A DNA stretch of 63,389 nt, the filler included, from Albugo candida (taxonomy: Eukaryota), in assembly GCA_040437565.1 (NCBI GenBank). It is 27 parts of 27 records of this genome, joined end to end, with 100 filler letters (N's around TTAATTAATTAA, not from the genome) between each part and the next. Parts side by side here need not be neighbours in the genome. Positions count along the whole stretch, not along the records: positions 31,106 to 33,362 come from JBDOQK010000326.1; 26 more parts are not named here. The stretch is one strand, 5' to 3'. The position numbers and the translations under genes are program-made. Numbering within the stretch: position 1 is the first letter of the stretch; the number at the start of each line of letters is the position of its first letter. Under the pieces are notes generated by a model that saw nothing but the letters and a program-made list of their open reading frames with translations, searched no databases and was not told the DNA's origin. Of this stretch, positions 1 to 63,389 are shown piece after piece.

Positions 1-1059
1 ACCATTTGATTGCGCTGGAATGTCTGAGCTGAAACTTCTCGTAAGCATATCCTGTAAACGTATTTCCAGCTACGTATTGTACGACATCGATGCTCACCAA
101 TATGATTTCTCGACATTGAACTACTTAATCCCAAAAGATTTGAAGGCTTGATATATATTCCATAAGTTCCATCCACTAAAAAGGCCTTACAAAGATCAGC
201 TCGGTCGATAAGAACACTGTGAGACACTGACAAGATATTATTCAACATCGTGTTCCTCGACTGATGCAACATTGTCTTCCAAGGTGCTCAATCGTTAGCT
301 CAAATACGCAGTACTCCATCACACCTAAGAGATGAGTTTATCAAATTCGGAGACTGAGAAGGTGTATACAATACAGCTGCAAGATTGTCAGCATGGAAAA
401 TCATTAATGATACAGTACAAGGTCCTTGACGACGTCTTTAATCTCAATGAGGTAGCAAGGAGCTTCTTTGAATGCAATGCGCACCATATCAGCTTAATGT
501 AAGCATGTCTATCTGGAAGCCGCACTTGCTTTCAATCTCTAGACACGTACTCCCGCTCAGTATCCTGTCGACCCAGCGCAAACACATGCCGAGATCCACG
601 GTGGAGATCATTTATGAAGAGACAATGCGCGCATGACGGGGCAGATATACCGCGACTTTACAATAACTCGACCAACTCCAAAATGCAGTTGCTGCATACT
701 CAAGCATAAGCAGAAGCGTTCTACCGCATACATTGCTGATAGTCTCAGTGTTTGTCGGCATTTGGATTGCGATTCTCCGAATGATACGAGTCTTGTCTCT
801 GAATTATACAAACGGTGATAGTCAGCACGTAATATAACGTCCTTCGATGGACTCGTAATCTCTCGTAAGCTCGTCAGAGACTTGACATATTTACCACTAA
901 TCAATCTCTGGTACACTATACTGTAAGAAGATAGAAAAGTAGCAATAAATGCCGACCATACTTTACAAACAGATGGCAGATGCTTCAGAGTACATAAGAA
1001 TTCATTTTATGACCTCTCCAAGTCTATAGAAGGATATCGCCAGCTCTATCATAAGCTCT

Positions 1060-2333
1060 ATGCGATATACAAAGATGCGCGATGAAGTCGCGTCTTTGGC
1101 GAAGAATAGAGTGTGCCGTGCACCATCGTTGAATCTCAGTGAACAAGATACAAGCGCTCTCCGAGCACTAGCGAACGATCTCGTAGATGATGCGGTAAGC
1201 TACTTTGAAAGTGTAATGTACGATCAATGCGGGGCGCTCGATTCAAAGAATTATCGATTGCTGAAACAAGCGTTCTCTGTGGTCGTGCACCGGGAACGAC
1301 ACGAATACCATGCTCGACAGAAATCAAGGCTGCGTGATCAAATACGCAAATCGCATAGTACGCTCACTTCAGACACTGAATTGAAGGAGGAAACGTCTAG
1401 AGGGCTTCCGTCCAGTGGTTTTAATGACAAAGGTTTAGGAGCGACAAATGGACCAATGGCTCACTTTCTTGCAGAATCCAAATTGCCGACAATAATCGCA
1501 GTTGGATCTGTTCCGGGGACGCTGGAAGAAGCAATGCTAGGTGCCTCATTTCGAGATACAGTGGCATTTAGTTCTATCATGGGTTCTTCAGTCAAAAAAG
1601 TGCTGGAAGCACAAGTTTTGGCAACCATTTCGGATCCTCTGCAAAAAGATGCATTTTATTATTTGGGAGTACATTGGACGTTGTCTGTTGGATTTGGTGG
1701 AATATGCAAGAAAATCAGTCCAAAATTTGATCAATCACGACTGGTACACTCGAAAATAACTTCGTCGTCGCGTGGAGAGCGCATCGGAGTATGTATTTTG
1801 CATGCTCTCAAGCATCCAGAGGTGCCGGAAATGCCGTCAATTGCTACACGAATTTACACGTCTCTTGTGCTGACATTTCGAGAAAAATATGATGGCTCCG
1901 TGGATTTTGTGGCCATAACAAGCGCTCAATCAGCGCCTCCGTTCTTGTATAAAGCCATGCTAAAACGTGTCACTGGAATGCTGTGCGACATTCCACACAG
2001 CGTCGACTTTGCAAATTCTAGAAAATTACTTGCGATGATTCTTTCCGAGAGCGTTATTGACGGCGTGACAAGCTTGAAAGAGGCGACATTGGTGTCGTCT
2101 GCTAGACAACGGTTAGCTCGACGACTTTTGCCGGATCAGTGTTCCGGATGCTACAAAATCATGTGTCCTGTATCTCGATCATTCAGCAGCTCGTGCAAGA
2201 TTTGTAAAGCCCGCGTGTGTGCTCGATGTTGTGTGACCAAAAAAATCACTGTAAGCGGTGAGCAGCAATCCCAGATTGCAAGCGTGCTTGCTACAATAAA
2301 GGCTATGCGGTTCTGTCTTCCATGCATCCATGC
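1060..2333 (+). CDS. Oomycete-type START-like domain protein with C-terminal FYVE-like zinc finger (3' truncated)
   Basis: Intron-less ORF. N-terminal motifs (LNLS..D...L, GSVPGTLEEAMLG, VLATISDP, YLGVHW, RGERIG) and a Cys array (CSGC...CKICKARVCARC...FCLPC) match the architecture of a large oomycete family. Confidence 0.7.
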
Positions 2334-2433
2334 NNNNNNNNNNNNNNNNNNNNNNNNNNNNNNNNNNNNNNNNNNNNTTAATTAATTAANNNNNNNNNNN
2401 NNNNNNNNNNNNNNNNNNNNNNNNNNNNNNNNN
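2334..2433. other. Artificial contig linker (44 N + TTAATTAATTAA + 44 N); first of 26
   Basis: The same 100-nt spacer (stops in all frames) recurs. Contigs start at 1, 2434, 4855, 7269, 9669, 12068, 14463, 16853, 19242, 21630, 24011, 26382, 28748, 31106, 33463, 35813, 38160, 40500, 42834, 45163, 47478, 49791, 52088, 54379, 56659, 58939 and 61216, with lengths falling steadily (2321, 2314, 2300 ... 2177). Confidence 0.99.
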
Positions 2434-2451
2434 CCGCTTTAAAGGAATTAG

Positions 2452-2497
<46 letters not shown>

Positions 2498-4032
2498 GCA
2501 ACAACATCATCATAATCAACAACAAAAACAAAAACAGCAACAACAACGAGCACACAAAACAGCCAAATCAATTTCATCACCAGTGAATAGGCTAAGACTA
2601 GGATGTATGAAGATCAAAACTACTCATTTATTAGAAACAGCATTTGTTGGATTTCGTGACTTTAAAAATTTACCAAAATTAGTTTTAAAGTATGATAGTA
2701 AAACAAGATGAAACTCAACCTTGGATATGATCTCCAGATTTCTTCTGTTACGTGAAGCGTATGACCATGCTGTAAAAGAAAATGATATTATAAAAGAACG
2801 TTGCTCATTATCCAAAAAAGATGTAGAATTTTTGATCTCTTTAAAAAGTCTACTTACTAATTTTTATACTATAACATTATGGTTATGCTCACAAAGGTAT
2901 TTAAAAGCTGATTGCACGAGTTTTATATGTTTATTAAAATCATTCTATAAACGTTTACAGATACACAACAATCAACCGAACAATCTCACTATTCAATGTG
3001 TTATTTGATCAATTAGACGAGTATGAGGAAGAGTATGAATTTGATGATGATAAAAAAGATCTTATATTAGCTTCTAGACTCGCACGTGAAAAACTAGCAA
3101 AATATTATGAAAAAACTGACAGGAGTCCCGTTTATGCCTGTTCAACTTTTCTTGATCCTATGATGAAGTTCAACTATTGGGCTGACGAAGGTTGGGAAGA
3201 GGAAATTATTGAAGAACAAAAACGAGTTTGTGTTCAATCGTTTAAATCGTACTTACACAGTTATTACACGAAAAACCCTTTACCACCCTCATCTTCATTT
3301 TTCACCAACAACAACCTCAACAACAACAACAACAACAACAACAGTAGCATTAATAGTAGTAGTTTTTCTATTGATGATAATAGTCAACAGGCCCAAGCAC
3401 TATCATCAACGAATGTAATGATGTCTAGAAAAAGAAGAATGTTAATGAGAGAGTCACAGGCTACAAAACGTGTAAACGTTGGCTATACCACTCAAGCATG
3501 CTTGACTGTTGAAGAGCGTGTTTTACAAAACATGGAGTTGGAACAATATGTAAAGGAGGATATATCGAACTTTTATCCTTTTGAAAGTTTACCTATTGTA
3601 GAAGAACAGGCAGCTAATGATTTACAAGAAGAAAGAAATGATGAAGAAGAAATTGAAAAAATGAAGCAACTTGGAGAACAAGGTTTTGCTGGTGATGATT
3701 CGACGTTGACTGCTTCAAAAATCGTTATCAATACCGTAAAATCTTCTTTCAACACACAATCTAGACAAATTACAACTGGATTTGAATACTCCACTAGACC
3801 CCTCAAATTTTGGAAAGAAAATGAGCACAAGTATCCCATTTTGTCAAAATTTGCATTGAAGCATCTTGGTGTCTGTGCAACAAGTGTCCCTTCTGAAAGA
3901 CTTTTTTCAACAGCAAAAAGAATAATTAATTCAAATAGATCCAACTTGAAGCCTGAAACTGCTGAAATTATTGTCATTTTAGCTTGTTGGCAAAATGAAA
4001 TTGGTTCTGATGCTATCAACGTTTTCGTATGA
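2434..4032 (+). pseudogene. hAT transposase, C-terminal half, with premature stop
   Basis: LKYDSKTR*NSTLDM has TGA at 2709-2711 in place of the conserved TRWNST Trp. GT-AG intron at 2897-2960. KLAKYY and FLDP present, plus the dimerisation domain FWKENEHKYPILSKFA...ATSVPSERLFS. Confidence 0.9.
2451..2547 (+). repeat. (CAA)n microsatellite, polyQ in the hAT reading frame
   Basis: Direct CAA run with few interruptions. Confidence 0.9.
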
Positions 4033-4267
4033 TTATTTATTGTAAGTTTTAATGTATATACTAAATTTACTGTAGAAATTAACATAAACTTCATTATTAG
4101 AATTCAAATCTACCGTTTTATTTATTCTTGTTTTCGTGTGGTACTTCTCTCTAATTTTATTATCGTCAAGTTGTTGCCTATCCCCTCCTATTACTGCTTC
4201 TTCTTTTTTCAAATTCTCAATCTATCACTGGTATTGTTATCCTTATTGCTGGTATTATTTTTTGTTC

Positions 4268-4646
4268 AACTACTTCTGGACCGCAACGTCTATAAACTAT
4301 TATCTGACCGCAACGTCTATAAACTATTATCTGACCGAAACGTCTATAAACTATTATTTGACCGAAACGTCTATAAACTATTTTATGACCGAAACGTCTG
4401 TAAACTATTATTTGACCGAAAAGTCATAAAACTAACTTCCTGGTATTATTATTTCCGTTTCTTGTTGCTCTTCTTATTCCTTGTATTGGATTGTCATTGT
4501 ATTCATGATATTCTCATCGTATTCCTGGTATTGTCATCCTATTATTCCTGGTGTTATTTTTCGTTCAACTATTATCTGACCGAAACGTCTGTAAACTATT
4601 TTATGACCAAAACGTCTGTAAACTATTATCTGACCGAAAAGTCATA
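4268..4646 (+). repeat. 27-bp tandem repeats (AACTATTATCTGACCGAAACGTCTATA) in two blocks, probably hAT subterminal repeats
   Basis: About 6 copies at 4268-4428 and 3 at 4567-4646. The flanking sequence is also duplicated, and the blocks lie just downstream of the transposase. Confidence 0.85.
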
Positions 4647-6067
4647 AACTAACTTCCTGGTATTATCATTTCCATTTCTTGCTACTCTTCTTACTCTTGG
4701 TACTATTATCTTGTATTGTTACGCTTACTTCTGTTACTGTTGCTATTACTGTTGNNNNNNNNNNNNNNNNNNNNNNNNNNNNNNNNNNNNNNNNNNNNTT
4801 AATTAATTAANNNNNNNNNNNNNNNNNNNNNNNNNNNNNNNNNNNNNNNNNNNNAAAAAAAAATCGAGGCAACTTCCAAGACAAGATCACACCATTCTTC
4901 TCAAAGACGAGGATAACAATATTTAAGACGATTCCTTAAATAAAATCATACCCTTCTTTTTAAAGACGAGGACAACACTATCAAGGAAGAACTCTTTACA
5001 GAAGCAAACAGTACATTTGACAGATAGGAGCATAATACCGCTAAAACAATGGTCAAAATTGAAGGCGTAGTGCGTAAAATAATGAATTGATAATAGCGAC
5101 CCCTACCCTAAGTCTTCAGTATAGAGCTCATGATAAAGAGGGCCAAGATTTGAAGCGGATAACAAAGAACACTATATTATTTGGCAAGGTTCATATAGCA
5201 CGCGACTATAGAGGCTGATTTAATTAACAGCTACCTGTAAAAGAAATTGGTGCAAACTTGAAATGCAAAAGACGAACTTGATTAATCACCGACAGCAAAA
5301 AAAAAGCCATTCCAGTCTTCAGAACCACAGGCCGTTAAAGGTCATTGATAAAGATTGATAATGCAAGTGGATAGTAGTGACTATACAACGGTCAGATTGT
5401 TGCCATGTTATAAAGTATAGAAATAAAAATAAAAATAAAAATAAAAATCAAAATAAAAATAAAAAAATTATATGATGACGAAGCAATTTTATAGATGAGT
5501 TTTTAAGGTCACAATAGCATTTTCTCTTTTTCCCCTATTCCCCTTTTTCCCCATTTTTTATATTTCTAGTGTATTATGTCTGACATTACTGATTTGGTCC
5601 AGGAACAAATTCTTTGCTGCAAGTATAAATATTTGACATGTCGATTTATAAGCTCACGCAGTTCTATTTGGATAATTTTAGTGGCTGAACACATGGCCAA
5701 AAAAACTTGTTTTGACTACGACAGTTTTATCGCTGCGACTTACCTCGAACGTAATAAGATTGCTGATATCTGTAGACGTGATCATTCCAGGAATTCAAAC
5801 TGGATTGATGTGGCTATATTAAAAGTAATTCAAATTTACTTATTAGTACTTAAAAAAGTGAATATGTAAGCAATCTCCATCTATCTAACACTATCAAATA
5901 ATTAATTCGCTCTACAAAGTCCTTTCACCGATGATTTTGAGAAATCATTAACAAATAATGTTACAGAATACGTAAGTAGTTGTAGTATTATATTTATAAT
6001 GCAGCTATTAATCGTTCTCAATAAAGTGTAAGAGGACCACTACCGCAAAAAGAATTTACATGTCTGA

Positions 6068-7168
6068 ATCTACTACCACTACTAAAGTAGTACTCACTGT
6101 AAATATGGGATACTATTTTAATCATTATTAAAGCTAAAATGAAATAGAAATACTATTCTGAAAAGCGTTTAGATTTTTTGAACAGTTGTGATAGGGGCAA
6201 TTCTCCTGGTAGATCAGTAGAGGGAGATTTGTGAGTTTATGCAATAATAATCATTTATACTTAAACACTAATTAACAGTTTTTTATTTAGATTGGCTGAA
6301 TCTATTTTTCTTATAACTAGTGAAACCTTACCCGGGGACTTCTTCACGTCAGAAACAATTGCCTGTTTTAAAAATCTTGAGGTTGTAAAAAGAAAACAAA
6401 AAAATAATATGTCGCCTAGCGAGCGTTTATTTATAGAAGAGTTTGTCAGCGTAATGAAAGAACTATCTACAATGAATGAATATACTTTTAACCAAACATT
6501 TTACTCTAGAATCCAAAAACATTTCGTTTTGACAAAGAGACAGATGTATTTGATTTTTTAAAAATAATGTTCGATATCTTTTATATAGTTAAAATTGATT
6601 TATAATTAACATGAGTATACTAGATCTACTACCACTGCTAAAGTAGTACTCACTATAAATATTGGATACTATTTTAATCGTTATTAAAGCTAAAATGAAA
6701 TAGAATTACTATTCTCAAAAGTGTTTAGAGTTTTTGAACAGTTGTGATGGGACCAATTCTCCTGGTAGATCAGTAGAGGGAGATTTGTGAGTTTATGCAA
6801 TAATAATCATTTATACTTAAACACTAATTAACAGTTTTTTATTTAGATTGGCTGAATCTATTTTTCTTATAACTAGTGAAACCTTACCCGGGGACTTCTT
6901 CACGTCAGAAACAATTGCCTGTTTTAAAAATCTTGAGGTTGTAAAAAGAAAACAAAAAAATAATATGTCGCCTAGCGAGCGTTTATTTATAGAAGAGTTT
7001 GTCAGCGTAATGAAAGAACTATCTACAATGAATGAATATACTTTTAACCAAACATTTTACTCTAGAATCCAAAAACATTTCGTTTTGACAAAGAGACAGA
7101 TGTATTTGATTTTTTAAAAATAATGTTCGATATCTTTTATATAGTTAAAATTGATTTATAATTAACAT
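6068..7168 (+). repeat. 556-bp tandem duplication inside an intron-rich unknown gene
   Basis: Copies at ~6068-6612 and ~6624-7168. Identical 89-aa ORFs at 6292 and 6848. The few SNPs are confined to the 5' part of the unit. Confidence 0.92.
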
Positions 7169-7268
7169 NNNNNNNNNNNNNNNNNNNNNNNNNNNNNNNN
7201 NNNNNNNNNNNNTTAATTAATTAANNNNNNNNNNNNNNNNNNNNNNNNNNNNNNNNNNNNNNNNNNNN

Positions 7269-9530
7269 AAACCTTTAATATTACTCCTTCTTCTGGTAAT
7301 AATAACTAAGCATTTTTTTTATCTAACATTACGGTTTACTAATAACAATTTGCTTATTTAAATATACTACAGTTGTCTCCTCCATAATATCAGCAGAACC
7401 TATAGTAACTGATGATGATAGCACCCCCATTGATGACCCTGTATTTATTAATGAAGGTATGTGTACATAAGCATAAGTGCAAAATTAAATGAGCTTTCAT
7501 AGTAACAGTCTACTAATACAAAATCCCAATTTTAGGTAACGGGGAAAATGAAGAAGATCAAGAGATGTATACCGCCAATAATGGCTTAACAGCTGCTCAG
7601 ATCAGACCATTAGCTGTTGTTTGTAAAATGCTTATCAAGTCACCCAGGTTAAAAAATGCTGTCGATGGTAATTATTTTAAAAAGCAACTTTACGCGGGAA
7701 CTCAAGAGATGGATCAACACGTTTACGATGAATGCGCCAATTTGGTTAATTTGTTGAGAACTATTTCACCAACTACTGATAATCTAAACGGCAATATTTT
7801 AATGTTTTTTCAAATGAGACAGTTAAATAACGTTTTATGCAGACATGCTAAAGACAACAATATACCTTACATCAGGTATAAGGTTAAAAAGATGAGTATT
7901 GCGTCCGATAAAAACACTATACATGCATTAGATGTACAGCCCCGATCACTATATCTTATGATGCGCCGTCATTTTGATATGTTTACCATTGATGAGTCCA
8001 ACTATGAAAGAAAAACCTTGACAAGCGCTACTTCAATCATCAGCCAACACAACAAAATGTCTCTTCTCAGAAATTTCTTTAATGTTGATTACCTGTATCG
8101 TCGATTTACAGAGCAAGACTTACAGCCGATTTGGAGGTTTTCGTTTGTAGATGAATATCACGTTTCTTTTTTAGGAAAAATGAGTAAGAGTTCAACAACA
8201 GAAAGTCCGTTACTCAACACTCCCTTACCACATCCAAAAAAGAACGTTACACTAAATGATGCAGAAATGAGAAGAATCAAAGAATTAAAACAAGAGAAAG
8301 TTACAACTCAAAAACGTATACAGATTTTAAAAGAAGAGTTAAAAGTTGCTGAAGAAGAAAGGATGGACTGTGCCAACTCATTTAGGAAAAAAGAAAAAGA
8401 AGGCGTTTGGGACATCGACTTATATCATACCTTGAAAGGTTATAGAAGTAGATTTAGTTCTATTTTCAAAAAAATTCAAGATTTGAAACAAAAAGTAGTA
8501 GATTTTAGTTGTGAAATCCGAACGATAACTACTGGACCAGTGCAGGAAGAAGAAATTAATGATCAAGTCGATGCAGTATTCATAGACCAAAAAAACAAAC
8601 TTGCTGAAAATTTGCAAAAGAACGGTAATATTGTGATTAATGGTATTGATCCAGGTATATGTTCCACTGTGACAATGTTCTCTTCTACCTCCAATTCGTT
8701 TTTCTCTTCGTTAAATCGTTACAATGTCTTGCTTGACGATGAAGATGGTCCGGTTCCTGTTGATGAATCACATATTGGAAAAAGTGAAAGTCGCTTTTTA
8801 AATGTTACACCTTCATTTGTTAATAACGTCAATTTTTCAAGCCAACATAGAAAAAAACGGGAGAAGAAGCAGAAAAACGGTGACAACAGTACTAATAAGC
8901 AGCTCTCAAAACAAAGATTGACCAGGAAGATTAGACTTGCAAAATGCAACGCAAAAATCATCTCACAATATAGATCCAACAAAAGAAGTCGTTATTATCA
9001 TTTCTTTGGTGATTGGGGCGGTCAATTTAGTAACGTAAAAGGAATTGAAAGTAGAAGATCCTTTAAGCCTATAATACCAAGACTAAGATCCGTGAAGACA
9101 GACACATTTAAAATTACTAATGAATATAACTCGACAGTGACTTGTAACTCATGCTTTGAAAAAACCATACATCAAATACATCGTTTACCTGATGGTTCCA
9201 TTAGAAGGGCTAAAGGTGCGGTAGTATGCTTCAATCCTCATTGTCCAAAGAAAAAGTCTCAGAACGGTACAACAACCAATCGCGATCAAAATGGAGCTCA
9301 GAATATTGCTCTAATTGGTTTTAGCTCTCTTGTCTCGAAGGACAACAACCCTTTATCTCCTTTCATGCAAAACCACACTAAAAAAACCAAGTAAATATTT
9401 TTTATATTTTTATTCAAGAATAATACACTTATTAACTTATGATCATTTTAGGTTTATCTTGGATGCCAAGTTTCAACAGTTTCTTTTTTCTGAAAGAAGA
9501 GAAGAACTACCGGTTTTAAACCGTGACTAA
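7269..9530 (+). CDS. Fanzor1-like RNA-guided endonuclease (eukaryotic TnpB homolog), multi-exon, 5' truncated; main exon 7536-9390
   Basis: RuvC-I INGIDPG, HFFGDWGG, rearranged RuvC-II Glu in ITNEYNSTVTCNSC next to the zinc finger, second Cys pair VVCFNPHC, RuvC-III NRDQNGAQNIALIG. Predicted GT-AG introns at ~7296-7372, 7457-7535 and 9391-9451; the last gives an in-frame final exon ending at 9530. Confidence 0.88.
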
Positions 9531-10258
9531 TTTTCGGTTGCTGTTGAAGTATTCTGGGCCTGATCACCNNNNNNNNNNNNNNNNNNNNNNNNNNNNNNNN
9601 NNNNNNNNNNNNTTAATTAATTAANNNNNNNNNNNNNNNNNNNNNNNNNNNNNNNNNNNNNNNNNNNNATTGTATTCGACAAATTTTAGATATCTTTTAT
9701 CAAACTCTTTCTGCAATTCTTTTATTTTATCTTCATAATTTGCATACAGTATGATTTCACATGATCTTTCTCTCTTGTTGTTATTGTCGTTTAAGGTAGG
9801 ATTCATGTTTTAGAATAAAGATATTTTTAAAGCGAAAAAATCAAATAAAGTAAAGCAGGAACATTATATACCAAATCTCTCTTCCTATAGTTAAAATGTT
9901 TACTTAAAATATATAATTAAATAACAAGTCTTATTATATAATAGATGGAATGCGAGAAGATTTTATTTCACACCACTTAAATATCCTAAATCATCAGGGG
10001 AAATTACATTTATAGTATCTACCTTATTTTTTTTTTTTTTTTTTTTTTTTGTATTCAAAAAAAAAAATACAACTTGTATTAATACTAATTCTTTTTTTAA
10101 TACATAGATTTCTGAAAAAATATTGTACATGCCCTACTTGTAATTGTAATTTTTTACAAAAAAAACAATAATCTTAATGACTAAATCGAAATGGGCAAAA
10201 CAGTTTAAATAAAAAACCATATATTATAAAAAATTATTTTTATTTTCTATTTAAATTT

Positions 10259-11080
10259 TTATTCACTATCGTCATCTCCATCTTCTTCCTCATCTACTGT
10301 GTTCTCATCATCAGAACAAAAAAGATCACCAACATCAACTTCGTCTTCCATGGCTTCGTCATCTTCAGCAGGGTTTGTAGGAGCAACGTTACGAAACGTT
10401 GCTTGGTTTACTTCTTCTCCCAAATCATCTTCATCTCCTGCTGCAAAACCAGTACCACAAACAAAGTGCCTCAAATCAAAAGTCTGTTCAAACTTTTCTT
10501 CAAAAGGAAACTTTGGACTAAATGTCACAAGAAGAGCAGTAAACAAAACAAGTGCAGGTCTTACAACTCTTGCATGCCCAACGGATAACTTGCAAAATTT
10601 ATTTATCAAGCTTTGCGCGGGAGCTGCCTCAATCCTCCAAAACAAAATCCTATTCTCTTCAAAAAAAAGTTTTGCTCCTGAAAAGGAACACAAGGGAATT
10701 ATTCTTGGTGAAATTTCATTCTCCAAAAATCTATCACTAATAATGACTGTAGTTGCATATGTATAGCAAATAATGATTGATTGAAGGAGCGAAAAACCCC
10801 CACCTTCTTCCAAAACAATACCTTTCCATTTCATTAATTCAACTTCAAATTGTAAGAGAAGTGAGTACTGATCTTTATTGGCTAATCTAATGGCATCAAC
10901 TACAGCATATTTAAATCTTTCCATTTTGGTGCTGCCAAGTATAAATCTTTTATGATTAACATAATACGTCGTTTGTGCCTTGCTAATTCTAGTCTTTTCT
11001 TTATCATCTCTTATTTTTTCTTCTTCTTCTGAAAGGGTTTTTGCAGTTTTCTTATTACGTTGAGATTTTAAGTTAGCCAT
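10259..11080 (-). CDS. Hypothetical 273-aa protein with acidic tail; homolog of 57211-57935
   Basis: Clean ATG-to-stop ORF in AT-rich flanks. Aligns without gaps over 81 aa to the protein at 57211-57702. Confidence 0.8.
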   Translation of the reverse strand: MANLKSQRNKKTAKTLSEEEEKIRDDKEKTRISKAQTTYYVNHKRFILGSTKMERFKYAVVDAIRLANKDQYSLLLQFEVELMKWKGIVLEEGGGFSLLQSIIICYTYATTVIISDRFLENEISPRIIPLCSFSGAKLFFEENRILFWRIEAAPAQSLINKFCKLSVGHARVVRPALVLFTALLVTFSPKFPFEEKFEQTFDLRHFVCGTGFAAGDEDDLGEEVNQATFRNVAPTNPAEDDEAMEDEVDVGDLFCSDDENTVDEEEDGDDDSE

Positions 11081-11395
11081 AGTATAAAAATAAAATAAAG
11101 AATGAAAAGAAAGAGAGGTTTTAATCTAAATAACAGCTTCAATGCATTTTTATAAATCTATGGTATTTTCTCAAATTTTACTCTAGTAGCATTTTCATGT
11201 CAAGGGTCAAGGAATGTTTCCTATTGTATGGCACAACGCACAACGTTTTCTATATTATGCAACTTCAAATACCGTTACACTAAAAAGTAAAAAGCAGAAA
11301 TGTGGCACATAACAATCACCTATTTATGGAAAAATATCTGTGTTCCTTTTTACGAATAATCCCCCTTTTTTTTTCTTTTACAACATTACTCAATT

Positions 11396-11967
11396 ATGCA
11401 AAACGATCAAGAAAATTTAGTTGACTGCCATTGTGTCAGATGCAACAAGAATGTAGCACGCCATTCAATGATTAAACCTTACCGTCGTAGCATGCACGAA
11501 GAATTAGACAAGGAAGCCAAGGCTAAAAGACTTGCGTTTTTCCACGTTGCCGATTCGTCTCCAATCGGTACGTGTTTATATACTAACATGCATGCATTCG
11601 TACTAATGAACGACTTTTAAATAGGTTACGTTTCAAGATCTACTAGCAACGTTAACGAAGATGTTGAAATGACTGATGTACAAGATGGTTCTGTAGTAGA
11701 GGGTAACTTTTTTTTTTTTTTTTTAAAATTTTTAGATCTGCCCCTCTTTTTAAAAGATCTAAAAAAAAACTTTATATATGTCATATTAGATGTAGAGCCT
11801 TATTTTGAAGAATACGATGATTTTGATTTCGAAGCTACTTACGATGAGGAAGAGGAGGATGCTGATGAGGAAGAGGAGGATGAGGACGATGATTCGAGTG
11901 GCGATGGTAATGCTGAAAAATATAAAAATATATTTCATATACTCATCAAGCTTTTATTATAATAGTT
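11396..11967 (+). CDS. 5' exons of a gene with an N-terminal CxCxxC...H motif and acidic tract, possibly a fungal CACTA-type transposase N-terminus
   Basis: MQNDQENLVDCHCVRCNK...RRSMHEE, followed by short GT-AG introns and a D/E-rich exon; truncated by the contig end. Confidence 0.45.
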
Positions 11968-14900
11968 NNNNNNNNNNNNNNNNNNNNNNNNNNNNNNNNN
12001 NNNNNNNNNNNTTAATTAATTAANNNNNNNNNNNNNNNNNNNNNNNNNNNNNNNNNNNNNNNNNNNNCCACATTACAAAAGTTAAAATAGTAATTAAATT
12101 AAATACACCTAATACTGCACTTAAGCCCAATTTTGCACTCAATAACAATACTTAACCAGAAGGCAGTATAAAGTTCGTTTGTATAACTGCTTCGTTTATA
12201 CCGCTGCTTTCACCAAAATAATATTACCAATTTAACAAAATCCTTTATTTCTTTTTGTTCATTTAAATACATGATCTTTTTTGGTAGTTTTGATCGCTAA
12301 ATTTTCCCTCCCTCCTACACGGTAACTTGCTCGAAATGTTAGACAGCCCGTCGACTTGTGCCTTATAAATACATTGTCGCTCTTCACCCGCTTAAAGTTT
12401 CAATAGGTCCAAAATTACTACCGTTTTCATGCAAAATAAAACTACGGAAGCTCAATAATGGATCCAAAGAAGGACTGATCAGAAAACTAATTTAGTTGGA
12501 TGCTACTTTGCGAGGAACAAGAAACACTTATTTAATATTAAATACAAACGCCCAAGTACAGTAGTTATTATAAAAATCGGTTATTTCAAATCAAGTCTTT
12601 ATTTTGTACTGTCTGCCAAACAACAATCAACTAATCTAGTTCTTTTTCGTTGTGGCTTATATGTCAAGTCTTCTACATTAATCTATTTTTATGCCTTGCT
12701 GTATTTGTTTCAAACAAATCCACTTACCGAAAAATATACCCAGAGTTTTATAACCTTGTATTCTGAAAATCTTATTTCACAACTCTCTGCGCTGCTCCTA
12801 ATCTAGGCGAGAATTCATCTAAACACACATTTCGAACAAAACACAAGTCGGACTAGCTTTCTTCATATTACCGTTTAAAACATTTCGTGATATGCATCTA
12901 ACCAAACTTGTGTGCCTGAAATACCTTAGTCCTTAAAATTAACGCGGTCTCTTTTCCCCAGTAGTACGTATTACGCTTGAATAATGTTTTTAATAATGGT
13001 AACAGTTTGTACTAACTATTTTTCGCTTTGAATCTTGTAAAACAAATGAATCATTGAAAAAATTTACAAAAAGTACTCACATTCTTCTGTTCTTGACTTC
13101 AATGAGGCATCTAAAACTAGTACTTCTCTATCATCATTGGATCAAGCTCCATCAATTACAAAAGTATTAACGTTCTAATATACAAAACGGTGTGTCATTG
13201 AAAAGGACCCTCTATCATGTTTTTTATATCATCGTTTTTTTGGTGTTTTCCATCTATAACAAAGTCTTGCACTTAAGTAACAAAGCTAGTTTTTCTAAAT
13301 TCCCGGTGCAAGAGTTAGGCAGGTCTAATATACAAATAGTATCGATGTGCTTGGGCTTTATTTTTTTATTGTTGTACCAGTGTCATTGAATCCTTGATTT
13401 GGTCCAACCTACGCATTCATCACTATAATATTCGCTTTCATAACGGTTGTCCTATTCTCTGCCAATGGCCATTTCGTTTTTCCAAGCATTTGTTTGATGA
13501 CGCTCACAGTTTTATACGTCCCATTCCCAGTTATTAATATTGCGGCGCAATACATACAATTAATAGTGAATAAAAAAAAGAGGTTCTATTTATCTTAGAT
13601 AACAGCTTCGTTTTAAAAATTGTGGCGCTTCTTGCTGGGTATATGCCATTATCTCATTTTTTGTAACTGTGTAACCTCCAAATTTTTATTCCCCCCAGCT
13701 TTACAGAACTTGTTGGTAACAAAATTAGAAATGCAAGAATAAACAGAATCGCTACACCCTGAGTAATTTTCTTTAATGACTTATTATATTACGATATATT
13801 TACGCTTCAAGTTACTCTCACTCTTATTTTTCATTTTGTTTGTGGGCTTTACGACTACCAAGTAACTGGTTTGAGCATGACAAACGGGTAAGTAACACAC
13901 AAAAATGTTGAAAAATAGAAACACATGCATGTACATACTCAACTTGTCAAAATACAACTTGAATTGAATATCTTTTTTCATAACTTTTCACTTCTTATTT
14001 TCAACGACTACGCAATTTTTTGTTTACTTTTTCTCTTACCGTACTTTAAAAAGTTGTTTATTTAATCTATTAGTGTGCTGCCTGTATTGTGGATTGTAAA
14101 ACCGGCAAAAATCAAAAAAGGAAAATTTTCTTATTATGTAAAAAAAAATGCCCTTCTTCATATAAACAATAACAGATTTTTTATGCCAAAAGATATTCTG
14201 CTATAATGACAAATGGATTGTTCACATTGTAAATGAAAAAAATAGCTTTTTATATAATAAATTTTACCTTTTTACATCGATTAAAATAATCCAAGGTTTC
14301 TACTTCAAACAAAACTAAGATCGTCCAAATCAAACGTCTGTACGTTGATTTAGTGTTACTGCNNNNNNNNNNNNNNNNNNNNNNNNNNNNNNNNNNNNNN
14401 NNNNNNTTAATTAATTAANNNNNNNNNNNNNNNNNNNNNNNNNNNNNNNNNNNNNNNNNNNNATATAAACGTTATAGAAACTACGATACTTACAGTGCTT
14501 CTATCTAATATCTATATTGTTTTTCCTGAGGTATAAAACCTAATGCCCTGATGAACGTGAATCTAAAAGAATCAAGGCTCAAACCAAGAGTAATTATAAA
14601 AAAGTAATGCTTTGCTATGAACAAGTGAATCTAGACGAGCCAAAGCCTAAACCAAGAGTGATCACAACATTGAAGAGAAGATCAAAACCACCAATTACCA
14701 GAAATAACTTGAAGAATTAGCAAAAAGTAGAAAAAGGCGAAAAATACACCACTGCTGCTTGACTGCAAAGTCTAGACGCGAAATAAATTTGTGTGACGCA
14801 AACAAATAATCCCAATAAATTTGAAGTATACCAGTCTAATATTTTTTCTTTTTTAACAAAATACTATTCAATAAGTGATTTCTTTGAATCCAATGAAACT

Positions 14901-17743
14901 TTATCAGTAAAACGTTTTATAGAAACCGCCTCTAAACCTTGAATGAAAGTTTCATGCCAAGATGTAAACTGATTTAACACAAGAAAGTATTAAAAAGATG
15001 CGTAACTTTTAGTTTGACCACTTACTCAAATAATAATAATAAAGAGGTAAAATATAGATTTAGGAAAATAACACAAATATTAACGAGCTTATTTTTTTTG
15101 CGTGTGTAGCTTACAAACGATGCAAGAGAAGTAAACTGGAATGTTGTATTGCATGTCGTCAAAGATGTTGTTGCAATAGATAGAAACAAGCGAATGGCAA
15201 GAGGAACGCAAATCGTAGCCAACAACAGTTTTATAAATATCACAAGAGAGGCCAAAGAAACATACTGCAATGAAAGCGTAAATAGTAGTGATGTAGAAGA
15301 AATGAATACAAGCAGTGAATCATATTGTCCTGAAGAAAGCAAGCAGCACTAATGACCTAGATTCAAGCAGAAGGCAAACAACAACAACAACAAAAAGATA
15401 GATTTCTTAGTATCAGGTAATAGCGACGATAAAATAATGATTGATAATTGGGAGACTACTTGGGTGTTGAAGTCAGTTTTTGGTTTTATTACAGTTTTTA
15501 CTTCCAAAAGAAACGTAATCATTGAGGAATGTGAAAATAATAAAAGGAAACTCAACATTGATGAAGATCTACCGTTAAATGGTATTGTTTTAACTTGATA
15601 AGAAGACGACTGTAATACTGAAGCAAGGTGAAAATGAAAGTTTATTACAAAACTTGCTGCCATTTGCCAAGGGCAAGAATAGTTATTGAACGTTTTTCGA
15701 CGAAAATGTATTGACTGAACAAGAATAGTATTTATCTGAAGGTAGTTTTACTAAAGCTGGAAATCATGTCAATTCGAAGCAAGATTCAGCTAAAGATGTA
15801 AAATAAGTATTATATTCAATGTAAGTATAAATATTCCTCCATAATTTGAACTATAACTAAACTGTGAAATAGCTGTAGAATGTATTATGCTGACAACTTT
15901 GTTGATGATTTAAATGAGAGTGCACTTGTAAAAGACAACAAAAAAATACGCGACAGTGGTTTTGATTGGAAAATTGAAGCTTATTAGAAAAATATAAAAG
16001 ATATTCTATACACAAGCTATAGAACAAGGACATTTTAAAAAGTACATTGATTATTGGTGTAATTGTTAGTGGTATGATTTGAATTATCTGTTTAATTTCT
16101 ACAAGCTTGCTATATTTTCCGTATTCCTGTTGACAATGATGATAAATATATCTTGAATGGTTAATATCGTACCAGCCATTATTATGCATCAAGAATATTG
16201 TTACACAAACATCATAATAGAGAAATTAGAGCCCTTATTTTTTAAAAAATAAAATAAAAACCCTTTCAATAGTAGTACGTGATACTTTTATAATAATAAT
16301 CAAATCGACTTGAACGGTTAAAAAAAGAAAAGGGAGCGTCTTTATTTATTATATAGTGTAGAATCTTTTAATAAGAATAAAAAAAAAAAGTGACGTTGTT
16401 CGTGTACAGTCTTTATATTATTATATACTTACGGTAACTTGTCTTGTTGATGTTGTTGAAATTTGAGTTGAACACCCATGAGGTACACAGAATAGAGGAA
16501 CATTGTCGTAATTTTTAACATTAACAAAGCAAACCAAACGAGAACAATAATATTCAACAACTCTTTACCAATATCGCTCTTTTCCCTATGTCATTTCTTT
16601 TTCCTCTACAGTGAATCTTTCTACATAATTCATGAAGCTATTGTAGTTTTCACTAGAGTTACTTGTATTTTCTTTAAACCCTATAGTTTTTATGTGTAAA
16701 TAAAGGTAATATCGCTACATACTTTATTTACGTACCTGCATCACGCATTAAANNNNNNNNNNNNNNNNNNNNNNNNNNNNNNNNNNNNNNNNNNNNTTAA
16801 TTAATTAANNNNNNNNNNNNNNNNNNNNNNNNNNNNNNNNNNNNNNNNNNNNCTGGAGACTCTCAATTTTGCATTTCATACTTTTCAAATTCCCGATTGG
16901 CTTTCGTTCTCTATTTTCTACCTATTGGTACTATTCAAATATTTCCCCATTTTGTTACACTTCTGCTTTTAACAAAATCCTATTCACTTCAACTTCAACT
17001 ACATCTTTTCTTGCCACCAAATTTCTTTAAGTGTTTCAAAATTCTTTCGTCGGCCTAAAGATATTTTGCGCATGTAATAGACTAATGCTCTCTATTTTTA
17101 CTTTCTGTTGTTCCCATTGACAACTTAACATCTCTAAAAAATTAAAGCAGGATACTAAACTAGAAAAAAACATAGAAAGCTGTTGTACTATGTGGTTATT
17201 TATTATTAAAATAAAAGCATCCCTAATTTGGCTTGAGATTATTTACATTTTGAGATTGCTGATCTACAAATTAGCTTTTTCTTTTCTTTGCAATGACCCT
17301 ATCGATTCTTAAATGCAAAATGAATAAAAAGCATGGGTGGCGCTTTTTATTAAACAGTACAATTTAAACGCTTTTTCTTTACTGATGTGACCGTTTTTTC
17401 TTGGTATAATTTTTTTTCTCTAATGTATACCTTATTTTCCCTTTATTGTAGTTTAGATTGTCAACATGTTGCAAGCTTTTTTCCTTTGTTTTTGGCTAAA
17501 CTGTATATTACTTTATATTAGACCTCATTATTTCTCTGTTTTCTATGTCATTCTTTTAAGATGTAAAAGTAAGTAAATCACACTTTTTGGTAAGACATGC
17601 GTACGAGATTACTAAAAATAATTTATAGCCAGTACTCCTAAAAGAGTTATTGTCGAGCCTGGATATTCTTTTTTTAATTGAGAGCTCCAATTAAGAGAGT
17701 CAAAAAAAAAGGTCGCTGCTCTTTCATAGATTGTTTCTGAAAA

Positions 17744-18340
17744 ATGAAGATGTGTAAAATAATTGCTGATGCTGCATTTTGGACCGTTGATAACAATGTT
17801 TTCAATTCTCATAGAAATATTGTAATTAGTAAAGGCAACAATAATAAGTATTACTTTTGTGCTACTTGTAAAGGCTCATTAAAAAGTAAAAAGCTTCCTG
17901 CAATTGCATTAATGAAAGGATTAAACTTTTCATCAAAAGTTGATTAAAAGAAAGATTGGTAGCACCTAGACATGTCTTCTAAGGTATCTGCACTCATAAA
18001 GGTAAAACAGGGTAAAGGTGAAATTGTGAATGTACTTGTTGCTATTGATACTACTGTTCATAGTCTTCCAAGAAATCTTAATGAAAGTAATACTATTCAT
18101 GTTAGTTTAGTTAGAAAACTTAGCTTTAAAACTGGTTACATGAAAGGTATTATTGATATTTATTTGGTTTGGGAAGCAGCAAGATATTTGAAAGATAGAC
18201 CTTTATTTGTTAAATATGATGCCACTTTTACTGATAATGAACTATGGAAGGAAAATAATGGATACAATGATGATGGAAATTTTGATGATTCTGAAAATAG
18301 TTCTTCTATATACGAATCTATTGATATGAATTCCTTGTGA
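17744..18340 (+). pseudogene. Degenerate DUF6570-like region of a Helitron/Helentron Rep-helicase
   Basis: FCATCKGSLKSKKLPAIALMKGL followed by KGEIVNV...VHSLPR...IHVSLVRKLSFK..Y....I....VWEAARYL; interrupted by a stop and frameshift. Confidence 0.65.
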
Positions 18341-18927
18341 TTGATTTATTAAATTTTATATGTATATTACTTTGCTACTGAATTAAATTAAAATAAAAAT
18401 TGTTCGTTTTTAATTTATTGCATATCCAAAGAATTAAATTAAAAAAGATTTGCATAAATGGAAAAAATACAGGAATAGCTTATACTGGAGCATAGTATCC
18501 TTAACGATTTTTATAATTAAAAACGTCTTCATTTTTTTTTATTATGAAGTTCAAATTCTATATAAAAAGGTGGTAGACAATCTTTTCCTTTTTTTTCAAT
18601 TAAAAAAATAAATACTTTTATATTTTAACTTTCTACAAAATGAGCTCGAATCCTGTTATCCAAAAGCTTTTCGACAAACAAGACCAAATTTGTCAAGAAC
18701 TTACTAGCCTCAAGGTATCTGTTGATACTCTTATCAAAATTCTCGGTCCTTTGTTCCCAAGAGACAGTGTCAATACCTCAGGCAATGAAAAAATTGTCAT
18801 GTCAAGTAATCAAGATATGTATATATGCATTCAATTTTTGATTGAACTTTTTAATAACATATAACTTTTAAATAGCTCGTTTACATGGCGTTGCAACTGT
18901 AAACAATCCTAATTTACATGGTACAAG

Positions 18928-19076
18928 TAGAACTGTTCACGGTTTTGGAGTTGCGGTTAGCGATTACAAAAAATGGTTACGGTTTTAAATATTTTAGATA
19001 TTTAAGCAGTAAAAACCTTAAAGTTACGGTTTACGATTACATAAAATTGGCTACGGTTTGATCGTGAACAGCTCTA
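18928..19076. mobile_element. Small hAT-like MITE with 14-bp TIRs
   Basis: TAGAACTGTTCACG (18928-18941) and CGTGAACAGCTCTA (19063-19076) are 13/14 complementary, with internal repeated (T)ACGGTT motifs. No clear TSD. Confidence 0.55.
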
Positions 19077-19241
19077 ACCTTGACCAACTTTAACCTGTCA
19101 TTTTATGCTGACCTGTGTTTGTTTCTGGAAGGCAGTAAAATNNNNNNNNNNNNNNNNNNNNNNNNNNNNNNNNNNNNNNNNNNNNTTAATTAATTAANNN
19201 NNNNNNNNNNNNNNNNNNNNNNNNNNNNNNNNNNNNNNNNN

Positions 19242-21529
19242 ACAAGGAGGATGAAATCTCGAATTGCCTACGGCCAAATACCGCGTCATCATTAGAAGGT
19301 TGGGCGATGTGTAATGTAGGATTAAATGCACAGCTAGGAATAATAGGACGTGAAATCTTTTCAACTTCGACAGTACAATTAATCTTACCACCACCGTGCA
19401 ATGCACTCCAATCAGGATACAACCTCTTCAGAACGTTAGCTTTGACCATATTTACACAAGTATTTTGAGAATTCATGCCAGCATTAGTTCTACTTTTACT
19501 TAAATTTTTGGCCACTTGGATTTGACGCTATCGTATATATAGAAATTAATAAACATACTTTTTCTTTAAAAAATACCGATTATACATACTTCCAGACATC
19601 TAGCACTGATAATCCTAAGAGGGCCGCAAGCACGGACAACTTGCTTGACATGAAGACAGTAATGGTTTGTAAGAGTCATAACGTTAGGATCCAAAGAATC
19701 ATGCTGAACACATTCATTGATGAATTTGATATAGTAATTGAATGATCTAAAAAATAAAGTTTTTTCAGTGAACCTAATTGTTGTGATATTATGCGAAAAA
19801 ATAACTTACTTGTCCATGGCTGACAATTGATCTTCAGTGATATACCATTGCAATGCAACTGAACAAGCGTGAATGAGAGCATTAAGGGCCAGCCTTGCTT
19901 CCGGACAAACCATTAAAGGAATGACCGTAGCTGGAATGACTCTCAAGAGCACGTCTTCCCAGTCACATGCTCTGGTACCTTGACCTATTTTTTCATAATT
20001 GCCAGCCATATATGGGGGTATAAGATGTCTTGATGCAGTGATTTCGTCATTTATGTAGTCTTTGATGTTATTGTTTTTGAGAGGGATGGTTAATGTGAAT
20101 GGATAATGTACATAATGCAGTTTTACTCCACCGGGGAGGCTACTTTGAGCGTTGGGTATTGTTGTTGGTTGTTGTTGGTATCTGTTGTGGTATTTTGTCG
20201 TTGTAAATAAATCATAAATGAGAATTCCAATGCCACGGTTCTATAAATTAAACAAAGATGGATTAGTGTTAAAAGCACAAGGAGTTGAGATATCATAATT
20301 CACTTACGACAAAATGCAAGTCGTCGAGACCACTCTGGTACATCGACTTAAATGTATTAAAGTCGGCAAAAGGGAACCTGCCCTTGACACCATATGCCTA
20401 TAGTTACAGGTATATTTAGTATAAAATTAGTAGTAATTTTACATATAATATGATTTACCTTGTCAGCAAGATGGCCTTTACCAGTGTCAGCTTTTTTTAT
20501 TTTTTGGTTGTTATTTACATAGAATTTTTCTGATTTTGTACAAAGAGAGTAGCTTCTTTCAGCAGCTGGCTTACTATGTAATAAATACATACCACCGTCT
20601 TTGGTAGCGGGGCTGGGAATGTCAACAGTAGGAGCAGCAGAGACAATATTTACAGGAGGAGTAGTGATGACAGAATCGCTAATAATAAACCAGGTATTTT
20701 TAGTAATGAAGTACACATAATAAAGATTAAACCTATCAAGAAATTTACCCAGCAATTCGTCGTTTTTTATTTGGTGAGGATGATGAAGATGCAGAAGATG
20801 ATAATAATGCGTGTGATGAAGATGATGATGGATATGATGATGGTGGTATATTTGATGATGGTGATGGTGGTATATTTGATGATGATGGTGGTAATGTTGA
20901 TGAAGGTAATGAAGATGATGATGATGCAGGTATTAATGAAGATGATGATGATGATAATGGCGGTATGTTGGATGATGATGCTGGTATATTTATGTTATTA
21001 TTTACACTAAAAAAATTAAAACTTATATTAATACACAATCAAACGCTTAAATTTTATGACAAACTTACAATGTACGTTGGCGATATCTATTTACATTATG
21101 AAATAAATTGAAGTTAGAAAAGCAAAATAATACTAAATTGTGGGTAATCTACTTACGCTTCTGGAGACATATGTACCGCCTTTCTTGTACCCAGGGCCAA
21201 AAAAAAGCGACAAGGGAAATACGAAGCAGAACCTTTCATATTGTACGCTTCCGCGACCGCTGGGGAGTCTCCAGTACAAATCACCAATCGTACATAGACC
21301 TTATACATGGTTCCTCCTACGTTAACACTGAACCCGTCATAAAGTTCTTTCAGCTCTTCAACAATCGGTGCCATGTACGAAGCCATGTTAGGCTTGCCAG
21401 GCCCGGGAGCAATAAGTACCTGGAATTTGGAAAAGTCTTTGTACCTTTAATAAAAAAAAAAAGTTAGAAATATTGTTCATTTTTAATTATAATACAACAT
21501 AACAAATAGTTACCTAAGTACAGGTGACA
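19242..21529 (-). mobile_element. CACTA/EnSpm-like (Transposase_21-type) transposase, multi-exon fragment, probably degenerate
   Basis: LLPGPGKP.MASYMAPIVEELKEL, TGDSPAVAEAYNMKG..SYFPCRF, RACDWEDVLL, HYCLH...CGPLRIISARCLE. Same motif order as the copy at 58939-61026. Confidence 0.75.
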
Positions 21530-21748
21530 NNNNNNNNNNNNNNNNNNNNNNNNNNNNNNNNNNNNNNNNNNNNTTAATTAATTAANNNNNNNNNNNNNNN
21601 NNNNNNNNNNNNNNNNNNNNNNNNNNNNNCTAAAAAACAGTCCCATTTTCCTATTTTGGAAGTTAGTTTTTTAAATTTAGGGATGATGTTTTTTTTGAAA
21701 AAGTGGCACAGTTATTTTTTCTACTTTTAATTTTTTTACTATCGAACA

Positions 21749-23910
21749 ATGTCCTCAGATCGAGTTTTTACTTTTATCAACGACAACAGTGATGGAAGAA
21801 GAGTAAGAAGAAGAACAACTGTCAACGATGAGGAAATTACGAATATGCCCGAGATTCCTAATCCTGTAAATGAATCCAACGAAAACAGATCTTCAGAAAC
21901 TGTTAATGTCTGTGTTTCATGTCAACAACCGGGACACTTGAGAAGTAGTAGTAGACACTGTCTTAATTATCGAGGTGCTTCTACTGATACCGTTAGTAAT
22001 GTTGAGAAAAAGAGAATAAAAATAAGTGAGGCTAATAAGAGTTTTTGTGTTTTTTATTTTTAATTTAATAAAGAGTCTTCCTATTGGAGTAAACACTTTT
22101 TTTAATGTAGCTAGAATTATTGAAGGTAGAACTTTAGCTGTAAGACATGATTCGGGACGAATGAGCAGTATCTGTACCCATTGTAATGCTTTGATGTGGT
22201 TGGATGAAAAAACAAACGCTTCAGTTACTCGCCCTGAATTTCAATTGTGCTGTGGTAAAGGGCAATATGTTATTCAATCTTTTCCAGCCACTCCACCTTT
22301 GATTTCTAACATGCTTAAAAGAAATGATGATGTGTCAAAGGAATTTCAGTTAAACATAAGAGCATACAATTCTTCTTTGTCTTTTACTTCTCTTGGTGTC
22401 AATTTAGATAGAAGTGTACAAAACAGAGTAGGAGGAGCATATACATTTCGTATTCATGGAAGTATGTACCACCGTATTGGTATGTCATTAGAGCCAAGAG
22501 AAGGTCAGTCTCCAAATTTTGCACAAATATACGTTTATGATGCTGCAAACGAATTGCAAAATAGACATGCTGTTGCTCAACATGTTGATATTAACACTCT
22601 TGCAAGTCTTCAAACCATGATGCATCGAGTTAATCCTTATGCAAGAGATTTTAAAACGATGGCGCAAATTGATAGAGAAACACCAGGAGGTATGGCTGAT
22701 ATGAGTATGGTATTTCGATCAGAAAATACACCTGATCCTAGACGGTACAATGCACCTACCACTGCAACAGAAATTGGTGTTTTAATTGTTGGAGCTGATG
22801 GTGGAAGGGACCCTTCACAATCTACCTACAGAGATATAATAATCAGATTCAACAACAGTAATAATAATCAACAGTCTACTCAATTTCAGACTATAAATGA
22901 AATTAATCAACATTATGATCCTATGCAATATGTTTTGATGTTTCCTTCAGGCCATCCAGGTTGGAACATTGAATCTAAAACAATTGACAGATCCACTAAA
23001 GTTACCATTTTGCAATTCTACCGTTTTCATTTGATGTATCGTCCTTCTCCTTCTTCTGATATAGGTATTTGCGATCTTCATTTATTCGGTGCTTTATTTC
23101 ACCAGTATGTAGTAGATATGTATGCCAAGATGGAACAGGAACGATTAAATTTTATTCGCCGTAATCAGAATACTTTGCGTTGTGAGTTGTACAATAATCT
23201 TCAAGATGCTGTTCATGCCGATGATTTTGATGCTTCTGTAACTGGTAAAAAATGGATCCTTCCTTCTTCCTTTATCGGTGGTCCACGTCATATGGCTCAG
23301 CTTTATCAAGACGCAATGTCTATTGTTCGTAGATATGGTAAACCAGATCTATTTATAACATTTACCTGTAATCCCAGCTGGCCTGAAATACAGCGTGAAT
23401 TGTTATTTGGTCAAACTTCAGGTGATCGTCCTGATCTTTGTAGTAGGATGTTTCATCTTAAACTGAAGGCTCTTTTAAATGATATCAGAAAAAAACAAAT
23501 TTTCGGTAAAGTCGTTGCAGATGTCCATTCCATTGAATTTCAAAAACGAGGATTACCGCATGCTCATATCCTTTTGATATTGGATTCTGATTCTAAAATT
23601 CGCGATACTGATATTGATTTACTTATATCTGCTGAAATCCCTAATCCACTTCCTTTGGGTAACCCTCTATACGAAACTGTTACCAAAAACATGATGCATG
23701 GTCCTTGCGGTCCTAGCTTTCCTAATTCTTCTTGCATGAAAAACGGTAACACGTGTTCTAAGGAATTTCCTAAAAGGATTAATCCTATTACTACTGTACC
23801 TCAGGAGTCTTCCGGTGGTGGTTATCCCAACTACATGCGTCGTCAAAATGAAAGAGTAGTGCATAGAAATGGTGTTCCATTAGACAACAAATGGGTGGTC
23901 CCCTACAATC
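21749..23910 (+). mobile_element. Helitron Rep/helicase, N-terminal Rep (HUH) part, 3' truncated
   Basis: Zn knuckle CVSCQQPGH and CTHCNALMW...CCGKG; FRIHG, YDPMQYVLMFP, LPSSFIGGPR; Rep motifs PDLFITFTCNPSW, EFQKRGLPHAHILL and YPNYMRR. Confidence 0.95.
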
Positions 23911-24248
23911 NNNNNNNNNNNNNNNNNNNNNNNNNNNNNNNNNNNNNNNNNNNNTTAATTAATTAANNNNNNNNNNNNNNNNNNNNNNNNNNNNNNNNNN
24001 NNNNNNNNNNTGCTGAATAACGATTCCCTGTATTTATTATTATGTTGAACAGAATCTTTTTGTCAGGCATTGCTTTGAGATGCGTCGTGTGGTCAGATGC
24101 ATGTTTTTAGAAGCAAAGAAAACAATAAATCGGGAGGTTCCATTTCTGATAAGCTGGTATGTGCTAATTAGAAGCGAATTATACGATATCAGCGTATTTT
24201 TTGAGTTTACGTTCGCCTCATTGACACCATTCATTTCTAAATTTCCAC

Positions 24249-25556
24249 ATGGAATCGGCGAACTGGTTCCTTCGACTTTATGGCACGCTTCTGTATGTTT
24301 TGCTCCTAGCAAGCATCAATGGGGCTTCCCCACTCGTAGGAAAAGTGGACAACGAATTGGTGGATGCGATCCGCCAAGTGAGGAACTATAAAGAGAAAGA
24401 TAAGTGTATGGCCCTATTCGACTTTAGTGGTTCTTTGGCGTATGGCTCGCTTGACAGCGCAATTTTATACTATCAGATTGACCAAATGAAATTCGGTTTT
24501 ACGCCGACGGAGTTTCGTGAAGCATTTTACTTCTCGCCCGAGCATACAAAGATGTGCATTTCAACGAATCATTTTGCTTTTGATCAGAACGGTGTTGCAA
24601 TCCCAACGAAGAATCTCTTTCGCGCGCTGCAAATGGATTATGCCTTTTTGTATGAGCAGATGTACGGTGATAAGAAAAAATCGTTAAGAGAGGTGAAAAA
24701 TGATGCCAAGTACGAACGATTCAAGCTCTTGATGTTGTATTACCATCAGCAATTCGGTAGAAAGGTACAAAATGAAAAAGCATGCGCATCGCTAAAAAAA
24801 TACCAAACAAGCAGATGGTGGATGCATTTGAGTATGCATTCTGTCAAAGAGATTCTATTCAAAGTGGCTAGATATGAAGCTGGTGAAATCAAACAAGTGG
24901 TTGGTACGGTCACCATTCAAGGTCAATCTGCACGAGTTCACTATACGTTTGATTTCAAAATAAACACAGAAGCGCTCGATCTGATCAAAGTTCTCAATGC
25001 AGAAAACATTCATACAGTCATTATGACCGAAGCTGAGAAGACTATGATGTCATATTACAATGATCAGGTCATCCATGCCAAATCTGTGTATGGCACGCAA
25101 TACACGGAGTATGACCCTCGATTCCCTTCCCAAACATCGTCAATTCCAAGTGCAGCGTATCACTTGACATCATCGCAAACAGTGACGCCTGAAATGAGTT
25201 CACCTACTTTCTTAGGATATGTCAAACCGGGCACTATAAATCCAGTAGCATACGGAAAAGATGAGATAATCAAGCAGATCATGGAGATGCGTGGATCCGA
25301 ACCATGCATTGTCTTCGCTGACTCAGCATCAGATTATAGCTTGGTCCGTTATATGACGAGAGGCGTCATTGTTGTTCAAACCTCTCGAAACTCGGGAAAT
25401 GGGGAGCTGTATGAGCAAGTCATGAGTGATCATACTGAAGTGAAAGATCACCATGTTAGGGTTTTCAAGCAGCTTGTCGATGGTAGCAGGAATTGGGTTA
25501 GTAGCGCGATTCATGCTTATGAAGCTAGGGGCAGTACTTCTTTGGACTGGCAATAG
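24249..25556 (+). CDS. Putative secreted HAD-like hydrolase (bacterial phosphoserine-phosphatase-like family) with degenerate motifs
   Basis: Hydrophobic N-terminal signal-like segment. ALFDFSGS..G....ILYYQID..KF.FTP.EF is motif I-like; GK...I and FADSASD are motif III/IV-like. Intron-less and higher GC. Confidence 0.65.
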   Translation: MESANWFLRLYGTLLYVLLLASINGASPLVGKVDNELVDAIRQVRNYKEKDKCMALFDFSGSLAYGSLDSAILYYQIDQMKFGFTPTEFREAFYFSPEHTKMCISTNHFAFDQNGVAIPTKNLFRALQMDYAFLYEQMYGDKKKSLREVKNDAKYERFKLLMLYYHQQFGRKVQNEKACASLKKYQTSRWWMHLSMHSVKEILFKVARYEAGEIKQVVGTVTIQGQSARVHYTFDFKINTEALDLIKVLNAENIHTVIMTEAEKTMMSYYNDQVIHAKSVYGTQYTEYDPRFPSQTSSIPSAAYHLTSSQTVTPEMSSPTFLGYVKPGTINPVAYGKDEIIKQIMEMRGSEPCIVFADSASDYSLVRYMTRGVIVVQTSRNSGNGELYEQVMSDHTEVKDHHVRVFKQLVDGSRNWVSSAIHAYEARGSTSLDWQ

Positions 25557-26404
25557 CTCAGCTAAAATTGCTTTGCTTGTGGGTCATTTTGCGAATCCTT
25601 TTCTTACCAGCCATTCGAATGGTATGTTCTCTTGAAGCTAACAAAAAATTTCAATTGTGGGCGATACAACGCCGCTCCTGCCTATCCCCTGAATATACTT
25701 CTAATCCCACTAGAGTAAGTGATTCCCTTTTGTTTTTTTTGTTTTGTTGAGGCTACTTGTATTGTCTCTAATGCTTGCGGGCGATGACTGCGCTTGAATT
25801 AACTTGCTACTCTATCAGGTACCAATGGCGTCTCTTGTTTCCGTCTCACAAACGAGATGTCCAAATCATCGGACGGTGCACTCTGCGCTTCTCGTGCACA
25901 TTTGCTAAATAAGGTGATGTAATAGGAAACAATCTTACCAGCACTGCCAATGACATATACTTGTGCCTAGACTTGAACTTGGCCGAAATGCGACGCTGGT
26001 AGCTATACGAGCACATTTCTCAGCATATTTTTAGTCATGCGTCATTGTATTATGCGAGACTGTATCTGCTTTCAAGGCGCATTTATGTCGCACAAATCCA
26101 CTGCCTTTGTCACAAAGCGTGTTTTCAGACACGATCCATATTTGGGTCTATTGTATACACTCGTAGAAATCTCCGCATGATAATTTTTCTCACCTCCTTA
26201 TCGCAGTCCATGGTTTTGACCATTCAGCAGGATTGGCAAGACTTGTTGAGAGTTGCATGGAAAGTGCAGAGCTCAGCGGATNNNNNNNNNNNNNNNNNNN
26301 NNNNNNNNNNNNNNNNNNNNNNNNNTTAATTAATTAANNNNNNNNNNNNNNNNNNNNNNNNNNNNNNNNNNNNNNNNNNNNAAACCGCTACTGGGCTGAT
26401 ATTC

Positions 26405-26590
26405 ATTACAGGGCAGGCAGGCATTACTGTGCAGGCAGGCATTACTGTGCAGGCAGGCATTACTGTGCAGGCAGGCATTACTGTGCAGGCAGGCATTACT
26501 GTGCAGGCAGGCATTACTGGGCATGCAGGCATTACTGGGCAGGCAGGCATTACTGGGCAGGCATTACTGGGCAGGCATTACTTGGCAGGC
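26405..26590 (+). repeat. 18-bp minisatellite (CAGGCAGGCATTACTGTG)n
   Basis: About 8 near-perfect units that decay into shorter units. Confidence 0.92.
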
Positions 26591-27270
26591 AAACATGGAT
26601 GAACAGACGACGATTACTGGGCAGATGATTATCGTTAGACAGAAAAATCCTTGGTAGGCAAATTAATGGTCATTAGATAGACATTCCATAGATTGATTAG
26701 CTTCATGGGTTGACCAACAGTGACGCTCGGACAGAGTAATGCCAGCCATAGGAAAAGAAAGGTACTATCGACGAGACCAGAAGCTATGATACATTTATTA
26801 GAAAAGCAGGAAACAAGAAGACACTCGTAACGTTACTTACCATCAACCTTTTAATATTTTTCCTATAAAAGATAATAAACTTTAGTAAGAAAATAAAATG
26901 ATTTTTTTTCGTACTTACCATTTTAAAAAGTGTTATCAGTGACAGCTGGTACTTTTACCTAGGGATTTTGCAAACAGTTTTACTTAAAGTGTTTACGAAG
27001 TCCATAAACAGTTTGTACAAAGCTAAGATACTCTAAGAAAAACTTATACAATGTTGTTAGAAAAGTGATAAAAAAATTTTAAGCCACAAACTTACTAGCT
27101 CACCACCACACACGAAAAGAACTTAGGAGAGAATATTTCTAAAATATAAAAAGTTTGTTAGAACATGTCTTATAAAACCATTAGCTATTCGTACCATTCC
27201 AGTTAATAATAAGGATAAGAACGCATACTAAAAGAAAAAAAAGTGGTAATAAAAAATAGAGCTATTTAAA

Positions 27271-27335
27271 AGTTAGTGAGTTAGTGAGAGTTAGTAAGAG
27301 TTAGTGAGAGTAAGTGAGAGTTAGTGAGAGTTAGC
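27271..27335 (+). repeat. 10-bp tandem repeat (GTTAGTGAGA)n
   Basis: About 6 units, directly visible. Confidence 0.85.
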
Positions 27336-30300
27336 AGGAATTAATTAGAAACAGTAAGGGTTCATTAGATTTCATTGGGGTTAGTAGAAGTTAGTAAGAA
27401 TTGATTAAAACATGGAATGGTGAAATTAAATTAGAGAAAGAAAAAGTTTTATAAAGTGAGCAGGGGAGAGAATTTACAGGGAGGAGACTGTCATTTGGAC
27501 GCAGCGCCTACCACCTTTTTAGTCGGTGCGGTAGAGTCCGAGTCGAAATTTGCCGGAACACACGTGATTTTTTTTTCTAGGAAAAGTTTTTAATAATATT
27601 ATAAGACAAAAAATTAAAAAATGGGATTAGTTCAGTGTAATAATGCTGCTGACAACAGGGGGTACGGACTGAGTTCGTCTTGTTTCTGGCGCATTTTTTT
27701 CTTTCTTTTTGCTTGCGGAGCGAAAGACTTTTTTTTGCTGAAATTTTTAATGAACCCTTTGAACCTGTAAATGTCAAAATATGATAGCAAGAAAGCAGAT
27801 GTAGCTCCATTTTTTATTAAATTTTGTTAATATTACGTTTTTAAAACTAAATAAATTTTTTTTGGTAGAATATTACCTTAATTTTGAAATATCAACATTG
27901 ATTTGTAAAAAGTATTAGCACATTTGAAGAAAATGTGTTGACACTGATATTTTTTTCTAAAATTAATGATTTATTTTCAGTAAAAAATATAACGTAACGC
28001 TTTATTATTATTAATACGTACTCTGAGGTTATTGCTGGCAATATAGCCCGAGAACGCACCATTATTGTCTATAGTAAATCTTACAACAGTAATATTTAAA
28101 TTGCATTAAAATAATATCATAAACATTCACGATTATATATCAAAGTTTTTTACCTTAACAGTGCTTTTTTTGTGCATAAATTATTACTTATAAATTATAA
28201 ACATTATAAAATTATCTTGGTCTATACACTGCAGTTGTATGTAAAGTGTAGAGATAGTTTAAGAAGTAAATATTTCGTTTCACCAGTCATCTCAAAGAGC
28301 ACCTAAATAAAATAAACAGCAATAAACACTTCAGGACAATTTAATTTTACAAATGTTATAGCTTGAATTAAAGCCGTAAAAAAGAGACAATATCATCAGC
28401 ATGTATTCAGTATTCAGTATTCACACACTTGGAAGAGGAGAGAAACAAAACCTACACATTTTAGCTTACAATAATTGGTAAGTGATCATCATTCTTACAA
28501 CCGACTTTTAATTTTTTACTATACCTTAATAAATGCCATTGGTTCTTTTTCTTTTACATGTTGCTGTTTGTATTATTTTTCTATCAAGTGATTTATGCTG
28601 ATTCACGAAATGCATAATACCTTTTCATTTTTCAAACTCAATTTACANNNNNNNNNNNNNNNNNNNNNNNNNNNNNNNNNNNNNNNNNNNNTTAATTAAT
28701 TAANNNNNNNNNNNNNNNNNNNNNNNNNNNNNNNNNNNNNNNNNNNNGCAGCTCGGTATGTAAGTTACTATGAGTACTGGTCAACGTCAAGTGATCGTCA
28801 AGAATTAGACTCTGTCTAATCGGCGGGAGGTTACTAGAAGCACTAAACGATCTAAAGCAAGCAAATGCGATAATGCCCTCAGTTATATGAATCGTTATTT
28901 CCAACTCTCACACGTTTAGAAATGAAGACAAGGCGGACGTGCAGGATTTAAGTTGAATTTGGTATCAGATTTTCAAGCTAAATTCGACACGTATATTTTT
29001 ATCAAACGAGTTGCTTTTATTCATTTTTTATTGACGCAAAATCAGAGTGGAAGCATACTTTTGCTCATAGCTTTCAAGGAAACTCATACAAGAGCTGTCA
29101 GAATGTATCAGCTCACCGTCACTTTTTATCGTTCGCTTAAACAATCCCGAATTGCTAAATGCTTTCTCAGATATCAACAGCCAAAAAATTTCGTCCTTAT
29201 AGTTCTGACGGTAATTCCAATATATGTTCATCATTGAAAGCAACAGTAATTATGATATAATTTCGAGTCCAATGATCGAGTCGATGATATCGGAGGCTCG
29301 ATTTAGCTAGGAGATTAACCGGCTACCGTGTGCTATGGTTACGGTCAAGCGATGGATAACATGCACGCCTTGAATAAAATTCCTTGATAAAAAATGTGAT
29401 TGGACCAGACAGCAATACTTCTGGGTTGAATCATCTCTAAGAAATGATCTTAGACACTGAAAATGTATCAATAAAATTGTCCATTTCCGAGTCAGAGTCT
29501 ATAACCGCTATTGTTACACTGGCTCGGTCCATATGCTAGAAATATATTTGAACGCTAACTCTCATCAGATGATGAACTCATATTTCGGGGACGCGGATGG
29601 GGTGTTTAGCTCTTGGCAGTTGAAAGCATACATTTTCGCTCCACATCAACAATTGGTTGTTCACTCAGGTGTATTAGTGCTATCGAGCAGACATGCATTT
29701 ATAAAGTCGAGGATTCATACAACCTAAATTGCTTAAATAGCGGAGTCGATAGTTTGATGAAAAGCTATCGTTCAATGAGTACCCTTGTAAAAGACTAGTA
29801 GTTCAATACACAACATCAACGCTCCAACAAAAAAAGTACAGATCTCAGTACTAGGTGCGTTTCCAGCACCATAATAATCCATTTAATGCGCTTGTGCCGT
29901 TGAGTCGCCTAACTTTGATTACATAACTGATAAGGATCGTCTATGAAAGACATACCCATGCACGCAATTGGTGTGATACGTAGCAGTACGAAAGATGGAC
30001 GACGAGACCATAGCCCCACGCAAGCGCTCCTCGAACGAAAGCTGTACTGCGTGCTGTGTCTGAGCCAGTCATGAGCAACATGACGTTGAGATTTTCACGG
30101 CACGCCTCACCGTAGCATTCTTGTGCATTGCACACAAGATTGATCGGTGGAAAACTAAGCCAGATGTCGTCACAAGTTTTTCGAATACTGAATCACATCG
30201 CCGTGATAATCGAGCGCCACTTATCATAATACGAACGAGGAGGAGATGCGTTTGTGTCCGATTTTCTAGAGACACATAGAGTGTGATCTCATCTGTTCTT

Positions 30301-31105
30301 CACCTGACGGTAGAAAACCTGAGTGTTGATCAAACAATTTAGCGTAGCAACAATTTCTGTGTTGATCCCGATCGACGCAAGCAAATCAAGGGTCGCGTTG
30401 GTGATGGCTTTATTAACGCGAGCGCTGTCACGCGCGACTCTAAAACGTTATTGCATTGATAGTATTTGTTTTCCCACTAAGTTAATTAAAGCCTATAGCC
30501 TTCAACCTTCCAGAGTACGATTCCGATTATTTGGGTAGTGCAACCTTGCAAAGGCTCGCATGATGTATTTGGACAGGTACAATGTATAGAATGTACATAA
30601 TGGCTAGGTAAGGCGAATGATTACGTTACCTCAGCCCTTAATGTTTATAACTTTCTTTCCATGTTCTCAAAAAGGGTTTTTTATTGTCTTTTACTTATGG
30701 AAGATACGCATTCTATTACATAAAAAGAACACTACTACCGTGCTATGCATCCTTGTGTCTTACCTGCCTTTTCTATGTCTGCTTCCATGCTCGCAAAGTA
30801 CGGTTCCGGTGCCTCAGAAACGTTGTCATTTAGCCCACGGCGGAATAATGCAGCTACCATATAAATCATCAAGAAATTGTTCATCATAATCAAATATTCG
30901 ACGAACATTTAACACCATGAAGATTTATCCATTAGAAGCGTGTTATATCGCCATGCTTGTGGTTTCGACAGCGTATCATCCATTCGTGAGCGGTGATTAC
31001 ATGAANNNNNNNNNNNNNNNNNNNNNNNNNNNNNNNNNNNNNNNNNNNNTTAATTAATTAANNNNNNNNNNNNNNNNNNNNNNNNNNNNNNNNNNNNNNN
31101 NNNNN

Positions 31106-31815
31106 TTAGTGGTATAAGCTGAGCATAGATTGGTTAGTCTAATACTCATGGCTTCCGGGATTTCCTGATGAATTAAGGAGAGTAGAATTACCTTTCTGTC
31201 GATCTGATCATGAAACTTTTTATAGTCAAATTCATAGATGAACTTCTTGTGTAATAATTCTCCAATCGCTTTCCAAGCTGATAAGGTTCCTCTGCCTTTT
31301 CTATGACCGTGCTGATTGACATTTAGTCTTTCTTCCAGCCAATAATGCATAAACATGTTAAGCATCCATAAATAGATCCGGTTCGGAACTCCTGGGTCGT
31401 TGATGTATCTTGTTCCTCCATCCGGTTTAGGGATAGGGGTTCTCGTCACCTCAAACGACTGTGGTTCGTTCTTACAGATTCTGTCCAATTCGGTTAGCCA
31501 TTTGATAACCGTCTTCATCTCCTGGTCCTTGAACCAGTTGGGTCTTACGTTTCTCAATCCTAATAATCGAAAAGCTTTACTTCTTAAAAGTAACAAACTT
31601 GACAATTTCCAGAATTTTATTGGGTCTCCTCGCAATCTTTTCAGTCTAAACTGTTGTTTTGCCAGGTATCTTTCCAGTTTCCGATTCAGACCTTTCTCGA
31701 AAGATGGAGGTCCGTCTCGTACTACCTTCTTGATTCCGTATTGTAACAGAAATTGGTCATAGCCTAATTTATTTCCGAGAATCATTTGTCGAATGTTTGG
31801 AATATTAAATTTCAT
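31106..31815 (-). CDS. Mirror copy of the same reverse transcriptase ORF
   Basis: Exact reverse complement of 32653-33362; probably the same physical gene read on the other strand of the hairpin. Confidence 0.85.
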
Positions 31816-32652
31816 AATATAAGTAACAAAGATGCTTCTAATTCTTCTGGATTTACTAATTCGGAAGGGTGGTATGTCATGTCGGAGAAGCTATCCAGAC
31901 TGCATTCCACTTCCGCCAGTTCTCAATAGAGACTCGGTTCAATTAGGAAAGCCCTCTACATTCATGATTCACACTAAGCCCGAGGCCACCCTGAGGGCAT
32001 GAATTCAACGAACTTAATGCAACCTGTAGCCAATTGCTCGCTACAGCCGGTCCCAAGTCCGGATAAATGCAGAGGGAGTTTCAGAATTGCACTAATGCTT
32101 TTCCAATTCCGCTATATGGATCCTGGAAATTTTCACATTAGTGTTCAGGAATTGGCCCACGTGCCTTATCTTCAACCCCCCAAGGACTTCGTCCGCGGAG
32201 TAATAAGAATAAGGTACTATTTAGTCAATTCCTGAAGAAATTGCTAAATAGTACCTTATTCTTATTACTCCGCGGACGAAGTCCTTGGGGGGTTGAAGAT
32301 AAGGCACGTGGGCCAATTCCTGAACACTAATGTGAAAATTTCCAGGATCCATATAGCGGAATTGGAAAAGCATTAGTGCAATTCTGAAACTCCCTCTGCA
32401 TTTATCCGGACTTGGGACCGGCTGTAGCGAGCAATTGGCTACAGGTTGCATTAAGTTCGTTGAATTCATGCCCTCAGGGTGGCCTCGGGCTTAGTGTGAA
32501 TCATGAATGTAGAGGGCTTTCCTAATTGAACCGAGTCTCTATTGAGAACTGGCGGAAGTGGAATGCAGTCTGGATAGCTTCTCCGACATGACATACCACC
32601 CTTCCGAATTAGTAAATCCAGAAGAATTAGAAGCATCTTTGTTACTTATATT

Positions 32653-33362
32653 ATGAAATTTAATATTCCAAACATTCGACAAATGATTCTCGGAAATAAA
32701 TTAGGCTATGACCAATTTCTGTTACAATACGGAATCAAGAAGGTAGTACGAGACGGACCTCCATCTTTCGAGAAAGGTCTGAATCGGAAACTGGAAAGAT
32801 ACCTGGCAAAACAACAGTTTAGACTGAAAAGATTGCGAGGAGACCCAATAAAATTCTGGAAATTGTCAAGTTTGTTACTTTTAAGAAGTAAAGCTTTTCG
32901 ATTATTAGGATTGAGAAACGTAAGACCCAACTGGTTCAAGGACCAGGAGATGAAGACGGTTATCAAATGGCTAACCGAATTGGACAGAATCTGTAAGAAC
33001 GAACCACAGTCGTTTGAGGTGACGAGAACCCCTATCCCTAAACCGGATGGAGGAACAAGATACATCAACGACCCAGGAGTTCCGAACCGGATCTATTTAT
33101 GGATGCTTAACATGTTTATGCATTATTGGCTGGAAGAAAGACTAAATGTCAATCAGCACGGTCATAGAAAAGGCAGAGGAACCTTATCAGCTTGGAAAGC
33201 GATTGGAGAATTATTACACAAGAAGTTCATCTATGAATTTGACTATAAAAAGTTTCATGATCAGATCGACAGAAAGGTAATTCTACTCTCCTTAATTCAT
33301 CAGGAAATCCCGGAAGCCATGAGTATTAGACTAACCAATCTATGCTCAGCTTATACCACTAA
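32653..33362 (+). CDS. Reverse transcriptase, mitochondrial retroplasmid-like (N-terminal 236 aa; truncated before the QG and YADD motifs)
   Basis: RYLAKQ..RL, FWK....LL.RSKAF, PNWFKD, RTPIPKPDGGTR (RT1/2), RIYLWMLN, QHG.RKGRGTLSAW (RT2a) and IYEFDYKKF (RT3) resemble Mauriceville/pFOXC-class RTs. Confidence 0.85.
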
Positions 33363-33462
33363 NNNNNNNNNNNNNNNNNNNNNNNNNNNNNNNNNNNNNN
33401 NNNNNNTTAATTAATTAANNNNNNNNNNNNNNNNNNNNNNNNNNNNNNNNNNNNNNNNNNNN

Positions 33463-35712
33463 TGGATCTGTAGGACCTAGGGATACCAATTTAATAAATC
33501 ACCCGGTACAAAATCTTTTGTTTGAAGTATTAGAAAATAACGCTGGAATCGAAAAAGGTGGTTTCAAAACAGAAGGCGAAAATAAAAAGTCATCGACAGA
33601 AATGCGTTTGGCGCTTGACAAGTACATCATCAACTTTTCGAATATGTGGAAAAAGAAAGCCATATTTCATAAGCTGGTGAATCACTTGATTTTTACTCTT
33701 TTAAGTGTTCACTTGGCACCCAAAAGAATTAAACATTACATGAAGTTTAAAAAAGAACAGCAGCAACACGAAAAAGAAAAGCTAGATAATGATGATCGTA
33801 CTCCTCTCTCCAGTAATTATTCCGAAAGAAAACCGCGATCTTATTTCAGAAACAAAAGAAGAAATGCTATAAGATGTGAACAGAAGAAAATTAACAAATA
33901 CAAAAAAAGACAGGCAAAGGATGGTCGTGATAGAGAATCAAAAATTGTTGCATCCGAAGCAAGGATCGAATATTTTAAAAGGACAATTGTTCCACCTCCA
34001 GTTTTGGTAAACTAATATATACATATATATTATACGCATTTAAAATGTGATTGCTAACTAAAAACTACTTGTTTTTATTAGGATCGTCTAAATTCAGAAA
34101 CGAGTATGGAGGTAATTCTTCATGGTGATTCTAAAGATGTGACCTTAGTTAATAATGATGATGACCTCTCTTCTGAAGAAGAAGATCATAATAATGCTGA
34201 AGAAGATAAAGAAAACGCGGATGTATCTCGTAGGCGACTGAAGGTATTGAGTTCTTTAATTAAGGACGCATTATTTTCAAATGATGATAATGACAACAAC
34301 ACTGTCCTTTCCAATCAAGAAAGCTTACCCAATCGTGAATTAGAAGTATGCTTGAAGATTATAAAATTTATCCAACCGTACATTCCTTACAAGGATTCCA
34401 TAAACTCGATGGTTCACCAACTACCATTCGTTCTATTATCTAATACTATATTAGAATTAATTGGAAAGAAAAAAGCCATATATATAATAGGAATATGCCC
34501 TTTACCAAGTATATCGCAAACAAATTCTTTGGCTATGAATGCAGTTTCTCTATATCAAATGATGACAAGAGTGGATCCAGTTGGTTTACAACTATTTGAT
34601 TATGAACAATATCCAATACAGTCTGAAGAAGATGCACGACGTCAAAAAGACGCAACTTTCAACTCAATTTTTGACATGAAAAAAATTAAAGATCTCTGTA
34701 AATCATATGGTGGATTGGAATTTGCTCATCAAGTAACATTCATGCCAGGGTGCAAGACCATACGTATTCTTGAAGAAAAGCGATGCCCTGTCGTACAAGA
34801 GGTTAAATTATCATCATATCAAGTGTACCGCAATAAGCTGATGAATGACGCTGAAGTTATAAATGAAAGTAGAAAATCGCAAGAGACTTTAGTAAATGAA
34901 ATCAAAATATTGCAAGAAACAATTAATAAAGCAACAAACATTATCAAGGAGAAACCAAAGATACTGCTACCTCTTGATAGAGAGATAAGGGATTTGAAGT
35001 TACAATGGAAGAAGAAGAATGACCAGGCAGATGAGTTACATAATGAACGTATTTTATAATAGCATAGAAGCATTAAAAAAGAAATGCTATGATATGTATA
35101 CTGAAATCAATAAGTTGAAACTACAAGTTAAAAATAATCGTCATTCGCAATACATAAAACGTGGAGCGTTAAAGTTTGGTGAGCAGATCGACCAAAAAAG
35201 GTCCAATGCAACGGAAGAATTATTGAAAGCAAATGTCACCCTAAGCAAACAAGGACACGGTTTGTTCCACGCCTCAGATACCTATATTGATCCCACTACA
35301 ATTGAAGAGAATGACTTTACTTTCTCAGGAACAGATAACGGCTTAGTATCAATGACAAACACTGTTGGATTTATCTTAAATAGATTTCGCTTTCATTTGG
35401 AATTATCAAACAGATATCAATCTTTAGAGGGTTCGAGTGATATCAACAGTAATGTAAATAACGAAGATATCCTTGAAAAGTATGAAGACCATGACTATTT
35501 AAACTTGCCTAAAAGTCATGTTATAAAGTCTAAAGAGATCCAGGTTCGTAGCGGTGCTTGGAAAAGATCTAAGATGTTAGAAAGAAAGAAGAAAAATACA
35601 GAAGAAGGTAAAGAAATCACTAGATTAGAAAAAGAAATGGCAAGCAGCAGCTCTCTCAAGAATATATCAAACATAAGTGATTTAAAAGAAATTTACAAAA
35701 AACAAAGTCAAC
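33463..35712 (+). pseudogene. Second Fanzor1-like gene (truncated at both ends, one frameshift near 35050), RuvC-I variant GTDNG
   Basis: In-frame intron at 34007-34081. Blocks are collinear with the 7565 ORF: CLKIIKFIQPYIP/CANLVNLLRTISP, SLAMNAVSLYQMM/ALDVQPRSLYLMM, FNSIFDM/LRNFFNV, coiled coil, FSGTDNGLVSMT/INGIDPGICSTV, LSNRYQSL/SLNRYNVL. Confidence 0.7.
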
Positions 35713-36699
35713 NNNNNNNNNNNNNNNNNNNNNNNNNNNNNNNNNNNNNNNNNNNNTTAATTAATTAANNNNNNNNNNNNNNNNNNNNNNNNNNNNNNNN
35801 NNNNNNNNNNNNTTGAGCAATTCTCCTTCTCACATGCTTGTGACACCTCCGTGTGCGATCTACTCACATGTAATGCCACTTCTAGCCAACGAGAATGGCA
35901 CGTAGAAGTTTCAAAATACACTCTCCACGCAGTCATCACGACTCTCGGCCTGAAATGGATTTCTTTGGGGTGGTGATGACCACGCGATATCCCACATAGT
36001 TGTAAGAGGATAATATGATAAATAATGGTTCCGTTCGTTTCCCATTCCAGGTTGATGGGGTCGAATTACTCGTAAACGAATCATGCCCCAAGAATGTTCA
36101 TCGGATGGAAGTTAGCTGTTAACATGTAAACTTCGTTTAAACCATCACACGGATGTTTCTTGACGACTTTTTTGTAGCTAGGCACTAGAAGGAATTTACA
36201 GGAGGCTTCTAGATTTGGGATTGCCATTGTCCTTCATAAAATAGAACAGCTTCATCCCATTGGAGTACTCTGAATGCTTTACCCATCTCTATATAATGTG
36301 AAAGAGGCCTTGAAGATTTTGAATGACCTTCATGATTCCAATTTTCAGCTACATCTTGTTCTAGGTGTCGAACACTATGAATATCGGAAGTTTGTGGGTT
36401 AGGAATCTCAACGCGATACTGCGCTTGAGACTTCGAAGGTTTCTTTTCCGTCCGCGGTTTTTGGGATGTATCAAGAAAATCAGTTCATTATTTATCTGGT
36501 TTTGCTAGCACTTAAATTTGTAATTATCACTTAGGCATTGCTTCGAACCTAGGGTGGCTCCAAGCTCTGCGCTGCGGTGAACTTCTCCATTCACTGGCTA
36601 CCAAGAAACACGTCAATTTAGTAAACAATTTAGAAAAAGTGTTTTTCAACATTTCCTTCTCAAAAACAATGGTTCAAGTATATATTTCGACAAAATCAA

Positions 36700-37580
36700 G
36701 AGACTTAGCGTCCATTTGTGATGAAGTGGCAACCCTGCAACGTAGCTTTCCGCTGGGTAATCGCATGATTGCCGATGAGTCGTTGCTCGTGTGGGATGAC
36801 GTGGAAGTTACCCCCACCGCAGCGACACGGAACAGGATGTTTCTTGTGGTACTACCACTGCCTCGCTACAGGGTAGCTCAAGGCAACTGCAAGCGTGGTT
36901 AAAACGAAACTCAAACTTGCTGATATCATCAAGTCACAAGCGTTGTTTACGTGAGCACAAAACTATATCGAAAGCACAATATCGAGTGGAGCCCCAAATC
37001 CGGGAGCGTTAAATATTGCTGCAAGAAATGAACTTTATCCTGGACAAGACCCGAATTGGGCTGTTGTTGCCACTAAAGTCGACGCAGCACGGCCTATTAG
37101 TTATGCGTTTGAAAAGGAATTAGAAGAACTTTGTCAAAGTCTTATTTAGATGAATTACCTGATGCGCCATAACGAATTGCAATTTTGTCTTCGTTAATTA
37201 AAAAGATTGGTGATGGTTAAACAATCGTATCACCTCAACTGTATAACATCTCCTGGAATACTGACAAAGTTTGAGATATCTGTGAATTTTTCGTAATGTT
37301 TCATACAACATTGCATATGGTTTAAAATTTCTGCTGGTATCATTAATGCAGATTATCCCCCTTACTTCTAGAATTACCCTATGATGAACACTCCGAATCA
37401 CCATCATGGAACAATTTCTTATGATGGTCCTTCAAGCGATTTGTACAGCCCCACAATACATGTGCCAATTTGACCCACCATTGCATAGCGAACTTGCTAG
37501 TCGGAATGTACAATTGAACATCAATGTCTCTTTCTCTATGTTTAAGGAGATGATTCAGGCATTGACGCACATTAATCACT
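36700..37580. pseudogene. Highly decayed LTR-retrotransposon pol-like remnants
   Basis: Plus-strand DPNWAVVAT...RPISYA..E resembles Ty3/Gypsy RNase H; many stops; evidence is weak. Confidence 0.3.
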
Positions 37581-40500
37581 CTTCCGAGATCACGGCAACA
37601 CGATATTCGAATCTCTTTGGATAGTCAACTTATGGGACAGATTTTCAAGCTTCCAAGAGGGAATGTCCGAGTAATGACGAAATCCACACACGCATGCGAA
37701 CAAGTGGAACGCCAGTCATACCGTTCTTCGTGAAAAATGTTTTCTTAAAGAGTAAGATACTTGGATCGCCGGTAATACTAGACGTGTTTAAGTCGGTCTT
37801 AAGTCGGAAGGGGGGGTTGAAGTCCCCCACGAAAAAAGGTGTGGAATTCCTTCTTCTTGATACCCTTCGAGAAGAAAATTTATCCAAAAGAGTGGTTCTG
37901 TCGACGTGAAAAATTTACTTTGCATCATCCACAGACCCGAAGCATGGGTGCGTATAGGTAAGATATGCGATCAAATCACATTTACAGCAATATATGTTTC
38001 CTTCGCGGGGTAAGCACGCTCTATTTCCGACAGAGCGACCACGCTTCGGTCAGTCTGAGNNNNNNNNNNNNNNNNNNNNNNNNNNNNNNNNNNNNNNNNN
38101 NNNTTAATTAATTAANNNNNNNNNNNNNNNNNNNNNNNNNNNNNNNNNNNNNNNNNNNNCAGTTTTGACACAGATTCAAGGCTCATTATCACCAATTTTT
38201 CACTAGAATTTTGTAGACAGCTTCTTGCTGCTGAGAAAACCTTCTCATTCTCATCTGAAAATACTTTTTTTGAATGTCTTTAAGCTCTTCCACACACTCT
38301 CAAATCTCTGTTCAAAGTGATGAAGAAAGTCTGATAAGAACAGAAGAGTCAGATAGGATCAGATCAATAATAGCGCGGAAAGGTGGGATAAGAAATAGTT
38401 TACTAATAGTATAGAGTAGCGATATTAAGAAAGTGGTTCAGGCTAAGACTTTCGTTTTGAGAGCCAACGACCTACAAATGTAGACAACCTCCCAATTCGA
38501 CAACAATACAAAGACCATCGGAGCTAATATACACCGACAAAAATATTTGGCAGGCAACCCAATCGCTACTATACAAAGAGGCATAGAGGAATTATATTCT
38601 TTAAACTTGTATATGATAGTTTACAAAGATTAAAGATTGGGTAATGTTTGATATATTACCTGAAGATCTGGTGGTAAAAAGCTTAGTGCAGCTTAAAGTG
38701 ATTCCAGAAGGTACATATACAATCACATGTGATTTGTTTTTTGCACGAGCAACCGATATTTGTTGTCTTAACCTATATCACTATTTAAGCTCTCTTCGTA
38801 CACCATCGAAACTCTACCACAAAAGTGTTATGTAATCCTTGAGGTCTTCGTTCTTTTCGGACCTATGACATATCTCTTGATCCAAAACGTTTTCGATTCC
38901 TTACCGAAAATTTTCAATGACTCGATATTCCATCAGAACACTACGTGGAATCCTCACTACTCACTAAGAAGACTTTCACAATCTTAATTTTTTTAAAAAT
39001 GTTAGTCTCCCTTCAAACGAGTTTTGGAATCTTTCTCAACTTTTCTTTACAAAGCCCAAAGCCAGTTTTCCTCATTGCAGAACAAACAGTCCTATTTCTA
39101 ACCTTTTGATTTCCCTTTAACATTCCACGAAAAGATTCAGAATTCTGATTATAAGTGAATGAAATGTTTCTTATACAATTGAAACTTCTTTCTCACTCAT
39201 TGTTTTGGATTTCCTTCAATTTTTTTCAAACTGCTCTGAAGTTCACTTCAAACGCATTTTGGAAAAATATCCATTCAATTTTTGAGATTCGTAAACCTTA
39301 AACGATTCCTTTCTTACGTGTAGACATCTTGTCATTGTTTCCTAGTTTGCTATGTTTACAGTCACCTGGAACTTTGAAGATCTTCTTTGGCTTCATAAAC
39401 TGACTTTTCGCATCAGGAATTATAGGATGTTGTCCTATCATCCAATTTAGAAGTTATTGTGTTTAAAACATTATTACAAGAATCTCTTCTTGAACAGCTT
39501 TAATTACCCGGATACAAACTAGCCCACCTGAGTTCCCGGGATTCTCTCTCGCTCAACTCTTGCTAAGCATCCATCGGTTTGAACCCACTCGGAATATTTT
39601 GAAAGAATCGACTTCAACGCATTAAGAATTGTGATGAGCTTACTTTATCGTGTTGGAGACTCTTCTGTGCTATTCAAAAATATATTGATTTGTTTCAGAG
39701 AATATCAGAATACTCATGACAACTAAGGAAAAATCAGGCTTTGACTGATCTAGATCTCTTTCAAAGCATTCTTGACGAAATACAGGCGATTCCCAATAAC
39801 TTTATCAAACTTTTTCATAAAAATCTTTTTCGGTCCTGGAGCTCTCTTATTCTTTTGGTCAACATAAACTAGTGCTCGGATATTTTTCAAAGTCTCACTG
39901 CAGCTGTCAGAGAATTGCCAAATACGTTCCGGAAATGTTGAAGCTCTTTCACATCTTTTGTTGTCACCTAAACGTTTAAATTCATTTTGACTGTTGTAGA
40001 AAAATACCTTTATTCCTCAGGAGCTGTCAGAAAGTCGCCGGAGATTCTTAACAACCCCTTTTTGAATCCCAAAGCTATTACATGGTTTTCATCCTGAAAA
40101 ACTGCCAATTATTACTCAGTCTTCGAAAAAACGCTGTTACTCGCAAGGCTACAATAATTCCTCGGCTGAGTGTTCCGAGTTTTCTACAAAGGCATCAGTG
40201 TTTTTTTGAATATTAGGAAACTATATATTCTTTTGATAGACCATGGGTTCATCATCAGGTAATCTGCATCTTAGCGGCAGATTTGTCTGCCACAAAACCT
40301 TAGCCGTATGTAGACACATAATCCACATCGACTTTTTGCATGAGCGATACCAGATAATATCTGAGCATTCAGGAAGTGCGTGTGCGAGTATTCTGATATN
40401 NNNNNNNNNNNNNNNNNNNNNNNNNNNNNNNNNNNNNNNNNNNTTAATTAATTAANNNNNNNNNNNNNNNNNNNNNNNNNNNNNNNNNNNNNNNNNNNNG

Positions 40501-43066
40501 ATGATGGTGATGATGGATACATCAAAGACGAGGAGAATTTACTGATCAATAGTTTTGTGAAAGTGATGATACTAGCTAAAGTTATTCGAGAAAATGTTCG
40601 TATATCGAGTGCTGCGGTTAACGCGACTTGAGTCGATTCTGAGCATCACAATACATGTGATGAAAAATGCCAAGGATCGTGAAAATAAGCAACGATGTAT
40701 TTGGCAGCTATTTTGCAAGTCATCATCGTTTGTCAACCCATTCCCATCGCAACATGGAAGTCGTCAATGCATTTCGTCAACATATACACATTATCAGCTA
40801 TTCAGCCCGTAACCTTACTGAAACATACCAAAGACGCCGTCCGCGTGGACGTTATATTGACGTTGTAAACATGAGAAAGCGCCTACGGGTTACGACAGTG
40901 GTCGCTCTAAATGTTGGAACGTGGGTTACAAACGCCATACATTTCTAAAGAAAATGAACGGTAACAATAGTGACGGAAATAAATGCTATTTGCCTTAGAT
41001 GTGATCACACCTGAATAATAATTCGAGCCATAATGCACACCATTTCGTTTTCTTGGAATCCACTGATGCGATTTACTGCAGGAAGTGTCCGTTTAGACTG
41101 ACGTAAAGCTGATGGTCACCCTCATACCATCTAGAAAGCAGCAGTCACTAAAATAGTTCTCGTATTCCTAACGCACGGTTCGACCTCCAGCTGCTCGAGT
41201 AATGATTGTATCATTGTAGTACGGTCGAGATGTTGAAGCAAAGTCTGAGGAAAAAAATAGCGCGTCTAACAATGCAGTATATTATGGTGAGGTGAAATAA
41301 AATATTTCATCTATCAGGGAATCTTGCAAATTACACAATTGATTATACATATATGTGATACGCGATGCAGGCGCTTTGTTTACTTTTGTGAATTTTCTAC
41401 TACTTCAAAATCGAGAGAAATGACGTTGGAGTGCCGGTGATGTCGATACGGAACGGTTATTCAGGCATTGCATCTTCCGATTTCCGAGTAAGCCAAAATG
41501 TAGCGATTTCGTGCAAAGTCCATTGCGCTAAAACTTCTGTTTCGGGCTTCACACAAACTTGCTTGAAACAGCTTTGCATTCGAGGCGACTGTAAGAAGTA
41601 TGCTGTGAACAGAGCACCACACTATCTATACGGTATGCATGAAACTAAAGGAGTGTCGCTTAGGTTGCATTCAATTGCGTAATGTATGATACTTTTCGTG
41701 TAAGTCATTATTTTCACACATCAACTCTCCGATTACAAAATGGATAATGCATTCCACGATGCATTTCCTGGTGCAGTCGTTGAGCATACATATCATGGTT
41801 TCTGGAACGGTATAACACCGCACAAAGTGAGTCCTCAAGTATAGGTAGCTTGGAGCAGAATTCAGGCGTGCTCGTTGTGTTATCGTTACTTCTACGGCCA
41901 AGTCGCTTGTAGAGTCAGTGTTGGTTCCATGTAGCAGCTCAAAAGTTCTCGAGCGATGTTATTCTATTAAACTCGTCTTCTCGACCTTAGTATTCGTGTT
42001 TGAAGATGTTGAAAACGGATCCAACGGCAACATAGTGAGTTTGAAAAGACCGCAGCAAGAAGCTTTACTGAAACTGATATCCTCAAGATACTGAGATGTC
42101 GACGCTTGTGCAACTATGCCGTTTTAAGACTAGATGGTATAGAGCCCTTCTGCGCAGCGATTTCGTTGCGATACATTTCCTTTGAGTTCCATGCAAGAAA
42201 TAGCTTTGAACAGGATTCTCGAGAAAAGTGAGATACGTCGCCGTCGAAGGAATTTACTTTTTATCTCCGATAAGAAACGACACGGTATGCATGTAAATGT
42301 ACATCCCATTTGATCCTTCCAGAAACATTCATTGATATTTTTCTTGCACCCCGTATTCTAAAATGCTCCTGTAATAGGAATGATGAAGCGTCATTAGAAA
42401 ATCACGGCGTGGGTCAGATTTCACGCAAGCAATCTTCAGCGACAGTCTAAACAGGCAGTTATCCCGTTTACTTGGTATCGAAACATCTACGGTAGAGCAT
42501 TGTACATTTTACCGAAGGTGAAATGGATTGACGCGTTCATGCAAAAAGTAAATATACGGCGAAGAGAACTTCTAAAGATCAGTCGGGATATAGCAATCTA
42601 TTTCAAAGTGTTAGATACTTCAAGTCAAATAATGACCGCAAGCACAAAATTCTGTGACGCTGATACATAAAATGGCAGCAAGGAGATAGTATCGGAACGA
42701 AAGCGCTTCTCTTCATCTCGAGGATACTATACANNNNNNNNNNNNNNNNNNNNNNNNNNNNNNNNNNNNNNNNNNNNTTAATTAATTAANNNNNNNNNNN
42801 NNNNNNNNNNNNNNNNNNNNNNNNNNNNNNNNNTTTTTTTATAGGATAACAAATAGAATTCATCCTTTGAAAAAGTTTGAAAAAGGAAAATATACTTCAT
42901 CACATACGTTGAAAGGAAAGTCGCTATTGTATTGGTTATATGAGATATTTTTGATACTTAGCTTTTTTTTTATTATATAGATCGCATCATTTCGAAAACA
43001 TATAAATAGGAACGGATTTCCAATGGATTTTTTTTTCATTATACTTTTTTTATTACACTTCCTACT

Positions 43067-44391
43067 ATGTCTAGCAACTCCCAAAACTCTGCTACATCTA
43101 ACCAAGAATCCAATGACTCAAGCGTTTTGTGTCCTCCTAATGATATCAGCTACAATGACGTGATTGATAGCTTTGGCTTTTCAAGTAGTGATGTTGTACA
43201 TTCTCCTCTCTTCTCTACCAAATTTGATTTAGATGCCATGGAACAAAGAATTTTAAAATCTATAACAAACTTGTCTGAAAATATTCCTTTGATGGTTCAA
43301 ACTGCTATGGATAATTACTACAGCAAGTTTAACAAGTCTGCAAACGTTGTTTCCCACTTGATAGGTAATGCCTACAAATAATTTTATAATTTTTTTTGTG
43401 AATAATATACTAATTTCTTTTGTAATTTAATTAGACATTGAAGAGAAGTATAAGGGGTTACAAGTAACTGCAAATTCTTTGTTAGCTCTCTTTAGAGATT
43501 CAACAGCCCTTTTTGAAATAATCCATAATCAAAACAAAGCAGGTAATCGATTGTGGGAAGCCGGAAACTTCTTAACTCCAAGATACCGTTATATGGCTAT
43601 TGGGTACAAACAAGAACTTTATGATTCAGAAAAGATTACTATCGACGATAAGAAGATCACTGAACAAATTTTAGAGCCATACAAAAAAGCGTATGATAAC
43701 ACGTACAACTTGTGTATGTATTTTTGTAAGGTACAGGTACTCCCTGGTAAAAGACATGAGTACACTACTTTCTCCAAATTGGAAAGCGGTGCGGTTTTGA
43801 AGGTGATTGCATTGATGCTTGAATATTTTGTTGACCAGTTTGGGAGGACAAAAGGTGTTGATGTACTTCCTTTGTACTCGTGTAAAAAAACATGGGCTGC
43901 CACAAAAATGCTTGGTGAATGTGTTGATAGTATTATCAAGGCTGATAAACGTGTAAGTATTATAAAATACAAATGGACATCGCAGTCATTAATACTCTTT
44001 CCCTTTGATTTATAGAAGAATGCAGCAAAAAAAAAATCAGGAAAAGGTAGCAAAAACTCGGTAGAAGATGAATGTGAAGAGTACACCAACCTTCTTGAAA
44101 AATGCAATGATTTGGAAAGAGTTCGTGCTGTTGAGATTGATGTTTCTGGTATTGATCCAGTCACCATCCTCCAAGATGCTAACGAGAAGAGTAAGAGGGT
44201 GCTTACTTCTGCTGAGGATTTGCACCAGAGTTCCAATGATGAAGAAGAAAATGAAGAAGAAATAGTGGTTATTAGAAGCTCAAAGAATAAACAGTCAAAT
44301 AGGTACAGTAATAAAATATAATGAAATAAATTTGTAAATCCATATTGACTTCTCTTTTTAGTAACAAAAAAAGAAAGTCCGCCGAAAAATA
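43067..44391 (+). CDS. Four-exon hypothetical protein, Mucorales-type
   Basis: Approximate exons 43067-43363, 43435-43953, 44015-44302 and 44362-44391 with GT-AG introns. Contains LE......LPLYSC..TWAA..ML and an acidic/basic tail. Confidence 0.65.
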
Positions 44392-45162
44392 GCTATAAAT
44401 TCTTCTTTTTTTTCCTCTTCTCTTTTCTTTTTCTTTCGTTTTTCACATCTTTTTTTTTTTCCTTTAAATATAATAAACATACTCTCAAATAATACTAAAA
44501 GGACTGGCCCAAACCATTAGCAATTTTACGGTATATTAGAACTACCACAATGAACTACCTTAACTAACTTTTGTATTTTTTTTTCTAACAAGTCTCATTT
44601 CTATTGCATGTGAAGAACATTGGTATGTCGTTTTTATTAAGATATTCGTATAATATTAATGCTTCTATTAGGTTACTTTCCATTCAAGAAGTCGTCATCC
44701 TTAATGTGCCCTAGGTAAAAAAAAAGTCTTTTTATATGAATTGTTCGTGATACTCATCAAATTTTTTTTTCTTAGATTATTCAATTATAACTAGAGGTTG
44801 TTCATGTAATGCTGCTGAAATTGTATGGTATTAGTAAACAATATATTCACAATAATAAACTTCCTTTAATATAAAAAATTATTCCTTTCCTCCTTATTTT
44901 TTTGTATATAATATTTAATTCTTCTTAATAAAAACCTTGCTACTATATTAATTTTATACATCGTCTTATTTTTTAAATGATAAAACCAGTTTTAAATGAA
45001 TAAAAGTATACCACGGATACAATGGTATTTGGAGTTGATTTCAACATTTGCACCATTTTTTGNNNNNNNNNNNNNNNNNNNNNNNNNNNNNNNNNNNNNN
45101 NNNNNNTTAATTAATTAANNNNNNNNNNNNNNNNNNNNNNNNNNNNNNNNNNNNNNNNNNNN

Positions 45163-47310
45163 TCAGGATTGGTAGTAGGATCATTGCTAATATCATCACA
45201 AGGTACATTTGTATTATTATTATTACCAACTTCCAATCCATTACCATTTAATAAATCTTCTTCCAAATATTCTTCTAATTCTTTATTTGTATCAATTAAA
45301 TTTTGAACTTGACTGTCGAAATCAATACTTGTTTTTTTATTTTTTCTTTCTTGTTCTTCAAAGTATCTTAGTCTCTTATTGCTGGTAAAAGGAATAGGTT
45401 TGCCGGTAGACGAGACAGAAAACGAAGAGGGTGTTCTATTAAAGTAATTTCAAAAAAAAAAAATTAGCATTCATTATAAGTCGAAATTACTCTATACTAG
45501 ATAAAAACTTACAACAAGTTTCTAGTTGATTGTTGTTGTTGTGGTGGTGGTGGTGGTGGTAGCTGTTGCTGCTGTTGTTGGCTTCTTCTCGCTTCTATTC
45601 TAAGTTTTTTTTCATATCGGCTTCTTAAAAATAACTTCCAGGCATTATAAACCACATTTTTTTGTTCTTCAATAATATGTTCCTCCCATTCTTCAATTTC
45701 CCAATTCTTCATTTTCAATTCAGGATCTAATACGGTGGCGCAACTGTATATATTACTGTAGTCTGTCTTGGCGTAATATGATGATAATTTTTTATAAGCT
45801 ACTGAGGCTGCATTTTTGAGTACTTGATTCGAACGTTCATCATCTAAATAGGCTTCAAGTTTATCAAATATTGCGTTGTACAAGCAAACCGACCTATTAA
45901 TTGTTGTATGTCTAAAAAGAACTAGCGTCAATATGAAACTTTATATGTCACATGTGAATTTCAGTTTTACCTTTGAGAGCAAAGCCAAAGAGTACCAGTA
46001 TAAAAAATTTGAAGTAAGTCACGTAAATGGGTCAAGAAAATATGTTCATCATCGCTGATCATCAAGTCAGTGGTCTTATGAGAAGGAGAAGCAAGTGCGT
46101 GGTTGTACGCTTCTTTTAGAATCAAAAACCTGTTAATCATATCAAACGTAGAGTTCCAACGCGTTTTACAATCAAATTTTAATAATAGTTTTGGAGCATC
46201 AGTACAATATAAATCACGATGTTTTACGAATCGATTATTTAAAGCAAGAACAGTCCTAAATAATTCAGAAATATTGTTGGTATACTTGAGATAATATTTT
46301 ATAATATGCCAAACTTACTTAATCTTGATACACCCTTTACGTAGTTTCTTAACTACTTTTACTTCCAAACAAGAGGCAAGTTGTTCGTTTGGTTCTTCAC
46401 CGTTACGTTCACCATCATCATCATCCAAATTAATATTATTATTGTATATATCAGCTTCCAAGTAGGCTTCAGAAAAAATACCATTCTTTATAATATCTTG
46501 ACATGCCAAGTTCAGAACGTGAGCAGTACAAGAGATAAGTTGATTTTTTGAATTGAATATGAACAAATTTCTTTCCTCTAACATACTTTGAATAAATTCA
46601 CCCATTTTGATATTATTTGAAGCATTATCAGCAGTAATTGTATGTAATAGATGAGTAATTCCATAGTCGTCAAGTACACCAATAAAAACTTCAGCTAATT
46701 TCTCTCCAGAATGGACTATGTCATTCAAATTTTCAAATCCAATAGTATATTGCTTTGGAATCCAGGTTTTTTTTTCTATGTAATGAGCTGTGATTGACAT
46801 ATAACTATCACTAGTTGGTGCAGTCCAAACATCGGTTGTAAAGCATAAGAATTCTTGAGATTGTAAAACGGATTTTACTTTTTCTTTAGCATCTGAATAA
46901 TGATTTTGAATTAGTCTCGTGATAGTAGATCTTGATGGTAATTTGATTACAGATAAGATTTTTTCGGAAGTTGAATTGCATACATAGTTTAAAAGATTTT
47001 GAAATGAGTAATTTTTCTCTACAAAATTATATGGTAACTGATTTTCAATAATAAGTTTAACAAGTAATTGATGAAAAGTTTTTTTATCAAGAGGCTGATT
47101 GGTACCAGTAAGTGTTGAAGATGATGAAGAGACAGGCGTTCGAGTGAAATAGTCTAATAGATTTTTTTTATTTCCAGATAAGCATTCTTTTACGAAATCA
47201 TGATCAAATTTAGGTTCATCCATTTCCATAAGTAATTCTTCGTTATTTGTTGCGACTATTTGTTTCTTGTATTGAGATAGTAAATCAATTATTTTTTCAT
47301 CTACAGTTAT
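45163..47310 (-). mobile_element. hAT transposase (multi-exon, truncated at both ends)
   Basis: LPYNFVE, FTTDVWT, ITADNASNN, SCTAHVLNL, FDCKTRWNST, KKLSSYY, VLDP. Shares the LWLCSQR intron position with the copy at 2434-4032. Confidence 0.92.
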
Positions 47311-47888
47311 TAAAATAAAATAAGTCAGTGATTAATCTAGCTTTGATATTAACGTGTTATTTATATATCTTACGAGANNNNNNNNNNNNNNNNNNNNNNN
47401 NNNNNNNNNNNNNNNNNNNNNTTAATTAATTAANNNNNNNNNNNNNNNNNNNNNNNNNNNNNNNNNNNNNNNNNNNNGTCTTCGTTAGTAGATGTAATCA
47501 TCTTAGATAAAATGTTCGTTTCACAAAATTGTAAGAGCCGAATTACTGGTAGAAATCATTATTAAAACTTACTAACACAAAGGTCAGTTCCCCATAAAAT
47601 CTATGTAGAATTATAATATGTATTCTTAACATAGTAATTTCACACATTATGAAAGCATTACGGCTTTACTAAATATTAGGTGCTCTCAAGGACTTCGCTG
47701 AATTTTTTTTTTACCCTTTATAGTAATATAAATTTTTTTATAAATTTCGGATAATCATTCGGTCTCTATTTATCCGTGCTGAGATTTTAGAAAATACTAA
47801 AAAAACCCCACCAGTCACAACTTATTTCTTCTTTTTCTTCTCGAAAAATATAATCAAATAAAAAGAACAATTTTACACTTAAACCAAA

Positions 47889-49498
47889 ATGAACTTTGAA
47901 AGTAACGAAGAACGCGAACAATTTATTTTATCTGCCATTTCTCACTTCAAGCGCCAAACTGAGCAGTCTTATATGCAAGCAGTTAACGCTGTTGTTCAAA
48001 ATTACATGGCTGCTAGACGTTTAAGAATGGCATTTTTTGCTAGCTACAACTCGATGGTGTACTTCCACAGAAATGTTATCGAGTACTCAATCAACATGTT
48101 CGAGGCAATTTTTTATTACTCTCCTTTTGCTATTTTTGACCGCGAAAGAAGAGGTCGTGAAGATAGAATGGACTTCACTGAACAATACTGGTTGCAAAAA
48201 CATCCCAGCTTTGGTGAAGAGGGATATAACAGCTTCAGGGCTCACTATCGTGTCAACAGAAGTACCTTTAACGCCATTGTAGAAAAATGCAAGAGAGGAA
48301 GCCAATACTTTGGATCACAAATGCGCGGTGGCATTCCAGTAGAAGTCCAAGTTGCAACTGTTTTTTGGAGATTTTCAAACACACATTTTGGATACCGAAT
48401 TGCAGAGACTCACCTTGGTGCATCAGCTGGCTCATTCAACAATTTTACTGAGCGTTTTATTGAAACAATGTTTGAATTAAGCAATGAAGTAATCAACTGG
48501 CCTCGTGATGATTTGGAAAGAGCCGAAAGAATTGCAAAAGGCTTTGAAGAATTGGGTGGAAGAAGGGACAGACTTCCTAGAACTATTGGTGCTATTGATG
48601 GAAAAGATGTGGTGATCCAAAAGCCTAAGCATATTGGAAACCAATATGTAAACAGAAAAGGAAACGCTTCCATTAGTATGATGGCTGTTTGCGATTCTCA
48701 AACAAGATTTATGTTCTTGAGAATTGGTGATACTGGTAAGTAGTGTAATTGAATATTAAGCATTAGAAATTAAGTTTGACACATTTCATTTAGGTCGTGT
48801 TCACGACGCCAGACAGTTCACTCAAAGTGAATTGTTTCATGGATTGCTCCAAAACTCTGAAAGCTGGTGTCCTAATGATATGAATATCATTGGTGGTATG
48901 TAGTAGTTATTATATAAACAAGTTAGATATATTACGAAAGGCTTACTTTTTTTTTTTGAAAGACTCTGCTTACCCTATGATGAAGAATCTTTTTCCCCCG
49001 TACAGAAATGCTCGTCGGGGTACTCCTGAAAGCCATTTCAACAAAATCCATGCTAAAACTCGACAAAAAATTGAACATGCTTTTGGAGGATTAACATCGC
49101 GTTGGAGATTCCTTTGGAAGCATGTGTATATGCTCAAGATTGCTCGCATCATCAAGACCATTTATGCATGTTGTGTTTTACATAACATTTGTGTAAACCA
49201 AAATGACAACCATAATCTCATTGGTGATGAACAACCCTTCCGTGAGTATATTCTCAACAATACGGTGGTTAGCGAAGAAGAAGCTTCTGAAGTAACTTTT
49301 GAAGAACCAGAAAGAGAAGCAGGTGAGACCTCTGGCGGTACTTACAGTAATGCTGATTTACAGCGTAACAAAAGAATTGGTAGAGAAAAGAGGGACGCGT
49401 TGAAGATGGAGCTGTGGAGGGATAGAGAACAAGTCCAAGAAAACAGAAATAGACGTAGAAGAAATAATAGAAATACAAATAGAAGAAGCAGAAGATGA
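47889..49498 (+). mobile_element. PIF/Harbinger transposase (DDE_Tnp_4), complete three-exon gene
   Basis: IGAIDG, YVNRKG..SI..MAVCD, G/RVHDA, IIG/DSAYP, FNKIH..TR..IEHAFG.L..RWRFL, CCVLHNIC. Introns at 48736-48793 and 48896-48962 restore the frame. Confidence 0.93.
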
Positions 49499-49790
49499 TA
49501 ATTTTTTTATTATTTTAAATATATTAAATTTTACTCAATCTTTTTATTTATAGTGATCAAATGTATGAGATCGAGAACGGGAAGTAGAGGGAGAATATAA
49601 AGTGGAGGAAGAAGGTGAAGATGGTCGAAGGTCAGGTAAAGTGAGAGAAGATGAAGGAGAGCGACGAGAAGAGCTAGGATTACGATGGGTNNNNNNNNNN
49701 NNNNNNNNNNNNNNNNNNNNNNNNNNNNNNNNNNTTAATTAATTAANNNNNNNNNNNNNNNNNNNNNNNNNNNNNNNNNNNNNNNNNNNN

Positions 49791-51368
49791 ATCATTTATA
49801 ACATCGATATCATCACGTTCATATTCTTGATAAAGAGCACTGATAGCTCGATGGCTGACCTTTCCGATCAGATTTGCAAATCGTAAATCTGTTGCTACCA
49901 ACACATCCACGGTATTTCTTTCTTTAAGTTCGAGAGCTCTATAATTTTGCTCGAAATCTTCCAAGTTTGCGACGAGGCAATTTATGGCAAGGTTCAATGG
50001 TTGTACAGTAGACATGCCTCTTTTCAAAATTTTATGACCACTTTCAGCTCTTTGGGAAGTTGTGCATCCGAAATGCATAATCTTCGACGTTATGTGACCT
50101 GCCCACTTTTCAACATGTTTTTCCCATTCAAATTCATAATATCGTTGGAAGCTTTTTTGTTGAACTTCACTCACAAAGTTATCACGATCGTTGAGTATAT
50201 CATAAACAGTGGCTTTCATTGTTTGATAGTCTGAGTTTGTTTGACAGCGCATTATCGACATTACAGTATTTTTAAACTCTCTAACTATTTTTCCCTCCTT
50301 CAATACTTTTGTGGTACACTTCTTATCTAAATTGTTTATCATGTGCCAAGTACACAACAACTTCTTATTTGTATCAAACTGGGCATTGAGTTGATTCATT
50401 AAAGCGGTACATTTATCGGTGACAAAAACAGTGTGATCAAGCGATCCAAACAAACTTTTTAAAGACTTCAAGAACCATTCATAAATAAACTCTTTTTCCG
50501 TTGTGACCCAAGCAAATGCTATGGGGAATGTTTTCAAAACCAATCCTCCAACATTGCTGACACCGTAAGCACATATAAATGGCATGTCCAAATTATTTGT
50601 CATATATGTAGCGTCGATAATCATTACTTCAGGGAATCTTACAAATTTTTCGATCAAGGACCTGTTCGTAAGAAAGAGTCCATCTAAAGTTTGCGAAGAG
50701 TCGGTGTGATAAAGAGTAATCAAACCCATGCTTTCAGCGTATGTCATAAGCATTGCTGCTCCATTTTCAGATTTTAAATCCAATTGTACTTTTCTTTTGT
50801 ATTTGATGTTATTAATATCATGGATCGTAAGTTTATGTACATCAGATGCAGAACTGATAGATTTTTGAATAAGCTTAACAGGAAAGTTGTGTCTGAGTCC
50901 GTCGTTTATTTTGCTGATGTCGTTAGGAGTCAATTGACTATGTCTTCCTATTTTTGTAGTAAGTAGATCGTAATGAGAAATAGCATGATTATGACAGTGT
51001 TCGTTATCTCCAACAGCTTTCGAGTAAGTAAAGCCTTCGTTGACTTTTTTAGACACTCTTATTTTATATGGACAACCGGTTTTTGAACTAGTTTTAGTAC
51101 GTTTGCGTTCCCGGGTGGACGTTTTTCTCCAGTTTCTATACTCTCTAGCTTTTGAACATTCAAGGTGTAAGATTGTGCCTTTCTTTGACGTGAGAGTTGA
51201 AAGTAAGAAGTTATTCTCAACAGCAAAAGTTTGAAGGGTCTTTCTCACTTCGTCTAGGTTGTGAATCTCCTCAATCGTAGGTAATTCGGAAAGTACTTTG
51301 TAGCACTTTAAATCGTTGGTCTCAACCTCATCGTTCGTGAAGTCTACGTCTTCTGAATTAATATTCAT
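49791..51368 (-). mobile_element. MULE/Mutator transposase with FAR1-type DNA-binding domain, 3' truncated
   Basis: ECSK...SSKTGCPY...HCHNH; DDE motifs IIDATYMTN, FVTDKCTAL, LCTWHM, TTSQRAESGH. Confidence 0.93.
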
Positions 51369-53337
51369 TATAATCTATATATATTGTGCCAAGATTAGTT
51401 TATGAAAGATTATACGCGTAATATGGAATCGTAAGTACCAAAACAAAAGTAGTAAGAGAAGAAAAGGTTTTTAATATAAATTTTTTGTGTGGCTTAAATA
51501 ATAAATACTAGTAATGATTATGTGTGCTAATGGTATCCTTGTGTTACTACATGTGTGCTAGAACCTGTGGCTTGTTCTATACATACTGTTCTTTACGTGC
51601 TGGAACAATTTAGGACTCCGAAGTGTGTGGATCGGGAGTGTTCTAGCACATAGTGGATTTTGTTCCAGCACGTAAGAGACCTGTTTTAATAAACACAGTT
51701 ACCATTTATTTTTGGGTTTGGTGGGTGGGTGTGGGTGTGGGTGTGGGTGGGTGAGTGTCGACCATATTTCTAGCAGTTGAGTGTAGGGGGGTTTGGGGGG
51801 CTTGCCCCCCAAGAGCAACTCAAGCAGTTGAACGACGACTGTATTTCTAGCAGTTGAATGGCAACCATTATTTTGAGCAGTAAATTGATCATGTAATGTA
51901 TGCAACTCGATTTCCTTTTATATTTTTTTTCACGCTTCACATTTATTTTTAATCAATAAAAAAAAAGTTACCGATTTATTTTATCTTNNNNNNNNNNNNN
52001 NNNNNNNNNNNNNNNNNNNNNNNNNNNNNNNTTAATTAATTAANNNNNNNNNNNNNNNNNNNNNNNNNNNNNNNNNNNNNNNNNNNNGCCCCTACGCTGC
52101 GCTTCGGGTTTGCTGACCTTCATTACGTAGAAGTACGCTTCGCTTTAAAATAGGCTCGCACCTGCCGTGGGCATGCCTGCGGCGCAACTATGGACGCACT
52201 CAAGTTTTATCAGAATTTATAAACAAATGTTTTATCAATATTTAAATCGTAAATTCCCATCTGATGAAATAAATGTGCGGGCATAGATTTATAATGTAGT
52301 GCACCTTGTTCTACCACTAACATCATTCAGTCTGAAAAGGAAATTTATGAAACGGGAAACCATTCAAACAAAATTTTTGAAACTGATATATATTGTTAAT
52401 ATTGGTATTTCGAAAAGATTGACGGTCTCATTTGTTCAGGTTAATTATAGTCGCTGTCGAGGAACATGACTTTAAATTTTTTTCCAAAAAAGAATCATGT
52501 ATTTTCATTGGTTTATAAGAGTCCCATACGCTATATGTGTTTCTATTACACCAGAAAAATAGTGCACTTCGTTTTTTTTTAATTGTTAATAGGAACATCT
52601 ATATTTTCTATCTTTTTTAGTTCTGTGTTATTAGCATGTTTATAGCATTTTTTAGAGCAATTTCTTTACGGGAGGTATCAAATTTTTTTTTGCTCTAAAG
52701 TTTAGTGAAACCACGGTTTACTATTTCCATATTTAGGACTGAATTTAATCATGTTTGATCGACCATTTTAGGAGTTCGAAAGAAAATAAAAATTGATTGA
52801 GAGCATCGTTTATAATATTTTGACTTTGAGGTATTTGTTCTTGTTCCTTCCTTTTATCTTTTATTTTTCTGATCTCACCTATAAAAAAAATTTAACATGA
52901 CTAACCAAAGAAGAAATTCTGCTAGACGTGTTGATTCTTGTAATCAACGTCAATTAGAAAACTTCAACTCTACAGAACATCTGCACGCAATGATGTTCGC
53001 ATCGCTCGTCAATTGAGAGAAAGTGCAGGTCCTCTTGTTGATGCAATTGATGCAACGGGTAAGGGGATCTGGAAAGTAAAAAAAAAAAAAAAAAAAACTT
53101 GAAAAAGCTACTTAATAAAAGGAAATAGGTTCTCATGTGTTGACAGAATTTTTGTTCATTTTATTGAATGACTAAGACTATGTCATTTCTCAAGGACCAA
53201 GATTGTTGGGACTGTTAAATCACCTTCCTCATGAGAGTGATGTGTTGCTACATATAACTGATTTTTGTAAGTTGAATGTTGTTTTGGTTAATCTTTTATT
53301 TTTATTCACTATTTTCTTTTTTTTTTATAAAAAAAGC

Positions 53338-53972
53338 AGTCTCAACAGCTCCAGGTGGCTCATCTTCACCACCTATAGCTCGTATAGGTGAACCTGTGTT
53401 TCACCTTGGAGATGGGCATTTTTTCACTCGTCTTGATGTCGAACATCGTTTGGACACCTACCTCGCCGACATTAATTTGGAACATTTCATGATGTTTTGG
53501 AATGAAGAAGAGTTGGTTGTGGAACGCTTGCGTTTGAGAGACCTCTTGGACATTTTGGAAATGGATTGTCTTCTCCATGTTGAACCCAGCTTGCAATTAC
53601 ATGTAAGAATGATCACAAATTTTTACAATTATTATGCATTGCAAAGATCAATTGTGGCTTCTATGACCAACATAAGAAGAGAGAAAACTGGGTCTGGAGA
53701 GGTGGTCGGCGATGTTACAAATGCAGAAATGTATAGAGGTAAGAAAGAGGGACAATCTAGAAAACGAAAATTTGTCTGCTTATAACCTTTTTTTTAAAAA
53801 TAAAATTTTTCGAGGAAGAGCAGCAAGCATTAATCGCTGGTCATATGCTGCATCTTCTCTTGTAAGATTGATTGATTTTGGTGGATTGGTTGTTTTCGTG
53901 GTACCTGAAGTCAGCAACATGCAGAACGTAGTCAGTCGTGCTAGGGGTTATGCTGAGGCTCGTGACCAATAG
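53338..53972 (+). pseudogene. Unknown multi-exon gene, apparently frameshifted
   Basis: Exon-like ORF PPIARIGEPVFHLGDG... overlaps a second frame (SAYNLFFK...WSYAASSLVRLIDFGG). Upstream short exons run from ~52897. Confidence 0.4.
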
Positions 53973-54378
53973 ATGAGAAACGGGGAATCAACCTTGACAG
54001 AATGTTTGGTAAGAAGAAACGACAATTATAAAGAGATTCATTTCGTGTTAGAAATGAATCGTGAATATATGCTTTTATTTTATTAAATAATAAAAAAAAT
54101 GTTTCTTCTTTCCTTTTACATTTATTTTTGCTTGTGAGATTTTGGCTTTAAACATAACATTTTTGAAAATCATATTAAGCGTGAACTTCGAAATAAAATA
54201 AGCGTGACTTTGAAACAATAAGTATGACTTCAAAAGGGTTAAGCTGGAGCTTCAAAAATATTAGCGCGAGCTTCGAAANNNNNNNNNNNNNNNNNNNNNN
54301 NNNNNNNNNNNNNNNNNNNNNNTTAATTAATTAANNNNNNNNNNNNNNNNNNNNNNNNNNNNNNNNNNNNNNNNNNNN

Positions 54379-54440
54379 TCTAGGCTCGCGGCCTTTTTTT
54401 GAGCTCGTTAACCGCAAATCAAAGCTCGCGAGCACCCCTA
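54379..54440. mobile_element. Right end of a hAT-like element (TIR GCTCGCGAGCACCCCTA)
   Basis: Its reverse complement matches the TIR at 61066 (16/17); both share an internal GGC.TTTTTTTGAGCTCGT.AACC motif. Confidence 0.6.
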
Positions 54441-54849
54441 CTTAGCAGCAATGTCCTAAATTTGCAGCGCAAGTCATAACATGCTCTAAATGAGGAAATG
54501 AGGGGCATCGTTTAAGCAGTCCTAATTTTTCTAATAACAACACTATTAATATGGCAAGAAGAGGGACACCTTCACTTAAAGAATGTCACGATCTTTGACG
54601 AATGGATCAACACCGAATTAATTGTAGAGAACAGGAAAAAGTAATAGTGAGCCTTGTTTTCCAAGTACCTGTTGTACTAAAGAGAAATGCATACGAGAAT
54701 TATCTAGTATAATTTTGAGTCTTTTGACAAGATTGGATAAAAAAAGCGTCGAGTTCAAATCCAATATTAGAGCCTATAACAGTGTTTTGGGTTTTACATC
54801 ACTTTGATGCAGCCTTGATCAATCACTTGCTATAATGTTGTAGTACAGA

Positions 54850-56060
54850 ATTACTTGTCATGATTCATAATTTTTTTAAATTTCAGTAAGGCATTGTTAG
54901 CTTTATCGCCTCACTTAAATTTAACATTTTTCTTAAGTAATTCAGTGAGAGAAGCGTAACGTTTTGAATAGTTTTTCACAAATCTTTTTAGAATTTGTGA
55001 AATCTAAAAACACTTGCGTATCGTGTTTAATTTAGAGAAGGTTTCCACTTGGCAATAGCAGATATCTTTTCATGGTCCACTGATATTCCTGAAGGTTTAA
55101 TTATAAACCTAAAAATTAAACAGTGCTAAAATAAAATTCACATTTTTCTAGTTTCAATGAATTCTATCATCCTTTAATTTTTGTAAGAATAATTTTACGT
55201 GATGATCATGTTCTTCTTGATTATCAGAAAAAATAAGGGAGTCATCGAAGAATGAATCAAGGTATTATTTGAATACATCATTGACAAAATCTTGAAAAGT
55301 TTCTCCTGCTGACGTAAGACAGAAGGAAAAATATTATACTGAAAGTGTTCATACCGACAACGAAAAGCTGTTTTTCATGCATCTCCTTTTGATGTTCTAA
55401 TTAAATTGTATGCGCCACGCATATAAAATTTCGTATAAATTGTATCCGAATGTAATCTATCAAGGGTTTCGGGTATTAATGGCAATAAACACCAATTTGG
55501 AATAGTATTTTATTTAATGCACGGTAATCTACACATAAACGAAGTGTACTATCATGTTTTTTTTTACAAATGAAACAGGGCTTTCTGCAGGTGATTCAGA
55601 ACGTTCAATAAATTTTTTTGCAAAGTTATCCTGAAGATAATGGTACAAGGTTTTTAATTCAACATTTGACATATTATATAAAGGTTCATAAGGTAGCTCA
55701 GTCGTCGTATTTCCTTTATAAAAATCGAATGTAATTACTCTGGCCATTCAGTCATACACTGGCTTGTGTCACGTATTATAACTGAATAGACTATATATGT
55801 TAGCAATACAAGATTATAACTCCTCCTAAAAGTATATGATTTGATATAAAAAGGGCAACTATTCTTTTACCATGAAAAGCTCTCCATCCAAAAATAAAGG
55901 ATAATAGAGACTCATTTCTTACTTCTTTTATTTTAAGTTGTTTATTACATAAAACCTTTTTATTACAAATCATTACATCAGTGTCAAGTGATAAAGGAAT
56001 AATATAATCATACACACGATGTGGTGGTAATTTATCAGCCTCAATTTTAGAAAACACGGA
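54850..56060 (-). pseudogene. Degenerate Ty3/Gypsy (Tf1/Tf2-like) reverse transcriptase
   Basis: VFSKIEADKLPPHR.YD, PLYNMS..EL, FI..S.SP..SPV.FVKK, LRLCVDYRALN, RGAYNLIR, KTAFRCRY, FDDSLIFS...EH; many frameshifts. Confidence 0.9.
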
Positions 56061-56487
56061 TAGAACGTCCTTATACTTATTGGGAAGTTTATTCTTAATC
56101 TCAATTTCTTCCTTAATTGAATCATTATGTATTAACTTCAGTAGTATTTAACTTGTGGATCATTATATTTAGATTCTTAATGTTACATAAAACGTTCAAG
56201 TGATGGGTGCTAGAATGCAAAGAATTTATTTCATTATTTTCAAGAAGAAAATTATCGGGGGCAGAGATTGGAGTAAGAGCAAAAATAGAAACTCCAGGTT
56301 CATAATCAGATACAATTTCATCACCAGAATCATTTGAATCATCATCCAAACAGTAATCAAAAATTTCTTGGTAATAGTTTTCACAAGAAACAGAATCTTC
56401 GTAGTTATACGTATCGTCATCATCAGTATCAGTAGAATAAATAGGTGAGTCTTCATTATCATAAGTCATACTATTTTCAGCATCAAC

Positions 56488-56558
56488 AGAGTAACTAGGA
56501 GAGTAACTAGGAGAGTAACTAGAAGAGTAACTAGAAGAGTAACTAGAAGAGTAACTAG
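56488..56558 (+). repeat. 12-bp tandem repeat (AGAGTAACTAGR)n
   Basis: About 6 units running to the contig end. Confidence 0.9.
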
Positions 56559-57210
56559 NNNNNNNNNNNNNNNNNNNNNNNNNNNNNNNNNNNNNNNNNN
56601 NNTTAATTAATTAANNNNNNNNNNNNNNNNNNNNNNNNNNNNNNNNNNNNNNNNNNNNTTTGTAAAAGAAAACCCTCTAATTTCTTTATATAGATTCTGC
56701 CTCCAATGGCCAATTGAAAAAAAACATTCCTTGGTCAGATTTGTCGGATAGAGGTCGCTCTGGGGACTTGGTGTTGATGGGTTGGCCAGCACATATTGAT
56801 CTAAAAAGCAAGATAAGCATGAGTGATATGGAAAAGATAGAAGGTCTTATCGACGATAAAACAATTTTCTTTTCTAGACCAGAAAATCCAAACCTCAACT
56901 AATATTAGTTCAGTTAAGTGATTTATGTTGCGAAATAAAAAGCTCATCAATGTTTACATGATAGATTTACATATTCATTTCAAGACGATAATGTGATTAC
57001 TTGTCTTTTTTTTCGTTAGAGCACCACGTAGTATTTTGACTTTGCCGAAAAACACTTTCTTAATTGGCAATTATAAAAAACAAACAAACTCAAATGAAAA
57101 ATAATTTCAAAATGGGAAAAGCAAAGCTTTGTTCCACAAATTATATTCTAAAGTAAGTTCCGTAATATGAGGTTTACTTCGAAAAGCACACTTAGTTTAA
57201 TAAAAAAAAT

Positions 57211-57935
57211 TTATTTTAAATTATATCTTTCTTCTTCACTCTCTTCTCCCTCATCCTCCCACTCTTCTTCTTCCTCTTGATTTTCGCCTTGAGCCTCTTC
57301 CTCCGCTCTTTTGTTTGCTACAAATGCACTTTCCAAAAGAGACGTCGTTTGTTCACGCTCGGGAAAAAAGTAGCTGTTGTATTCCGTTTTAGGTTTGAAC
57401 GAAGTGGTCACAAAACAAGAAAAAAAAGCACAGGAAGCAACAAGACCAGGTCGGATCAAAGCAGGTCTTTTCTTATATAAAGCAAGAAAAGCGTCCAATT
57501 CGGACTCCGTAAGAGGTCTCTCAAAGAGTCTAGGATTAAGGCCCAAAGAGTTAAAAAACCCTTCAGCACCAGGGAAGGAGGCCAAAGATTTTGCATCGAA
57601 CGCCGAGCCACTGTCAATGATCTTGTTCTGCTTCAAAATCGACTCACAGAAGCGGAAACAAAGGAGGGGTAAAGCAAGTAGATCACTGTATTCTTTGGCC
57701 ATTTGAATAGCTCTTTATCAATTTCAATAAAAAGATTTAATTTATTGTGGCCATTACTGACCATCAACAACTTGTAGTCATGTCTGAGGCGTTGAAGCTT
57801 GCGACTGACTTTTTCAGATTGCAATCTGATTCCTTCAATTCTAAATGCCTCGCAAGTTTTGCAAATTTTTTTATTATGAGGCTGAGCATACATAAAAGGG
57901 CAAGTGTTGTGGCGACGACTTTTGGTAGGGGTCAT
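57211..57935 (-). pseudogene. Frameshifted homolog of the 273-aa protein at 10259-11080
   Basis: ORF 57633-57935 ends ...LFIEIDKELFKW (cf. LLLQFEVELMKW). A 1-nt shift near 57700 joins it to AKEYSDLL...LASFPGAEGFF...IRPGLV and an acidic tail. Confidence 0.7.
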
Positions 57936-58385
57936 GGTTTACTTGAAAAAAAAATCAAAAGAATAAAGATCTTTGCGACATGTTAACATATACTTCTTTA
58001 ATCTAACTTTGGTTTGCCTGTCACAAAATTTAAATTTTGACATATTTGTGTAACAGTAGTTTACTTTAATTTATCAGGTCGTTAGTATAAGCTATACTAC
58101 ACGCTGTACGCTAAAACATAAAACGACAGTAGATGTAAAAGAGACTAGTATTGACTTGAGTTTTTAATAATTGACCAATATGAAGGACGCTTGAATTTTT
58201 TAGTGAAAGCATCTGTGGAATATTGTTCTACGCCAATTTAATTGATTTGATGTTGCTTTTACTTTGCAACGAAATGCTGTAGGGCATATACATAGCGAAA
58301 CAGAGTATGCAAAGATAGGCGTCCTAAATAAGAAAAATAATATCGAGCAAAAATAGTGACACCTACGCTGTCGTCTCCTCAACAT

Positions 58386-58682
58386 ATACGACACTCTGAA
58401 TGTCGTTTTTTGAAGTGTACGACAGTCTGAGCGTCGTCACTTTTGAAGTATACGACAGTCTGAGTGTCGTCACTTTTGAAGTATACGACAGTCTGAGTGT
58501 CGTCACTTTTGAAGTGTACGACAGTCTGAGTGTCGTTACTTTTGAAGTGTACGACAGTCTGAGTGTCGTTGTTTCAAGTAACGACGTCCTGAGTGTCGTT
58601 TTTTTAAAGTGTACGACATCCCAAGTGTCATCTTTTCAAAGTGTACGACATTCTGAGTGTCGTTTTTCCAAATGCTCGACGA
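58386..58682 (+). repeat. 33-bp tandem repeat with internal hairpin (TTTGAAGTRTACGACAGTCTGAGTGTCGTCACT)
   Basis: About 5 near-identical units plus degenerate flanking units. Each unit has inverted arms ACGACA...TGTCGT. No unique spacers. Confidence 0.9.
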
Positions 58683-58938
58683 TAAGACTGTAATCGTTAT
58701 AAGTTATTGTTTCTTTAATGATTAGCATACTATGAGTTGTTGTGCCAAAGTGAATGTGATACAATATATAATAGCTTGCATTTATGACGACTTTCTATAT
58801 CACAAAAAAACATTTTATGTACTTTAGCTTAAGGTATTNNNNNNNNNNNNNNNNNNNNNNNNNNNNNNNNNNNNNNNNNNNNTTAATTAATTAANNNNNN
58901 NNNNNNNNNNNNNNNNNNNNNNNNNNNNNNNNNNNNNN

Positions 58939-61026
58939 TGAATCAGCAACATCCCAAGGAAGACCTTTGATGTAACCTTTATAGTTAACCCTTTCAAGTA
59001 CGTTACCAGCATTTTCACCAACTAACGATTTCGATTTAATTAATTTTTTGTATCTTCCAATAGTTCTTTCCATTGATCTTGCTGAATATGAACGTAAAAC
59101 ACCTTGTTGTTTTATCATGAAGGTGACATGAGACAAAAGATGTTGAACAGGCTTGAGAACACCAGGCTTGATATTAGATTTATCAATTTCATCATGGAGG
59201 AAATCATACCAACTTTTAAGGTATCTATAAATATAAAATATATTTTTATTTATTTATTTATTTATTTATTGACACTTTTTTTTTCATTACCTATCCATTT
59301 TTTCAAGATCTTGAACTGTTATTTCCCACTTCAAAGACATTGCACAAAATTTGACTAATTTAAGGACTGGTGCTCTTGCGTTTTCATTTTCAAAAAAAGG
59401 TACAACTTGACTTGGTACAATATATAGCATTAAATCAATCCAATCAACTCCTCTGTTGCCACCACTATACTTAAAAGGATCCATAAACTTGTGTGAAAAT
59501 GACGAAGGTACAGTTTCTCTTGATTCACCGATTAATTTACCAACATTTAACAGATCTTGTTTAGGTACGGAAAATGGAAAAGGAAATAAGTCACCATCTT
59601 CATCAGTTTCACGAAGAGCTATACATTTATTATATTCTTTACCAAGAGTTGTTGTAACTAGATCATATAAATGTTTAGCCACTCCTTGTCCCACAAGATG
59701 CAATTCATCAAGACCAAAGAAAGAAGCTCCTGTAAAGGTTGGTAATTCTGCAAAGATAGTAACTCCTTTAATTCCAACATTCTGTTAAACAGCAAATTAA
59801 AAAGTTAGAGCTTAAAGAAAGAACTAGTGTGATGAATTTACTTACATTTTGTGAATCGACTTCAGTAAAATCAGTTGTTGGTCTTATGTCTGGATTACGT
59901 TCAAGAAAACAAGTTCTACTATCAATCTTTTCTGTTTGTATTCTACAAATTCTACATCCAAATGTTGCAGTATGAGTGGCGTGTTTTGCTATTTCTGCTA
60001 CTGCAGGTATATCTCCTGTTGCCATCACCAAATTTACTTTTGCTTTGCAAACTTGTTCACCGTTTCTACAAACTGTCATTCCATCGTTTGAAAGTTTTTT
60101 CAATTCATCCACAAATGGTTTCAAGAAAGAGTCCATGTCTTTAGGGTATTTGGGACCGGGAAGGACCCCAAGTTGAATCATATAACTGTCTTGATATCTA
60201 TGTTATATAAAGTACGGGTATTAATAATTATTGTTATTATTTGTAGTTATTAGAATACAAACCTGAATTGAGGAGGAATATTAAAATTAATTAAATGTAA
60301 AATTGTAAGCTTTGAACTTTTACTACTTTTTGTAGCAGTAAAGCCATCAATGAAAAAACCCAAAGCAACATCATCAACGCCAGAAAAAAGATCTGTATTA
60401 TTCAAAAAATGTTTGTAAACAGCACCATCAAAATAGTCACGATAAACACCTTCTTCAAATTCATAGTTAGAACGATATTTCATCAAGTCTCTTGTCTTTT
60501 CATTAGCAAGCATTGTTGCAATTTGTTGACCAATGGAAAACATTTTCATCTGTCTTTTGGGTCTTCTTGTGGATTCAGCACCTTGGGTAGGATGATATCT
60601 TTCTGATTTACAATAGGGACATTCAACTTCATCTTCACCATTGAATAACACACAACCATCTTTGCAACAAACATCATACTTAATAGTTTTATTTGGAGTT
60701 TTTCTACTCAGTACAGCATTGATATGATCAGGAAACATAAGTGAAGAGGGTTCTTTCCCTACATTTAAAATGAATAAGTGTAAGCAGAATATTCTGAAAG
60801 GTAAACTTTATTTTTGTATACATACATGAAGGACGATTTTCATCTAAATTATTTCTTAATATAGTTCTGAAAAGATAAACAAGTTCTCTTGCAGCTTCTC
60901 TCGAAACACCATATGTGTCACAAATATCACTGAATTGAATGCTATTGAGTTCTGTTTCAGTAAAAGTGTTTACACCAGCAGAAGTAACATTATAGATAAT
61001 TTCATCTTCTTCATCAACCATAGATT
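58939..61026 (-). mobile_element. CACTA/EnSpm-like (Transposase_21-type) transposase, multi-exon, truncated
   Basis: YDVCCKDGC..F....ECPYCKSERY, DYFDG, FFIDGF, NIPPQFR, VLPGPKYPKDMDSFLKP, GDIPA, FGCRIC, GLDELHL, YSARSMERTIG. Confidence 0.9.
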
Positions 61027-61065
61027 CTAATATAAATGACAAGAGAGTAAGTTGATTAATACATT

Positions 61066-61115
61066 TAGGGGTGCTCACGAGCCGGCTCGTGGCATTTTTT
61101 TTGAGCTCGTGAACC
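61066..61115. mobile_element. Left end of a hAT-like element (TIR TAGGGGTGCTCACGAGC) inserted in an intron of the CACTA gene
   Basis: TAGGGGTG terminus typical of hAT TIRs; matches 54424-54440 in inverse orientation. Confidence 0.6.
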
Positions 61116-61215
61116 NNNNNNNNNNNNNNNNNNNNNNNNNNNNNNNNNNNNNNNNNNNNTTAATTAATTAANNNNNNNNNNNNNNNNNNNNNNNNNNNNN
61201 NNNNNNNNNNNNNNN

Positions 61216-61365
61216 TTTGTGAACCGTCACAAAATAAAAATCGTTGACGATTTGTGAACCGTCACAAAATAAAAATCGTTGACGATTTGTGAACCGTCAC
61301 AAAATAAAAATCGTTGACGATTTGTGAACCGTCACAAAATAAAAATCGTTGGCGATTTGTGAAAT
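61216..61365 (+). repeat. 35-bp tandem repeat built of two palindromes
   Basis: Unit TTTGTGAACCGTCACAAAATAAAAATCGTTGACGA, about 4 copies; a degenerate second block lies at ~61560-61660. Confidence 0.92.
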
Positions 61366-61699
61366 GTCACCAATGAATTTTTTTTTTAAGAAGAGAGAAT
61401 AAACATAGCTTCTTTTTGATATAATTTAAAGGATTAGTGTGCACTTTCACTCAATAAACGGAAAAATGTTAGATGAATTCATATCAGAGATAAACCATGA
61501 AGAAAGTATGCAGGAAGAATAGAAGATAGTTACTTTATATATTGCTCTTATATAAATGATTATTCGTGTAGTCACAAAAATAAATCGTTGGCGATTTGTG
61601 TGTAGTCACAAAAATAAATCGTTGGCGATTTTCATGTAGTCACGAATCGTTGGCGATTTGCATTAAAAAACGTTAGTGGAGAGCAAGTGTGATTTAACG

Positions 61700-62710
61700 T
61701 GTGGGTGGATCGCGCATGTATTTATAGTGTAAATAAGTGGATAGCAAATTCGTGTGGGAGGATCGCGTTTGAGTGGTGGATCGCAAATTTGGGTGAGTGG
61801 ATCGCGCACGTGTTTATAATGTAAACTGGTGGATCGTATTATTGTACGGTGGATCACGTTTGTATGGTGGATCGCGTTTGTGTGGTGGATCGCAAATTTG
61901 TGTGGGTGGATCGCGCCCGTAGTTTGGCTGAGGAGTTTGAATTGTAAAAATAAAGCATCTCACACAAAAAAGTTTTGTGAAAAAATCACTTTGGTGAAGA
62001 AAACCCATTTTCGGCCAAATGAAATATGATTAGGCGGAAAATTTGGCGGAAGAAAAATGTCCAGGCAAATAAAAAACCATTGGGCGAAAATTTTGGCTCG
62101 TGGGCGGATCGCAAATTTATGTGGGTGGGTCGCATTTGTCTGGTGGGTCCCAAATTTGTATGCGTGGATCACGCTCGTATTTATAGCGTAAACAAGTCGA
62201 TCCACTTATTAACACTGTAATACGTGCGCGATCCTCCAACACAAAAATGCGATCCACTTGTTCACACTATAAATACGCGTGCGATCCACCTACACAACAT
62301 TGCGATCGACTTGTTTACAGTATAAATACGTGCGTGATACACTCACACAATCTGCGATCTACTTGTTTACACTATAAACTCTTGCGCGATCCACTCACAC
62401 AAAAATGCGATCCTCTTGTTTACACAAATACGTGCGCGATCCACTCACACAAATTTGCGATCCAGTTGTTTACACTATAAATACTTGCACGATCCACTCG
62501 CCCAAATTTGCGATCCATCACACAAGCGCAACCTACCAACTCCACCTGTGCGCTAGGGTGATTCAGTTATTGGAACCCGTTTTTTGCGTTGGTAAATCGC
62601 GTTTGTGTGGTGCATCGCGCATGTACTTATAGTTTAAACAAGTGATTGTATTTTTGTGTGAGTGGATTGCGCACCCATTCATAGTGTAAACAAGTGTTGG
62701 TGGATCGCGT
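61700..62710. repeat. Array of GTGGATCGC motifs in alternating orientation blocks (foldback-like)
   Basis: GTGGATCGC dominates ~61700-62175, GCGATCCAC dominates ~62195-62520, and forward copies return at ~62590-62710. Confidence 0.75.
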
Positions 62711-62984
62711 TGTTGATATTGTTCGACTTTTAGTTCGACTTATTCTAGTCCGACTTTTCCTAGTCCGACTATTTTCCAGTTCGATGAGTCAGTTCGATTA
62801 TTTTCTAGTTCGACGAATCAGCCCGACTACAGATTCTTTAGGGGCCAGTATTGAATTGATTGGGTCTATGAAAAGTTATAATCGCACTGTAAAATGAGTT
62901 GAACGGATAACTTAGACTGCATATAATTATAACTACGATATATTGTATGTTGTAATAGTTAATTCTATTAATATATAATTTGGA

Positions 62985-63389
62985 GTGGTTGTATGGGTTG
63001 TATGGGCTGTTTACAGTGGTTGTATGGGCTATATACAGAGGTTGTATGGGTGTATGGGCTGTATACAGAGGTTGTATAGGTTGTATGGGCTGTATATAAT
63101 GGTTGTGTGAGTTGTATGGGCTGTATTTAGTGGTTATGGGCGGTGTATAGTGGTTGTATGTGTCGTATGGGCTGTATACAGAGGTTGTATGGGTTGTGTA
63201 CAGTGGTTGTATTTGTTTTATACAGTACTTGTGTGGGTTGTATGGGTTGTATACAGTAGTTGTATGGGTTGTATGGGTTGTATGGGTTGTTTACAGTGGT
63301 TGTATGCGTTGTATACAGTAGTTGTAAGGGCTGCATGGGTTGTGTACAATGGTTGTATGGGTTGTATGGGTTGTGTACAATGGTTGTAT
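62985..63389 (+). repeat. G/T-rich degenerate 9-bp satellite (GGGTTGTAT)n
   Basis: Strongly strand-biased repeat that continues to the window end. Confidence 0.9.

Follow-up and report, generated by a model that had tools for sequence, protein, structure and literature searches.

The contig at positions 31106-33362 of the analysed stretch (hereafter the window; 63,389 nt, filler included, from the Albugo candida assembly GCA_040437565.1) is best read as the portion next to the hairpin of a small, fold-back Mystique-family retroelement, most likely a linear retroplasmid of the 'clothespin' form. In this form, a single self-complementary DNA strand would have a tip of 19 nt and an arm length of 2014 nt or more. 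Our confidence is evenly divided on the reading that the element is a hairpin-ended or fold-back retroplasmid with a twister ribozyme predicted to trim the transcript that runs round the hairpin. The Mystique family itself is best explained as a group of elements of ~2-2.5 kb that carry only a reverse transcriptase (RT) and are typical of Mucoromycota-type fungi.

The window consists of 27 short contigs of 2174-2333 nt, which are ordered by length and separated by spacers of the form N...TTAATTAATTAA...N. Over its entire length of 2257 nt, the contig at 31106-33362 was detected as an inverted repeat. Compared in the same register with its own reverse complement, it shows nine mismatches, all of which are located within 32225-32243. 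This confirms the whole-contig palindrome that had been proposed in the original prediction. The left arm (31106-32224, minus strand) and the right arm (32244-33362, plus strand) have 1119 nt each, are 100% complementary to each other and enclose an asymmetric apex of 19 nt (TCAATTCCTGAAGAAATTG; 32225-32243), in which nine positions are not self-complementary and which is predicted to fold into a DNA hairpin tip with a small loop. None of the 26 remaining contigs of the window is palindromic (1551-1753 mismatches each to their own reverse complement). A scan of the whole visible contig revealed neither tandem repeats nor a tRNA-like element. Open reading frames of 78-82 amino acids span the apex and overlap the ribozyme described below.

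The abundance of the fold-back was estimated from independent k=31 contigs of one sequencing run (X1), which was the only run found to contain the element and is probably the source sample; no RNA run with the element was found among the sequencing runs listed. In this run, the arm is represented by a contig of 2014 nt with a depth of 26.6, which ends exactly at 32244 and reaches 895 nt past position 33362, so that the arm measures at least 2014 nt. The apex is represented by a unitig of 79 nt (32195-32273) with a depth of 11.7. Since canonical k-mers count both arms, the depth of the arm contig corresponds to ~13.3 per arm, which places the apex on ~0.88 of the arm copies. The resulting arm to apex ratio of ~2:1 is as expected with one apex per nearly every arm pair and argues against a rare chimera. 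A collapsed short hairpin is excluded, because the mean arm depth would then approach the depth of the apex, which was not observed. In the contigs of this single run, essentially all molecules fold back at one exact junction upstream of the RT open reading frame. Furthermore, no contig of the run continued into unlike sequence and no branch was detected on the arm, in a search that is blind to branches having just 30 nt in common with the arm end. The new hairpin retroplasmid of the original prediction, which was to be doubted if the fold-back proved rare, if the arm ran into ordinary DNA or if the RT grouped with those of group II introns, is supported in part by these data: the fold-back is stoichiometric (11.7 versus 26.6), the arm is unbranched over at least 2014 nt, and the RT lies outside the bacterial group II RTs sampled (see below).

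The most unusual feature of the element is a twister ribozyme, which is missing from the original prediction. The match to the twister-P1 family (RF03160) at 32011-32080 on the plus strand covers the full length of the model (positions 1-68) with 73.3 bits and therefore exceeds the curated gathering score of 67.2 (E 2.7e-16). As the arms mirror each other, the same full-length match above the gathering score is present on the minus strand at 32388-32457, where it is located, via the apex, upstream of the left-arm RT in sense orientation. These two copies are the only Rfam matches across the window. The MFE fold reproduces P1, P2 and P4 of the twister as well as the CCGG stem, and at two positions given in upper case in the Rfam consensus the sequence differs, namely G to A after P2 and C to U in 'AAGCCCGG'. 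Based on the 'UA' at model positions 5-6 and on the U-A cleavage site of twister ribozymes given in PMC8501958, the scissile step is predicted at 32015/32016 on the plus strand (32453/32452 on the minus strand for the mirror copy). The copy at 32011-32080 is antisense to the RT of the left arm and lies, through the apex, sense-upstream of the RT of the right arm, with 573 nt between its 3' end and the ATG at 32653. This orientation is meaningful only if a transcript passes through the apex, and self-cleavage of such a transcript is predicted from the sequence. In the literature searched, two reviews aside, we found no report in which a twister is joined with a retroplasmid; in one of these reviews (PMC6765202), the word 'retroplasmid' occurs only in the title of a reference on VS. 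Likewise, no twister ribozyme report was found for Rhizopus in the literature searched, and the titles and abstracts of the matches listed did not contain a retroplasmid of such kind from Rhizopus or the Mucorales.

Between the apex and the start codon of the RT lies a leader of 409 nt (32244-32652, plus strand), which contains the complement of the twister. The RT reading frame itself comprises 236 N-terminal codons and is open at the end of the contig (32653-33362, plus strand; mirror copy at 31106-31815, minus strand). It starts with the ATG at 32653, upstream of which an in-frame stop codon is present. As had been described beforehand, the reading frame begins 409 nt from the apex and is directed outward. 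The RT is the only long reading frame of the arm, and no other RT fragments were found in the window outside this contig. The visible part covers an N-terminal extension and the start of the RVT_1 domain up to the region of the first catalytic-Asp motif. On the fragment alone the RVT_1 match is weak (E 1.4e-3, under the Pfam cut-off), while the comparison with full-length relatives places the RT assignment of the original prediction on firm ground: the fragment shares 59% identity with a 543-aa RVT_1 protein (E 2.7e-92). This nearest relative is encoded on a contig of 2021 nt, and the arm of at least 2014 nt leaves, after subtraction of the 409-nt leader, 535 codons, which comes near to the 543 aa of this relative and amounts to roughly a complete RT gene. 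The 236 codons contain six TGG, no TGA and no stop codons, which agrees with the earlier observation that all tryptophan codons are TGG. Standard-code mitochondria occur in Mucoromycota and plants. A standard-code reading frame is compatible with such a mitochondrion and equally with the cytosol or the nucleus, and is not in itself a mitochondrial sign.

The closest named relative is the RT of Mystique from Phycomyces blakesleeanus, reportedly a mitochondrial genetic element according to the title of Idnurm 2018, with 55% identity in the RT part common to both (E 8.1e-34). The two proteins cluster together, the N-terminal extension included. In a quick tree of 72 rows, to which the window RT contributes only 236 aa and in which the group II-type RTs are bacterial, the RT falls into a clade of nine rows with Mystique (95 SH-aLRT; clade supports 99, 95 and 98). 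A split with a support of 100 SH-aLRT separates all 48 rows of the family from the bacterial group II-type RTs (24 rows), which speaks against a grouping with group II intron RTs as far as bacterial ones are concerned. The clade with Mystique also includes unnamed proteins, Rhizopus ones among them, on stand-alone contigs of 2.0-2.5 kb. Among 28 matches to the relative P0002, a contig size is given for 26; 24 of these contigs have 1521-3061 nt and two have 7773 nt. A cluster of 622-aa proteins from Rhizopus recurs in many assemblies, the encoding contigs having 2409-2506 nt, and the relatives' contigs of ~2-2.5 kb encode RTs of 520-650 aa. In five full-length relatives, RVT_1 alone scored above the Pfam cut-off (P0051 showed in addition a weak, sub-threshold EF-hand_12 match), and maturase, HNH or other endonuclease domains were absent. 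At 50% identity and E<=1e-30, the RT family comprises 430 clusters. No pFOXC-named protein was present among the 28 relatives or among the 120 matches listed of 331. A search of 185,579 prokaryote genomes revealed no family member but only group II-type RTs, the 80 best loci having 24-38% identity in the RT core only, and no RT relative was found on viral contigs. P0002 retrieved only generic RVT_1 clusters from the ESM Atlas. The metagenome scan yielded one true relative, L001, with the other loci (L002-L080) matching the RT core only (30-62 bits), and a large fold-back was found in none of the 80 loci. In L001, the reading frame stops 3 nt from the contig end and is preceded by 251 nt. This contig contains no palindrome, no informative tandem repeats and, apart from a chance CRISPR-repeat match, no Rfam match at E<=1; the leader at 32244-32652 shares one short block of similarity with it.

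The other contigs of the window had been thought to look mucoralean or oomycete, which our analysis does not support. Reading frames of hAT, Helitron and MULE transposases were found on them, and the nearest Atlas clusters of the Helitron reading frame are mostly from plants, although the latter is a lead only. Based on these transposases and clusters, the fungal-type element may have been carried along in a sample of plant origin.

The observed depth ratio and contig breaks, as predicted for a hairpin, would be predicted identically by a head-to-head inverted dimer in ordinary duplex DNA, with two RT units pointing away from a unique centre of 19 bp. Such a dimer could exist freely, as a linear or circular molecule, or be integrated into nuclear or mitochondrial DNA as an inverted repeat, and transcripts running across the centre would still be processed by the twister. 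Integrated copies of the Mystique family do exist, as shown by two sources: in Endogone, the adjacent and identical relatives RUS23434.1 and RUS23435.1 reside on a contig of 96,466 nt, which is compatible with a paired arrangement, and the Mystique cluster includes a YP_ accession of the organelle RefSeq type, which is carried by the Mystique reading frame. Moreover, where the arm contig ends near the end of the reading frame, the sequence could divide into two flanks instead of ending physically. We nevertheless consider this arrangement rather unlikely, as the close relatives reside overwhelmingly on stand-alone contigs with tight lengths in many assemblies, as no contig of run X1 was seen to pass into unlike sequence, and as long perfect palindromes are generally unstable in chromosomes. 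Slightly less probable in our view is a palindrome made in vitro or in silico from a native linear or circular monomer, the end of which folded back on itself and was filled in while the DNA was amplified or the library prepared, for example as an early multiple-displacement chimera that became dominant. The twister would then merely be antisense and upstream of the RT. Consistent with such an origin, the evidence consists of contigs from a single, probably the source, sample with no library type on record, the centre has short self-complementary stretches such as can initiate snap-back, and L001 is not palindromic. Typical chimeras are, on the other hand, rare and variable, whereas the apex is present at ~0.88 of the per-arm depth with one exact junction, and the 26 other contigs of the same window show no palindrome. 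In addition, a monomer would have no evident use for a twister located upstream of the RT in antisense orientation, while the fold-back puts the ribozyme exactly at the expected site of 5' processing.

That the contig is part of a group II intron or of another integrated retrotransposon, and hence not of plasmid type, is highly improbable. The nearest solved structures are indeed group II intron RTs, both for the family profile (E 8.2e-27) and for the fragment (E 2e-5). The Rfam search of the contig revealed, however, no group II intron RNA family at E<=1, and the lack of maturase, HNH and other endonuclease domains in the five relatives, the separation from the bacterial group II-type RTs in the tree and the lack of family members in prokaryote genomes point in the same direction. 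A group II intron was consequently rejected based on the missing intron RNA and maturase domain, as was a non-LTR (LINE) retrotransposon, since none of the five full-length relatives has an endonuclease domain.

For the hairpin-ended retroplasmid, of which the palindrome, the apex to arm depth of ~1:2, the placement of the RT and the match and orientation of the twister are observed, we infer a replication cycle. Transcription would begin within one arm toward the tip, round the tip and exit through the RT gene, giving an RNA with the order antisense leader, twister, apex, twister complement and RT reading frame. The twister would fold and cut between U32015 and A32016 before its complement, ~300 nt downstream, is made. 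The product would serve as RT mRNA and as template, its 5' end being set by the cut and its first ~437 nt being self-complementary (209-nt stem, 19-nt loop and 209-nt stem). Starting at the 3' end of the RNA, the RT would copy it into a cDNA, the 3' end of which would be self-complementary, snap back and prime the second strand. Second-strand synthesis could rebuild the whole fold-back DNA and would also restore the few nucleotides that the cut had removed on its upstream side. More tentatively, and with less confidence than in the reading given at the outset, we propose that the element is a self-priming, ribozyme-processed hairpin retroplasmid and belongs to a large group of RT-only replicons of ~2-2.5 kb that is essentially undescribed and whose named members come from Phycomyces, Rhizopus and Endogone.

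To our knowledge, essentially one system of hairpin-ended retroplasmids is known, pFOXC of Fusarium. A fold-back RT element that bears a twister would tie the regeneration of the hairpin in each cycle to a natural role of canonical eukaryotic twisters, and the cycle offers a testable model of replication in which a ribozyme-defined 5' end is followed by snap-back priming of the second strand. If this is true, canonical twister ribozymes gain a defined natural job. According to PMC8501958, a function of canonical eukaryotic twisters 'has yet to be shown', the variants described there aside. The family of Mystique, which has been described as a peculiar mitochondrial element from a single fungus, is very large and appears mostly on free-standing contigs of ~2-2.5 kb, and the proteins on the Rhizopus assembly contigs of this family are annotated merely as hypothetical.

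Among known systems, Mystique is the closest named relative in sequence, belongs to the same clade and likewise contains RVT_1 only; the text of PMC12737674 cites it among transfers from retroplasmids to mtDNA. According to the same source, the retroplasmids of ascomycetes require the mitochondrial code, whereas the RT reading frame described here is open in the standard code. The RTs of group II introns provide the nearest structures and the nearest prokaryotic sequences, with the identity in the RT core given above, but the element differs from them in the lack of an intron RNA, in relatives without maturase or endonuclease domain, in its separate clade and in a family-specific N-terminal extension. 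In architecture, the element resembles the 'clothespin' retroplasmids pFOXC1, pFOXC2 and pFOXC3 from the mitochondria of Fusarium oxysporum (~1.9 kb; PMC3035579). Both are small elements with a single RT reading frame (~530 aa in pFOXC; an arm of at least 2.0 kb here), and in both the hairpin or fold-back is located at the end upstream of the reading frame, which reads outward to the other end. In pFOXC, this open end is described to carry telomere-like terminal repeats of 3-5 bp and a 5'-linked protein. The description in PMC3035579 mentions no ribozyme, whereas a twister is present here.

A small ribozyme upstream of the RT reading frame that sets the 5' end of the RNA is also found in the twister T-variants of Perere-3, which process its 5' end, and in the HDV-like ribozymes of R2 (PMC8501958). 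These are chromosomal, endonuclease-bearing LINEs that use target-primed reverse transcription, whereas the relatives of the element described here have no endonuclease domain, and its ribozyme is a canonical twister-P1 that lies upstream only via the fold-back. In the VS system, multimeric transcripts are processed into circles. As in the Varkud and VS plasmids of Neurospora mitochondria, the RNA of a self-cleaving ribozyme would be coupled to replication by a retroplasmid RT, the VS ribozyme RNA replicating as a retroplasmid satellite according to a reference title in PMC6765202. VS belongs to another ribozyme class and resides on a separate satellite plasmid, whereas here a twister is located in cis within the RT element itself and is embedded in a hairpin geometry.

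The region singled out in the original prediction coincides exactly with one contig (31106-33362, 2257 nt) of the 27, which measure 2174-2333 nt, are arranged in descending length and are separated by artificial spacers (N/TTAATTAATTAA); open reading frames that extend into these spacers (31054..31815, for instance) were created by the concatenation. Set against its reverse complement, the contig showed only nine mismatches, all inside 32225-32243. It is composed of two perfect inverted arms of 1119 nt each, flanking an asymmetric 19-nt centre (TCAATTCCTGAAGAAATTG), which confirms the proposed whole-contig palindrome. In the same test the remaining 26 contigs were not palindromic (1551-1753 mismatches each). 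A reverse transcriptase (RT) ORF begins with an ATG at 32653 on the plus strand and is open at the contig end after its N-terminal 236 codons, while a second, mirrored copy occupies the minus strand of the left arm. Its outward reading direction, its distance of 409 nt from the inner arm end and the exclusive use of TGG for tryptophan (six TGG, no TGA) were all as predicted.

The sequence is present in one public sequencing run only, probably the source sample, represented by k=31 contigs and not by reads. Alignment of these contigs to one arm and the apex yielded two records: a 79-nt unitig spanning 32195-32273, i.e. the 19-nt centre with 30 nt on either side (word depth 11.7), and a 2014-nt arm contig (depth 26.6) that stops exactly at 32244 and extends 895 nt past the end of the target contig. 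Since canonical k-mers count both arms, one apex per arm pair predicts an arm:apex ratio of 2:1; the ratio of 2.27:1 observed between these contigs corresponds to approximately 0.88 apices per arm copy. Two artefactual sources of the palindrome are disfavoured, as a rare chimeric read would leave the apex far under half of the arm depth and an assembler that had turned back at the tip of a short hairpin of natural origin would give a mean depth of the 2-kb arm close to that of the apex. The assumption that the fold-back is not a rare chimera therefore holds at contig level, although a fold-back made in vitro, for instance early in amplification, would be compatible with the observed depths; as the apex number per arm copy opposes its formation by a rare chimera, we consider an in vitro origin unlikely. 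The depth ratio would also be identical for a closed hairpin, a duplex head-to-head dimer and an integrated inverted repeat, and we regard the dimer or integrated repeat as somewhat unlikely.

The 236-aa fragment by itself matched RVT_1 weakly (E 1.4e-3), and its nearest solved structures are group II intron and retron-type RTs, which would be in line with a fragment of a group II intron. A search for longer relatives in a collection of 5.8 billion proteins returned five matches, the best being a 543-aa RVT_1 protein (59% identity across the entire fragment, E 2.7e-92) and the only named one 'Mystique' of Phycomyces blakesleeanus (55% identity, 48% of the query). According to the alignment, full-length relatives contain the YADD motif, and Pfam scans of five of these proteins gave RVT_1 as the only domain above the cut-off; maturase, HNH and any other endonuclease domains were lacking. 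Of 1.84 billion representatives, a six-sequence profile matched 3107 with E<=1e-3; tightening the threshold to E<=1e-10 and E<=1e-30 left 994 and 430, respectively. We inferred a quick IQ-TREE phylogeny with 72 rows, comprising the window fragment (236 residues only), 17 Mystique-like proteins, 30 broader relatives and 24 bacterial group II-type RTs. For the bacterial set, the 71 ORFs matching the profile were cut to the first 60 distinct loci, from which the 24 were drawn at random. In this tree, which is without pFOXC, Mauriceville and mitochondrial group II RTs, the window RT paired with the family protein P0002 (99 SH-aLRT) and fell into successive clades of nine rows with Mystique (95), 15 rows (98) and 21 rows including an Endogone protein (99). 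All 48 family rows were split from the 24 bacterial RTs (100 SH-aLRT), which, together with the missing maturase and HNH domains, makes a group II intron fragment highly improbable. The palindrome, the roughly 2:1 depth and an RT outside the sampled bacterial group II RTs favour the predicted hairpin or fold-back retroplasmid, a reading for which we see the chances as evenly balanced.

The relatives are predominantly encoded on short contigs. Among the 28 matches of P0002, 24 of the 26 with recorded size sit on contigs of 1521-3061 nt, and the other two share one 7773-nt contig. In Rhizopus delemar and R. arrhizus, many independent assemblies contain 622-aa RTs on separate contigs of 2409-2506 nt (e.g. 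KAG1581467.1, 2463 nt), annotated as hypothetical protein only. These contigs of ~2.45 kb look like an undescribed retroplasmid-like element; among the literature matches listed for Rhizopus or Mucorales retroplasmids, no such element was described. In two further clusters, the proteins measure 546 aa and 610-612 aa, and the contigs encoding them 2017-2526 nt and 2413-2431 nt, respectively. In Endogone sp. FLAS-F59071, the adjacent loci BC937DRAFT_88901 and _88902 on a 96,466-nt contig encode an identical 521-aa RT (RUS23434.1 and RUS23435.1), and this pair may be integrated, head-to-head or in tandem. One accession in the Mystique cluster is of the YP_ type, which we take to indicate an organelle genome record. 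In the available text of PMC12737674, the Mystique paper is cited among examples of retroplasmid transfer to mitochondrial genomes. Based on the size-clustered separate contigs and the Endogone and Mystique cluster records, the family seems to consist of separate ~2-2.5 kb replicons, or of repeats with sharp boundaries, in Mucoromycota-type fungi, with occasional integrated copies. No members were found in IMG/VR or among 185,579 prokaryote genomes. A 204-aa Helobdella robusta protein (XP_009028323.1) shares a 90%-identity cluster with Phycomyces Mystique, and a Methylomirabilota MAG carries an annotated member on an 1800-nt contig (HYT45361.1); both entries look like contamination or mis-binning and not like true hosts. 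A metagenome contig with a group II-type RT (L029) starts with a perfect self-complementary stretch of 104 nt (1-104), probably an assembly end artefact.

Rfam detected a full-length twister-P1 ribozyme at 32011-32080 on the plus strand (73.3 bits, gathering score 67.2, E 2.7e-16) and its mirror copy at 32388-32457 on the minus strand, with no other match in the whole 63-kb window. The twister helices were recovered in the MFE fold, and the sequence deviates from the consensus at two upper-case positions. Self-cleavage is predicted at U-A 32015/32016 (+), based on the alignment and the site stated in the available text of PMC8501958. The twister runs antisense to the RT of its own arm and faces the apex; read through the apex, it is sense and upstream of the RT of the opposite arm, with 573 nt between its 3' end and the ATG. 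The sole relative whose DNA was compared, a 2141-nt metagenome contig (L001; 43% identity, 251-nt leader, ORF stop 3 nt from the contig end), showed neither a ribozyme match nor a palindrome. Its leader (1-251) and that of the window element share a short block, TGAATT ... CCTCGGGCTT, which in the window element is located at 32461-32497, immediately on the RT side of the twister complement.

Elsewhere in the window, ORFs of transposase type were identified, with the following domains: hAT dimerisation (2938-4029, +), Helitron_like_N (22026-23909, +; E 5.4e-61), DUF659 (46318-47331, -; under the cut-off) and MULE with ZSWIM RNaseH-like (49792-51374, -). The nearest ESM Atlas clusters of the Helitron ORF are mostly Streptophyta, which is a lead only. 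The expectation of mucoralean or oomycete contigs was therefore unsupported, and the bulk assembly may represent a TE-rich plant genome instead of a fungus or oomycete; the fungal-type element would then be a passenger that came from an organelle or a fungus associated with the plant.

For a hairpin or fold-back retroplasmid, we propose a cycle in which transcription would begin inside one arm, round the tip and exit via the RT gene. The twister would cut this transcript co-transcriptionally, which would explain its position and orientation inside the inverted repeat. The product could serve as RT mRNA and template, its first ~437 nt forming a 209-bp stem with a 19-nt loop. Reverse transcription from the RNA 3' end would yield cDNA with a stem-loop at its 3' end, which could snap back, prime the second strand and rebuild the full clothespin.

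The VS ribozyme is a satellite of the Varkud retroplasmid, which we count as a parallel to the proposed ribozyme-RT cycle. The literature searched contained no paper on twister and Rhizopus together, and nothing outside two reviews on twister and retroplasmids, one review naming retroplasmids, in its available text, only in the title of a VS reference. The 5'-processing ribozymes of Perere-3 and R2 (PMC8501958, available text) parallel the proposed twister trimming. The excerpted text of PMC3035579 describes pFOXC clothespin plasmids of ~1.9 kb with one hairpin end and terminal repeats plus a 5' protein at the opposite end, and an RT that can use snapped-back primers; they parallel the proposed fold-back cycle. 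Retroplasmids of this shape are thus already known, and what would be new here is a hairpin or fold-back retroplasmid with a twister in cis.
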